Below are positions 1 to 64,000 of a stretch of DNA of 64,000 nt, piece after piece. The stretch spans positions 3,534,001 through 3,598,000 of the forward strand of contig CM052830.1 in assembly GCA_028534125.1 (NCBI GenBank), read 5' to 3'. Each line of letters opens with the position of its first letter. Position 1 is the stretch's first letter. Position numbers and translations under genes: made by a program. This stretch comes from Lama glama. Taxonomy: Eukaryota. The notes beneath the pieces are model-generated. The model had not been told where the DNA came from. It made no database searches and saw only the letters and a program-made list of their open reading frames with translations.

Positions 1-692
1 AGAAATTTCCCAAAAAACTAAAAATAGACTTCTCATATGATCCAACAATCCCCTTCCTGGACATATATCCAGACGAAACTCCAGTTCAAGGAGACACATT
101 CACCCCAATGTTCATAGCAGCACTATTGACAATAGCCAAGACATGGAAACAACCTAAGTGTCCATCAACAGAATGGATAAAGAAGATATGATGTCTGTAT
201 ACAATGGAATATTTCTCAGCCATAATATGGAATGAAATAATGTCATTTGCAGCAACATGGGTGGACCTAGAGATTATCATACTAAGTAAGTCAGAGAAAG
301 ACAAATATCATATGATATCACTTATAAGTGGAATCTAAGAAAATGATACAAAATGAACTTATTTATAAAACAGAAAGAGACTCACATACATAGAAAACAA
401 ATCTATAGTTACCAAAGGGGAAACAGGTAGGTCACTCTTCTCTTAAACGTGCAGCCCTGCAGACAACGTCCCTCATTTAGGGGATAATTTAGGAGTTTGA
501 GATTAGCAGGTACAAACTTCTACATATAAAACAGATAAACAACAAGGTCCTACTGAATAGCACAGGGAACTATATTCAATATCTTATAATAACCTATAAT
601 GAAAAACAATATATGTATATGTATAACTGAATCACTATGCTGTACACCAGAAATTAACATAACATTGTAAATCAACTATAGTTTAATTAGAA
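1..692 (+). mobile_element. LINE-1 3' end (ORF2 end + 3' UTR), truncated by the window start
   Basis: Typical L1 phrases: atgttcatagcagcactatt, tgtccatcaacagaatggataaagaag, cagggaactatattcaatatc. Confidence 0.9.
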
Positions 693-1299
693 AGCCAGGG
701 GAGTAAAGGTATTTTCATTACATCTGTGAGTAAGTCAGGGATGCCTGTCAGCAGCACCACTGTCATTTAACTGTGGCAGGGCAGTGCAGCCAGACAAGGT
801 GACAAAATGCTGTAAAAGAGAATAAAATTATCAACTAAAACTGTTAGAATTTCAAAATGGACTTTTACAAGATCAGTTATAGATTTTTTTTTCTACATAC
901 CAACAATAGCCAGGTAGGCGTAACAGGAGAGAAAAATCCACTCACCATGGCCACAAAAAATAATAGATCTCAGAATAAACTGACTATGAGACTTCTATAG
1001 CTATGAAGAAACCCACTGTGGCATCAAGAGATTTCTTGAGTGAAAAGACCCAAGTTGTATGGGTAAAAGTTTCTCATTGCTAGGCAGGAGAAAGTGGAGT
1101 GGGAGATGACTTTGCAGTGAGCTGGCACCAGTGGGTTAACCACCTGGATTTCCTTTTGAGACGAAAGGAAGAAGGAGCTTCTATTTTTTAAGTGTGGACC
1201 GAGATGGGCTGTCCTCGGCCAGATCTGCTTGCTTCACGGGAAGATGTGCCTGCCAAACACCTCCCCTTGAAGCAGGCAAATCTGGCCACCATCTTTGTT

Positions 1300-2091
1300 T
1301 CCTTGTTTGTTTTTTTTTTAATTGAAGTATAGTCAGTTTACAATGTGTATCAATTTCTGGTGTACAGCATCATGTTTCAGTCATACATGTACATACATAT
1401 ATTCCTTTTCATATTCTTTTTCATTATAGGTTACTACAAGGTATTGAATATAGTTCCCTGTGCTACACAGTATAAACTTGTTATTTATCTGTTTTCTATA
1501 TAGTAGTTAGTATCTGCAAACCTTGAACTCTCAATTTATCCCTTCCCACCCTCTTTCCCTCTTGGTAACCATAAGTTTGTTTTCTATGTCTGTGAGTCTG
1601 TTTCTGTTTTGTAGATAAGTTCATTTGTGTCTTTTTTTTAATTCCACATAAAAGTGACATCACATGGCATTTTTCTTTCTCTGTCTGGTTTACTTCACTT
1701 AGTATGACCATCTCTAAGTCCATCCATGTTGCTGCAGATGGCATTATTTTATTCTTTTTTATGGTTGAGTAGTATGCCATTGTGTATATTTATATTAATA
1801 TATATATGTATTTTTAATTTATATACATCACATCTTCTTTACCCAGTCCTCTGTCAATGGACATTTAGGTTGCTTCCATGTCTTGGTTATTGTAAATAGT
1901 GCTGCTATGAACATTGGGGTACATGTATCTTTTCGAATTAGAGTTTTCTNNNNNNNNNNNNNNNNNNNNNNNNNNNNNNNNNNNNNNNNNNNNNNNNNNN
2001 NNNNNNNNNNNNNNNNNNNNNNNNNNNNNNNNNNNNNNNNNNNNNNNNNNNNNNNNNNNNNNNNNNNNNNNNNNNNNNNNNNNNNNNNNNN
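1300..2091 (-). mobile_element. LINE-1 3' end, same family as 1-692, partly N
   Basis: T-tail then attgaagtatagtcagtttacaatg...; reverse complement resembles 1-692. Confidence 0.88.
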
Positions 2092-2176
2092 TCTTTACAT
2101 TTGAAGATTTAGCCTGCCTGAAAAGCATATACATGTAAAGTAGGGTGCAGCTTAGTTTTCTCCCAAATGGTCACCC

Positions 2177-2318
2177 CAGTGGTTTTCAAACTTGGCTGCA
2201 CATTAAAACCCTTGATGCTGGGTCACAGCTTATACCAGTGAACTTGGGGTATCAGATGTACGCACTTGTAAAAATTACCCAGGTGATTCCAACATGCAGC
2301 AGATTCTGAGAACCACCA
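2177..2318. mobile_element. hAT-Charlie MITE (MER5-like)
   Basis: Ends cagtggttttcaaa / tgagaaccac; 8-bp near-TSD ggtcaccc/gttcaccc. Confidence 0.65.
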
Positions 2319-2367
2319 GTTCACCCAAGTACCCCTCACAGAATAGAATATTCTTTTCCCCATGCCT

Positions 2368-2460
2368 TAGATGGCCAACCATACTGGTTTCAGCACTGAA
2401 AATTGTGTATCCCAGGAAGTAGTGCTCAGTTCCAGCAAACCAGGACAGCTGGTCACCCTA
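2368..2460. mobile_element. hAT-Blackjack MITE (MER81-like)
   Basis: Ends tagatggccaac / ctggtcacccta; internal ttcagcactgaaa. Confidence 0.5.
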
Positions 2461-4473
2461 GACTCAATTCTTTCATAAGCATAGGTCTGTTTCTGGACTT
2501 TCTAATCTGTGTCATTTCTATCTGGCCAGCAACACTACCACACCACTTTGATTTCTGTGACTTTAGAGTATATTTAAATGCTTAATAATACAGGTTCTGC
2601 CACATTTTTATTTTTTAGCTCTTTCCCAACTATTTTTCCCAAATTGTTTCTTCTAAATGAACATCGGAATTATTGCATCAAAGTTTCCCCAATAATTCCA
2701 TTGAGACTTTGGCTGGGACAGCCTTAAATGACAGGTTACTTGGGGAACTTATTTATAGGATCAAGGTCTGCTCTATGCTACTGTTTCTACATACTTTAGT
2801 CCTTAAGTCTTATATTGGCTTATACAGTGTTGTATATAGGTGTGGATGTGCATATGTCTCTTTGTAATACAGATTTTATCCCCCAAATGATACAGAACTT
2901 GAAGTTAGATGGTAAGAGGTACTGTGTACCTTGGTTTGTTCTTTGACAAGGATGTGAATACCTGCAGGGTTCACAACCTGGTGTCTGGCCTTGGGGAGAC
3001 TCAGAGATGCCACAGAAGTGGTGTCACTTCCCCAGGAATTGGGCGTAAGTGCTCACATCCCCAAAATGACTGTAGAAGATGGTGATACCACTGACAGTGA
3101 CACCACACACAGAGCAGGTGACCGTGGACGTGGACCAGCATCTCACATGGGATAGGCTTTCAAACAGGCACTAGTAAACGCATGCAGAGAGGTGATGTAA
3201 ACCTCCACTGGCACAAGTGATATGAAAAGAGATCAAACAAATAATTTAATAGGTACACTATCTAAATTTACAGTATCTCATTCACTGGCTTTACCTGGTG
3301 TAGCACTGCACATGAGAAAGCAGGTTTATTTCTCCGTGCTCACCACTGGCCCCATTGACCCCCTGCCATCTTGTCTTCCAAGGCAAAAGAATCTGGCCAC
3401 CCATTAGCCATTGCATTCAATACACGCTGCAGGGACCATTGTGAGGACTGCTTTCCATGGAGAGCATGTCCAAAAGAATGTGGTTGCCAACTCCCTCCTG
3501 TCATTCCTACAGCAGGTAGTGTGTCCCTTGGGGTTGGGTCTCTTCTGTGAATGTGGGAAATCTGTTTTTAAATGATGCTTACTACTGTTGATGCATCCTC
3601 TGGTCCCATGTATTGTAGAGACCACTGAACACCTCGCTCTCTGCCTGGGAACAGATCTCTGGAATGGTCCCATCAGTTTCAGAGTTTGGGACTGGGGTGA
3701 CTTGAGTGGACGTTCAGACCCCGCAGGGCCCATCTCAGGGATAGTGTTCCTGGTGTGGGATGCATTCCTAGTGGGTGGGCCACTCTGGGAAGCACTGGGA
3801 ATCTTCCAGCATCCAGCGATGCTACCAAGACTTGGCCATTCATGCATGAGCACCCCCCACTTTCTCCAGAGGACCAGAACAGTATTTCCACTGGCCTCCC
3901 TTCCTCCAGACTTCTGTCCTGCAGGGTCTCCTGAAGGGGCTGAAAGAGAAATCCTGTGTCACATGCCTGCTGAAAATCACCTGATGACTGACTCTACATG
4001 TTTTGTGGGATAAAACAGCGTCCTAAGCAGTAGGGATGTGGGTCTGAGCCCGTGGGATCTGTGCAGTGCCCCATGGTACACTGACCTGCCTCCCGTAAGC
4101 AGCAGCTGCGTCCTTTGCACTGTCCTGTGGCCCAGCAGCATCCGGAAGAGGGGCGGGGTCAAGCTCACCTGGGAGGGGCACTTAAGATAGGCTTTGAGGA
4201 GTAATAGATTTAGACTCGGAAGGTGTAGGACACCTTATCATTGGCTTCATCGTGTCTTTGGAATGAAAGCTGCTTCTTTTTATTTTTGAGAACAAATAAC
4301 CTGACCAATGGTCTTGGACGCCTCGGCTACCAACTCAGTGGGCATTTTTAAGAAGTCATGAGTGAGCAGTGAGTTGGGGGGAAGAAGCCATTACCCGCCT
4401 TTCCTCCAGCCCTGTGTGTCCTCCCTTCTCTGTGGCCGGGGTGTGCGTTGGTCCCGAGCATGAGTCCGCTGGA

Positions 4474-4532
4474 GGGGGCGGGTGTGACGTCATTGGGGGC
4501 GGGTGTGACATCATTGGCACAGGTGTGCGTCA
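4474..4532 (+). promoter_or_regulatory. Tandem 21-bp GC-box/CRE/inverted-CCAAT module
   Basis: gggggcgggtgtgacgtcatt + gggggcgggtgtgacatcatt; TGACGTCA at 4485-4492; ATTGG at 4492 and 4513; TGCGTCA at 4526. Confidence 0.55.
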
Positions 4533-4662
4533 GCATCGCTCTGGGGTGAAACGCAGCAGCGGGGCCGCTCCCCGGCGTGATTCTCGAGGCTGGCTGTGCC
4601 CGACGGGGTTCTGACTCTGCTCTCTTCTCCTCCCTCCCCGCAGTGGCTGCCTCCTGGTGACG

Positions 4663-4674
4663 ATGGCCGCGTGA
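4663..4674 (+). other. uORF Met-Ala-Ala-stop in the 5' UTR
   Basis: acgATGGCCGCGTGA, A at -3 and G at +4, stop ends 9 nt before the main ATG. Confidence 0.7.
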
Positions 4675-4683
4675 GCGCCTGCC

Positions 4684-5634
4684 ATGGCCAACCGGACGCG
4701 TCAGAGCACGGCGAGCAGCATGCTGGACCACAGGGCGAGGCCGGGGCCTGGCCCGCACGGCCAGGAGCCCGAGAGCGAGGACGCCGAGCTGCCCCTGGAG
4801 GAGTATGCGCCCCCGGGCCTGGAGCCGCCCGCCCTGCGGCCCGAGAGCCCCGCGCCCGCCGAGCCGGGCGGCCACGACCACAGCCCCGACGGGGACTCAA
4901 GCTCCGACTACGTGAACAACACCTCCGAGGAGGAGGATTATGACGAGGGCCTCCCCGAGGAGGAGGAGGGCATCACCTACTACATCCGCTACTGCCCCGA
5001 GGACGACAGCTACCTGGAGGGCATGGACTGCAGCGGCGAGGGCTACCTGGCCCACGGCGCGCGCCACCTGGAGACGGACGAGTGCCAGGAGGCGGTGGAG
5101 GAGTGGACGGACTCGGCAGGCCCGCACCCGCACGGCAGCCCGGACTACCGGGACGGCCGCCTCCCCATCCCGGAGGACGAGTCCTCCGTCCTGGAGGCCC
5201 AGGACCAGGAAGAGGGCGTCCACTACTGTGCCAGCGAAGAGGGCTACCCGGACTACTACCCCACGGAGGCCAACGGGAACGCGGGCGGCGCCTCCCCCTA
5301 TCGCCCGAGGCGGGGGGATGGGGACCTGGAGGACCAGGAGGAGGACATCGACCAGATCGTGGCCGAGATCAAGATGAGCTTGAGTATGACCAGCATCGCC
5401 AGCGCCGGCGAGGCCAGCCCCGAGCACGCGCCTGCCCGGGGGCCCGAGCCAGGGCCGGGGGACTCCGCGGAGGCCGGCCCGCCCGGCGAGGCCAGCTGCG
5501 GCCCCAGCAGACATGAGGGAAGGCCCAAGTGTCTGAACCTCCCTCCTGAGGCCAAGCACTCTGGAGACCCCCAGAGAAGCTTCAAGACCAAGACCAGGAC
5601 TCCGGAGGAGAGGCCAAAGTGGCCCCAAGAGCAG
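4684..5634 (+). CDS. APBA2: APBA2 first coding exon (exon starts 4644; 317 codons; acidic N-terminus incl. Munc18-binding region)
   Basis: Acceptor tccctccccgcag at 4643; Kozak gccATGg at 4684; donor CAG|gtagga at 5635. Confidence 0.96.
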
Positions 5635-8600
5635 GTAGGATTCTGGCTGTCCTCAGAGAATGGGATGGAGGAGCCCAGAGAACAAAGGGTGTGCTGGTGT
5701 CACCCACAGATCAGAATGAATGCTCAGTTCTCCATCCGCTCCATTACGCGTGGACTTTCTTGTTGTTGTTTTTTTGTTTTTTGTTTTTATTTAAATATTT
5801 TATTTTATTTATTTTTTGTTTTGGGAGGAGGTAATTATTTATTTACTTATTTATTTAACAGAGGTACTGGGGACTGAAGTCAGGACCTCCTGCATGCTAA
5901 GCATGCGCTCCGCCACTGAGCTATACCCTCTCCTGGTGTGTGGACATTTTGGTCACTCACCTTCACCCATCAGATGCATCAGGAAATGCCAAGAACATCT
6001 TGTTGAAGGTTGATTGGCAAATAAGGCTTCCAGAAGACACTCCAGCCCATCCAGAGGAGGCTGGGTCCTTAGCCTGCCTGCACTGAATCTGCTCATAGAG
6101 GGAGGGATGTCCCTGTGACCGCTCCCCCACCTGGTGGTTTCTTCAGGTTGGCAGGGCATCAGCAAGGATGTGGGGTCGCTGGCCAGTGCAGAGAGCTGCA
6201 GCCAATGGTTGAGGGCTGCCCTGTGGGGAGGAACAGCGGACCTGAGTGCATTTCACAGGGGCACACATCTCTGATAGCCTCCGGGGGCTTGGCACAATGG
6301 GCAATTAGCTGTAAGTAAATCTTTTGAAAATAATTATTTGAAGGTTTGACAAAGTCTTGGAGAAGAAATACATGCTAATGAGACCAATGGACTTAAGCAT
6401 ACTGTATTTTCTTGTAATTCTAGCCACATTAGTGGGTTTTCTAATGAACACTTTGGAAAAGCTGCCTTTCAAAAAAATCCCACATGTCTAGATACAGAAG
6501 ATGTGAGAATTAGATGCACATAAAGGAACTTCTATTTGGCTAATTCTATGGACAAATGAGAATGAACTGCTTTCATATTTTTAACACCTTTATTGTGGTA
6601 TGATTCCTGTACAGTAAACTATATGTATTTCAGATGTATAATTTGATGAATTTTGGTAGATGTATATACACCAGTGAAACCACCACCACAATCAAGATAG
6701 GTAACATTTCCTTCACTCCCCAAGAGGTGCAAATTTCAAAATTTGCTTTTGTATTTTTTAAAGCTTTAATTAATATACCTTTTTTTTCCAGAAGAATTTA
6801 TTTGAAATATATATATATAATGAGAGCTTGAGTTTGGGCAGTAAGTCTTATGGACTCACTATTAAATTTCCAGAACTTTCTTTTGATGCCTTTTGTTTTT
6901 TAAAAGGTTGTTAAGTGTAAGTTGACTTCTATTTTGGGGTGTCCCTGTCATTCGAGTCAGTTCTGCAGGTGCCGGGGTTGGGGCTTTGGGATGTCAAGAA
7001 ACTGGTCTTGTGCAGTTGAGGGAGCTCCCCCCAAGGGCAGGAGACTCTGGGCTCAAGATCTAGGCTTCAGGATGAAATGCCACCCTCCCTCTGCGCAGAG
7101 CTGGACTCACACCCAGTGGTGACGATGCCCAGGGAGTGGACAAGACCTCGTGTTTTGCTTTACTGTAACCAGAAGCCAGTTTGAGTGAACTCCGAGCTTT
7201 GGGTTGAAGGACAGGGGGGTTGAATGAATGGGTGGTGGAGTTGCTTTCACAGGGCAGGTGGAGGTAGGGGGACCCAGGAGGAGGTCTGTTCTTCGGAGAC
7301 ATGGCATTGGGTGGGGGAGCACGTACTTGCTCTCCCTAAATAGAGTGTCTCCTAGAAGCAGGTGCTTTTATCTAAGATGGTGGAAGAGCTCATTTATGCT
7401 GGGTAATTATCACATAGCTTTTTTGGCTTTATTCCCTTATTAATTTGAAAATTAATTCCATCAAGGGAGACCCTGGCAGTTCCTAGCTCAGGGTGGACCA
7501 GGCCTCCTAGTGAAAATGGACTTCTCTTAAGGGCTCTGCCTTGCCTGGGTCATCATGTCCTATAGACCCGCACGACCCGTTCTAGACGAGGGACTCTGAA
7601 ATTTGACCATGGAGCCACTAATGGTGATAGGAACCATTAATTTTTTAAAAATTTGAACATTGACTGCATATTCGATAATACTGAATTTTATCAACTTAGA
7701 ACATTTTAAAAACTGTAATAAAATATACAGAGTATAAAAATTTCCATTTAACTATCTTTAAGTATACAGTTGAGTGGCATTGAATACATTCACATTATTG
7801 TCCAACCTTCACTACCATCTTCTACCTCCAGAACATTTTTCGTCTTGCAAAACTGAAACTCTGTCCCTGTTACACGTGAATTCTCCATTCTCCTGGTCCC
7901 CCAGTTCTTGGCACCCACCATTCTACTTCTTGTCTCTGAGGGTTTGANNNNNNNNNNNNNNNNNNNNNNNNNNNNNNNNNNNNNNNNNNNNNNNNNNNNN
8001 NNNNNNNNNNNNNNNNNNNNNNNNNNNNNNNNNNNNNNNNNNNNNNNNNNNNNNNNNNNNNNNNNNNNNNNNNNNAAGGCAGAGTCATATTCCCTTGTAC
8101 CAATGGAACCTCATTTTGCTTATCCATTCATCTGTCAATGGAAACTTGGGTTGTTTGTTTCCACCTCTTGGCTATGTGTCTTCAAGATTTTGCTTTCAGT
8201 TCTTTTGGGTACATACCCAAAAGTGGAGTTGCTGGATCATATGGTAACTGTTTTTAGTTTTTTGAGGAACGACCATATTGTTCTTTATGGTGGCCACACC
8301 ATTTTACATTCCCACCACCAGTGCACAAAGGCTCCAATTTCTCCATATCCTTGCCAATACTTGCTATCTTCTGTTTTTTTTTTAAATTATTACAATAGCC
8401 ATACTAACGGATGTGAGGTGGTATCTTATTGTGGTTTTGATTTGCATTTCCTAATGATTAGTGAAGTTGAACACCTTTTCAGGTGCTTACTGGCCATTTA
8501 TCTTCTTTGGAGAAATGTCTATTCAAGTTCTTTGCCCATTTTTTGAGTCTAATTTTTTTGTAGAGTTGTAGTTCTGGGTATTAATCCCTTATCAGATATA

Positions 8601-11600
8601 TGATTCATAGTTTTACAGTTTTTTCCTCCATTCCATGATTGCCTTTTCATTCTGTTGATAGTGTCCAATGGCATATCGAAGTTTTTATTTTTTTAATTTT
8701 TTAAATTGAAGTATAGTTGATTTACAATGTTGTGTTAGTTTCTGATGTACAGCATAGTGATTCAGTTGTACATATGCATACTCTTTTTCATATTCATTTT
8801 CATAACAGATTATTACAAGGTATTGAATATAGTTCCCTGTGCTATCCAGTAGGACCTTGTTGTTTATCTATTTTGTACATAGTAGTATGTATCTGCAAAT
8901 CCCAAGCTGATAGGAACCATCTCAAAAGCAAGATGTATGTGTGTGTGAAGGATTTTCCCTGGGAAATTTGGTGATTTCTTGCTCCATACCACAACCTGCC
9001 TTTCTAAAAGTAATCCTTTTCTCCTCCCGGGGATGGCCAGGCTGTGTGGCCAGCAAAGTCCTGGCCTCGGACTTGTGCAGAGGGTGCCCCAGAGTCCCAC
9101 ACCTGCCTCCCCAGTGCTGTACACACAGGTGGTGCCGCATGGGAAATAACCTAGGGGAGAAATGGTCATAGAGGCCACTAGGTGCTTAGATGGTCGCTTT
9201 GTCAGGTGTGGTCCATGGTCCAGCAGCACTGGCGGCCCTGGACCACTGACTACAAGGCTGCGTTTTAATGAGATGGCACATTCAGGTTTGAGAAGAGATG
9301 CTGTGGAGGAGTGGAGATTTCTATTGGAGGAAAAAGTGTGGAGCATCCTTCTACTTATTTCAAAGCTTTTCAAAAGTTACATTGTGGGATGTCTTTTTAA
9401 TTTTTTTTTCAGTTTTTAATTTTATTTCTTTTGCGGAGGGAGATAATTAGGTTTATTTATTGATTTGTTCGTTTGTTTTTAATGGAGGGACTGGGGATTG
9501 GACCCAGGACCGCCTGCATGCTAAGCACACTCTCTACCACTGAACTATCCTCTCCTCCCTGGATGCTTTCAAGAATGCTGAGTAGCAGGGGAGGATAGAG
9601 CTCAGTGGTAGAGCACGTGCTTAGCGCACGAGGTCCTGGGTTCAATCCCCAGTACCTCCATTTAAATATGTAAATAAAACGATTACCCACCCCCAAATGC
9701 TGAATAGCACTTTAGTCGACGCATGGACAGCAATATTACAGGAGAATTAGAAATGGGACTGTGCTTCCCACCCCCTAACCCACGAGCCCTTCTCATTTCC
9801 CTGCCTTACTTCTCAGGCGCTCGCTCTGTGCATAAATGCTGTCAGCGGCTGGCGTTGTAGTCCAGATGTGATTCTGTCACCCAGCTTCGAAAATCTGACC
9901 TATTGGGAATGTGACTCCTTGTCATATAATTTTCACGATCATTCTGACCAACCTTTGAAGGTTGGGGCGATACGCCATGTAATGTATGTCTGTCCGGATC
10001 CTGCCATCGAGTGTGCAGTTGCAGGTGACGTCTTCCTTTGTACAGGAAACTCCGCGGACCCGTCTGCCCAGGCGTGTCTTCCTTGTTGGGGTTTATTACC
10101 TGCAGATAATGCCAGTGCTGCACGTGAGAGCTGCCCATCTCCCTGTGATCGTCTTGTCTGATTGTTTCTCTTCTTCTATGTATATTTGGTTGGTGTCCTC
10201 TCTCTTTGGGGGCCCCGATGCTTTCCCATTTCCCAGGAGCACCTTAGGCACCACAGAGGTTGCTTTTCACTGTAGATGTTTTTTTCTTGAGTCTCTTTTC
10301 TTTCAAAAAGGCTCCAGTTTGCAAGTAGACCTGCCTCCTGGGCCACTCAGTGGAGACCAAGAGGTGTGCACTGGGGGAAGGGTGGGGATCTCAGAGAGCC
10401 CAAAGGAGATGAACTCATGTTGCAGAAAGACAGGGTGTGATGATGGGGAGGAGAGGAGATCTGTGTGTGAGTGTTTTTAGAGGAGAAAAAAATTTTTTTT
10501 CCAAATCAGTACGTATTCATTGAGGACATTTTCAAAAATAAGGTGAAAAAATATTTTGCCACATGGCATTGTAAAAGCCCACCATGAAGAGTTTTCCAAT
10601 CAAAGAGACAAACCTCTCTTTGGAGGTCTCAGGATTTCCCAGAGCATTGCCTTAGAGGTGTTCTGTGAACAAGGTGTGGCTAATCCTTATCATTCATGGT
10701 TTCCATATCTGTGAATTTGCCTCCTCGCTAGAATTTATCTGTAACCTTAAAATCAATACCCAGAGCACTTCGGCAGTCCTTTGTGGACATGTGCTAACAA
10801 AACAGATTTGAGTCTGTCAACACGCCCGTTTCCCACTGAGTTTAAACAAGGAGATGCCTTCTTTTTTCAGCACATACTGTAAACAAGTGTCCTTCTCGTG
10901 GTCCTTTTTGTGCTGCTGTGTCGCATTTTTGGGCTTTTTGCTGGTGAGAAAGTGACCCCCAGCTGCAGTGCTGGAGGGCTGTCCAGGGTCCCTACACACG
11001 GGAAAGCTGCGATGTGCCTTTTGGAGAAGATACGTGTGTCAGGTGTTTCATTCGGGCATGAGCTGCAATATTTCTGGCTGTTAAGTTCGATGTTAACAAG
11101 TCAACAATACGGTACATCCAGAAAAACGAAGAAGAAACTTGCCAGTCTGTACATGGAGCTGCTCTGGAAAATGCTGCGGTTAACATCGGTTGTGTGTGAT
11201 GGAGCAATAGAAGAGCAGCTAAGTTCGTGGATTTGTGAGATGAGCCCCAATTAAAAAACTTTATATTATAAAGTTGAAAGCCAAAGAAATCGATGATCTT
11301 GTTACCCAGGGTCAGGAAAATGTTAAAGTCTTCTTAGCTGGTATTTTATGGTGAAGAAATGCTGGCTGTAGTTCATTATTTGTAAGTCATATGTATTAAA
11401 GAAAGTGTCTTTAAATAGACATATGCAGAGAACAAGGTTATGTGTTCATCAGTTGATGAAGATGTGACCAGAGGCTGCGGGAACCTCACCCTGTATTTCC
11501 CCTGGGAGCCATGGTCCAGGATCCACTCATACTGGGTGTAGTCTACTTTATAGATCATCACTGCCACGAACAAGGGGAGTTGACTGTACTGGATTGGCGG

Positions 11601-14600
11601 ATGAGTTTGGGAAACTCTGCTGCAAATTTTACCCTTCTCAGAGATCGCCTCCATGCTTGCACACATGCTGCCTTCATCCCAGACTCCCAGCAACAAGGAC
11701 ATCCCAGTCTGGAGCCACAAGCCCTTTCTCCCTACACAGAAAAATAACCACCAAAGTTGCACATCCTCAGGGCCGAGAGTCAGAACCTGCGACTTTCCCA
11801 GACTTGCCCCTCTAGGGCTCAGTCCTAGAATGATCACCATCAACCCAGAATGACGGTGATGGGAAAGTTGTCATCTGGGTCACCAGTGGGACCCGTGGCT
11901 TCTGAGGATTTGATGTTTCTTGTTTGGCCATTTGTGGAAAGTCCCTGGGTGACAGTAAAGGTGACCCTGGTGTTGGTAGTGATGGCCAGCGAGCAGGGGC
12001 TTGTATGTATATGTGACCTCAGTGGATCTTGGAGCAACCAGAAGAGACAGGAACTAGGGTTGTTCCCATTTTACAGATGAGGCAGTAGAGACCTGTGGGG
12101 GGTAAGTACCACGCCTACAGTTCCACAGCATGAGGAGTAAATGGTTTGTGATGCCAAAGCCCGCATCTGTAACCACAGCCCTGGGCATCTCTGGAAGAGG
12201 TGATGACCAGTTCCGTTCGAGATGTGTTGGACTCTCTGTGAGTGAGAGAATGTGGGTGAACTGGGTGCAACTCTCCTCAATAGTGATGTCTCCTCTGCTC
12301 TGTTGTCTGTTTACTTGGTGTAACGAGGGCTTGACATGCTGTCGTTCGAGGCGGGTGTCTCCTAGCACCAGGGAGGTGACTGGTGGACACGAGACCTCCG
12401 ATCTGTAAAATTGTCCCAACCTCCTGACTTCACGAGGGCTCAGGCCATAGATCAAATATATCAAGCCGAGATTATTCGTGGGGCATTTTTCTTAATTTGA
12501 TGATGCTTTGTTGATAAATACTGATTTTTTTTGCATACAGCGATTAAAGAATACACGTGTGTGTCCAGCCAGATTCATATTGAATATCCAGATTGAATGG
12601 GCATTTCTGCACCTGTCTTGGGGGTCCTCTGTCATCTGACAGCGAGGCAGTGAAGACCGGAGGGAAGACCCCACTGGGGCCAGTCTCCCTGCCCTGGGTA
12701 TGGGCTGGGAGGACCTGGTGAGTCAACAGTGCACTTTCTGTGAAGAGGGGTGCTCCTCCATGCCCCGGGGGCGTGTTTGTCCAGCACCGAAGATCAGGGT
12801 TTCATAGGCCTGTGGGGTACCCGGGATGACAGATTCCTGTGGTCCCCTGGGGCTTTGCTGCATGCTCATATTTGACAAAGGCCAGCCTGTACATCCATCA
12901 TGAGACGGGGTGCCCACAAAATACCTGCTCTGTGCCCCAGCTTCTCCTTTCAGGGGCTTACTCCTTTGGGCCTTGGAGATTTCTCGGGCTATAGGCTTTC
13001 CCTGTCCCCTCCGCGCCCCCAAGGGCTTAGGGACACATCAGGGCTTCAGTGATGGTTGAATCAGTGACGTCTGATTGACGTGACAGCTGTGTGGGACAGC
13101 TCTGCACATTTGGATGATAAGCCAAATGCATGTTTTGATTACTTGGGGTTTCCATAATTTCTAGAAAGAGCCCTGTGACAATGGAAAAAAAGGAAAAATT
13201 GATCCATCAGTCAACTGAGCACAGCAGTTGAGGGAGGTGTGATGCAGGCCCTGAGGCCACATCACACACACGAGTGTTTAGTGCTGCTCCCTGTGCAGAT
13301 GCCTTTGCTGTGGTTGGGTCTTCAGCCGAGACTGTCTTGTGAAGGACATTTCGAGATTATGGTAGGAACATTGGCACCAAATAGGGAGGGGGGATGCTAA
13401 GGGCGAGGGTAACCTTGGCCTGCTCTGGGGAGGGGGAAGTGGCACCATGAGCACTCCCTCTGGGCTCACATGTGCCCCATTTAGTGATGTCAGAAGCAAG
13501 TATGAGCACCTGCTTTGGGTTGCGGGTACCAGACCCCGAGAAGCCCTGAGAGGCAGAGAGAAGAGCATCCTGAGATCACTGGCACCCAGGTGGCAGCAGG
13601 TGTGCAGGGCCCTGTGGTTGCACAGGGCACAGGTGGGAGCAGTCTGCACAAACCTGGCCCACCGGGAGGATGGAACTGGAGGAAGAGCCCACAGGCAGGC
13701 GCTGAGGGCAGGGGTTTGCGGGGGCACAGGGGCTGGGCAGGGGAAGGTCCTTGCCAGCAACTAACCCCCCAAGGCCTCCGGGGAGTTACAGCTGGCCTCT
13801 TCCTTCCCTCAGCCCTGCCCCCACTCCTCTGCCTGCCCCCCTGGGCATCCCACCTGGACCTCCCTTTGCTCCTGGGGAGGCTGCCTGGGTGGGCCCCTGG
13901 GCACCTGTGCCCTCCCAGCCTCCTCTCTTCCCAGTACTTCCCATGTGGAAGATCGTATCTAATTCCCAGGACCACCTGGAAAACAAAATCCAGGCTGGTC
14001 CCACCTTGGCATCCTAAGCCATCACTCCATCTGCCTGAGCTCTCAGACTGGCTTCTCTGGGCCCATTTGCAGAGTCAGCGCAAGACCCTTATTTAATTTT
14101 CTGAAGCCTAGTGACAACATATGACTGGAGGTGGCTCTTACCATCATGGGGCAGTTTATCTAGCAGGAATCTGGGGTTGCCTCAGTGCCTTAAAATCTTG
14201 TTAAAGCAGGGTTTCTAAAGAGCCATCTTTATTATTTGGGAAAATCCTTTAAAGCTCCTCCCCTAACAGTAATCTTGAAAGTTCCTTCCCTGTCCTGCCC
14301 TCGACAGAGCAGGGTGTAGTGGTTAAGAGCACAGACGTGAGAGCCAGGAAGCCTGGACTCCACTCTGCTGCACCAGCTCCTGGTTCTGGAACATTCCAGA
14401 CACGTTACCTGTGCCAACAACTGCCCTGGACACAGATGATGCCCTGATGATGACGTCGATGATTTTAAGTCCCTGGTGGGGAGGCTCTGCACATGGTCTG
14501 CGCCATGCTAGGCAGGGCTGAGGACACCAGTGAGCAAGAGGACGTCCCCATGATCTGGAGTGACGTCAGGGGAGGGACGAAGCCAGCACTGTGAGGCAGG

Positions 14601-17600
14601 ATGAGCAGAGGCCCAGGACTGGCTGGGGACACAGTGGAGATGGGGTGGTGGGGGTGCAGCTTGAGCAAGGCCTGATAGGGTGGAGTGGACAGGTAGGGTG
14701 GGGCCAGCTCCCTAGGTGTCCCCCAGCTCTCTCCTCTGCCAGCCTTCCTCAGGTGTCCCATCTCCCCTTCAGGGACTTCTTGGGGGCATCCTCAACCACT
14801 TTCTGCTCTAGAGTCCCTGATCTAGGGGGACAGGGCGGCAGCCACACATCTCCAAGGGTGGCCCTGATTTTCTTACACTCAATTTTGAGTTGAAAATTAA
14901 CTAAGAACCCCACTTGCCTAGCGGATGAGCTGGCCTCCAGACCACCAGTTTCTCAGTAATTCTAGGTGCAGTCCCAGGCTCCCTGATTCACCTGGAGTTT
15001 CTGAACATAACTCCCACTGCTTCAGAGCCCATTCCTGCCCAGCCCCCCTACGAGGCCACTCCAGATCTCCTGGGCTGGAGGGCGTCTGCATTCCCTCCCA
15101 TTCAGCCTGTGCAAATTACACTTGCCATGTGCCAGACCCTGGGGCTGCCGACCAAAATGACATAAGCCTGCCTCTAGAACCTCGTTCCAGGGGGAGACAG
15201 ACACACAGACTCCCCGTCCACTTGGGCAGGGCTGGGTGATCAGCAGAGGCACTGCCCCTCCCACCAGACCCAGGCAGGCTTCCTCGGGATGGGCTCCTAC
15301 AGAGAGCAGAGAGGCCCTGGGACCTGGAGGCGGGGCTTTGGGAAGTCAACCCACCAGGCTGAATGTGGAAGTGCATGGGCGCCCTCAGCATGAGACGGGG
15401 GGGGGGGGGCTGGGAGTGTGACCTGGGAGGAGGGGGAGAGAGGGTGAGGGACCTGGATTGAGGATGGTGATGAGAGAGGGACAGAGCAGGGCCATCAAAG
15501 GGACAGGGAGCAGGAGGGTGCTGAAGGGCAGGATGCCGGGAAGGCCACGTGTGGTGGGGCAGTTAGCGGGGTCTTGCTGCCAGGCCCCTGAGCAGCTCTA
15601 GTGGATGACAAGGGCAGAGGTTCCCGTGTGGTCTGAGGTAGATGGGCAGCATCTGTAGGGACAGGCTGGGAGGGGACCTGAGGAGATGCCGGCAGGGAGA
15701 GGCTGCCCGCTGTGTGTGGAGCTGGGGTTGAACTGCTCTGACTTGAGTTGCACTGACTGGCCTGCAGCATATGTCTAGGGTGGATTTCGGGAATGAAGAG
15801 TGGTGGGTGCAGGACTGAAGCCGGGCCTTGGCCCACCTGCATCTCTCATCCTCGGGCTTCTGCTGCACCTCCATATCCATCACGTGTGCCGGGGGCTTGA
15901 GACACATCTGAACAAAATCTTCTAGTCACGTGACATTCCCCAGGAAGTGCAGTGCTCCGTGGGAGGATTTTTAGAAACATCTTCTGTTCAGGAAGAAAGA
16001 CCACATTGCTGAGCACAGGATTCAGAGATGTGTCATGTCACACATGGTGCTCCAGCCGAGATGGAACAGCGTGCCAATGGCAGTCAGATTTTCATCTGAA
16101 AGTGCTCAGATCGTGGTCAATTCTCATCAGTTACTGAAAAAAACACAGCTCTGTGATGATGGGAGGCTAACCAAGAATAACTCCCAACCTTCCATCAGAT
16201 AATAATACCATGGGCATCTCAGGAAAATGAAGCACAGATCAGAAAAGCTGAGAGGGAAAAGTGTGGCACAGAATGGGGCCCGGGGGCCAGTGGTGGACTC
16301 CTGACCCTGCCAAGACCTGTCAGCCTTCACAGAAGAGAAGGTGGGCTCTCTACCTGAGACCAAGCCAAAGCTCAGTCTACTGGAGCTGAAGGATGTTCGG
16401 AACTGGGCTTACAGAATCTCATTGCCCAGCTCCTCTGGTTTCAACGGTGATCAGACGGTCCAGGCCTGCATCTGGCTCCTGTCCTTTTAAGAGACACTCA
16501 CTGAGACTGCTTGGCTGTGCGCTGTCCTTGGTGCTGAAGCACCGCCGAGCGTGCCTGCCCTTGGCCACCCTGCCCTGCTCTGGGTGCACTCAGGCTGTAC
16601 AGGTCAGCGAGCCTGAGCTAGACCTTGGATGAGGGGCTGTTGCTTGGGATTGCAGCATGTTTGGGAGAGTTTGCCCATTCTCCCTCCTTGGTCTGTTCTC
16701 GTCTTTGTGGCTCAGACACTTGCATATGGCCTCTGGTTCTGCCTCTGGGACCGTTTTGCCCACTCTGATGTCTGATGCAGCCCTACCCCAACCCTAATAG
16801 TTCCCACGTTTGGGGCTCAGCTTCCCCTGAGAGCAGCCCTCAGTGCTGACTGGGAGACATCTTCTCCTGACCTTCGCTCCCAGAGTCTCTGGGTCTTCTG
16901 GTTGTTGACTGTTACGCACACTGACGTAGACTCACCCACTCGAGTGTCTTCAGAAGGGGTCAACCCCAGACCACCACACATGCAAGCCAGGTCTCACAGG
17001 TGCTCCTGGGTTCCTTTGGCCGCTGCTGCTGCTCCTCCCTTGTCTTTGATCTAGTCATTGATCTAGTCCCTCCTACGTTCATTCACTGGGACCAAGTATA
17101 TAAAAGATAGTGTGCTGGTCACTTTGAGAAAAATGAATGTTAATTTCAAGAAAGGAGGAATAACCTAGTCATTCACTGGTCCTCAAAGCCTGCTCCAAAA
17201 ACAAGAGCAGGGCCAGTCAGGGCTGTTCTTGGTGCACTGAATTTGAAAATTCTGGGAGATGTCACTAAGTGGCATTGCTGCCCAAGGTTTTCCTTGTCTA
17301 ATGTCTTATTAATATTTAATCTCCAAAGGATTCCAAGTCACCCAAAATAGGGGCTGTTTGGCCCAGATTCAGAGATCACAGCCTGGTATTTGGGGGAAGA
17401 TTGATTCTTCTCTGCATCACAGTTAAAATGATGAAGTTCCAAAGGGAAAAAAAAAACTTTCACACGCAGGGACCATTATTCAACCTTAGAAAGGAAGGTA
17501 ATGCTGACCCTTGAGGATGCTTAGTGAAATTAGCTGGTCACCAGAAGATAAATCCTATATTGGTCCACCTGTGTGAGGTTGCTAGACTAATTAAATTCAT

Positions 17601-20600
17601 AGATATGGAAGTGGAATGGTGGTTGCAAGGGGTAGGGGAGAGGGGGGAATAAGGAGTTAGTGTTTAATGGGTACAGGTCTTCCCCGGGGATGCTGAAAAG
17701 TTCTGTAGACAGACAGTGGTGATGATTGCACAACGGTGTAAATGCACTGAATGCCACTTAACTGTCCATTGAAAAATTGTTAAAATGATAAATTTTATTT
17801 TATGTATATTTACCAAAATATTTTAAAAGAAAGAAAGAAAGAAAGGGGCTGGGGGGAATAGCTCAGTGGAAAACCTATGCTTAGCATGCACAAAGTCCTG
17901 GATTCAATTCCCAGTGCCTCCATTAAAAAAATTAAAATGAAATAAATTTTAAAAAAGAAAGAAAAGGCTCTTGTCCCATGAACTGGCTTGAGTCTGTTTG
18001 AATCATCTGAAACCCAGCTGAGCCAGTCTGAGCCCATGTAGCCATATCATACAAACAATGGAGGGTCAGTGGAGACTGGCTTGGTGGAGCTGTAGTAGAG
18101 CTGAGCTGACCACACCCATCTGGGCCACTGGACACTGGTGTGTGTCAAACAGCAGGGTGTCTGCATGCCTCTGGAAGGTGTCAGGATGTTCAGAATTAAA
18201 ATGAGCCGTGGTAGGACAACCACATCCTGAGTGAGAAGAGGGTACCTTGCCTTCTCTCCTCCAAGAGTCTTGTCCAGTCACAGACGTGATCCTACCTTGG
18301 CAGGGGCGGAAGGGGCAAAAGTGGGGGTGGCCACCAGATCATTAATACTACTGGGCTCTTTGCATTGATCACCCAGACCACTGGGTTGTGTAAAATGGTC
18401 ACAGTCATCCCTTGTCAGTATCATTTAAATAAAAATATGTTGCCACTTCTACCGTGAAACTAACAGCTCACCCTACCCTCTCTCCTTATCCTCAACTTTA
18501 AGAAAACCAGATGCTCTATTTTGGATATTCATAATGGCCAGACACGTAGATTTAACCAAAGCTTACTGGATCTTTGATATCTTCTTTACCCATTAACTGG
18601 TTAAACTTGTTCTTCAAATTATTAGTCGTGGGATTTTGTGTTAGTGTTTGCAGCCATGGGCAGTTCCACTGAGTTGTTTATTACTTGGGACTGATAATGT
18701 TGATTGGAACAGAGAACTCCTTCTCCTGCTGGGATATAGGGAGCTGGTCTTGGCAGTTTCATGCTGGGAATGCTAGTGTCTACAGATAATTGAAAGTTAA
18801 ATATGGAAGGCGCATTGGAACTGGGGTTGGAATATTGACTTAGCCCTGGCCATCTGGTTTCCTTCTGACCTATGTACCTTTCTTTGTTTCATCCATTCCT
18901 CTGATGCCTCACTCACCTTCTCAGAATATGTGTGGGGCTTTAGGCTGAGCAGAGGGGACATGGAGAGGCCTTGGGTCTCCCGGGAGCTGCTGGCCATGAG
19001 GCCAAGAGACCACTCTTCACCTCAGAGGGTCACTGTCATGAGACTGCTCACACGGGGCTTCTCACCCTGAAACTAGCAGGGTTGGGGGAGAATATGTGGG
19101 TGTTTGTAGCAAACTCATGGAACCTGTGGGAAAAGCAGCCCACAGGCCCCCAGCCATGGATTTAGATGGGAGATGTGGTAGATTTTCTCATTTGAGAATT
19201 GAGCTCAATCAAACAACACTCCCCAGTTATGTCGCACACTTTGTCCGAAGCGATGGATCTCCCTCGTTTCCCACAGGTGAATCTGAGTGTGATATCCGGA
19301 GTGATGCGAGGCAGGTATCCAGGAAGGAATGGTCTCCGTGGTCCCGCCGCTGCCGTCTGGGTGGCTCAAACCCTCTGCTTCCCTTGGGAGGGTTAGTCCT
19401 GCACAAGCTGGCCATGACCTTCATGCAGGGGTCTAGCTGAGCTGATGAGGGTATCAAAGGTAGAGGCAAGCAGTATGTTTTAGGTCTTGCGAGGGCTCTG
19501 CTAAGTCTTTCTTTCCCCATTACTTTAAAATGGTAGCCGTACACACATAACATGAAATTTACCATTTTAACCATTTTGGAGTGTGCAATTCAATGGCGTC
19601 TAGCACAGTGTTGGGCAACCACCACTGTTTAGTTCCAGAACATTTTCAACACCCTAAAAGGAGACCCCATATTTATTAAGCAGTCTCCCCACTTCTAGCA
19701 CCTGGTAACGAAGACAAATCTGTTTTCTCTCTATACAAGCTGAGATAGTGTGGGTTTGCTTCCAGACCACTGCAGCAGAGTGAATATTGAAATAAAGCAA
19801 GTCACACAATTTTTTTTGGTGTCTCAGTGCATATAAAACTTATGTTTACACTGTCCTGTAGTCTATTAGGTATGTAATAGTATCTAAAAAAACAATGTGC
19901 ATGTCTTAACTTAAAAATACTTAATTGCTAAAAAGTACTAACCTTCAGCAAGTTGTAATCATTTTGCTAGTGGAGGTTCTGGCCTCGATCCTGATGGCTG
20001 CTTACTGATCAGGTGGCTAAGGAAGGTTGAGGTCACTGTGGAAATTTCTGAGAATAAGACAACANNNNNNNNNNNNNNNNNNNNNNNNNNNNNNNNNNNN
20101 NNNNNNNNNNNNNNNNNNNNNNNNNNNNNNNNNNNNNNNNNNNNNNNNNNNNNNNNNNNNNNNNNNNNNNNNNNNNNNNNNNNNNNNNNNNNNNNNNNNN
20201 NNNAATAACTAAGTTAATGTCATAGTCTCAATCCTTGATTGTCATTTCAACAGTCCTCACAGCATCTTCACCAGGAGTAAATTCCATCTGAAAAAACCAC
20301 CTTCTTTTCTCGCCTCTAAGAAGCAAAATGCNNNNNNNNNNNNNNNNNNNNNNNNNNNNNNNNNNNNNNNNNNNNNNNNNNNNNNNNNNNNNNNNNNNNN
20401 NNNNNNNNNNNNNNNNNNNNNNNNNNNNNNNNNNNNNNNNNNNNNNNNNNNNNNNNNNNNNNNNNNNNNNNNNNNNNNNNNNNNNNNNNNNNNNNNNNNN
20501 NNNNNNNNNNNNNNNNNNNNNNNNNNNNNNNNNNNNNNNNNNNNNNNNNNNNNNNNNNCTAGAGTGGTGAATCCTTTTCAGAGGGTTTTCAGTTGCCTTT

Positions 20601-23600
20601 GCCCAGATCCACCTGCGGAATCACTCTCTCTGGCAGCCATAGCCTTACAAAATGTATTTCTTAAAAAATAAACTTGAAAGTTGAAATGACTCCTTGATCT
20701 ACGGGCTGTAGGATGGATGCTGTGTTAGCAGTCTTGAGAACAACATTCATCTCATTGTACATCCCCATCAGAGCTCTTAGATGACCAGGTACATTGTCAA
20801 TGAGAAGTAATATTTTGGAAGGAGTCTATTTTTTTGCCCCAAGCAGTAGGACTCAGCAGTGGCCTTAAAATATTCAGTCAACTATGTTGTCAACAGATGT
20901 GCTGTCATCCAGGTTTTGTTGTTCCATCGGTAGAGCACAGACAGAATAGCTTTGGCATAATTCATAAGAGCCTAGAATTTTCAGGATGATTAATGAGCCC
21001 TGGTTTCAGCTTGAAGTCACCAGCTGCATTGGCCCCTAACTAGGGAGTCAGCCTGTGCTTTGAAGCTTGGAAGCCAGGCATTGACTTCTCTCTGGTTANN
21101 NNNNNNNNNNNNNNNNNNNNNNNNNNNNNNNNNNNNNNNNNNNNNNNNNNNNNNNNNNNNNNNNNNNNNNNNNNNNNNNNNNNNNNNNNNNNNNNNNNNN
21201 NNNNNNNNNNNNNNNNNNNNNNNNNNNNNNNNNNNNNNNNNNNNNNNNNNNNNNNNNNNNNNNNNNNNNNNNNNNNNNNNNNNNNNNNNNNNNNNNNNNN
21301 NNNNNNNNNNNNNNNNNNNNNNNNNNNNNNNNNNNNNNNNNNNNNNNNNNNNNNNNNNNNNNNNNNNNNNNNNNNNNNNNNNNNNNNNNNNNNNNNNNNN
21401 NNNNNNNNNNNNNNNNNNNNNNNNNNNNNNNNNNNNNNNNNNNNNNNNNNNNNNNNNNNNNNNNNNNNNNNNNNNNNNNNNNNNNNNNNNNNNNNNNNNN
21501 NNNNNNNNNNNNNNNNNNNNNNNNNNNNNNNNNNNNNNNNNNNNNNNNNNNNNNNNNNNNNNNNNNNNNNNNNNNNNNNCCTACCCATGCTTTCAACGTG
21601 CCTTCCTCACTGAGCTGAATCGTTTCTAGCTTTTGATTTAAAGTGAGAGATGTGCAGCTGTTTTCACTTGAACACTGNNNNNNNNNNNNNNNNNNNNNNN
21701 NNNNNNNNNNNNNNNNNNNNNNNNNNNNNNNNNNNNNNNNNNNNNNNNNNNNNNNNNNNNNNNNNNNNNNNNNNNNNNNNNNNNNNNNNNNNNNNNNNNN
21801 NNNNNNNNNNNNNNNNNNNNNNNNNNNNNNNNNNNNNNNNNNNNNTTGTGGGGCCCCCAAACAATTACAATTCTAACATCAAAGATCACTGATCACCATA
21901 ATAAATATAATAATCTTGAAAAACTTTGAGCTATTGTGAGAATTAACCAAAATATGACACAGAAACACCAAGCCAGTATGTGCTGTTGGAAAAAATGGCA
22001 CCAGTAGATTTGCTCAGCAGAGGGTTGCCACAGACTTTCAATTTGTTAAAAAAAAAATGCAGTAGCTGCAAAGCACAGCAAAGTAAAGCACAGTAAAAAA
22101 AAAAAAGTATGCCTGTGTAGGTTTGCCTATTTCTAGAATTCGAAATGGAATTGTATAATACGTGACCTTTTGTGTCTGGCTTCTTTCACTGAGCATCATG
22201 TTTTCTGGGCTCACCCATGTTGTAGCACATGTCAGGACCTCACTCCCTTTTTATGGCTGAATAATATTCCCCTGCATAGGTGGAGCACGTTTTGTTTATC
22301 CATCTGCCCATTGACAGACATTTGGATTGTTTCCACTTTTTGACTATTGTGAATAGTGTGACCCTGACTGTTCCTGTACCAGTGTTTGTGCAGACGCCTG
22401 CTTTCAGGTCTTTTGGGTCCGCATCTAAGAGTGGAATTACTGAGTCACATGGGCATTTACTGTTTGATTTTGTAAAGAATCACAAACTATTTCCCACAGC
22501 AGCTGAACATTTCATATTCCCACCAGCAAGGCATGATGGTTCTAGTTATGCACAAATTTAAAAAAATGAACAACCCTGATGATCCAGTGTCTAGACTCAC
22601 CATTGTTCCAGAATGGCCTTAGTGGACATGTGTGCTGGTTTTTACCCTGGCTCGTAACCCTAGAGCCTGAGGCCAGCAGGACCACTGAGTTCCACCTCTG
22701 TGCTGGAGTGGGAGCTGTCCCAGGCCAGGACCTTGGTTATGTGCATCTTCCGGTCCTCCTAGGGGTACCCTGTCCCCTGCAGGACACACAGCAGGTGCTT
22801 GCATGGGACTGGCCACATGGACGCAGCCTTTGGATAATGGGTGAAAATGTAGAGACTGGTTTAGAAGAACAGAGGTTCTGCTCTGAAATGCTGGTGCCCC
22901 CTGGTGCTGCCTGCCCTTCCTGGGACTCCATGAAAAGAGAGTGAATGATGAAGTAGAGTAAGTCTCAGGAGGTCCTGGCAGTCAGGGGCCCGGAGATTTC
23001 AGCAGACATGTCTCAGAGGACAGGGCTGGGCCCACAGTGGTTTCCCCAGTGGATCTCGTCCTGACTTTTTTAAGCCAGAGATCAACTTCGGAAAGATGCG
23101 ATCTTCCCCATGGGGATCATACTGAGGAGAAAAAAGACTTTATCCAAGCTCTTCTCCTCCAGATAAATATCCCCGAGTATCCTGAGTCATAAGAACAGTT
23201 TTGTCATTTTTCTGAGCCATTTGCCAGTGGACAGATGGAATGGATGGCTTTTGGGAGGAGATGTGGAAGGGGCTGAGTCAAACTTTCTGGTGGCCCCTGG
23301 TGGGTCGTACTCTCGGCTCGGTCCGACAGGAGCACTTCCATGTCGTTGTCCCAGCCACCCCTCCTAAGCTGGACGGATGAGGGCATCTGGGCTGGAATAT
23401 CAGATGAGTAGGGTTGACCAACGCCTTTGAAAACAGGGAGCAAGAAATGATTCCCAGAGAAGGCTGTCCCTTCCCTGAGTGGCCACACTGGAGCACCTGG
23501 GGTTTCTCTGACATGTTTGGGGGGAGGGACGGTCAGGTGGGAAGTAGTGACTCACCTGGCTTTGAGCTGATGCTGTCTGTCCCTCACTGGACCTCCCTAT

Positions 23601-26600
23601 GTGTCACTCACATGCTTGTCATTCAGGACAGGGCTTGGACACACATGGCCTTTGTTACAGACGGTGTAAGTACGAGCGTTTGCTGTTACTCCCTCCAAAG
23701 CGATGTGGGTTGAACTGACGTATTTTCAGTTTAATCAGGCAGACACAATCAGAATGGACACGTTAAAAAAAATTCTAGCTTTAGTTTCACCCACTGGAGC
23801 CAAGATATTTATTAGAGCAATTTATTCAAATTAGTATATTTTTATTACAGGCAATCATCTGCCTTGAGCAGCTGTCCATGGTCCTGGCATTTTATGACCA
23901 GCATGTGCTGTAGCATCATGTTCTGTTCTCAGGGCCCCACGAAGAGAGGGTCAGGGGTTCCCCACCATGTTAACATTACTTCTCTCCACACATTTCACTC
24001 CCTCCTTCTCTAAGTGGGTGGCTGATGCAGGTCTAGCTGGTGGCACCAGGAACCCCGCACCACAGTTACCTGAGAAAGGACATGATCCTGCTTTCTCTGC
24101 TGGCTGTGAAGGATGCGGTGACCCTGGCCTGCATCTTACCTTGGGGTACGCCTGGCTGCTGTACCTTGGGGAGGGCACAAAAGAATTCAGGTAGCATGTT
24201 CATCTCAGTTGCCAGGAGCCCCAAAGACACGTGGGCCTCTAACCATGTTTATTTCAGAGGCTATGTCCCGTGCTGCCAAGCTTCCCACCCTGCCCCTTGA
24301 AATGAAAACTAAGGCACCAGATGGGTTCTTCCCAGAAGAAGCAGCACAGGCCCACCCTCCTGCCTCTCTGGAAACAACCTCGGCTGTTTATTAGGAGATG
24401 TGGTTGTCATGGTGATGAGTGGTTGGAGGGATTTAGAGAAGATGTGGGCATGGAGGGAAGGGTGGAGCCTGGAGAAGCTATAGGGAGAAGTTGCCATTAT
24501 AAGTGGACCCAAGACCTTGTGTTGCCCATGGTCACCGCACACTGTGGCCCCACCCTGAGGTGTCCTGTGGATGAGTGTGGGGCACCGACCTCCAGCCTGT
24601 GTTCCCCTGGCCAAACCCTAACCCCTTGGAGCTGCGTCCCCTGGGAAGAATACCTCTCTCACTTGCCACAAGGTGAACAGCAGTCTTTGTGTCACCTTTT
24701 CCCATCATGTATTTGGCACCTCGATGAGAGTCTGTTGCCACGTTTAGGGCCGGCTTTCTGCCAGAAAAATTAGGTTCCACCCCAAGCTGTAACATCCATA
24801 GAAGGAGTGTTACCTTAATCCTTCCAGGGTGCTACAACAGAACGTCATAAACCGGGGGACTTAGAAACAGCAGACATTGCTTTCTCACTGTTCTGGAGGC
24901 TTCAAGTCCAAGATCAAGGCACCAGCAGATTTGGTGTCTGGTGAGAGCCCACTTTTATAGACAGATGTCTTTTAAGTCCTATGCAGTAAGGGTGGGGGAG
25001 CACTCTGGGGTCTCTTTTATAAGGACACTGATCCCATTCCTGGGGGCTCCACCCTGACGACCTCGTCTAATCCTAATCGTCTCCCTATGACCCCAGCTCC
25101 TAACACCACTCCTTGGGGGTCAGGCTTCTACATCTGATTTGGGGGAGGACACAAGCATTCAGTGTGTAGTAGGTGTGGTTGACCCCGCTTTCATTTTTCG
25201 GTTAGTTGATTTGTTTCTTGGGGGTTTTTGGAGAATAACTAGGGCCTGTTTGACTCCTAGGAAGGAAGGGCGGGTCTTCAGGAAATGAAGTTCATGAACT
25301 CAGCCTAGGAAAGGTCTCAGGTTAGAGGTTTCAGACCAGTGAGTAAAATGCTGACTCTAAGTGGACCATGAAATAGACAAGAGGACAGGACAGTAGAGGG
25401 TTGCTTGGGGGATGTGCCACATTACAGTTTTACTTACAGCTCTTGGGAGCAGCATTGTAAGTGAGAGACCTCTCTGGACCTATGGGAGGTTTTTTGTGGT
25501 GTGTCTGGTCTGTAGCAGGGCCATGGGACCAGTCCATTGGGAGTTCAGGAATGAGCCTGGCTCCACTGGGACCCTGGCAGGAGTGGGCCTCTCCAGGCTC
25601 AGCCCTGCAGGGAGGGCACTGTCCATGCAGCTTCATCAGCACGGGATCTGTGGGGGAGGATCACAGCCCTGTCACCCAGAGGAGGATATCAGTCCCAGAA
25701 GAGGGCTGTGACAGGGAGAGCAGCGTCCCAGCAGTGCAGACAAACCAGAGCCCCCAGCCCCACCTTGGGATGGACTGGGACAGCAGGGCAGGGTCGGGGC
25801 CCCCCATGTGGTCTGGGAGCTCACAGGGCACAGGGGTCAGGGCAGTCCTTTGGGTGCCAGCAAGGAAGCAGGGAGCAACCAGACATCTGATGCACCTGAG
25901 CCCTAGCTGTGCCCTGAACCCCCTTGGCTCCCAGAAGGCCCTATTTCTTCCACGGATTGAGCAAGCCCTGATGTCAGCAGGATGTTACTATGCTTTCCCT
26001 CCTTCCTCGGTGCACAAATCTTCCCCATCCTTAAAGCCCAGCCAGACTCTGTCCATGTCCTGTTGGAGCCACCCTCCTCCGCTCCCATGGCCTCTGAAAT
26101 CCAGTGGTGTCTGTAGTCACAGAGGGGACACTCAGCCAGGAGTCCCTGGTCTGCCTGGTCCATCGCACCTCCCAATTCCCATCAGTGTTAAGAACGGGTG
26201 GGGGTGGGGGTGCTTTTCATTTTTCTCTAATCCCTGCAGAGAAATTGAGTGATGTCACAGGATGTGACAGTGACAGTGACAGTCGAGGGCAGGGAAGATG
26301 CAACACATTTCTGTGCCACCAGTGCCTATGGGAACCTGGCCATTAGTGTCCACATGTGGGGCCCCAGTCCTCTCACCTGTAAAGTGGGAGAGGGAACATC
26401 TGTCTCACATGGGAAAGGATAATATTCCTTAAGTTATTTATAAACAAATGTTATTTATAAATACAAATAAATCTTACATGAGAAAGGCTGTTATAAATAA
26501 TATATATACATATTTATAAATATATAAGTAACTTAGTTATAAATAAATATAATGTAGATGTAAGTATGCTCATACTGATAATATCAATAAAACTTATTAA

Positions 26601-29600
26601 TGTCATTGTCATCATCATAGTGCTACTGCTTGATGATTTATTGCCAAAAAGTTCTGGAACTTGACTTAATGTGCGGGCTCACCAGCATCTCGTCTGGGGT
26701 TTGGACAGTGATTCCAGTGCTGTGGGTCTGGTGTCTTTCTTCTGGATGGTACAGGGCAACAAGTAGAGGAAATAGACCTAAACTTGAAATTTTGCTCATT
26801 TTGAAGTAAGAGAAATTTTGGTTTGATGTCTCCTTTAAGAGAAGATTTATGACATGTCCTTGGGATTTTTTTTTCTCTAGTGGTAGATTGACTAATTTGC
26901 ATTAATGAAATAATTTAGATTTTAGAGTTTGCATTTGACTAAGAATTTAGGGGTTTTTTTAGAAATATAATTTTGACCCTTGGACACTGTTGGTGGAAAT
27001 GTAAAATGGTTTAGCTGCTAGGAAAAACAGTGAGGTATTTCCTCAAAAGATAAAAAGTAAAATTACCCTATGATCCTGTAGTTCTACTTCTGGGTATATA
27101 TATATACCCAAAGAATTGAAGGCAAGGACTCTAAGAGATATTTGTACGCCCATGTTCACAACGGTACTGTTCTCGATGGCCAAAAGGTTGGAGCAATCCA
27201 GGTGTCCATGGATAGAAGAATGGAAAAACAAAATGCAGTCTGTACAAAGGGTGGAATATTATTCAGCCTTGAAAAGGAAAGACTTCCTGACACCCACCAC
27301 AATAGTTGAACTCTGAGGACATTGTGCTCAGTGAAGTCACAAAAAGACAAATCTTGTATGATTCCACTTCTACGAAATACCTAGAGTAAATTGACAGAGA
27401 CAATTGGTGATTGCCAGGGGCCAGGGGCAGAGGGAAGAGGAAGTTAGAGTTTAATGTGGACAGAGTTTCAGTCTTATAAGATGAAAAGAGTTCTGGAGAT
27501 GGGTGACAGTGATGGCTGCACAATAACGTGAAAGTATTAATGCCATTGAACTGTTGTTAACAATGGTTATTTAAGATGGCCGATGTTATGTTATAGACAT
27601 CTTACCACAATTAAGAATAATAATAAAGGAGGAGGGTATAGCTCAGTGGTAGAGTGTGTGCTTAGCATGCACGAGGTCCTGGGTTCAATCCCCAGCACCT
27701 CCATTAAAAAAATAAATGAATAAATAAACCTAATTACCTATCCCCCAAAAGAATAATAATAAATAATAACTTTTTAGAAGTATGAAAGCATATGTTATGG
27801 CAGAAAAGCTCAATTAAATTATATCTGTCTGCAACCAGATACATACCTCTAGACACATGCATTTTACCAAATTGTATCATATTGTATCTCCAGGTGTGTA
27901 TCTTGGTTTGTTTTTCTAACACCTGAAAACACCATCTTGACCTTTAACTTCCGGTTTACAGGTTTGCAATGGTTTGGAGCAGCCACGGAAGCAGCAGCGT
28001 TCTGATCTCAATGGACCAGTTGACAATAACAACATCCCAGAGGTAACTTTTCCAAGGATGAGGGTTCTCGCCAAGGGTCCTGACGTTGGAGCTGCCTGCC
28101 CCGTACTTTCTCTGCTCGCCTTCTGCAAGATGGTCCTGTCCCACCTGATGCCTGGGAGGGAGGGAGGAAGTCTGCTTAAGCAAAGTCTGGTGTCCCTGTT
28201 GGAGGAGGTGGTGAGGGCCACTGGCTCTGGAGGAGGAGGAGAAGGCCCTTTCCTGTGGATCCAGGCCCCCACTGTGGCGTGTTTGTGTTTTGCCTGTGGT
28301 GCGTGGGGCGGGGGGTCACCGGTGCTCCCCGATTGGACAGAAATTCACTCTATCCTGTTATCTAACAATCATGTCCTAAAACAAGGTTACTCAGCGGAGG
28401 CACCATTGACATCTGGGACCAGATCTTTCCTTGTGAAGGGCTGTCCTTTGCATCCCTGTCCTCTACCTACTAGGTGCCAGTAGCAACCCTCCTCCCCAAG
28501 TTGTGACCACCAAAGATTCTACAGATATTGCCAAGTGTCCCCTTGGAGACAAAAACCATTCAGACAGGAGAACCACTATCCTAACTGACTACGTGATTTA
28601 AAAAAACAATCCCGTGTGTACACCGCCATGATGGAGGTTATTAAAGTGAGGCCTTAAGCAGGTGATTTTCCTTTTCTGGATTACATAATCCGGATGAGAT
28701 TTTTCTAACTTTGATGAAATAACTATGACCACCCATGGTGTGGTGTCCAACCGCCTTTATCTTGGTTTTAAAGATATGCCCTGGTAACATTCTTTTTCTT
28801 TTCTTTCTTTTTTTATACTTTTTTTTATTGAGTTACAGTCATTTTACAATGTTGTGTCAAATTCCAGTGCAGAGAACAGTTTTTCAGTTACACGTGAACA
28901 TACATATATTCACAGTCACATTGTTTTTTGCTGTGAGCTACCACGAGATCTTGTGTATATCTTCCTGTGCTACACAGTATGCCCTGGTAATTTTCATACC
29001 CCCAGTTGGAGAACTGTTGGGTGTATGGTCCCTAGTTTCTTTTTCTAGCAGTGACCTGCTAATCTGGGGGTCCCTAGGTTTTAGCTGATGGTCTTTTGTA
29101 GCCCAAATTTTCCCATGAGAATTGGTTGCATATACCCCACCCAAACATCATGGTGCCTGACAGACAATGGTTTTCCCCATGGAGCTGATTCCTGGAAGCA
29201 CCAGTCACTCATGGGGTTTAGCTTTTCACATTATGGTAATCATCTCAGCCTAGATCTTATGGGCCAACTACTTACCTCTGTTCTCTGTGTGTGTGTGTTT
29301 TCATATTTCCTAACAGACAAAGAAGGTGGCGTCATTCCCAAGCTTTGTGGCTGGTAAGTGACTGAACTTTCTTTCAAGGGGCAGTTGCATTTTTATGTCA
29401 AAGCAAAGGGTACTTTTACTTTTGGTTTTCTCCTGCAAAGCTTGTTTGGTAAGCGCACCTTCAAGGTGAAGACAGTTCTATAATAAGACAAGGTGCTCGG
29501 GCATTTGATGGAACCCTTCATAAGCCCATGTCATCAGTGGGAGCGGGAGGTCCAGTTGCTCAGGGAACAGGAGACTCCCATTTAATTACACCTTCAGTAA

Positions 29601-32600
29601 CGGCCTCACCCATGACACTGAGGATTAAATTAATGGATTGAGATGTATCCGTATAAGCAGCTAATTACGATCTAAGACTTTTGATTAGGGTGGATATAAT
29701 TGCACCCAAATTCAGGATGTTATTTATTTTTTTAAGACTCTATTTCTTTCCACTCTCCTATCTTTTTTGAGGAGGTTAATACTGCATTCCCACATTTAAT
29801 TAAAAAACCCCAGCAGATCTGTTCTGTATTACTTTGGTGTGGAATGCATGCCTGCTTGGCTGTTATCCGAAGGGGAGTCAGGTGACCTCTGACAGCTCCT
29901 TGGGGATGTGCTCCAAGCACACAGTAAAGAGACTCTTAAATAGAGTCTTTCTCTTTACCAGGAGGCTGTTTCCTGTTCTTGCTAGTATGTTACAATAAAC
30001 AGTGTGAAACTTACTAATTCTTTCAATAAGCTAGTGATTAATTTTCGTGAGTATTTATGGGAGCAAGTTCAGTTCATCTTCAAAAATAAGTAACTTTAAA
30101 CCTTTTCTACTCTGGTTTTCTTTTTTTTTTAGTAAAGAATTAACATCTGGGAAAGTCCAGCCCTCAAATTCCCTTTCAAGGGACTGGTTTGAACCAGGCT
30201 AACCCAGTTCAGACTGGTTAAAAATGAATTCTCTGGCTCAACCTTGTTGTGATGAGTTCAACATTAAACTGGCTCAGTATTGTTCAAATTGGATAAAAAC
30301 CAGCTTTGAACTGTCAGAACCCATATCATACGATTCAAATAACCTTGACTCCATCCTGACCGATTCAAAGAGGCTCAAATGTGTTGTGCCCAGCAATTTC
30401 ATGTGGTGGTAGGTACAGTTTAGCTGGATAAAACTGGTTGTACTGCTTCGCATTAGGTCACTATGGATCATGGAGATTCCAGTCCAACTTGCTAGTTGTG
30501 GTTTTTTCGGGACCTAATGACTGGCAGGACTCAGCATCTCGTTCACAGGGAAGATGCAGCACATCCCGGATCCGGGGTCCTTGGTCGGAAGACCAGGGTG
30601 GGGCTGTGCCTGTCACATTGTTCTGGGGATAGAGTTTCTTGTGGATTCAAGAAGTTCACTTTTCTTTCTTTTTTAACATTGAAATATAGTCGGTTTACAA
30701 TGTTGTGTTAGTTTCTGGTGTACAACATAGTGATTCATATATATATATGTATTCATATATATATATATCCCTTTCCATATTCTTTTTCATTATAGGCTAT
30801 TACAAGATATTGAATATAGTTCCCTGTGCTATGCAGTAGATCTTTGGTATTTATCTATTTTATTTATAGTAGTTTGTATCTGCAAATCCCAAACTCCCAA
30901 TTTAGCCCTCCCCATCCCCTTACCCCCCTGGTAACCATTAGTTTGTTTTCTATATCTGTGAGTCTGTTTCTGTTTTGTGAATGAGTTTATTTGTGTCTTT
31001 TTTCTTTTTTGAGATTCCACATATAAGTGATACCATATGGTATTTTTCTTTCTCTTTCTGGCTTGTTTTACTTAATGTGACGATCTCTAGGCCACCCATG
31101 TTGCTGCAAAAGGCATTATTTTAAAACCTTTTTTATGGCTGAGTGGTATTCCGTTGTGTATACACCACAAAAGAAGTTCACTTTTCCGCATATCTTTTCA
31201 TGGTGTCCTTTGGGCAAAACTCCCTCAAGTTTGTCTGGGGGAGTGATTTGGACACTAGGCTCTGCTGGCTTCTGACTCGGCCTCACACCTGCAGGGGAGG
31301 GGAGTGGAGAGGGACACAGAAGTAGTGTCAGTGCCTAGGTGCCTTGGGTCCCACCTCTAGGTGCCAGCATTCCAGAAGACAGCCTGCTCTGTCTGAGTTC
31401 AGACTGTTCTACACCAAATGAGAACGATTCCTCCAACCAATGCAGAGTGGCTAATGCTTCTTGTACCCAGCTCAAACCAGCGCAGACAACCTTAATTCAG
31501 ACTTTCATATACAAGAGAAGCCCTTTGATCGTTGTGAAAACATAGAGGTCTGACAGCAAAAACACATCCCTTAATAGGAGAGGATTCATTTTCAACAGCG
31601 ACTTCAAGGACCAAAAATCTTACTCAGCGGCAGGAAGAGATAGTGATGAAAAACCCTAGCATGTAATGAATGTGGGATCCATCCCCAGTTTGATACCTTT
31701 ATCAGTTAGGGATGCCACCTACTGTGAGCTCACAGGGAAGCTTCTTGTTTAAAGAGGTCCAGAGGCTAGGGGCTGCTGGGTCGATGGCTCCGTGATGTCA
31801 GGTCTGAGCTCCCCCTGCCCTTGCCATCCTGCCTGAGCAGCCCGTTGTGTGCAGCGGGAGAGGGCATGCTTCCCTGGTGAAGACACACACCCCACGTTCC
31901 AGGGAGTCCACCAAGGAGAACCTTCTGGATGTCAGAGCTGCTGGCCCCTCTCAGGCTCAGAGTCCCAGAGGCCTCGAGGGAAGAGCCCTGTGGTGACCAC
32001 AGTCCATGGGAAAACGCTGGCCATCCCAGACCCTCATGGTCTGGAAGGTTGACACTGCAGGGTACCCCTGGCGGGAGGGCCTGCACAGAGCTCTCTCCCC
32101 TTTGCCAGCACAGTGAGAAACGGCAGGCAGCCCCAGGGTGTCCCCTCCCTCAGGACATGGAGGCGGCGGCAGCCTGCATCCAAGTGGGCCAGATGGTCAT
32201 CGGCTTCTGAGCGAGTGTATGTGAAAGTCTCACTTTTTTATAAAATCAGAAATGTGCTCACTAAAGCCAAAGGTTGGAAGAATGGAGCCCAACAGTGGCA
32301 CTTCAGCACAAAACATCAAAGGCTGATAGATCGTGTTTGGTCCCTCACACTGTTTTCCTCCTGGTCCAGCAGCTAAGGCTCTCGGAAGACATCCTGAAAC
32401 ACCCACGTCCCATTCACACTCTTCACTCCTGCGAGGATGCTGGTGGTCCTCAAGTCCCAGGGCCCCCTGAAAGGGTCCTTACACCCTGTCTATACCTTGT
32501 CAACTTCCCACCCCGGTGCTGGGAGATCCTGGGGGTCCCTGTCCCTGACTTACAGGCCAGGGGCTGAGCTCACCTCACACCTTCCTTCTCTTCGGGGTCC

Positions 32601-35600
32601 TCACTGTGGTGAAGAAGCCACTTGGCTATTTTCGTCCAGTGGGCACTTCCGATCTGAGCCTGGGTTTGCTCTTAAAATAAGCAGTTGGGGCGAACCTGTT
32701 CCAATAAGACTTTTACGTTGAAGGCAGTTCTCAGCCCATGAGAGAAGCGGGAGTCCTGAGCCCAGAACAGTCCTGGGCAGACTGGTGACCAGTAGATCTG
32801 AGATGCTCTGGTTCAGATGACAAAAGTCAGGTAAACCTGGGAGGCCAGGAGGGAGCAGAGGATACAAAGAGTGATTCTGAAAACAAGAAAGACTTTTCCT
32901 TGTTACAAACGAACAAAGGAACATCTTGTCAAAATCTTGTCTCCAGTATTCCATTTGGTCAGCATGAACAGGGCTTGGACCTATCTTAAAATAGGAACTT
33001 CCGTTCTCTAAGGTTTGGTAAGATTTCTCTGAACTGTGCTTGGTTCAAGCCAATAGCCAATAAGAATATAAAACCTACCCTGGAAATCCCTGTAGTACCT
33101 CCTTTTCTGTCTGCACACCCCAGGCCCCTAATCCCTGTCTGCTGCGGAAGCCACTACTGAATTTCTGGTGAAGCCTTCCAGAAATTTCCTGGACATATGT
33201 AAGCCTATATAGAGACCTTTTTTCTTAAAAGAGGTATTGCACTGGCCACATGGGTCTGCACTAAGCTTTCTCATTCCTTGGTCGATCTCGGAGACAACAG
33301 CTAGAGATCCACCTAATTAAGAGAAAGCACGGGATTCAGTTACCAGGACGTGTTATGGTGCATTAACCAGTGCCCTACAGACTGATGGTTAGGTGGTTTC
33401 TGGTCAGCACCGCAGTGAGCAGCCTCAGGGACGTGTCTTTGTGTTCAGATGTGAGTTACCTGTCTATTTTCGAATTTTATTTTTAATTGTTGTGTAGTTT
33501 CAGGAGTACAGCAAAGTGATTCAGTTGTATGTACACATATATGTACATTTTTTCAGATTATTTTTCATTGTATGTTTTTCTTTCAATGGAGGCAGTGAGG
33601 ATTGAACCCAGGACCTCATGCATGCTAAGCATGCACTCTACCACTGAGCTATATACCCTTCCCTCTCCATTATATGTTATTACAAGAAATTAAATATAGC
33701 TCCCTGTGCTATACAGTAGGACCTTGTTGTTTACCTATTTTATATATATGTAGTATATTTCTTATATATATAAAGTAATGTGTATGTGTTAATCCCAAAC
33801 TCCTAATTTATCCCTCCCTGCCCTTTCCCCTTTGGTAACCATAGTTTTATTTTCTATGTCCATGAGTCTATTTCTGGTTTGTAAATAAAATTTCTATCAT
33901 TTTTTAGATTCCACATGTAAATGATATCATATGATANNNNNNNNNNNNNNNNNNNNNNNNNNNNNNNNNNNNNNNNNNNNNNNNNNNNNNNNNNNNNNNN
34001 NNNNNNNNNNNNNNNNNNNNNNNNNNNNNNNNNNNNNNNNNNNNNNNNNNNNNNNNNNNNNNNNNNNNNNNNNNNNNNNNNNNNNNNNNNNNNNNNNNNN
34101 NNNNNNNNNNNNNNNNNNNNNNNNNNNNNNNNNNNNNNNNNNNNNNNNNNGTACATGTATCTTTTCGAATTAGAGTTNNNNNNNNNNNNNNNNNNNNNNN
34201 NNNNNNNNNNNNNNNNNNNNNNNNNNNNNNNNNNNNNNNNNNNNNNNNNNNNNNNNNNNNNNNNNNNNNNNNNNNNNNNNNNNNNNNNNNNNNNNNNNNN
34301 NNNNNNNNNNNNNNNNNNNNNNNNNNNNNNNNNNNNNNNNNNNNNNNNNNNNACTTTCNNNNNNNNNNNNNNNNNNNNNNNNNNNNNNNNNNNNNNNNNN
34401 NNNNNNNNNNNNNNNNNNNNNNNNNNNNNNNNNNNNNNNNNNNNNNNNNNNNNNNNNNNNNNNNNNNNNNNNNNNNNNNNNNNNNNNATTGCTTGTTTAG
34501 GTCTTCTGCCCATTTTTGAATTGGGTTGGGTTTCTTTTATGAAGTTGTATGATCTGTTAATATATTCTGGATGCTTTTCAAATTTTAATCTTGTTTTATA
34601 ATTATATAAAATTCTTACAGGGTTCAAAAATCAAATATTTAAAACAGGGTATATGCAGAGATATCTGGTTTCTTCCCCTATGACCCCTTCCCCCAAATCC
34701 TTTTCTCCCACAACAGGTAAGCATTTTTAACATCGCCCGTATTTTAATTATAAGCCTATCTTCCCCTTTCTTAGGTGATGAGTTAAACACCCTTTTCTTC
34801 ATCTTGCTCTTTTCGCTGAATCCTAAATCCAAGAGATGATACCAAATTCCCCCCACAGGGCAGAGTGTAGAGGACTCTGTGATGCTCCAGAGACCCCGCT
34901 GTGCAGACCGGATGTCCCTGTGTGGAAACAGTTGGGCGGTTTCCAGTTTTTTTGTTTTTTTTTTTTGCTGTTACAAATAGCACTGCAGCAGACAGCCTCA
35001 TGTCTACGCCTTTTCCTCTTTTGGCCAGATTTTTTTATTCTTCTACTTTTTTCTGGGAAGGAATTCTCCCAAGCACAACAGGCTTCTGCCCAGGACCTGT
35101 CTTGGGAAGATTTATGCACTGAATTGGGCTTGGCTTTGACCTTCCTTCCTTGACTCCCAGTTTTTGAATTGCCTCCTGCCGGTGGCCAGTGTCTGCTGCC
35201 CCACCTGGTGGATCCCGCAGACCTTTCCTCAGTGATGCCCAGACTCGCCCTGCAGATCCCGGCGTGGCCTCTCCCTAGAAGTGACACACAGGTCTGGTTT
35301 TCAGACAGCGTCTTCTCTCTCTCTTTTTTTTAATTAAAATTTTTTCTTTTACTTTATTTTTTAATTTTTGAGAGGTGGGTAATTAGGTTATTTATTTTTT
35401 AATGGAGGTCCTGGAGATTGAACCCAGGACTTGGTGCACGCTGAGCACACGCTCTACCACTGAGCTATGCTCTCCCTCCTCCAGCATCTTCTCTTTTATG
35501 TCAGTCTTACAGGACCCCTTTAACCTTCAGTGGTTTCTCACAGGCACAGCCCCAGGGCTCTAGGACATCGTCTGGCTCTGGGACAGGCTGGTGTGGTAGG

Positions 35601-38600
35601 AGAGGCATTGGAGGCAGGCAGAACCCATCCATGGCCCCGATGTCACACCCTAGGTCTGCCCTGATGCCCAGTTTCGTGAGTCTTATGTTCCTCCCCTCCT
35701 GCCTCCTCTCCCCACTGCAGACCCCTCCCAGGGCAGCTCTTCCACTGGTCTGGGTGTGGCCTGGACGTGGCCTCCGTGCTCCTGCTCCCCGTCTCTCCTC
35801 CACACCCCGTCGAATCAGGGCTGCGGCTCCTCCTCTGCTCTTTGGAGCCCCAGCCAGTCCATCTAACATCATTTCTCCCCTGTGTCTTCCACTCCCCCTC
35901 CCACTGCCTTCCAAACCCAGCGTCCGGTCCTGCATCCATCCATGTCATCACTGCCCCTTCTTCGTCTTCCCAACTGGCATTTGGGATCAGCTGCCTCCTT
36001 CCTGATCATCCCTCATGCTCCTGAAGCCCTCTGTGCAGGGTCAGTGCTCCAAGGTCACTGCCAGCTTCCTTATCCCTCTGCTCGACAAGCACCCGGGCGC
36101 CTTTCCTCCTCCCACCAGCCCGAGGTGCAGCCGGGCACACCTCCCTTAATAAGGCCCTTCCTTTCCTGGACTCCCTCCACCTTCTGTCTGTCTGCCTTTC
36201 TTGCCATTTCTCCTTTCAACGCCTGGATGGAGAGCACTGGAGCTGGCAGAGCCCAGCCCCACCTAGCGCACCCCCCCACCCGCCTTGATGATTCTTTCCC
36301 CCATGTGGCTCCACTTGGTACCGACACGCAGTTCCCTGGGACTCCCGAGTCGCGCTGCCTTCTGAGCTTTTGGGGATACTCTGGGCTCCTGCCACTAGAC
36401 CTGCCCGGAATCCCCACCCCGAGCTCAGCCCTCTCCCAGGGCCCCTCCACAGTGAGTCGCAGCCCTCCTCTTCCCCCTCCAGTCCCCCTCCCAGTCCTGT
36501 TGCTTGAACCTCCATGGTGAGTCAGTCTGTCGCTGTCTGTCTCTTTACCATCATCCTGTTCCACACCATCATCGTCATCATCATCATCCCTCACTTGCCA
36601 GGACCCTGCAGTTTGCCTCTCTGCAGCCTGAGTTACCTTCTAAAGGCAGAGAGGCTGGGCTCCTTCCCTGACCAATACCCTGTTAAGTGACAGTCCTGAG
36701 TGGGGCCGCAGGATGCTCACATTCCCACCGACATGTGCTCTGCAGCCTCGAGTAGTCCTAACCAGCTGCCCAACCCCAGGCAGTTTGCACTTCTTCCTGC
36801 CACCCCAGGGCCTTTGCACCTGCTCTTGCTACAGATTGGGAAGCTTGCTCCTCCTTCCCATCCACAGCTTGTTGATTTCCTTTCATTCTCCATGTATCTC
36901 TCTCAAAGGGCAGCCATCCCAGCTCCCTTCCTGCTGCATCTCATTGGGCACTGTGTGTTTCGTTCATGCCTCTCACCATGGGCAAAGGCAAAGGCACCCT
37001 GATACCTTTATTTTGTGACTGTGGGACCTTCGGCCCATGAGCTCCCTGTCTCCTGTCACAGCATAGGTCCTCAAGTACAAGAGCTTAGAAGTGCTTTGTG
37101 CCTGAGTCAGTGTTGGTGACCTTGGGCAAAATGATTTGACCCCACATAGACTGTTCTTATTTGTCAAATGAGGACACTGAGGTCTGCTTCATGGACTTGA
37201 GGAGGATTGGATGGAACAGATGTTGCACAGGGGTCTGGGGTGTCGAGGTGCAGGCTGCCCTCCATGGCCTTCAGACTCACACCTACACCACTGTACATGT
37301 CTGTGCTCTGCCCCCTCCCCTAGTGGTCCCCTCCAGGACCCCAGGGAGATTCAGGCACAGGTGAGTGAGACCATCTGGGCCGAGCCACTGTTTGAAGCCT
37401 CTGTTGACCACCCCCCTTCCAGATAATCACTCCCCAGGTGGCGGTGGGGAGCTTCTAGGCATGGCTCTGGGGGACCCCCACCTCTGCCCTGTTTCTCCAA
37501 TGGGTGCTTCCGATGAAGGCTTCCTCCAGCAGGGAAGACACTGAGCACCTTATTCTTCTTGTCCAAGCTGCGCAGAGATGTTCTGATACACGTGTGTACA
37601 TACTAGGCCATAGAAAGGAAATTAATAGGAGAAATCACTCTGAGGAGAGAGAATCTCCCTTAAACCTATCTCTGTTTTTTGTTGTCCTGTCTCCCTCTGG
37701 TGGCTTAGGGTTGGTTCAAGAATCTAGCAAAAGAAAAACAATTTATTCTCAAACACGCAGGGCCAGCCACTTCAGTCTTAGATGGAGGCTGTTTGATCCT
37801 TGCTCTGCATGTCATGATTGGAGTTGAGGATTGTGTCTGAGATCCTGAAATCCACGCCCCCTCATTGGCCACTCCTCTCTGCTTCCTAATGAGTGTCCAG
37901 GCGGGTGGGATGCTTGAGACACTGTTGTATGAGGTGTTTTCCATTTGAAGAAAGAGCAAGGTAGGAGTGACAGGAACCCCTGCGGAGATGGGTGTCTGCT
38001 GGGGTTGCAACAAAGCCTCTAGTCCTCCCCTGGCCTCTTCCCAGGGAGGTGTCCGTGGGTGCGGGTGGTGGACTCTACTGCCTGGAATGGGGCGTCCTTC
38101 ACAACAGCAGTCTGTACGGTGGGCCCCAGATCCGGTGAGGAGATGGGCCAGCCTTTGATAAACCTCCTCTGGGACATGGAGCGAGACAGGAGCGTGAACC
38201 TTGGGGAGGTCCGGGAGCTGACCAAGGTCACCCTGGGGAACGGGCAAGGGGGCATTAGGAGACAGAGGCCTCAGAAGGCTGACCCCTCATCCCCAGGGAT
38301 AGGGGCCACAGAGTGCCACGTGAACCCCCGCCCCATGGACATGGCAAGGGGACACTTGCCGAGGACTGGCTGAGAGTGTGGGATGGGCTGTTACTCCAGG
38401 GCTTCTGGGACCACCTGCACTTTCCCCCAGAACAGAGTGGCGGTGGGGAGGTCATACTGAGGGGCTGTGCTTACCCTGCAGGCTTAGGCTCACATCTTCC
38501 CCACTGGGGCAAGGCTCTGGAAAGGCACCCCTTCCTCCCAGTTCATGCTCCTTTCCTCCAGACACGGATGGCAGAGATGGGGCTAAGACTTGTGGGAAGT

Positions 38601-41600
38601 CCACCAGCATGCTGTGGGGGTCACCAGGTGTCCATTTGTGGGGGACAGCATCTGTGACCTACACAGACTGGGCGACCGGGCTCTGGAGGGGCTGAGGGGG
38701 CAGTGCCTTGGGTCCAGTTCCCTGAGGGTCTAGTTGAGGCATCCACAAGTGTTATCAGAGATTCCTGGAGGAAGCACCAAGGGGAGGGGCTGTATCCTCT
38801 GGGCACAGCTGGGGAGGATGTCAGAGTCAATGGGGAGAATGGGGGTTCCAGAGCAGTGGTGTCATGATGTCTGGGGTCCCCCAGATCTGTGCTGTCAGGA
38901 CGGGAGCTGACCTGGGGCACTCCTGAGTTGGGACCTGCCAGGGCCCGTTGTTACTAATGTTAGTTTTCTTTGAAACTTCAGAATATTTCACCATGTTCTA
39001 AAGCACATCATAGAATCGACTTCTGTACAAGTGCTGTGGTTCTGGTGTGAAGAGATGGTTGTTGCTTTTTGCATCTGCAGTGTCCTGGCATGTAGGTCTG
39101 TCTGCTGTGTGAACCCTGGATGTGGCTCTTCAGGCTAAAGGGCACAGGCTGGGACTGATTTTGGAGCTTGAGTCTAAGGTCCATGGAGCTGAAGTTTGTT
39201 CGAATGAAAGTGTAACGTACAGATATCTTTCCAGGCATCCCCAGCTCGCAGTGCCCGGGCAACTGGAGTGGGGATGCAGGCAGGAGCTGGGACCCCCATT
39301 TCTAGGGCTCTGCTGACATTGGGGTGAGAGGCCAGTGAGACTTCTCCCACCCCCACGGGCATGTACGTTGGACCCAGAACCCTGGGTTTTGGGGCTCCAG
39401 TCCTGAAAGCAGTGGTAGGCCCTTAGAGGCTTCAAGCAGGGGAGGGAGAATGATCATGTTTCTGGTCTCAAGGCCCTCTCAGCACCATGGAGAGCAGCCT
39501 GTGGGCAGCAGATCCCTGTCTCTATCCTGGCAGCTGAGACAAAGCACCACATTCTAGGTGGCATGTAAACAACAGAAAAGTGTTGCTCACGATTCTAGAA
39601 GCTGGAAGCCAGCTCAGGGGCCAGCATGGCTGCGTCTGGTGAGGGCCCTCTCCTAAGCTGCAGACGGCTGCCTTCTCTGTCCTAACCTGGCAGAAGGGGG
39701 CAAGGGTGCTGTCTGGGATCTCTCTGATTAGGGCACTGATCCCACTCAGGAGGGCTCCACCTTCGTGACCTAATCACCTATCCAAGACCCCACGTCTTAC
39801 TACCTGTCACACTAGGGGTTGAGATTTAACATATGAATTGGGGATCAGGGGACACAGACACACAGTCCACTGTGATTCACATGGGCTGGTTGAAGATGGT
39901 TGTCACTGACCAGAGAGAATGGGATGATGGTGGTGGCAGAACTGGGGAAAGTGGACAGACTCCTGTTCAGTTTAGTGGTGAAATGGACAGGACTTGGGAG
40001 GGGGTGGATATGGGGTGAAGACTGGCCTCGCTGGGTGGGTGGCCAGGTTGCTTTGAGATCAGGGCTGGGGAGGTAACCAGATTGGCGTGGAGAAGGGTCA
40101 GGGTTTGCTTTGGGTGTGTTGAGATGGACATCCCTTGGGGCCCTTCCAGGGGAGCCACAGGTGGATGTTGAGGGTGTGGGGCTGGGGTTCAGACTGCTAC
40201 CATGTCCTTTGCAAGTCTGCGGACATAGAAACCCAGCTGCCCTGTGTGCATTGTGGTGTCCACGAGTGGTGGTGACAGTGGCCAGGCTGGGATGGGCTGA
40301 GGAGGGAGTGTGGACACAGACAGGCAGATCTTTGTAGACACTGGGCTTCCAGAGGGAGGAGAGTGGGGGAGCCCACTGAAGGCAGGACTGTGGTGAAGGA
40401 GGGTTTGACTCTGCCTGGGGAGACTGGAGGATATTTCAAAGTCATGGGGAGACCTGAGATGGGACTTGGTTTAGTGCACAGTGGGAGACATGGGATCCCG
40501 AAGGGAGAGGGATGGGGTCTCAGGTGATCCTTAGACCCCAGGTAGGGACCTCACTGCCTCCAGGGAACCCCAAAGAGGGGCTGGTCAGACGCCCACCACA
40601 CGGGGGCATTGGCGTATTTGGGAGCAGGTGATGCTCTGTCGAGGACAGACCGGGAGAGGCAGCCAGAAGTTCAAGGGGCTGGAGAAAGGAATGAAATAGC
40701 CTGCACGGAGGGCAGAGGGAGAGCTTCCCAGAGATGCCTGTCAGGGTTGCCAAGGAGTTCTGTGGGCACTGAAGGCCATGAATTTGTAATGGAACCACTG
40801 CCTTACTGGGTGGGGAGGGGGGATGGTGTTTCCAGCCTCAGGGCCCAAGGAAACGTCGTTGCAGTTTTGCCGAACCCCTAGGGCAGACAGATAGGATGTG
40901 GGGGCACGGGGTCAGAGGTCTGGGGCAGGTGGTACTGAGCTGGTGGGTGAGGTGTCCAAGGTGGATGAGTGGACAGTCTCAGAAACAGGGTGGGTCAGAA
41001 GTGAGACCATGGAACCCTGGCTGAAGGTTGGGTTGGCAGGAGGCTGCTGGTCCTGAGGGCGGGGGGATCCATGGCACAGCCAGCTCTGTGGACACCGGAG
41101 GGGCTCTGGGCAGGCCAGTTCAGGATGGAAGGACGCCCAAGAGCCAAGGCCAAGGTGTCCAAGAAAAGGGCTCTGGCTGGAGGTGGGCAGTGAGAGAGAG
41201 GCTGAGTGATGTCCTGCAGGTTGGCAGACTGTGGACTGGGGGCCAGATTCCCCTGGCACCTGATCTTGTGTCCCAAGCATTGCTGGGGCACAGGCAGGCC
41301 TGCTTTCATGCTACAAATGCAGAGGTACACTGCAGAGCCAAAGGTCTCCGCCATCTGGCCTTTTGCAGAAGAGGCTGGCTGACTCTCACCTCGAGCTGCC
41401 CGTGCAGTCCAGGAGCCCCTAGCCACACCTGGCTGCTTCTGTGCATATGACTTTGGATTGCAATACAATGTTAAAATTCAGTTCCTCTGGTGCACTAGCC
41501 TGTTTGGGTCCTCAAAAGCCACCTGAGGCCAGTGGTTCCCGTAGTAAACAGCGCCAAGATGGAACCTTCCAGGTCAGGCTGTTGACAGCTCTGGCCTCGG

Positions 41601-44600
41601 ACAGCAGGGCGAACCAGGATCACATTCCCCAGCCTGGACCTGGGCTGTACTGAAGGGGAGGGGCCCCACAGGCCTTGTGGGAAGGCTGCGGCACGCCAGA
41701 GCCCTGCGGTGCAGAAGCCGAGTGGGTGGAGGGCAGTGAGCAGTCTCCCATTACCGTCCTGACGACCGAGGGCTCTGGGGCAGGCGTGGGGATATCCGGG
41801 AAAGGGCGCCTCTGGGATTGCAGCATGTGGTGTCCCCTTGGAGGCCCAGGTGCCTTGAGTGACTGCTGCCCGGGATGCCAGACTTGTCCCCCTGACACCG
41901 CGGGTGCGGGGTTTCCTGGCCCGGGTGTCGATTCATTGCAGTTACTTGCACGGTGCCCCATGGAGGAACCAGGGCGGGAGACCCGCCTCCGACCGCTGGC
42001 TGCAGACGACGACCACGAGGTCATGGTTCTGCCTTCTCCACCGCCTCGTTCCTCTGTGGTCCAGGGAGCTGATAATTGTTGCCATCTTCAGTTCCAGGCC
42101 CCTGTGAACCAGAAGACCTCATTGATGGGATCATCTTTGCTGCCAACTACCTGGGGTCCACCCAGCTGCTCTCCGAACGGAATCCTTCCAAAAACATTCG
42201 AATGATGCAGGCACAGGAGGCCGTCAGCCGGGTCAAGGTAGGGGTGGCCCAGGAGTGCCCTGGTTTGCTTCAAGGAGCACTAGGGAGGGGAGGGCGACTC
42301 GGCACAGGCCCTCTGTCCAGCTCTGACCCCAAAGCCCTTGGCACGGAGAGCAGAAACGTCTGTGGTGCCTGGCAAGGCAAAGGGAGACTTGGCCTCGGAT
42401 GGGAGAACAAGCACATGGGATCACCTGGTTTTGGTGGCGGGTGGGTGGAGCCTGGAAAAGGGAAGGCGGGGCCAAGTCAGCAAAGCCAGTGGGGTCGGTG
42501 CGAGGGGTGCAGTGGCTGCGGAGGTGCCCTCTGGGCAAAACAGGGTCTGTGGACACCCGCCCCTGTAGGGTGAGAAGGGATGCCAGCCCCTCCCCATCCT
42601 CATCATACTCTGACCTCCTCGTCCGAGCAAAGGGGCCCCAGGAAGGAGCCCAGTGCTGTGGTCAGGACAGAAGAAAGCATCCAGGGGCAGCGTGGAGCCC
42701 TGACTGTCCCCTGCCCAGTCCCCAGCCCCCAGCCCCCAGCCCTGATGCTCGCTTAGTCCCAGGGCCTGCCCTCTTATCCGGTCCCCAGGGCTCCCGCGTG
42801 GACCCAGTGGTTATCAGGAATTTTCACGCAAGCTCCCGTGGTGGGGGTGGGGGGATGCAGGGCTTCCCGCAGGGCTTCCACGGGACTCTTGCCTACAAGA
42901 CTGAAACAGCTCTTCCTTCGCTTTTTGCCCACTTGTTTTTCTTTTCTCTTCCACGCTGCTCAGAGGATGCAAAAGGCTGCTAAAATCAAGAAAAAAGCGG
43001 TGTGTAGAGTGTGGGGTTCGCTTGTCTATCTCTGGCTCATCCGGTGCAGTGGGGGAGGGGGGAGGGGGAGGGAGGGTCCCCTGGGGTCAGAAATGCTGTG
43101 GCTAGTGAGTGTTTTCCTCCTCCCTGGGTAGGTGCTAGACTTCCGAATGCAATCACGACACCTTTTGTTGTTTTTACCACCCCCTTACAGAAGAATTTAA
43201 TAGTTGCCCTTTTGCATTTTTCTCTTTCTGCGTGTCTGTGAGCTAGAGAGCGTGTTATTGTCATGATGCTGCTGTTTCGAGTAGACGTTCTTAAATGTGG
43301 CATTTGCTAGGACCATGTGACTCATTTCTTTCCGAGGCCCCCTGTACAGAATTAATTACATGGTTGTGACATTTAAAGACGCATGAAGTTTAATTTCCTG
43401 AATCAGGCTGATGAGATGTTCAGTTTGCCCGGGAGATGCTCTCTCTATTGAGAAGTTTCTAGAGCAGACTTAAAAATCTCAAGTTGGCCTTCAGTGATTG
43501 GCTCCTCAGCCTGATCATTTGGTAAATACTGGCTATATTCTGACTATCCTCTCAAGGTGGGAAATAGCAAATGCTTGGTGTTGGAGGGCACTGACTGCCC
43601 TGGCTTGTAGATTTAACAGCGAGAGAGTTAGTTCTCTGTCCCCACCAGGAACACCGCATTCTGGCAATGTGGCCAGAGAATCTTGTCTGGGGTCTCCCTT
43701 CCCCCTGAGGCCAGCCTTCTCTCCCTGTGATATTTGCAGAACGGTCAGGGTGGACCACAGCCTGCTCCTCGGGTCTACAGTCTGGAGAGCCCAGAGGGGG
43801 CCGGCGCAGGCAAGACAGCCTCAGCGGCCGGCCGAGGCCAGCCTATTACCTCCAGGAAGGATTGTTCTTTCTCTCAGGCAGGAAGGTGCTCAGGGTCATT
43901 GCCAAAGGCCCCTTTCCTGGTTGGCCCGCAGCTGGGCAGGCCGATGATGACTGGAAGGTCTCCCTGAGTCAGCATGTCCTCCCACCACGGACTCACTGGT
44001 GACTGGGGCTGTGGTCCCCATCTATAGATGTGCAAGCCCCCCAGTTGTCTGAGGTCCCCCTCCCTTCTTCCCGCAGGGAGTATGATGGGATGGCCTCTCC
44101 GTTCCCTGTTACTGAACAGACTTCAGTCTCCTCCATTGACCCCCACCTGGAGCCCAGTCACCCCCAAGCTTGCTCCCTCTTCTCCTGTCAAGTGTATCAC
44201 AGGCTCATGTGTCCCCCCAAACTGTCACTAAAACCAGGGTCCACCTGCAACTGTTGTTTTACTTCTGGCCGGACCTGCCTTTTGGAAAGAAGGTTTTGAG
44301 CCATAATTCCAGAAAATAACCTTGAAAAGCATGGGGATGGAGACTGTAACCCGATTTTTTTTTAGCATTGTTTTTTATTGACGTATAGTCAGTTGACAAT
44401 GTTGTGTCAATTTCTGGTGTCCAGCATCATGTTTCAGTCATACATGCACATACATGTATTCCTTTTCATATTCTTAACTAGATTTTTAAAAACAGAGAAA
44501 AAAGAAGTTTCTCCGATGTCCTGCAGACTGTTTCAGCTGCATTAGTTTGGACTCTCTTCTGTTAATAGTCAGTTAAAAGCCGTGTCCCCCGTGGTGGGCT

Positions 44601-47600
44601 GAGGGCCCCAAAGACCTTTTCCCTTGAAAACTGAGTGAAAATCCAAATTTGTCATTGCAGTAGAGGGCCTCTCTGTGACTCAGAATTCCTGAGGAATGGT
44701 CAGCAAGGGGGGTTTGGTTTCAGATTTCCTAGCGAGAAATTAAATCACGACTTCTGCTCCTGTGAAGTGGAAGGTAGACTACTCTGGGCCCCTGAGTAAC
44801 CACAGAGAATTCTTCACCTCAGTGGAAGAACCAGAGAACTTGTATCTCATCGTCCCTGTGCAGGGGTAGTTAGCATTCCCACAGGTGTAGAAACCTATGA
44901 AAGGCCGTCCTGGTTTGGGGCAGACCCTGAGTAGTGCCCTCAATTCCAGAACGTTCCTTTATACATAACTAGTGGCCATATGATGGGTATCCTCGGGAGA
45001 TGACAGAAGGGGCATTTGTGAGACAGCTTCTCCAGTGTCCTGTGAGGGCAGCGCCTGGTCCGCTCAAGGCCTTGTTTTCAGGGTTTTTGGAAGAGTGGGT
45101 CCAGTGCTGCCAGCAGGTTGACATGACTGTGACTTTTTTTTTTAATTTTTTTTTTTACTGCAGTGTAAATGTTGTGTTAGTTTCAAGTGTGCAGCATCGT
45201 GATTCAGCTATACACACATACATGTTCCTTTTCACATTCTTTTCCATTGTAGGCTGTCACTAGGTATTGAATAGAGTTCCCTGTGCTATGCAGTAGGATC
45301 TCGTTGTTTGCCTGTTTTATATACAGTAGTCTGTATCTGCAAATCCTGAACTCCCGATCTACGGCTGTGACTTTAAACCAGAAGGAGATGCAGATATTCT
45401 AATCCCCCTTCTTTGAAAATGTCTTCCCCCCTCCTGGGGAGACTCGGAATCCCCAGTCCAAGAAAGGGAGCTCCTGCACACAGACCCGTGTGTTCGCCGT
45501 GTTCGGGAAGGGTGGGCAGGCAGGCCGGAATCTCAGGGGGTCAAGGGGCCGCACTTTGGATGCTGTGACACAGACCCGCTTGGTGCTCAGCCTCCCGGAG
45601 GCGGTCCCCTCGCTCCTCGCCGTGCCCTGTGCTGGCTGCCTGGAGAACTCGCTCAGCTGCGGATGCGCTGGGAGGAGGCCTGCACTTAGACTCCCATGGC
45701 TGCTCCTGCCGGAGGAGCTCTTCCCTCTAGGGGCGCTCAGGGTCCTCGGTAAGACTGTCAGGCCTTTGTTTGAATTAGTTTCTTAAAAGGTCTGTAACAG
45801 TCTCCACCATCCTTCCTTAGAACTCTGAGGGCGATGCCCAGACTCTGACCGAAGTGGACCTCTTCATCTCCACCCAGAGGATCAAGGTGTTAAATGCGGA
45901 CACACAGGTGAGTGCTGAGAGCCGGCTGTTTAAAATCGGATCGGGGACTCCCGGAGAGCCAGGTCCAGCCGCCGGACTCCCTGTGGCGGGGATGAGAAGG
46001 CTGTCCCCGAGGACAGTCACCCCAGACCCTGCTGTGGGGCAGAGGGGGAGCCATGGGGGCTGGCTGTCCGGGGCAGGCGGGCAGTCGGTGACTGATGCTG
46101 CCATGGGGATGCGATGCGGGAGAGGCGAGGGCCGGAGTTGTGCACTCACCCGTGGGATTCTAGAACAGCCCTCTCAAAGCCCCTGCGTGCCAGGCTGGGG
46201 AGTGGAGCTGGAAGGAGGAATCCTGGGTGGTCTTCGGCCCCCAACGGGAAGGGGTCCTGAGATGTAGACTGTGTGCCCAGCTCGTGTCTGACCTCGATTC
46301 TGCAGGGAACCTGCTGTTGTGGGGAGACAGGGAAGCCGACACAGGAGCCAGATAGAGAGGACTGTGAACCCGGGAAAGGGTGGAGGGGAGCCCTGGCACG
46401 GGTGGGATGGAGGGAGGGGCCGGTGCACGAAGTGGGGTGGCCCTGGGAACAGAGGGGAGGGAATGGATGAGGACAGCCAGATGCTGGGGTGACAGCCCCT
46501 CCCTTATTTGCCGTCGGCAAGTGGATCCGTGTGGCAACACCGGGGCACCCAGTCCCCCGGCGCCCTTTGCCCAGTGGCATTAGCATCCAGCGAGGATCTC
46601 GTCATGGTTGACTACGATGTTGCAAATGCAAAATGGTGATTTTCTAATTGTCACGCTTCCTACTTATCTAATGTGCTTCTGTGAAGATCTTCTTTTTGCT
46701 TTTCCTCTCTCTTTTTCGCTTTCTTTTCACTGTGAACCCGTGGATTTTTTTTTTAACTTGTATTATAATATCTTACCATCCTTATTCGTTTGGGTGCTCG
46801 GATTATCCCGGATCTGGCCAGGGACCCTCCTACTGGCTCTTGTGTCATCCTGGTGTCCTAATTTCTGCCTCTGAACACGTCCCTGCTTCCTGAGACTATA
46901 AGATGTTCTGAAGTTTCCTTGACCTTGCCCTGCCCCAGACCTGGAACCAGCCATTTCTTCCAGGAGCCGCGGCTCATTTTAGCGGGTGTGACGTGCAGAA
47001 ATGAGACCTGGGTGCTGGCTGTGCCCCTTGTCGCTGGGGTGTCATCGACCCTGGGCCCTCGACATGGACAGAGCTGGACAATATATGTATTTCTAGGCTG
47101 GGAGTTCTTATCTGTACGACCTGTTCGAGACCAGCACCGCCGAGTCAGCCATCCCACAGTCTAGACTGCGGCTCCCAACACCTGGGGGGCTTTTTTTGCT
47201 TGTTCTCTCCTGGTGTAGACAGTGCCTATCACTGGGCTGCTGGGAGCAGCAGAAGAGGGCTCTCAGGTGGCAGATGCGCTGGCTGTCACCCCCCTCCAGG
47301 GCCTGGTGGGCAGGAAGACCTGACACCTGGGGGACAGAGGAGCCACCTCCTGCCACAGCCCACTCCCAGCACCCTGCTGCCTGCCCGCCCTCGGGGACAT
47401 CCCACCGTGGGCACTGCCCTTCCTCCTATGGGTCCATCCCCGTGTCCAGCCTGTGCCTTGTCCCACTGGTCTTTGTGTCCTGCTAACCTCCACACCAGGG
47501 CCGTGCACTGGGCGGGACGGCAGGAAGCCACCTGACTGGGTCAGGAGTAGGACTTCTCAGACTCACACTTTGTTTCTGGTGTTTCGTGGGCAAACCGTCT

Positions 47601-50600
47601 ACGCTTGCTCCTCCCTCCCACTCCTCTGGCCCCCAGCCCTCACCTCCCCACCTGCCGGGGGCCCCCAGGACCACCCCAAGGGCAATCAGTTGAGAAGAGG
47701 CCTCCCAGGCTGTGCCTTGCTGCGACCACAGGATACGGAGCAAAACCAGCAAAGGAGCAGATGTGCGGGGCTTAGCCCCGGGAAACACGAGTCCTCTCCC
47801 GGGGAGGTCGGGAGGGATGCACTGAACTGTGCATCCAGCAATGAGCTGTGACAGCTTGTGTGAAGTGCGGGCCACCAGGGGTGCTTGGAGTGCATCGGCG
47901 CCCAAGGTCTTTGCTGGACTTGGTCACACACCTCTCCTGCCAGGTATCCACGTTCCAGACTCCCAAAGGCGAGCAGGGGTTCAGGCTGGGCCGCGCTGCC
48001 TGCCCTAATGTCTCAGGTGTGCCGAGCTACTCTTAGCAGGTAGTGTCTTGGCGGACACCCTCCTGAAATCCAAGTCCCCAGAGGGGCCGAGGGCCACCTG
48101 CAGGCAAGTCTTCCCAAAGGTGGTGTCGGGCCCCCTCTCACCAATGCTCCGGCAAGTGCTGCAACCCAGCGGCAGGACCGGGGGCCTGGGAGGAGGAACT
48201 GGGCCACCCCTGTGGGCTCGAGGCCTCGGACAAGTTCCCGAACATCTTGGAGCCCCGTTGACTCTCCAGGAGAGCCTCACACTGGGCCCTGCAGAGGGTA
48301 CACGAGGAGGCTCCATGCGGGGCTCACACCTGCCGGCCCCTCCCTGTCGGCCCGCCCTTCACTCCTTCCAGGTCTTTGGTGTCTAAACAGGGCCTGACAT
48401 TAAAGCCGTCACCAAGGACAGGGCATCAACTCACGAGAGTGGACAGAGCCAGAGGCTGCGATTTCCTTTGCCTGCCCGTTCGAGATCAGTCCTTAGCACA
48501 ATGGACTTTCCCTCCTGCCGGCCGCACGCAGCATCGTGGTTACGTTGAAATGCAGCCGTGCTGGGACCAGCATCTTGTGGCCGGTGCCCACCTCCTGGGG
48601 ACACAGCAGGGCTGGGCTGCAGTTCTGACCGTCTGTGTCTGCTCTTTGCCCTGCTGTGCTTTTCCTGCAGCCCTGCTTTCTCCGTGTCGGTCTTCAGAGT
48701 CTCTGTGGGAGTCCTAGCTGTGGGCCCCGCTCAGCTGTGCATCACAGCAACCTTGGACCTCCTGGCATCTTCCCATCCCCAAGGGGTGTGGCTCTGTTGC
48801 CATCTAGGGCCCTCTCCTCCAGGGCCCCTGCCCCGCTGCTCTCTGTCCTCACACTTTGCACCCCCAGGTCACAGCTCTTACCCTGGAGACCGTGCAGGAC
48901 CCTCCAGTGGCTGCTGTAGGTGCCCATGGCTTCCCAGGTCTCTGTGGGCAGGAATGTTCCACAGCCACGGAGCAGGAGACCTCGGAGTTTCCCCTCTGTT
49001 CGGGCCATCCCAGGGACGTGTGGCTGACGACTTGGATCTGGGGGAGATGAGATACTCCCCTGATCTCCAGTGGGCCAGACGTCCTGGGAGGCCAGAGGCC
49101 ACCTTGGGCTCAGGTACACAGCCACGGGGTTGGCCGAAGGTGCCAGGCAGGGGGAGGGCAGAGCAGGGACAACCTCCCAGACCAGCAGCACAGGGCCCTC
49201 GACCAGCAACATCTCACCAGACTCTGCATCTGCAGCAGACTCCTGGGCAGGAGGCAAGCTGGTTATGGTCTTCCTAGGGGCCACACTGGCGGTCTTTGAG
49301 AATCAGCTTCAAGAGTCCTCCCAATGCTCTGATCCAACCTCACCTCTGCTTGGCCGAGGTATTTAAAGGAGGTTGTCATTTCCTGTTTTCCAGTAGAAAG
49401 CTCTCAGACTTTTGGTTTGGTTTCTGGTCGCTCTGACCCATCCGGCTGCCCAGTCTCTTAACAATCTCTCCTCACTTTGGCAATTGGTGACATGGTCTGC
49501 TGCCCAGAGTCTCACTCTGTCTTTGTTCATCTCCTCCTCCTCCCCATGTTTCTGTGCATCAGCATGGCTGGGGTCCCCAACGTGGGGAGTCCTCATCCCC
49601 CAGGAGAGGCAGCTCCCCAGCCAGCAGGGAGAGCCTGCCTCTCCCTCCCGTGCCCACCCACCCCCTCCACCAAGCCTGTAGATGGGGTGAGAGCTGGTGG
49701 CCTTGTGCTGCATTTGCTTTGCAGGGAGCAGCTCTCTTGTGAGCTGGTAAGAAAAGCCCCGGGGTAGTTGGGGTCCCAGCCCCCTTAGCTGAAGAGGTGA
49801 GGAAGAGAGAGCGAGAACACGGGGTGTTTGCGCACACTGTCGGGGAACAGATCTGGGGCAATCGTTCGTTCTCCATGATGGAAACGTTGATGACTTTTCT
49901 TGCTGGAGACCAGCTGGTGCCTGAGTCATTGCCCGCGGTTCTCAGCTGCTGGGGAACCTCTGCCATGCTGCGGGAAGTCGGGGCTGGTGGGGGAAGCAGA
50001 TGTGCCCTGCTCCCGAGGAGCCCACCGTCCTACTGGGCAGATGAGACCAACCCGGCCACCTGTGTGCTCAGGAGGACATGATGGCATCCCTGAGTCAGGG
50101 AGGCCAGATTCCTTCATCTAAACACACGGGGACCCTCAGAGCTGGCCTTGGGGAGAGGGAAGGTTAAAAAGGGTTAGCGAAGGCGGGAGGCACAGCACTC
50201 CCTAAAGATGGGCTGACCAAGCACTGGCCCCCGCAGGCTCTGGGGTCGCCGAGAGTGAGGAGATGGAGAGGTGGGAGGTCAGAAAGCTTCTGAGAGCTGT
50301 GGCCTGGTGACCTGGCTGCGGGGCTTGGGTGACTTGTCCAGCCACGCAGAGTCTGACACCTGCGCTGGGGCACTGTTGAGGATGGACTGGAGGAGAGTAG
50401 TGGCAGGAACTTGGTTTGACGATGAAATAAAAAACATTCGCAGAAGGACTGGAGAGGTGGGAACAGATGTGGGAAACGGTGGAGGCTCACGTGGCCAGTC
50501 AGGGCCGGGGAGAGGATGGCAGACTCTGTCAGTGAGGAAGACGACTCTGCCACGGACCTGAGCTCCGAACTGGGGGAGGAGCACAGTACTGACACCGACA

Positions 50601-53600
50601 GATCGATACAGGTGTTCCTGAAAGTGGCCAGAAGTCAAGAGATGCTGGCGCGCCGCCCCAGTGTCCCTTCCCGAAGGGCTCTGGTGATTGTGAATCACCC
50701 TACCTCCTCTGCCGGAGAACAGAGCCGCTCCAGGAGGGCAAATACGGAGCAGGATCTGCTGCAGAAGTGAATTCAGGGAAGAAGAAAAAGGCTTCAGAAG
50801 TTGCAGAAGTGCCAGCTTTTCCTTTGTGGAGAGAGAACAAAGGCATGAAAGACAAACTGATGAGATTCTCAGAGCCTTTGTGTGCAGCCCGCTTGGGTGG
50901 GGGTCACGGGCAGGATGCTCAGGGAAGACTCCTGTCAGACGACAAAGGCTGTGGAGAGGAATGGGCCTCCCAGGCTCGAGGCAGGTCAGAGGCTGCACAG
51001 ACACATCGATCAGAGTCAGGCGAGCAGCCTCAGGGGCCCCTGACCCGGCCCAGGCTGCTTGGGCTCCCTGGGGAAAACTCAGCCGTGGGAAACACTGGCT
51101 CTGAAGCCTTCCTCCTCTGCTTGGCAGGAGGTCTGGGCTGGGCGCCCGCCTCACAGGAAGGGGACCCGTGTCCAGAGCCACAGGAGGCCTCTGAGCATGT
51201 GGGGACGTGGCCAGCTGCTGCCCCTCCTCCCACGGGACCCAGCACTCCTCCCCAGCGTCACACCCCCACCAGTGTCATTTTGGAAACTGTGTGGCCAAGG
51301 TGAAGTCTGATCACCTTGACTGTGAGTCACCACCCTAAAATGCTCTGTTCACCTAAGTTCTCTACCCTGGGGGCCTTGTCCCTCAGGGGACATTTGGCTG
51401 TAGCTGGAGATCTTGTCACAGCTGGGGAAGGAGGAGATGCTGCTGGCATCTAGTGAGTAGAGGCCAGGGATGCTGTTAACCATCTTACAGTGCGGGGTCA
51501 GCCCCTCCCGATACAGAGTGGTCCAGCCCCAAACCGCAAGGGTGTTGAGGTTGAGAGTCCCCCGAATTCGGGTGCTCTTCTTTGTAACCCAGGGCCCTCT
51601 CGTGCCTCTCCTGATAGGAGACCATGATGGACCACGCCCTGCGCACCATCTCCTACATCGCGGACATCGGGAACATCGTGGTGCTGATGGCTAGACGCCG
51701 CATGCCGCGGTCAGCCTCTCAGGACTGCATCGAGACCACCCCCGGGGCCCAGGAGGGGAAGAAGCAGTATAAGATGATCTGCCACGTGTTCGAGTCTGAG
51801 GATGTAAGTAAACGCGCGGGCAGGATGTTCCCCTCCCCCGCCCCAGCCTTGCGGGGGCTCCGGGTTCCCAGGCGCCTTGGAAACCGTGTATCGGGGGCGG
51901 TCCTGTGCGCCGACGCGTCCAATGGAAGCAGCGAGTTTTCTAACCCGCTTTGAGTATGCAGAGACCGTGAACTCAGCTTCACGAAATAAATTCTTCAGGA
52001 GCTGTTTATACATCGAACCATTGATAAATATACCAAGGGCGTTCTTCGGCAAGATCCTTTAACAAACCCTTTGTGTCTCCCCAAATGAAGTGGCCCTGTT
52101 AAGATGCACACCCTCAGGCCCCAGGGTTGCTTTTGCTGGTGGCCATTTCAGGTCATAACAAGTTGGAAAATAGAGTGGACCCATGAACAGCACGGGTTTG
52201 AACTGAGCGGGTCCACTTACACGCAGACCTTTGTCAAGAGTAGATGCTACAGCGCTATACGATCTGAGTTGGTTAAATCTGTGGGTCCTGGACCGCGGAT
52301 TCGGAGAAACCGCGCATCTGGAGGACCGACTGTCACTCATACACAGATTCGTTTGGACTGTGCAGAGGGGAGCGCCCCTCACCCCCGTTTGGTGCGAGGG
52401 TCAACTGTAATTCTGAAGTTTAAAACACCACAGATTTGCTGAGACCATTAAACCCTTTGACTCCCTTGAACGGGATGAAAGCATCTTTCTCAGCCTGGAA
52501 GAGGGAGGAAAGGAGGGGCGGGGCAAGAGGTGAGCGGGGTCTCTGGGCTGCACTCCCCGCCCCGGCCCCCTGCAGGTCTTAGGGAAACCCTGGGAGGCAA
52601 GGGCTGAGCCGTTCTTGTGGTTGTTGCCAGAGTAGAGTTTTTTAAAATTCTCTCTCCACGGATGCTTGGAAAGGGCGTTCTCTTTCACTAAGGGACTCGA
52701 GGGTGTGTCAGGGACCTGGCACAGTGGGGAAGGGTCCCAGTGTTTTCACCTTTGAGTGGGCTGGTGGGTGGGGGTGGTGATCTTTTTGCTAAATTGAAGT
52801 CAACTACAAGGGCTTTGAAGCAATGACACCTTTATAGGGAAGGGAATTTAAATAGAGACCCACTAGTGCATGCACATGTTCCTTTCACCATTATGCAGAT
52901 ATCTGTGGACATCAGCATAGGCATTTTTGTGTGGCTAATGGCTTGAAGTCTCAGAGACCCAGCATGGGGGGAATGTCTGTATGTAAAGTGAAAGCCAGGG
53001 TTGATGAGCCACTAAAAAGTGCTGGGGGCAGGGCAACCTCCCCTTCCTGCCTTCACCTACCTGCAGGAGGCCAGCTCTGAGTGCTAGCCTCCAGTGCCAG
53101 CCCCAGGGTGAGGCCCCTGTGCACGCTCCCCATCTTTCTGGGTTCACAGCTGGCTGTGACCTGCAGAGCTGGGGAGTCCCAGCCCCCCAGAGAGCCCTCT
53201 GGAGCTGCCCCAGCTCAGGTGGGAGGGATGCAGGCACTCAAGGTGGACGGGGGGATGGGAGATTGCAGCCAGCAGCTGGTAAGATGCTGAGGTTCCCAGA
53301 AGCCCTGCTGTGGATGGCCTCACTACCCGCAGGATGAGGTGGTGGGGGCTATCCAGGCAGAGCTCAAGGAGGGTCTTCGGGGAGTGATGGGGTGAACAGA
53401 GCGATACTCTTACACCACCCTGCCCAGCCCGGGGACCTCAGTCAGGGTGAGATCCACCTGGAGGCCTGGGGGCAGCCGGTGTGAGACCCCAGTGGGGCAG
53501 GGCAGATCCAGGCCTTCACCCTCCACCATCCACCCTCCATCCTGGGACCAGCCTCCTCCTAGGAGCCCCGATCCCCAGCTTGGCTTGAGCCTAGGCCAGG

Positions 53601-56600
53601 CAGTCTCCGGGACTCGCCCCTACTGGGCTCCCATCGCCTGGGCTCCAACACATCTGGGCTAGTAGCGCCACCTGGTGGTCTAGGGGCTCCGCGCCTCCGG
53701 CTTGTCCTAGCTCTGAGCCCAGCTGCCAAACAGCCAGAACGCTGCTCCCAGGCACCGTCCTGGTCCTGGCGAGGGAACACTGGCTTCCTGTCCGCAGACC
53801 ATTGGGGGCTCAGTTTGGGAGGCCTGTCCCACCTAGAGTCAGCACCTGCCTAAGGGAGGGCTCCCTCTGGGCTCTGCCTCTGTTATCTGGCCCAGCCTGC
53901 TTTGAGGCAAAGACTTACTCATTTGCAGCCTGTGAATTGTGCAGCATGTAGAGAATGGGATTTAGGCCAAATCCCTCAATTCCACCTGTTTTTGGGTCAA
54001 CAGGACCCGAGGTTTGCTGGGGGTGCCCATGCTGAGTCCCCTTTTTGGCAGTGGGGAGGGAGGTGGCAGCAGGGAGTAGACCAGACCTGGGGCTCCTGCA
54101 GCCTGTGGCTGGGGGCGGGGCCTGGCCGTGGGCAGAGGGGTCACTGAGGGCCCCACTGCTCCCACTGCCCAGCTGCCAGTGTGTGCTTGACGTGTCCCAG
54201 GTGCTGGGTCCCTGGCCTTCGCCTCCCACTGGCCTTTATCTGCACACCAGCAGGTGGCATGTAAGCTCTTGCAGTGACTGCTCCGGGTCCAGGTCTCTGT
54301 GGTGTCAGAGACTCCACGAAGTCCATAGAAGTGGTCCCGTTGAATAGAAGGAAGTGATCTGCTCCATGATTTTCTCTGTGCTGTGTCCCCAAGGTCCCAT
54401 GCTTCTTGTCGGCCTGAGCTCAGCCAAGCCACACCTCCCTGGGAGAGAGGCCAGCCACACCCCTGCCTCCCCAGTCGAACTGAGTCCTGTTGCTTCGGAG
54501 AAATAAATATCGGGTGGACAGAGAGCACCTCAAAGTGCGATGCTCCCCAAAGAACACACCTAAAGTCTGTGGAATAAGATGGGTGGGAAGAAAATACAAC
54601 ACAGTCACCTATGAAAGCAATGAAGCTGATCATTAGCGAAGAATTCAGTTTCCCCAGACTTTATTCGAAACCGTGCTCTGTCTTAGAATGTCTGGGACTT
54701 AAAGCAGCTCAGGTCAGGGCCGCCAGGGGCGCCAGGCCCCCCAGGCAGCAGAAGGGGGAGAGCCCATAGTGGGATGTGGGTGGGAGACAGCTCTCGCGAG
54801 ACCAGGGCCACGGCCACCCAGGCAGGGAAGGGCCCTGTGCAGGCTGCCTCTGCATTGGCACCCAGCCCCACTGCGGCCCCTCCTCTCTGGGCCGGGCTCG
54901 TCTCCAGTGGGCGCCCCTCCCCGCAGGCCCAGCTGATCGCCCAGTCCATTGGCCAGGCCTTCAGTGTGGCCTACCAGGAGTTCTTGCGGGCCAATGGCAT
55001 CAACCCCGAGGACCTGAGCCAGAAGGAGTACAGTGACATCATCAACACGCAGGAGATGTACAACGACGACCTCATCCACTTCTCCAACTCGGAGAACTGC
55101 AAGGAGGTGAGGGTGGGGCTCCCCAGTCAGCTTGAGAGTGCGATAGGGGGGAGCGGGGAGTCGGGAGGGGACAGGTGGGCGGGCCTCCACAGCCACGTGC
55201 AGTCCCTCCTTCTCACAGCCTGAAGTGTGGCCCTGGGTCCATTCCACTCCTGCCTTTGCAGGGAGCATGTTTGTGTGAAATGAGGTGTCCTTGTAACAAA
55301 GAAGCTGATTACACTCAGTCCTAATGACCTTGAGAATGCGCCTCTTAATGCTGCTATTAGACGGATGTTCAATGCCCCTCCCCGCCCCAGCCCCGAAATG
55401 CTTCTGGAAAGCATCTTTGAAATGGGGATCTTGGGCAGTCTGCCCAGGGAAGTTTCAAAGCCCCCAGTACTGGAGGCCTTTGCGGTTCCAGTGGGACTGC
55501 TCAGGGGTCTTTAGAAAGTTCTCCTGAGACAGAGGAGCCAGTCCCTGGGGGTGGCCTGCACCCTGAGTCCTTGAGGGGTAAGTGAGTTGGCTTGTTGCTG
55601 AATGAATGACAGACAGCTTCCAAACAGTGACCCTGGAGACAGAGATAAATTGAAGGACTTTCCTAAATGAGAGCAGAAGGCCCGGCAGGGTTGGAGTCTG
55701 GACTCAGAGAACATTCCTCTGGCCTCCATGGGTTTGGGGAGGGTGAGGGGAGCAGACAGGCACACTGGAGCCCAGCTTAGAGCTGGGGGAGTCGATGCCA
55801 CATGGGGAGGGGTGGGAGACTGTGCTCTCAGTTCCCAGGATGATGGACAGGTCCCAGGTAGGCTTGGAGGCCAGGAGGAAGACCAGCCTCAGTTCCTAAG
55901 GCAGGGTCAGGCTGGTCCTTCTGTGGGTGCTTGACTGAGGCCCTGGCCCCTGTCCCCCTTTTGGGCACCTCTTACTTTCCTGATGTCCTTCCAGCTGCAG
56001 CTGGAGAAGCACAAGGGGGAGATCCTGGGAGTGGTGGTGGTGGAGTCCGGCTGGGGCTCCATCCTGCCCACCGTGATCCTGGCCAACATGATGAACGGCG
56101 GCCCAGCTGCCCGCTCGGGGAAGCTGAGCATCGGGGACCAGATCATGTCCATCAATGGCACCAGCCTGGTGGGGCTGCCCCTTGCCACCTGCCAGGGCAT
56201 CATCAAGGTGGGTGCCCGGGGCCCTGCCTGGCTTTATCCCTGCTGCGTGGTCATCCTGGCTGACCCAGGAGGAAGCCGGGTCCAGGCAGACCCACCCAGT
56301 GACTCTGAGCCAGACACTGTCAGCATCCCTGATGTCAGAGAGGGGCCTGGGCTGCCCCCTGGTGGGGGGACGTGGGGGTAGGGATGTCTGCTTTCACTTA
56401 GCCCAGTCCTGAGCCACGTGGACCCCAGGCAAGCGCCGAGGACCCGTAGATGTCAGGTGACCAACTTGTCCTGCCTTTCACAGGTGATAGCCTCACCTCC
56501 TAGGCAAACGTGGAGGTTAGGGTCACCTTGCACGGATCTGAGCTGGGCGGCTGCTCTGACCGGCTTACCCGTGAGCGTACAGCTTTGGGAGGTGCTGAGC

Positions 56601-59600
56601 GGCCTGTCCCCAGAGAGGATCACGCAGAGGGGACACAAACTGGTGGGACCGGGGCCCACTGCGGGTCTGAGAGAGTCCCGGGCGGAAGGATCAGGCAGCC
56701 GTGACCGGAGGTCTCAGCACTGCAGTGCCTTTGCTCTTTCCGGGGTATCCGGACACCTCTGCCTGCGGGGAGTTGTCCCGTGGCTCGTCCACGCCCGCAG
56801 CCCCCGCAGTGGTCTTGCTGAAGGAGGATGCGCCCCCCTCCTCCCTGTCACCTGACAGAGGGCGCTCCTGAGGCCAGAAGGCCCCAAGAACTGGCTTCTG
56901 GACCTGGTGACCCAGGGGTACCGTTTAGCTAGACAGACAGACATGAAAGAAGCCTCAATCAGAGGTGCCAGAGGCTTAGCCGGCCAGGCCCCTCCCTCTG
57001 AGGGAGGCAGCTCTCAGTCGTCACTCGGGCGCTGATGGGCTGTGCGCGCATGCGTGGCCGTGCACGTTTGTGCGCATGCGCATCTGCGGGCGCGCCTGAG
57101 CAGAGGAGCTTTGCGGTAGCCGCAGCGTCGTTCGGTTTAGGCCGCTCTTCTCGTCCTACCCGACCCCAGAACCGTGGCCTGCAGCATCCGCTGTCCTCTG
57201 GGGTCCAGGGTCGCCCTTGGCTCCAGGTGGCCTGTCTCGGTGCAGACACCAGAGCCCCTGTTGGCAGACCCGCTGAGCCGGCGGCTCCCGGTCCTCGCCC
57301 CGCCAGCAGCGCACGAGACCATCACGGGAGGATGCTTGTTTTGAGGAAGGTGACCCCACAGTCCTTCCAAACAGGAAGTCCTCTTGCTCGCAGTGTGGCG
57401 AGGGCCCCGAGTGCTGGCCCGTCAGTTGTGCACAGTGGCCTTTGGGGCCTGGCGTCTGGCCCCCGGGGCAGCGTGGTTTTGCCCAGGTCTAAGGGCGCAC
57501 CAGAGCGCGGTGAGCTGCGGCCACCTGGGATGCCCAGCACCCCTGCACCCGGTCGGGGAGATGCACGTACCCATGCACAGAGGGGCCTGCCTGGGTTCAG
57601 TCCCCCTGCAACCCGAGCCTGTGAGGTCGTCTGAGACCCACCTGTGACTCCTGTTCTGTGCTCTGCAGGGGCTGAAGAACCAGACGCAGGTGAAGCTCAA
57701 CATTGTCAGCTGTCCACCCGTCACCACCGTCCTCATCAAGCGGCCGGACCTCAAGTACCAGCTGGGCTTCAGCGTGCAGAACGGAATTGTGAGTCCGCGC
57801 TCGGCCCTGGGCAGCCTCTGCCGAGCTCACGTGTGGCTTGGTGCAGGGAACAGGGATGGCAGCTGTCCGTCCCCAACCCTGGAACCACCCTTGTTGGATG
57901 GGGCAGGTCCTGGCCAGTGACCCCCCGTTCCTGGGCTGCAGGCAGGCGGGTTGGGGGGAGGGCTGGCCGCGTGGGTAACCCCAGAGTCCCTGGAAACGTC
58001 TGCCAACTTCTGAGTTCTGCATGAGCACTTTTTCTGTTTTCAGTGTCATTACACCCAAAGCACAATGCGTTAGTTTGCAGATAGGCCCAGGATGGCCCAC
58101 TTAACACTCCCTTCTAAACAAGTACCCCCTGTCTCTCTCATGGCATCATTCAGGGAGTCACAAAGTCCACTGCTGGGAGACCCCAGCCTCCCTCCTAGAA
58201 GTGGGGCCTGTGGCCCCGAGTTCTGTGGGTGCGCCTCATTGAGGAAGGCCTGCCATCCGTGTTTGTGTGTCTGTGTGCGTGTGCACGCGGCCCTCTCCCA
58301 GCCCCTCCTGCTCCCCATCTATCCCCTCTGCCAGCCTGCCCCCTAGATTCCAGCTCAGGTCCCCCGCCAGGGTCTGGGTCCATCCTCTGCAGCCCCCACT
58401 TCTTTCTCCCTTCCTGCCCCTGTTCCCGCTTTCCCTTCTCCCCTGGAACTCCCACCGTGAGGGAGGAAAGTGCCCCTAGGGATTTACCGGAGACACACCT
58501 GCTCCATGTCCCAGCTTCTGTCGGGAGCAAGGGGGTCCTGCCTGACACTGGGCCTGGCCAGGAAGTGGGCCAGATCACCCTGAAGCACCCTCTTTAGGAT
58601 CCTCAAAGAGCCAGGTATACTGGGCACAAGGTGCCCTTAAATCAGTCCCCTGGGGGCCGTGCAGGGAGAGTAGAAGTTCCTCCTTAGCGCCGGGTGGGGT
58701 TTCTGGGCATCAGGTGAGCAGAGCCTTCACCAGACAGAACAGATGCTCCCTTTCTGGACAGTGGGTGCCACGGGCAGCCCGCTTCTCTATCTCAGCCACA
58801 CTGGCCGTGTCCTGTCTGGCCCGAGAGCCTGAGATCCAGGACTGTGACCCACTCTGTGCAGGAGTCCAGGTGGCCGGGCAGCAGTGACCTTGGGCTGTGA
58901 CGTCAGCTTGCACCCTATCTCCTTCCAGACAGAGAGGGACCCGAGGGCTGGGGGGACCCCGAGGACTTCGGGCCCGCACTGGGACTTTCACACACTCAGA
59001 AAGTAGGTCTGGAAAGACCTGCAGCGTAGCGTCTGTGACGAGGCCAAACTCATAAACCAGAGGACCCATGGGAGTCCTGTGGTGGTGCAGGGCCGGCCTG
59101 CGGTCAGTGGCCTTTTGGCTTGCCTCAGCCTGAAAAGGATACCAGGCCAGTGCAGTGAGAGAGCAGGGGGCAGGGTGGAGCCGTCCATCTCTGGGTGGGA
59201 GAGGTGGCCTTGGCCGGGGGTTGGATGGGAGCTGGCGGTGACACAGGTGGGAGCCCCAGGTGAGGGCGGGTGCGTTCAGCACAGGATGCAGAGGAGAGTC
59301 CTCGGGCGGGATGAAAGGAAAAAGGAACAGTGAGTAGGGAAGGGCTGGACGTCCCACCTGCAGATACGCCTCCTGTGGGCAGGCTGACCCCTGATCTTGT
59401 AGGATGCTGCTCAGAGTTATATGAGGACCCCTAAAAAGTCCTAAAAAGCTCACGAGGTGAGAGTTGTACCGGTAGCATTTTTCAGATGGAGGAAACCGTG
59501 AGGACCAAGGCCTTACAGGTTCGAGGCTGCCGGATGACGTTACAGGGAGGGTCTGGGCGCTCGGGGGACCGGGTCCCCCAGCCTGGGCTTCTCCTCCTGC

Positions 59601-62600
59601 CCGACCTCGGGCTTGGCCTCCCTCATCCTCAGACACAGCTGATGCGGTGCAGCCTTAGGGCAGGTGGCTGGGACGTCAGGGGCTCCAGGGGGCTCAGGGA
59701 CACGGGTCCAGGTGCCCAGGGCTGAGTGCCACGGCTGGGGTGCATGGGAAAGACCACCAGCGGCTTCGAGGTTGTTCTCAGGAAGGCACAGCCCCAGGGA
59801 CATGGCTGTTTGACCTGGGCCTGCCTCTGCCCTTGTGCTGGGGAGGCGACGGGGGGATTAGTAAACCCAGCCCTTCCTGTGCCCTCCTGCCACCCTGCCT
59901 CTGGGATGTCAGTGCTCCTCCTGCTGCGGTGCCCTCACTCCCACACCTCCTGTGGCTCCCAGGTGCAGAGGGCCCACAGAATGGGAGGCTGCTCTTCCCT
60001 CCCTGATCTCTGCACAGACTGCCCCTTTCCGATACCTGATCTTTAGTGAATTCACCAACGGGGGATCTCACGCTTAGGGGCTGCACCATTGTTTCCCCAA
60101 ACTCTTTCCATTCATCAGCTCATGAAATCACCCCTCCCTATGTGGAGAGAATCATGACTGTCACCTGAGAGAGGAGCAGTGTGGCTGGTGGAGAACCTTC
60201 CAGAATGGGCCTGACCTGTGTATACCCCCAGCCCTCCACACTGCCCGACCCAGGAACAGAGGCCCTGGGATGGCTGGGGCCAGATTCCTGGCCAGCGGGG
60301 TGGGGACCTGAGGGCCCAGATGGGTCTCCCCAAGCATTTTCGAACATTTTCCAAATCATAAACCTCCCCATTGCTGAGTCAGTGGACGGCAGGTAGCAGT
60401 GCTCGTCCTGTGGGGCTTCTCCCCCCACCGGTTCACTCTCCTCCCGGTCTCTGGGGGCAGGAGGAGTGTTGGCAGGGTGGCGGGAGCTCTGTGCTGACCT
60501 GACACCCGTGTCCCCTAGATCTGCAGCCTCATGCGAGGGGGCATCGCAGAGCGGGGTGGCGTCCGTGTGGGCCACCGCATCATCGAGATCAACGGGCAGA
60601 GCGTGGTGGCCACGGCGCACGAGAAGATTGTTCAGGCGCTGTCCAACTCGGTCGGAGAGGTGAGCGGTCCCTTTCCTGAAGCCAGACCAGGCTCTTGGGG
60701 CCGCTGGGCCCATATGTTTTCATGATGACATCAAGCCCCTGAGGGTGGGCGGAGGTGCTGGGTGAAAGCCACGGGTCCCCCCAGAGCAAACCCCCTCCCC
60801 GGGAGAGCCTGTCCCAGCAGGGCCCCCGCATGGCTTGCTGGCGGGTGTGCTCCCTCCGGGACCTCCTGGCGCGCATCAGCTGAGCAGGGGGTGTGTCTCC
60901 CACCAGGTTGCTGGGTGGCAGGTGGGATCCCTGTCCTCGCTTTGGTCACTGTGCCGCTACCGACGGGAGGGTAAAGGTGGCAGACACATCTCCTCTGACA
61001 CTGCTTCTGGAGATGGACTGAACATGCTCAGTCTGGGGCCCTGCCCTGCCCAGTGGGGACACCCCCACCTGCCATCCCCACCCATGAAGCAGGCTGGCCC
61101 TGCTGCTCTGCCCTTACCCCCTCACTGGCTTTGCCCTTCCTCCTGTTTTTTTCTGCCACCAGGGCGATGCTGGCATGAGGCTGGATGGGGCCGGGGGTGG
61201 GAGCTCAGGAGCAAGCAGGATACCTCGGGAGGAGGATTAAGATGCTGGGGGGTTGGTGACAGCACGGTCCTGTGAAGGAGGCCTCCGCTGGGCGGGGGGG
61301 ATGGGTGTGTAGGGCCTGTGAGGTAAGCAGGCAGAGTGAATGAGCAGGCTCTCCTGGGAGAAGCATGGGTGACAGCAGCCCAGAAGGGGCAGATGGAGAC
61401 AGAGCTGAAGGGGTGGGCAGCACAGGGAGCAGCTGTGAAGGCAGGTGCTGGCCCAGAAGTTTAGGTTTGACTCTGAGGGTGGGGGGAGCCCTGGGTGGCT
61501 GTGGCTTGGGCTCTGGCCTGACCCCAGGTGGGTGGATGGGGTGCTGTCTTCTGAGGGCCTTCAGATCATGTCTGGTCAGATCCCCTTTCCTGGGACTGCA
61601 TTGCCCTACTTGGTGTCTGTGAAACTCCCAGACCTGGGGGAGGAGGCCTGTTTCCCTGCATGGGTGGGAGCAGGTGACTCTAGAGGGAGAGGGGCCAGGT
61701 AGACACCATTGACTTCCTTCTACAAATGGCTTCAAAGAAAGGGAAATCCAGTTTCCTAAGTAGAAGCTTCGAAATGGTTGACCTGCTGGAGCCAACAGTC
61801 TCACACCTACCAAGGAATCACTCAGGTGGGGGAGCCGGGCTGGGAGCAGGGGAAATGTTTCCAACTCTTCAGACCTGAGAGGAATTGCTATTCAGAGAGG
61901 CTCGAATGTAGGCTAAGGGTGTGAACATCCCTTCAGCCTGGCTGTGTTGCTGGTGATTAGGTTCTCGTCTGGTTGCAGAAAGAATTCAGAGAGGAGACAC
62001 AGAGGTTAAGACAGTAAAGTGAGGATTTATTAAGGGATAGGACGCTCTCAAGGGGAGAATGGGCAGACTCAGGTGAGCAGCTGCTCTAAGTTTCTTTGGC
62101 AAGCTGGTTTTATAGGGTGTGAAAATGAATGGGCAGGATATTCATTGGGGAGAGAAGAGTTTGGGGTCATATTCCCTGATTTTCATCCTAGCCCCACCTT
62201 CTGGAGGGGAAGAGGGATTTTTGTCCTTATTTAGTCTGGGTCAGAAGTGTCACAGCATCAGTGCATGCTGGGTACTTCTAATCTGCAAGACTGATTTTAT
62301 TGTAATGAGGGTATAATGAGCAAAAGGTTCCATTTGGAGACTGGAGATTCCTGCCTTTCCCCACCTTTCTTTGTCGACCTCCAGGACTCTTGTCACCCCA
62401 AGTTGTGTGTTATCAGTCCCAAGGTTCCTACTTTTCTCTGTCTGCCAAGGGACCCATGTTTATGTGATGTAGGGTTTCCTGCCATTTGTCCCTGTGTCCT
62501 CTCCTCTTTTGCCTAGTTTCTGCCATTTGGCCTGTGTCCTTCTTCCTCTACTCACATCTAGCTGTCTGCCTGCTCTAACAGCTGAACCTTACACTTGACC

Positions 62601-63529
62601 AGCTAGTCCTGGGGGGAGAATGTCTGCACTTTCCATCAAGCATCCCTGAGCACATTTGAAACATGAGCCACTGATCAACAAGATCTCATGTTTTGACACG
62701 CCTTGGGGAGGGGGGGTTTCAGACTGAGGAATTAAAGAATGAATCTTCTGATGGATGAAGCCATCCCAGGCTGATGAAAGAGCTGAAATCTAAATTGATC
62801 AAACCAATCCTGGTGTTGAGCACAGGTAGGGAGTCTGTGTGGTCAGATGAGGCTGGAGACCTGCTTGCCTGAGGAAGGGCTGGCCTGAGGGATGGCCGTG
62901 CCCCCAGAAGTCTCTCCCTGGGCACTGGAGGTCTGCCGGGCCACCTCCTTGGGATTTGGGGTGTGTGTCCCACACAGTCGGCCTCCCTGGGGAGTGGTTT
63001 TGGTGCTTTGCTTGTGTGCCTGCCTTCTGGCGCCAGGAAGTGAGGCCAGACCCAAAGTGTGTGTGTGGGGGGGGAGCTCGAGGCCCCATACCCCAGCACA
63101 TGTACTTTGTGTGTGAGCCTCTGATTCCCAGTGTGGTTTCTAAGGAGGCCAGGGCACCCCTGCCTGTCCCCAGCTCAGTGGGAAAACTGTCATCATGTGA
63201 AAAGTCCAATTTTTCACACCCCTGGTGTCAGCTCCAGCTGAAGGGAAACCAGCACTGGACTGTGTGTAAAACCCCCTGCAGATCTGGTGGGGTGCCCAGG
63301 TGAGTCCCCAGGTCAGGCAGGTCACGCTGCCTTCGCTCTGAGCGCAGGGCCTTCACACAGGAAATGCTCGGAGGGTTTGCATCCAGCCACATCGAGGGGA
63401 GGGAGCGGGGAGAGGTGGAGGCAGGAAGCCGGGCCAGCCCCTCTCTCTTGTTGACAGATCCACATGAAGACCATGCCAGCCGCCATGTTCAGGCTCCTCA
63501 CAGGCCAGGAGACCCCGCTCTACATCTAG
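4684..63529 (+). CDS. APBA2: APBA2 / Mint2 / X11-like, full spliced CDS: join(4684-5634,27962-28042,29317-29353,42092-42237,42964-42999,45821-45907,51618-51803,54927-55106,55995-56207,57669-57788,60519-60659,63458-63529) = 2250 nt, 749 aa
   Basis: Exons found by hand with AG/GT boundaries and consistent phases; lengths 951+81+37+146+36+87+186+180+213+120+141+72=2250. Translation matches recalled Mint2 ([55 protein letters not shown], end QETPLYI). Confidence 0.97.
5758..5933 (-). mobile_element. tRNA-derived SINE (Vic-1-like)
   Basis: Reverse complement of ggagagggtatagctcagtggcggagcgcatgcttagcatgc...; T-rich tail. Confidence 0.85.
6580..6725 (-). mobile_element. Old L1 3' end fragment
   Basis: gtataatttgatgaattttgg...aaccaccaccacaatcaagata. 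Confidence 0.6.
7700..8680 (-). mobile_element. L1 (L1MB/MA-like) fragment, partly N
   Basis: gttgctggatcatatggtaac, ttacattcccaccaccagtg, gttttgatttgcatttcctaatgattag. Confidence 0.85.
8682..8905 (-). mobile_element. Younger L1 3' end fragment
   Basis: attgaagtatagttgatttacaatgttgtgttagtttc... Confidence 0.8.
9394..9559 (-). mobile_element. Vic-1-like SINE
   Basis: Reverse-complement tRNA-like head and T-rich tail. Confidence 0.85.
9588..9695 (+). mobile_element. Vic-1-like SINE with 14-bp TSD
   Basis: A box agctcagtgg, B box ggttcaatccc; TSD aatgctgagtagca (9574-9587) / aatgctgaatagca (9696-9709). Confidence 0.9.
10676..11586 (+). mobile_element. TcMar-Tigger element (MER82-like) with decayed transposase N-terminus
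   Basis: MER82-like termini, right end gttgactg|TA; peptide remnants [12 protein letters not shown] and [12 protein letters not shown] resemble psq/CENP-B HTH. Confidence 0.7.
16518..16538 (-). promoter_or_regulatory. RE1/NRSE (REST site)
   Basis: Minus strand TTCAGCACCAAGGACAGCGCA vs consensus TTCAGCACCNNGGACAGCGCC. Confidence 0.8.
17470..17830 (+). mobile_element. L1MB-like 3' end
   Basis: gagttagtgtttaatgggtacag, gtggtgatgattgcacaac, aaattttattttatgtatatttacc. Confidence 0.75.
17851..17955 (+). mobile_element. Vic-1-like SINE inserted in an L1 A-tail
   Basis: ggggggaatagctcagtgg...cctccattaaaaaaa; flanks aagaaagaaa(g/a)ggct. Confidence 0.85.
19520..22545 (-). mobile_element. L1MB-like fragment split by Tigger1 (L1 parts about 19520-19735 and 22116-22545)
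   Basis: L1 sequence reads continuously across the junction: tctgttttctctcta | tgtaggtttgcctatttc. Confidence 0.75.
19736..22115 (-). mobile_element. Tigger1 DNA transposon, near full length (about 2.38 kb incl. Ns), decayed
   Basis: 5' terminus ...gtatgcctg at 22115; transposase remnant [25 protein letters not shown]; TA at the left flank. Confidence 0.88.
24808..25170 (-). mobile_element. MaLR solo LTR (MLT1A-like)
   Basis: tctcactgttctggaggc...aagtccaagatcaagg...tggtgtctggtgag...gggctccaccct. Confidence 0.75.
26425..26600. repeat. AT-rich low-complexity patch with 4 copies of TTATTTATAA/TTATAAATAA
   Basis: Copies at 26434, 26451, 26491, 26537. Confidence 0.6.
26975..27612 (+). mobile_element. 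L1MB-like 3' end
   Basis: actgttggtggaaatgtaaaatgg...aagagttctggagatgg. Confidence 0.85.
27628..27748 (+). mobile_element. Vic-1-like SINE with perfect 15-bp TSD
   Basis: TSD AAGAATAATAATAAA at 27613-27627 and 27749-27763; intact A/B boxes. Confidence 0.92.
27962..28042 (+). CDS. APBA2: APBA2 coding exon 2 ([27 protein letters not shown])
   Basis: tttacag|GTT...GAG|gtaact, 81 nt, phase 0/0. Confidence 0.95.
28382..28577 (-). mobile_element. MER20-like hAT-Charlie MITE
   Basis: ggcaccattgacatctggg...tagcaacc...gttgtgaccaccaaa...attgccaagtgtcccc...gagaaccact. Confidence 0.7.
28790..28985 (-). mobile_element. Short L1 3' end
   Basis: T-tail + ttttacaatgttgtgtcaaattcc...cctgtgctacacagta. Confidence 0.75.
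29317..29353 (+). CDS. APBA2: APBA2 coding exon 3 ([12 protein letters not shown], 37 nt)
   Basis: cctaacag|ACA...GCTG|gtaagt; phase 0/1; not visible in the ORF track. Confidence 0.93.
30665..31170 (-). mobile_element. 5'-truncated L1 with perfect 16-bp TSD
   Basis: AAGAAGTTCACTTTTC at 30649-30664 and 31171-31186. Confidence 0.92.
33470..34590 (-). mobile_element. L1 3' portion, largely N, interrupted by a SINE
   Basis: Same L1 3' UTR phrases as 1300-1950. Confidence 0.82.
33577..33667 (-). mobile_element. Vic-1-like SINE nested in L1
   Basis: TSD cattgtatgtt (33566-33576) / cattatatgtt (33668-33678). Confidence 0.87.
35319..35481 (-). mobile_element. Vic-1-like SINE
   Basis: TSD cagcgtcttctct (35306-35318) / cagcatcttctct (35482-35494). 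Confidence 0.88.
36549..36588. repeat. Imperfect (CAT)n microsatellite
   Basis: catcatcgtcatcatcatcatc. Confidence 0.6.
37110..37230 (+). mobile_element. MIR-like SINE remnant
   Basis: gtgaccttgggcaaa...ttcttatttgtcaaatgagg...gaggattggatgg. Confidence 0.5.
39478..39498 (+). promoter_or_regulatory. Second, weaker RE1-like site
   Basis: CTCAGCACCATGGAGAGCAGC fits NTYAGMRCCNNRGMSAG. Confidence 0.45.
39517..39874 (-). mobile_element. MaLR solo LTR (MLT1A-like)
   Basis: aaacaacagaaa...ctcacgattctagaagctggaag...gagggctccacc...gacctaatcacc. Confidence 0.75.
42092..42237 (+). CDS. APBA2: APBA2 coding exon 4 (start of PTB domain)
   Basis: cttcag|TTCCAGGC...GTCAAG|gtaggg, 146 nt, phase 1/0; [23 protein letters not shown]...SRVK. 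Confidence 0.95.
42964..42999 (+). CDS. APBA2: APBA2 36-nt cassette exon in the PTB domain ([12 protein letters not shown])
   Basis: Long pyrimidine tract, gctgctcag|AGG...GCG|gtgtgt; symmetric phase 0; needed for the 749-aa form. Confidence 0.9.
44355..44475 (-). mobile_element. Short L1 3' end
   Basis: ttattgacgtatagtcagttgacaatgttgtgtcaatttctgg. Confidence 0.75.
45137..45364 (-). mobile_element. Short L1 3' end with 10-bp TSD
   Basis: CTGTGACTTT at 45127-45136 and 45365-45374. Confidence 0.8.
45821..45907 (+). CDS. APBA2: APBA2 coding exon 6 (NSEGDAQ...NADTQ)
   Basis: ttccttag|AAC...CAG|gtgagt, 87 nt. Confidence 0.95.
51354..51562 (+). mobile_element. MER20-like MITE
   Basis: ggggacatttggc...ttgtcacagctgggg...tgctgctggcatctagtgagtagaggccagggatgctg...gaggttgagag. 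Confidence 0.72.
51618..51803 (+). CDS. APBA2: APBA2 coding exon 7 (ETMMDHAL...FESED)
   Basis: ctgatag|GAG...GAT|gtaagt, 186 nt. Confidence 0.95.
52173..52407. mobile_element. Tigger2-family MITE (MER8/Tigger2a-like), 235 bp
   Basis: TA|gagtggacccatgaaca ... gagggtcaactg|TA: inverted termini plus TA TSD. Confidence 0.8.
53663..53681 (-). promoter_or_regulatory. CTCF motif
   Basis: Minus strand AGACCACCAGGTGGCGCTA, near-consensus core. Confidence 0.65.
54244..54262 (+). promoter_or_regulatory. CTCF-like motif
   Basis: Core CCAGCAGGTGGCA at 54247-54259. Confidence 0.45.
54927..55106 (+). CDS. APBA2: APBA2 coding exon 8 (AQLIAQSIG...NCKE; end of PTB)
   Basis: cccgcag|GCC...GAG|gtgagg, 180 nt. 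Confidence 0.95.
55995..56207 (+). CDS. APBA2: APBA2 coding exon 9 (most of PDZ1)
   Basis: cttccag|CTG...AAG|gtgggt, 213 nt. Confidence 0.95.
57045..57082. promoter_or_regulatory. Paired NRF1 motifs in an intragenic CpG-rich patch
   Basis: CGCGCATGCGTG at 57045-57056 and perfect TGCGCATGCGCA at 57071-57082. Confidence 0.6.
57669..57788 (+). CDS. APBA2: APBA2 coding exon 10 (end of PDZ1, start of PDZ2)
   Basis: ctctgcag|GGG...ATT|gtgagt, 120 nt. Confidence 0.95.
60519..60659 (+). CDS. APBA2: APBA2 coding exon 11 (PDZ2)
   Basis: cccctag|ATC...GAG|gtgagc, 141 nt. Confidence 0.95.
61945..62580 (-). mobile_element. ERV solo LTR (ERV1-type by 4-bp TSD), 636 bp
   Basis: TGTT...AACA termini; GCTG TSD at 61941-61944 and 62581-62584; minus-strand TATAAAA at 62108-62114 and AATAAA at 62026-62031. 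Confidence 0.85.
63458..63529 (+). CDS. APBA2: APBA2 last coding exon ([23 protein letters not shown])
   Basis: ttgacag|ATC ... TAG at 63527-63529. Confidence 0.95.
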   Translation: MHMKTMPAAMFRLLTGQETPLYI

Positions 63530-64000
63530 GCTGACCGCCTGCACCCCGAGGAGCCGGAGCCGGACCCAGGACCTGACCCAGACCCCAGAGCCCCCAAGGA
63601 CCCGGGCTCCCCAGAAGGCCATGTCCTCACCACCCACTTTTTTTTTTGGACCCAGAGGGGTACGTCTTTACCCAAGGAGGGTCGCAGGAACCCATCTTCG
63701 TGGAACAATCGAGTATTTTGGCATGTCCTGAATTTTCTCGTGGCGGGCAGGGTTTAACTGTACCTCTGCGTGCTATGGAGTCTTCCCTTCCTGGAGCCGT
63801 GGAGGGTGAACGTGGCTGCTTCCAGATGTGGCCACAAACGTGAAGGGAGCCGCTCGAAGGCAGCGAGCTCTGGGGGGCAGTGGCGATGCCCTCACTGGGG
63901 CTCTGGGGTCCCGCAGGGACAGCAGTGGCCCAGAAGGGCTGCTTTGGTGCGAGCGTGGGCAGTCAGCTCTCAGGATGTGACTTGTAATGACAGTGAGGAA
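63530..64000 (+). other. APBA2: APBA2 3' UTR (partial; no AATAAA seen in the window)
   Basis: Follows the stop codon. Confidence 0.8.
63555..63607 (+). repeat. Degenerate hexamer tandem (CCNGAC-like) in the 3' UTR
   Basis: ccggag ccggac ccagga cctgac ccagac cccaga. Confidence 0.55.

What the first reader, a model, noticed from the sequence alone, without database searches (positions are those of the whole stretch)
57040..57668. Candidate NRF1-driven intragenic promoter and in-frame mini first exon giving a PDZ2+tail Mint2 micro-isoform
Seen: a CpG-rich patch in the intron after the PDZ1 exon contains a perfect NRF1 palindrome (57071-57082) and a second near-match (57045-57056). The first ATG downstream of them is at 57332 (A at -3). 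It reads ATG CTT GTT TTG AGG AAG and is followed by AAG|GTGACC, a phase-0 donor-like site 319 nt before the phase-0 acceptor at 57668. Known: NRF1 is a methylation-sensitive factor of CpG promoters, and the Mint/X11 C-terminal tail folds back onto PDZ1. Inference: splicing would give 116 aa (MLVLRK + residues 640-749) with PDZ2 and a free PLYI tail but no intact PDZ1, PTB or Munc18 site, a possible trans-acting or dominant-negative form switched by methylation. The donor is imperfect (+5 C), so this may be coincidence.
Basis: partly seen in the sequence, partly recalled or inferred. Interest (0 to 1): 0.7.

Follow-up and report, generated by a model that had tools for sequence, protein, structure and literature searches.

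The report
Spliced CpG island inside Mint2 intron
A CpG island with NRF1 binding motifs sits in a late intron of the synaptic adaptor gene APBA2 (Mint2); in one RNA library of a related species it is spliced onto the next exon through a rare GA donor that breaks the reading frame, so it is likely an internal promoter for short, mostly non-coding RNAs rather than the source of the proposed 116-residue mini-protein.

Summary
The sequence facts hold: the CpG island (56889-57478), the perfect NRF1 palindrome, ATG 57332, the AAG|GTGACC site and the 116-aa arithmetic. One RNA library (X1) of a species about 96% alike covers this intron and has a contig joining the island to the next exon. A second donor at 57509 is inferred from an exact graph break. 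Both donors put ATG 57332 out of frame (a 6-aa uORF, or the +1 frame). One base, 57349 (A there, G here), weakens one donor register and strengthens the other, so the in-frame form stays possible in this species only. ATG-plus-donor pairs of this strength occur at about 0.6 per kb by chance. No start site, methylation state or NRF1 binding was shown. RNA also covers about 840 nt upstream of the motifs, so intron retention with cryptic donors is a real rival. Best reading: a likely methylation-gated intragenic promoter, as in mouse Mgl2.

The parts
56208..57668 (+). APBA2/Mint2 intron between the main PDZ1 exon and the PDZ1-end/linker exon (phase 0)
   Evidence: Donor AAG|GTGGGT and acceptor CAG| in the sequence; gene identity from PDB 3suz Mint2 match of the PDZ2 exon, E 1.4e-27
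56889..57478 (.). Intragenic CpG island, 590 bp, GC 0.65, o/e 0.68, single copy
   Evidence: own-genome search of 56900-57800 finds only itself and a 77% paralogous exon
57045..57056 (.). NRF1-like site (core CGCATGCG at 57047)
   Evidence: no difference listed here in the related species
57071..57082 (.). Perfect NRF1 palindrome; one central change in the related species keeps the consensus (consensus recalled)
57332..57334 (+). ATG (A at -3, C at +4): 6-aa uORF with donor 57345, 116-aa in-frame ORF with donor 57349, 171-aa +1-frame ORF with donor 57509
57343..57351 (+). GA-type donor after 57345 (GAG|GAAGGT here, GAG|GAAAGT in the related species); junction to 57669 seen in library X1
   Evidence: 57-nt contig, depth 15.8, whose loose end matches 57670-57696 with one silent change; a 57-nt piece is what this joint predicts
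57347..57355 (+).
   Evidence: 2.28 bits here, -0.72 with A at 57349 (recalled frequencies); no graph split at 57350 in X1
57507..57515 (+). GT donor GCG|GTGAGC; use inferred, junction contig not shown
   Evidence: X1 contigs end at 57510 and start at 57481, as this donor predicts; rank 3 of 88
57669..57788 (+). Exon for the last strand of PDZ1, the linker and the start of PDZ2 (40 aa)
60519..60659 (+). PDZ2 core exon; holds the first in-frame Met after the island (66-aa product)
63458..63529 (+). Last coding exon, tail ending PLYI and stop

Best explanation
A CpG island with two NRF1 motifs lies in a late APBA2 intron and is spliced onto the next exon in a related species; it likely works as a weak, methylation-gated internal promoter whose short transcripts carry only the last three exons and are predicted to be mostly non-coding. 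Shown: the island, the motifs, RNA-library cover of the intron, and one junction (57345^57669, GA-AG). Inferred: a second donor at 57509; loss of methylation lets NRF1 bind; transcription starts near the motifs, perhaps in both directions; without the strong upstream donor, U1 uses the weak donors at the island's 3' end. ATG 57332 then opens a 6-aa uORF or the +1 frame. Any Mint2-frame product would need re-initiation at the Met in the PDZ2 exon (66 aa, lacking the start of PDZ2) or a CTG start. In the window's species G at 57349 may move part of the splicing to the in-frame GT.
For: Only wholly intronic island of 500 bp or more in 64 kb. Motif cluster rare in shuffles (P 0.002; two cores P 5e-5), with consensus kept across about 3.7% divergence. 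Junction contig of the exact predicted length and a second break at a predicted donor. The donors lie 263 and 427 nt downstream of the palindrome, and exons of 1.1-1.3 kb would be needed if they were extensions of the PDZ1 exon (inference). Library X11 (RNA is a guess) has one isolated contig starting at 57163 (weak). CpG transitions are 2.7-fold over non-CpG transitions inside the island against 7-fold upstream. Precedent: intronic NRF1 motifs drive truncated Mgl2 mRNA when DNA is unmethylated, and NRF1 knock-down abolishes it (PMC7305168, passages).
Against: In X1 one contig covers about 840 nt upstream of the motifs. A rough depth budget implies about 51-54 there against 89 at 57346 (the tool warns contig depth is flat), so a start at 57090-57330 cannot be the only source. 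Only 2 of 4 laid libraries gave contigs, and the junction comes from one. No GC box, ETS, CCAAT, YY1 or TATA motif in the island. Only 6 of 15 sampled perfect palindromes lie in island-like DNA, against 1 of 8 controls, p 0.35. The CpG-transition contrast is 4/79 vs 6/64, p 0.34. The 230-nt low-divergence patch is not significant, P 0.15. Mouse Apba2 is not called up in Dnmt3a/b double-knockout embryos (log2FC 0.36). No data from the window's own species.
Confidence: 0.5

Rival explanations
1. No internal promoter: the intron is slowly spliced or retained in full-length APBA2 pre-mRNA, and cryptic donors near the acceptor are used at low level. The extended PDZ1 exon meets a stop 57 codons into the intron, so these RNAs would be decay substrates. 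The island is then a gene-body CpG patch or an enhancer.
For: The whole laid intron up to 57646 is covered in X1, including the upstream part, and an unspliced path remains past both donors (depth 42.6). Shares of 0.22-0.24 in 8 runs are about what full cover gives at this divergence. Read-through stop. The region is GC-rich with several CpG patches.
Against: The long X1 contig reaches only about 67 nt beyond 56300, short of the PDZ1 donor node (about 121 nt needed), unless an indel or variant explains it. A GA donor must compete with the true 5.4-bit donor in the same molecule. X11 shows cover only from 57163.
Confidence: 0.3
2. One reading: an NRF1 promoter, ATG 57332 and the GT at 57350 give a 116-aa PDZ2-plus-tail protein that acts in trans on full-length Mint2.
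For: Frame and length are right. G at 57349 raises this donor by 3 bits and lowers the GA register by 2.5 bits relative to the related species, where splicing does occur 4 nt away. The G/A change is silent for Lys. Isolated X11 PDZ2 with its tail folds, and the tail blocks PDZ1 (PMC10017356, passages).
Against: Junction absent in X1. ATG-plus-donor pair at chance density. No hit for the intron-coded frame among 12 and 1,602 candidates. None of 80 short relatives of the exon is a spliced form with a short new N-terminus (weak, because clustering hides such forms). A 2-nt insertion at 57269 breaks the upstream part of the frame in the related species.
Confidence: 0.12
3. The cover is DNA carried in the library, and the joint is a deletion allele or a reverse-transcriptase switch.
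For: No silent control stretch was laid. The joint has 3 nt of microhomology and is non-canonical. It comes from one library.
Against: The joint ends at the canonical acceptor and begins at a near-perfect U1 match (7.9 bits outside the dinucleotide). X1 holds only 177 million letters of contigs, too few for genome-wide DNA at depth about 60 (inference). The second break fits a GT donor.
Confidence: 0.08

Closest known systems
NRF1-driven cryptic intragenic promoter in mouse Mgl2 intron 6 (PMC7305168, passages and supplement search)
   Same: CpG-rich intronic site with repeated NRF1 motifs; would yield a 5'-truncated mRNA
   Different: Mgl2 was shown by DNase-seq, ChIP and knock-down in methylation mutants. 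Here only motifs and a splice junction in an untreated library are shown. Mouse Apba2 is not called up in that data set.
Orphan/intragenic CpG islands as alternative promoters or enhancers (PMC8286816, passages)
   Same: Island in a gene body, away from the annotated start
   Different: Moderate CpG density (o/e 0.68), below 5 of the 6 island-like sampled palindromes; chromatin state unknown
U2-type GA-AG introns of FGFR genes (PMC4176328, passages)
   Same: GA first dinucleotide with U1-consensus flanks, next to a GT alternative
   Different: FGFR sites are conserved across evolution and lie in coding exons. This one differs by one base between two related species, overlaps a GT 4 nt downstream, and changes the frame.
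Mint/X11 isoforms (Mint1 826, PMC3667844, passages) and the autoinhibited PDZ tandem (PDB 1u3b; PMC10017356, passages)
   Same: Same family; a variant is reported in brain and testis; the tail binds PDZ1
   Different: Mint1 826 is an 11-aa deletion in the PTB domain. No PDZ2-only Mint transcript turned up in the listings of searches.

Membership tests
Intragenic CpG-island promoter (Mgl2 type) | CpG island by sequence | tested here: met
   590 bp, GC 0.65, o/e 0.68
Intragenic CpG-island promoter (Mgl2 type) | Repeated NRF1 motifs, kept in a relative | tested here: met
   one relative only
Intragenic CpG-island promoter (Mgl2 type) | RNA from the island spliced to the downstream exon | tested here: met
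   One contig in one library of a related species
Intragenic CpG-island promoter (Mgl2 type) | Transcription starts inside the island | tested here: inconclusive
   Contigs cannot show starts; X1 covers upstream, X11 begins at 57163
Intragenic CpG-island promoter (Mgl2 type) | NRF1 occupancy and methylation switch | not testable with these tools
   Only a non-significant CpG-transition proxy
U2-type GA-AG intron | Intron ends GA..AG with U1-consensus flanks | tested here: met
   Of four possible cuts only GA..AG ends at the acceptor; 7.87 bits in the related species, 5.32 here
U2-type GA-AG intron | Absent from matched DNA and used at 1:20 or more of the main form across samples | not tested
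   No DNA run laid; one library; contig depth 15.8 vs 73.3 is only a rough guide
Protein-coding short Mint2 isoform | In-frame junction used | tested here: not met
   No split at 57350 in the related-species library; own species untested
Protein-coding short Mint2 isoform | Conserved or recorded N-terminal peptide | tested here: inconclusive
   No hits; a 6-aa peptide is below the search's reach

The most novel reading that the evidence does not exclude
An NRF1 promoter inside APBA2 feeds two overlapping donors, GA and GT, four bases apart. The single base 57349 switches the output between a 6-aa uORF transcript in the related species and a translated 116-aa PDZ2-plus-tail Mint2 in this species: a protein isoform born from a one-letter shift of U1 register, able to block PDZ1 of full-length Mints in trans.
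Probability: 0.1. Interest if true: 0.72.

Novelty: new member of a known kind. Interest (0 to 1): 0.38.

Why it matters
Mint2 links APP, Munc18 and calcium-channel traffic (established knowledge, recalled), and its tail closes PDZ1. An internal start giving only the last three exons has not turned up in the paper searches made here. The locus also offers a compact natural test of non-canonical donor choice: a GA donor and an overlapping GT donor whose balance depends on one base that differs between two close species, with the reading frame as the read-out. If only intron retention is at work, it is an ordinary case of cryptic splicing.

Tried and rejected
Libraries X3 and X5 gave no contigs in the lay (0 of 2; the tool says a filter can cause this), so they are not counted as support. 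My first reading of share 0.24 as a short exon was dropped: about 0.19-0.24 is what full cover gives at this divergence. No reads were laid on the flanking exons, so whether the island RNA is joined to the PDZ1 exon stays open. Orthologous introns from other mammals: a scan of metagenome contigs found none (74 pattern matches, 0 confirmed). One search used a wrong exon end (57790) and a wrong frame; both were redone. The donor ranking and null are unaffected, except the row for that exon's own donor. Rfam gave 0 matches. No tandem repeat lies in the island. A transposon origin is not supported (with that search's caveat on common words). The low-divergence patch 57158-57387 was rejected as not significant. 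No fold or complex job was sent, as isolated PDZ2 is already solved (1u39, 1y7n). The list of intragenic-initiation genes in PMC7305168 was not readable as a list in the held, cut supplement. PMC1779574 was seen only as a listing and is not used.

Full report
Setting. The window holds APBA2 (Mint2) on the + strand; the exon 60519-60659 matches all 47 aligned residues of PDB 3suz Mint2. The finding lies in the phase-0 intron 56208-57668, followed by exons 57669-57788, 60519-60659 and 63458-stop, which code 110 aa ending PLYI. The 901 nt around it are single copy apart from a 77% paralogous exon.

Observation. The CpG patch is a formal island, 56889-57478, GC 0.65, o/e 0.68, the only wholly intronic one of the 3 segments of 500 bp or more in the window. 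The NRF1 consensus (recalled) appears in 0.19% of 20,000 shuffles of the patch, and two CGCATGCG cores in 0.005%. These are post-hoc figures, and both sites lie in short purine/pyrimidine-alternating runs. The genome has 232 perfect copies against 129 of a matched control. Of the first 15 copies 6 are in island-like DNA, against 1 of 8 controls (p 0.35). So the motif is a modest promoter sign, not proof. No GC box, ETS, YY1, CCAAT or TATA motif was found in the island. The ATG-and-donor part is at chance level: the donor scores 2.28 bits, rank 5 of 88, and such pairs occur at 0.56-0.63 per kb (base frequencies recalled).

RNA evidence. Of 24 runs listed for 56980-57668, 20 hold it wholly or in part; 11 are on record as RNA and 3 more are guessed RNA. 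I laid 4 of these 14 on 56300-57668, and 2 gave contigs. Library X1 comes from a species about 96% alike here (50 substitutions). Its contigs cover 56300-57346 (depth 58.7), 57317-57510 (73.3) and 57481-57646 (42.6). A 57-nt contig (depth 15.8) follows the intron to 57346 and then continues with 27 letters that match 57670-57696 with one silent change. A joint 57345^57669 has 3 nt of microhomology and predicts a 57-nt piece; of the four possible cuts only GA..AG ends at the acceptor. GA-AG U2-type introns are known from FGFR genes (PMC4176328, passages). The break at 57510/57481 is exactly where a donor GCG|GTGAGC after 57509 would split the graph. Its junction contig was not shown, so this donor is inferred; a variant at that place could also do it. 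A donor after 57349 would split the graph at 57350, and no split is there. The break at 57646 is unexplained. X11 (RNA is a guess) has one contig, 57163-57384, unspliced.

Coding outcome. With donor 57345, ATG 57332 reads six codons and stops; with donor 57509 it runs in the +1 frame (171 aa in this window). The phase-0 frames upstream of both donors are closed by stops near 57274 and 57351 and hold no ATG. The next ATG in the exons is an in-frame Met at tail residue 45, giving 66 aa without the start of PDZ2. Searches with the intron-coded frame found nothing among 12 and 1,602 candidates. The 80 short relatives of the exon are almost all genomic read-throughs, and none has a short spliced N-terminus (weak evidence). 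The 116-aa form would probably fold, since isolated X11 PDZ2 with its tail does and the tail blocks PDZ1 (PMC10017356, passages). Its only support is that G at 57349 favours the GT register in this species.

Promoter or retention. For a promoter: the island; both motifs kept in the relative; donors 263 and 427 nt downstream of the palindrome; the 1.1-1.3 kb exons that the alternative needs; X11's start; and fewer CpG transitions inside the island (4/79 vs 6/64, p 0.34). Against: X1 covers about 840 nt upstream of the motifs, with an implied depth near 51-54 against 89 at 57346 (rough). This could be retained intron, a start further upstream, or divergent antisense RNA; unstranded contigs cannot tell these apart. 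Read-through from the PDZ1 exon stops after 57 codons. I put the promoter at 0.5, retention with cryptic donors at 0.3, the functional micro-isoform at 0.12 and artefact at 0.08.

Comparison and novelty. It works like the NRF1-dependent cryptic promoter in mouse Mgl2 intron 6 (PMC7305168, passages). Membership is not established, because start site, binding and methylation are untested, and mouse Apba2 is not called up in the knockout table. Orphan islands are common (PMC8286816, passages). The listings of paper searches showed no internal APBA2 transcript; subscription journals and genome-browser annotations were not searchable. Look-ups of this scan's notes gave nothing that bears on it. Verdict: a real, spliced intronic island of a known kind, with an unusual GA/GT donor pair; the proposed protein is unsupported but testable. 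Interest 0.38.

Noticed in passing
window 56474: The related species has an 11-nt insertion here that forms a consensus donor (CAG|GTAAG) on the minus strand; the X1 contig does not branch there. On the + strand 56481-56483 is an acceptor-like CAG, also without a branch.
   Followed up: partly
window 57084-57096: G57089C in the related species makes a third GCGC-NN-GCGC core, so it has three NRF1-like elements in about 50 bp; this could also be plain (CG)n drift.
   Followed up: partly
window 57507-63532: The +1 frame of the last three exons is open to just past the normal stop, so donor 57509 would give a 171-aa alternative ORF that escapes decay; open +1 frames are expected in GC3-rich exons.
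   Followed up: partly
window 57617-57646: An unexplained graph break in X1 at 57646.
   Followed up: no
window 51470-52409: A second intragenic CpG island (o/e 0.83-0.88) around a PTB exon, denser in CpG than the one studied.
   Followed up: no
L024 43 and 604: AATAAA signals just beyond the window's end, likely the APBA2 polyA sites.
   Followed up: no
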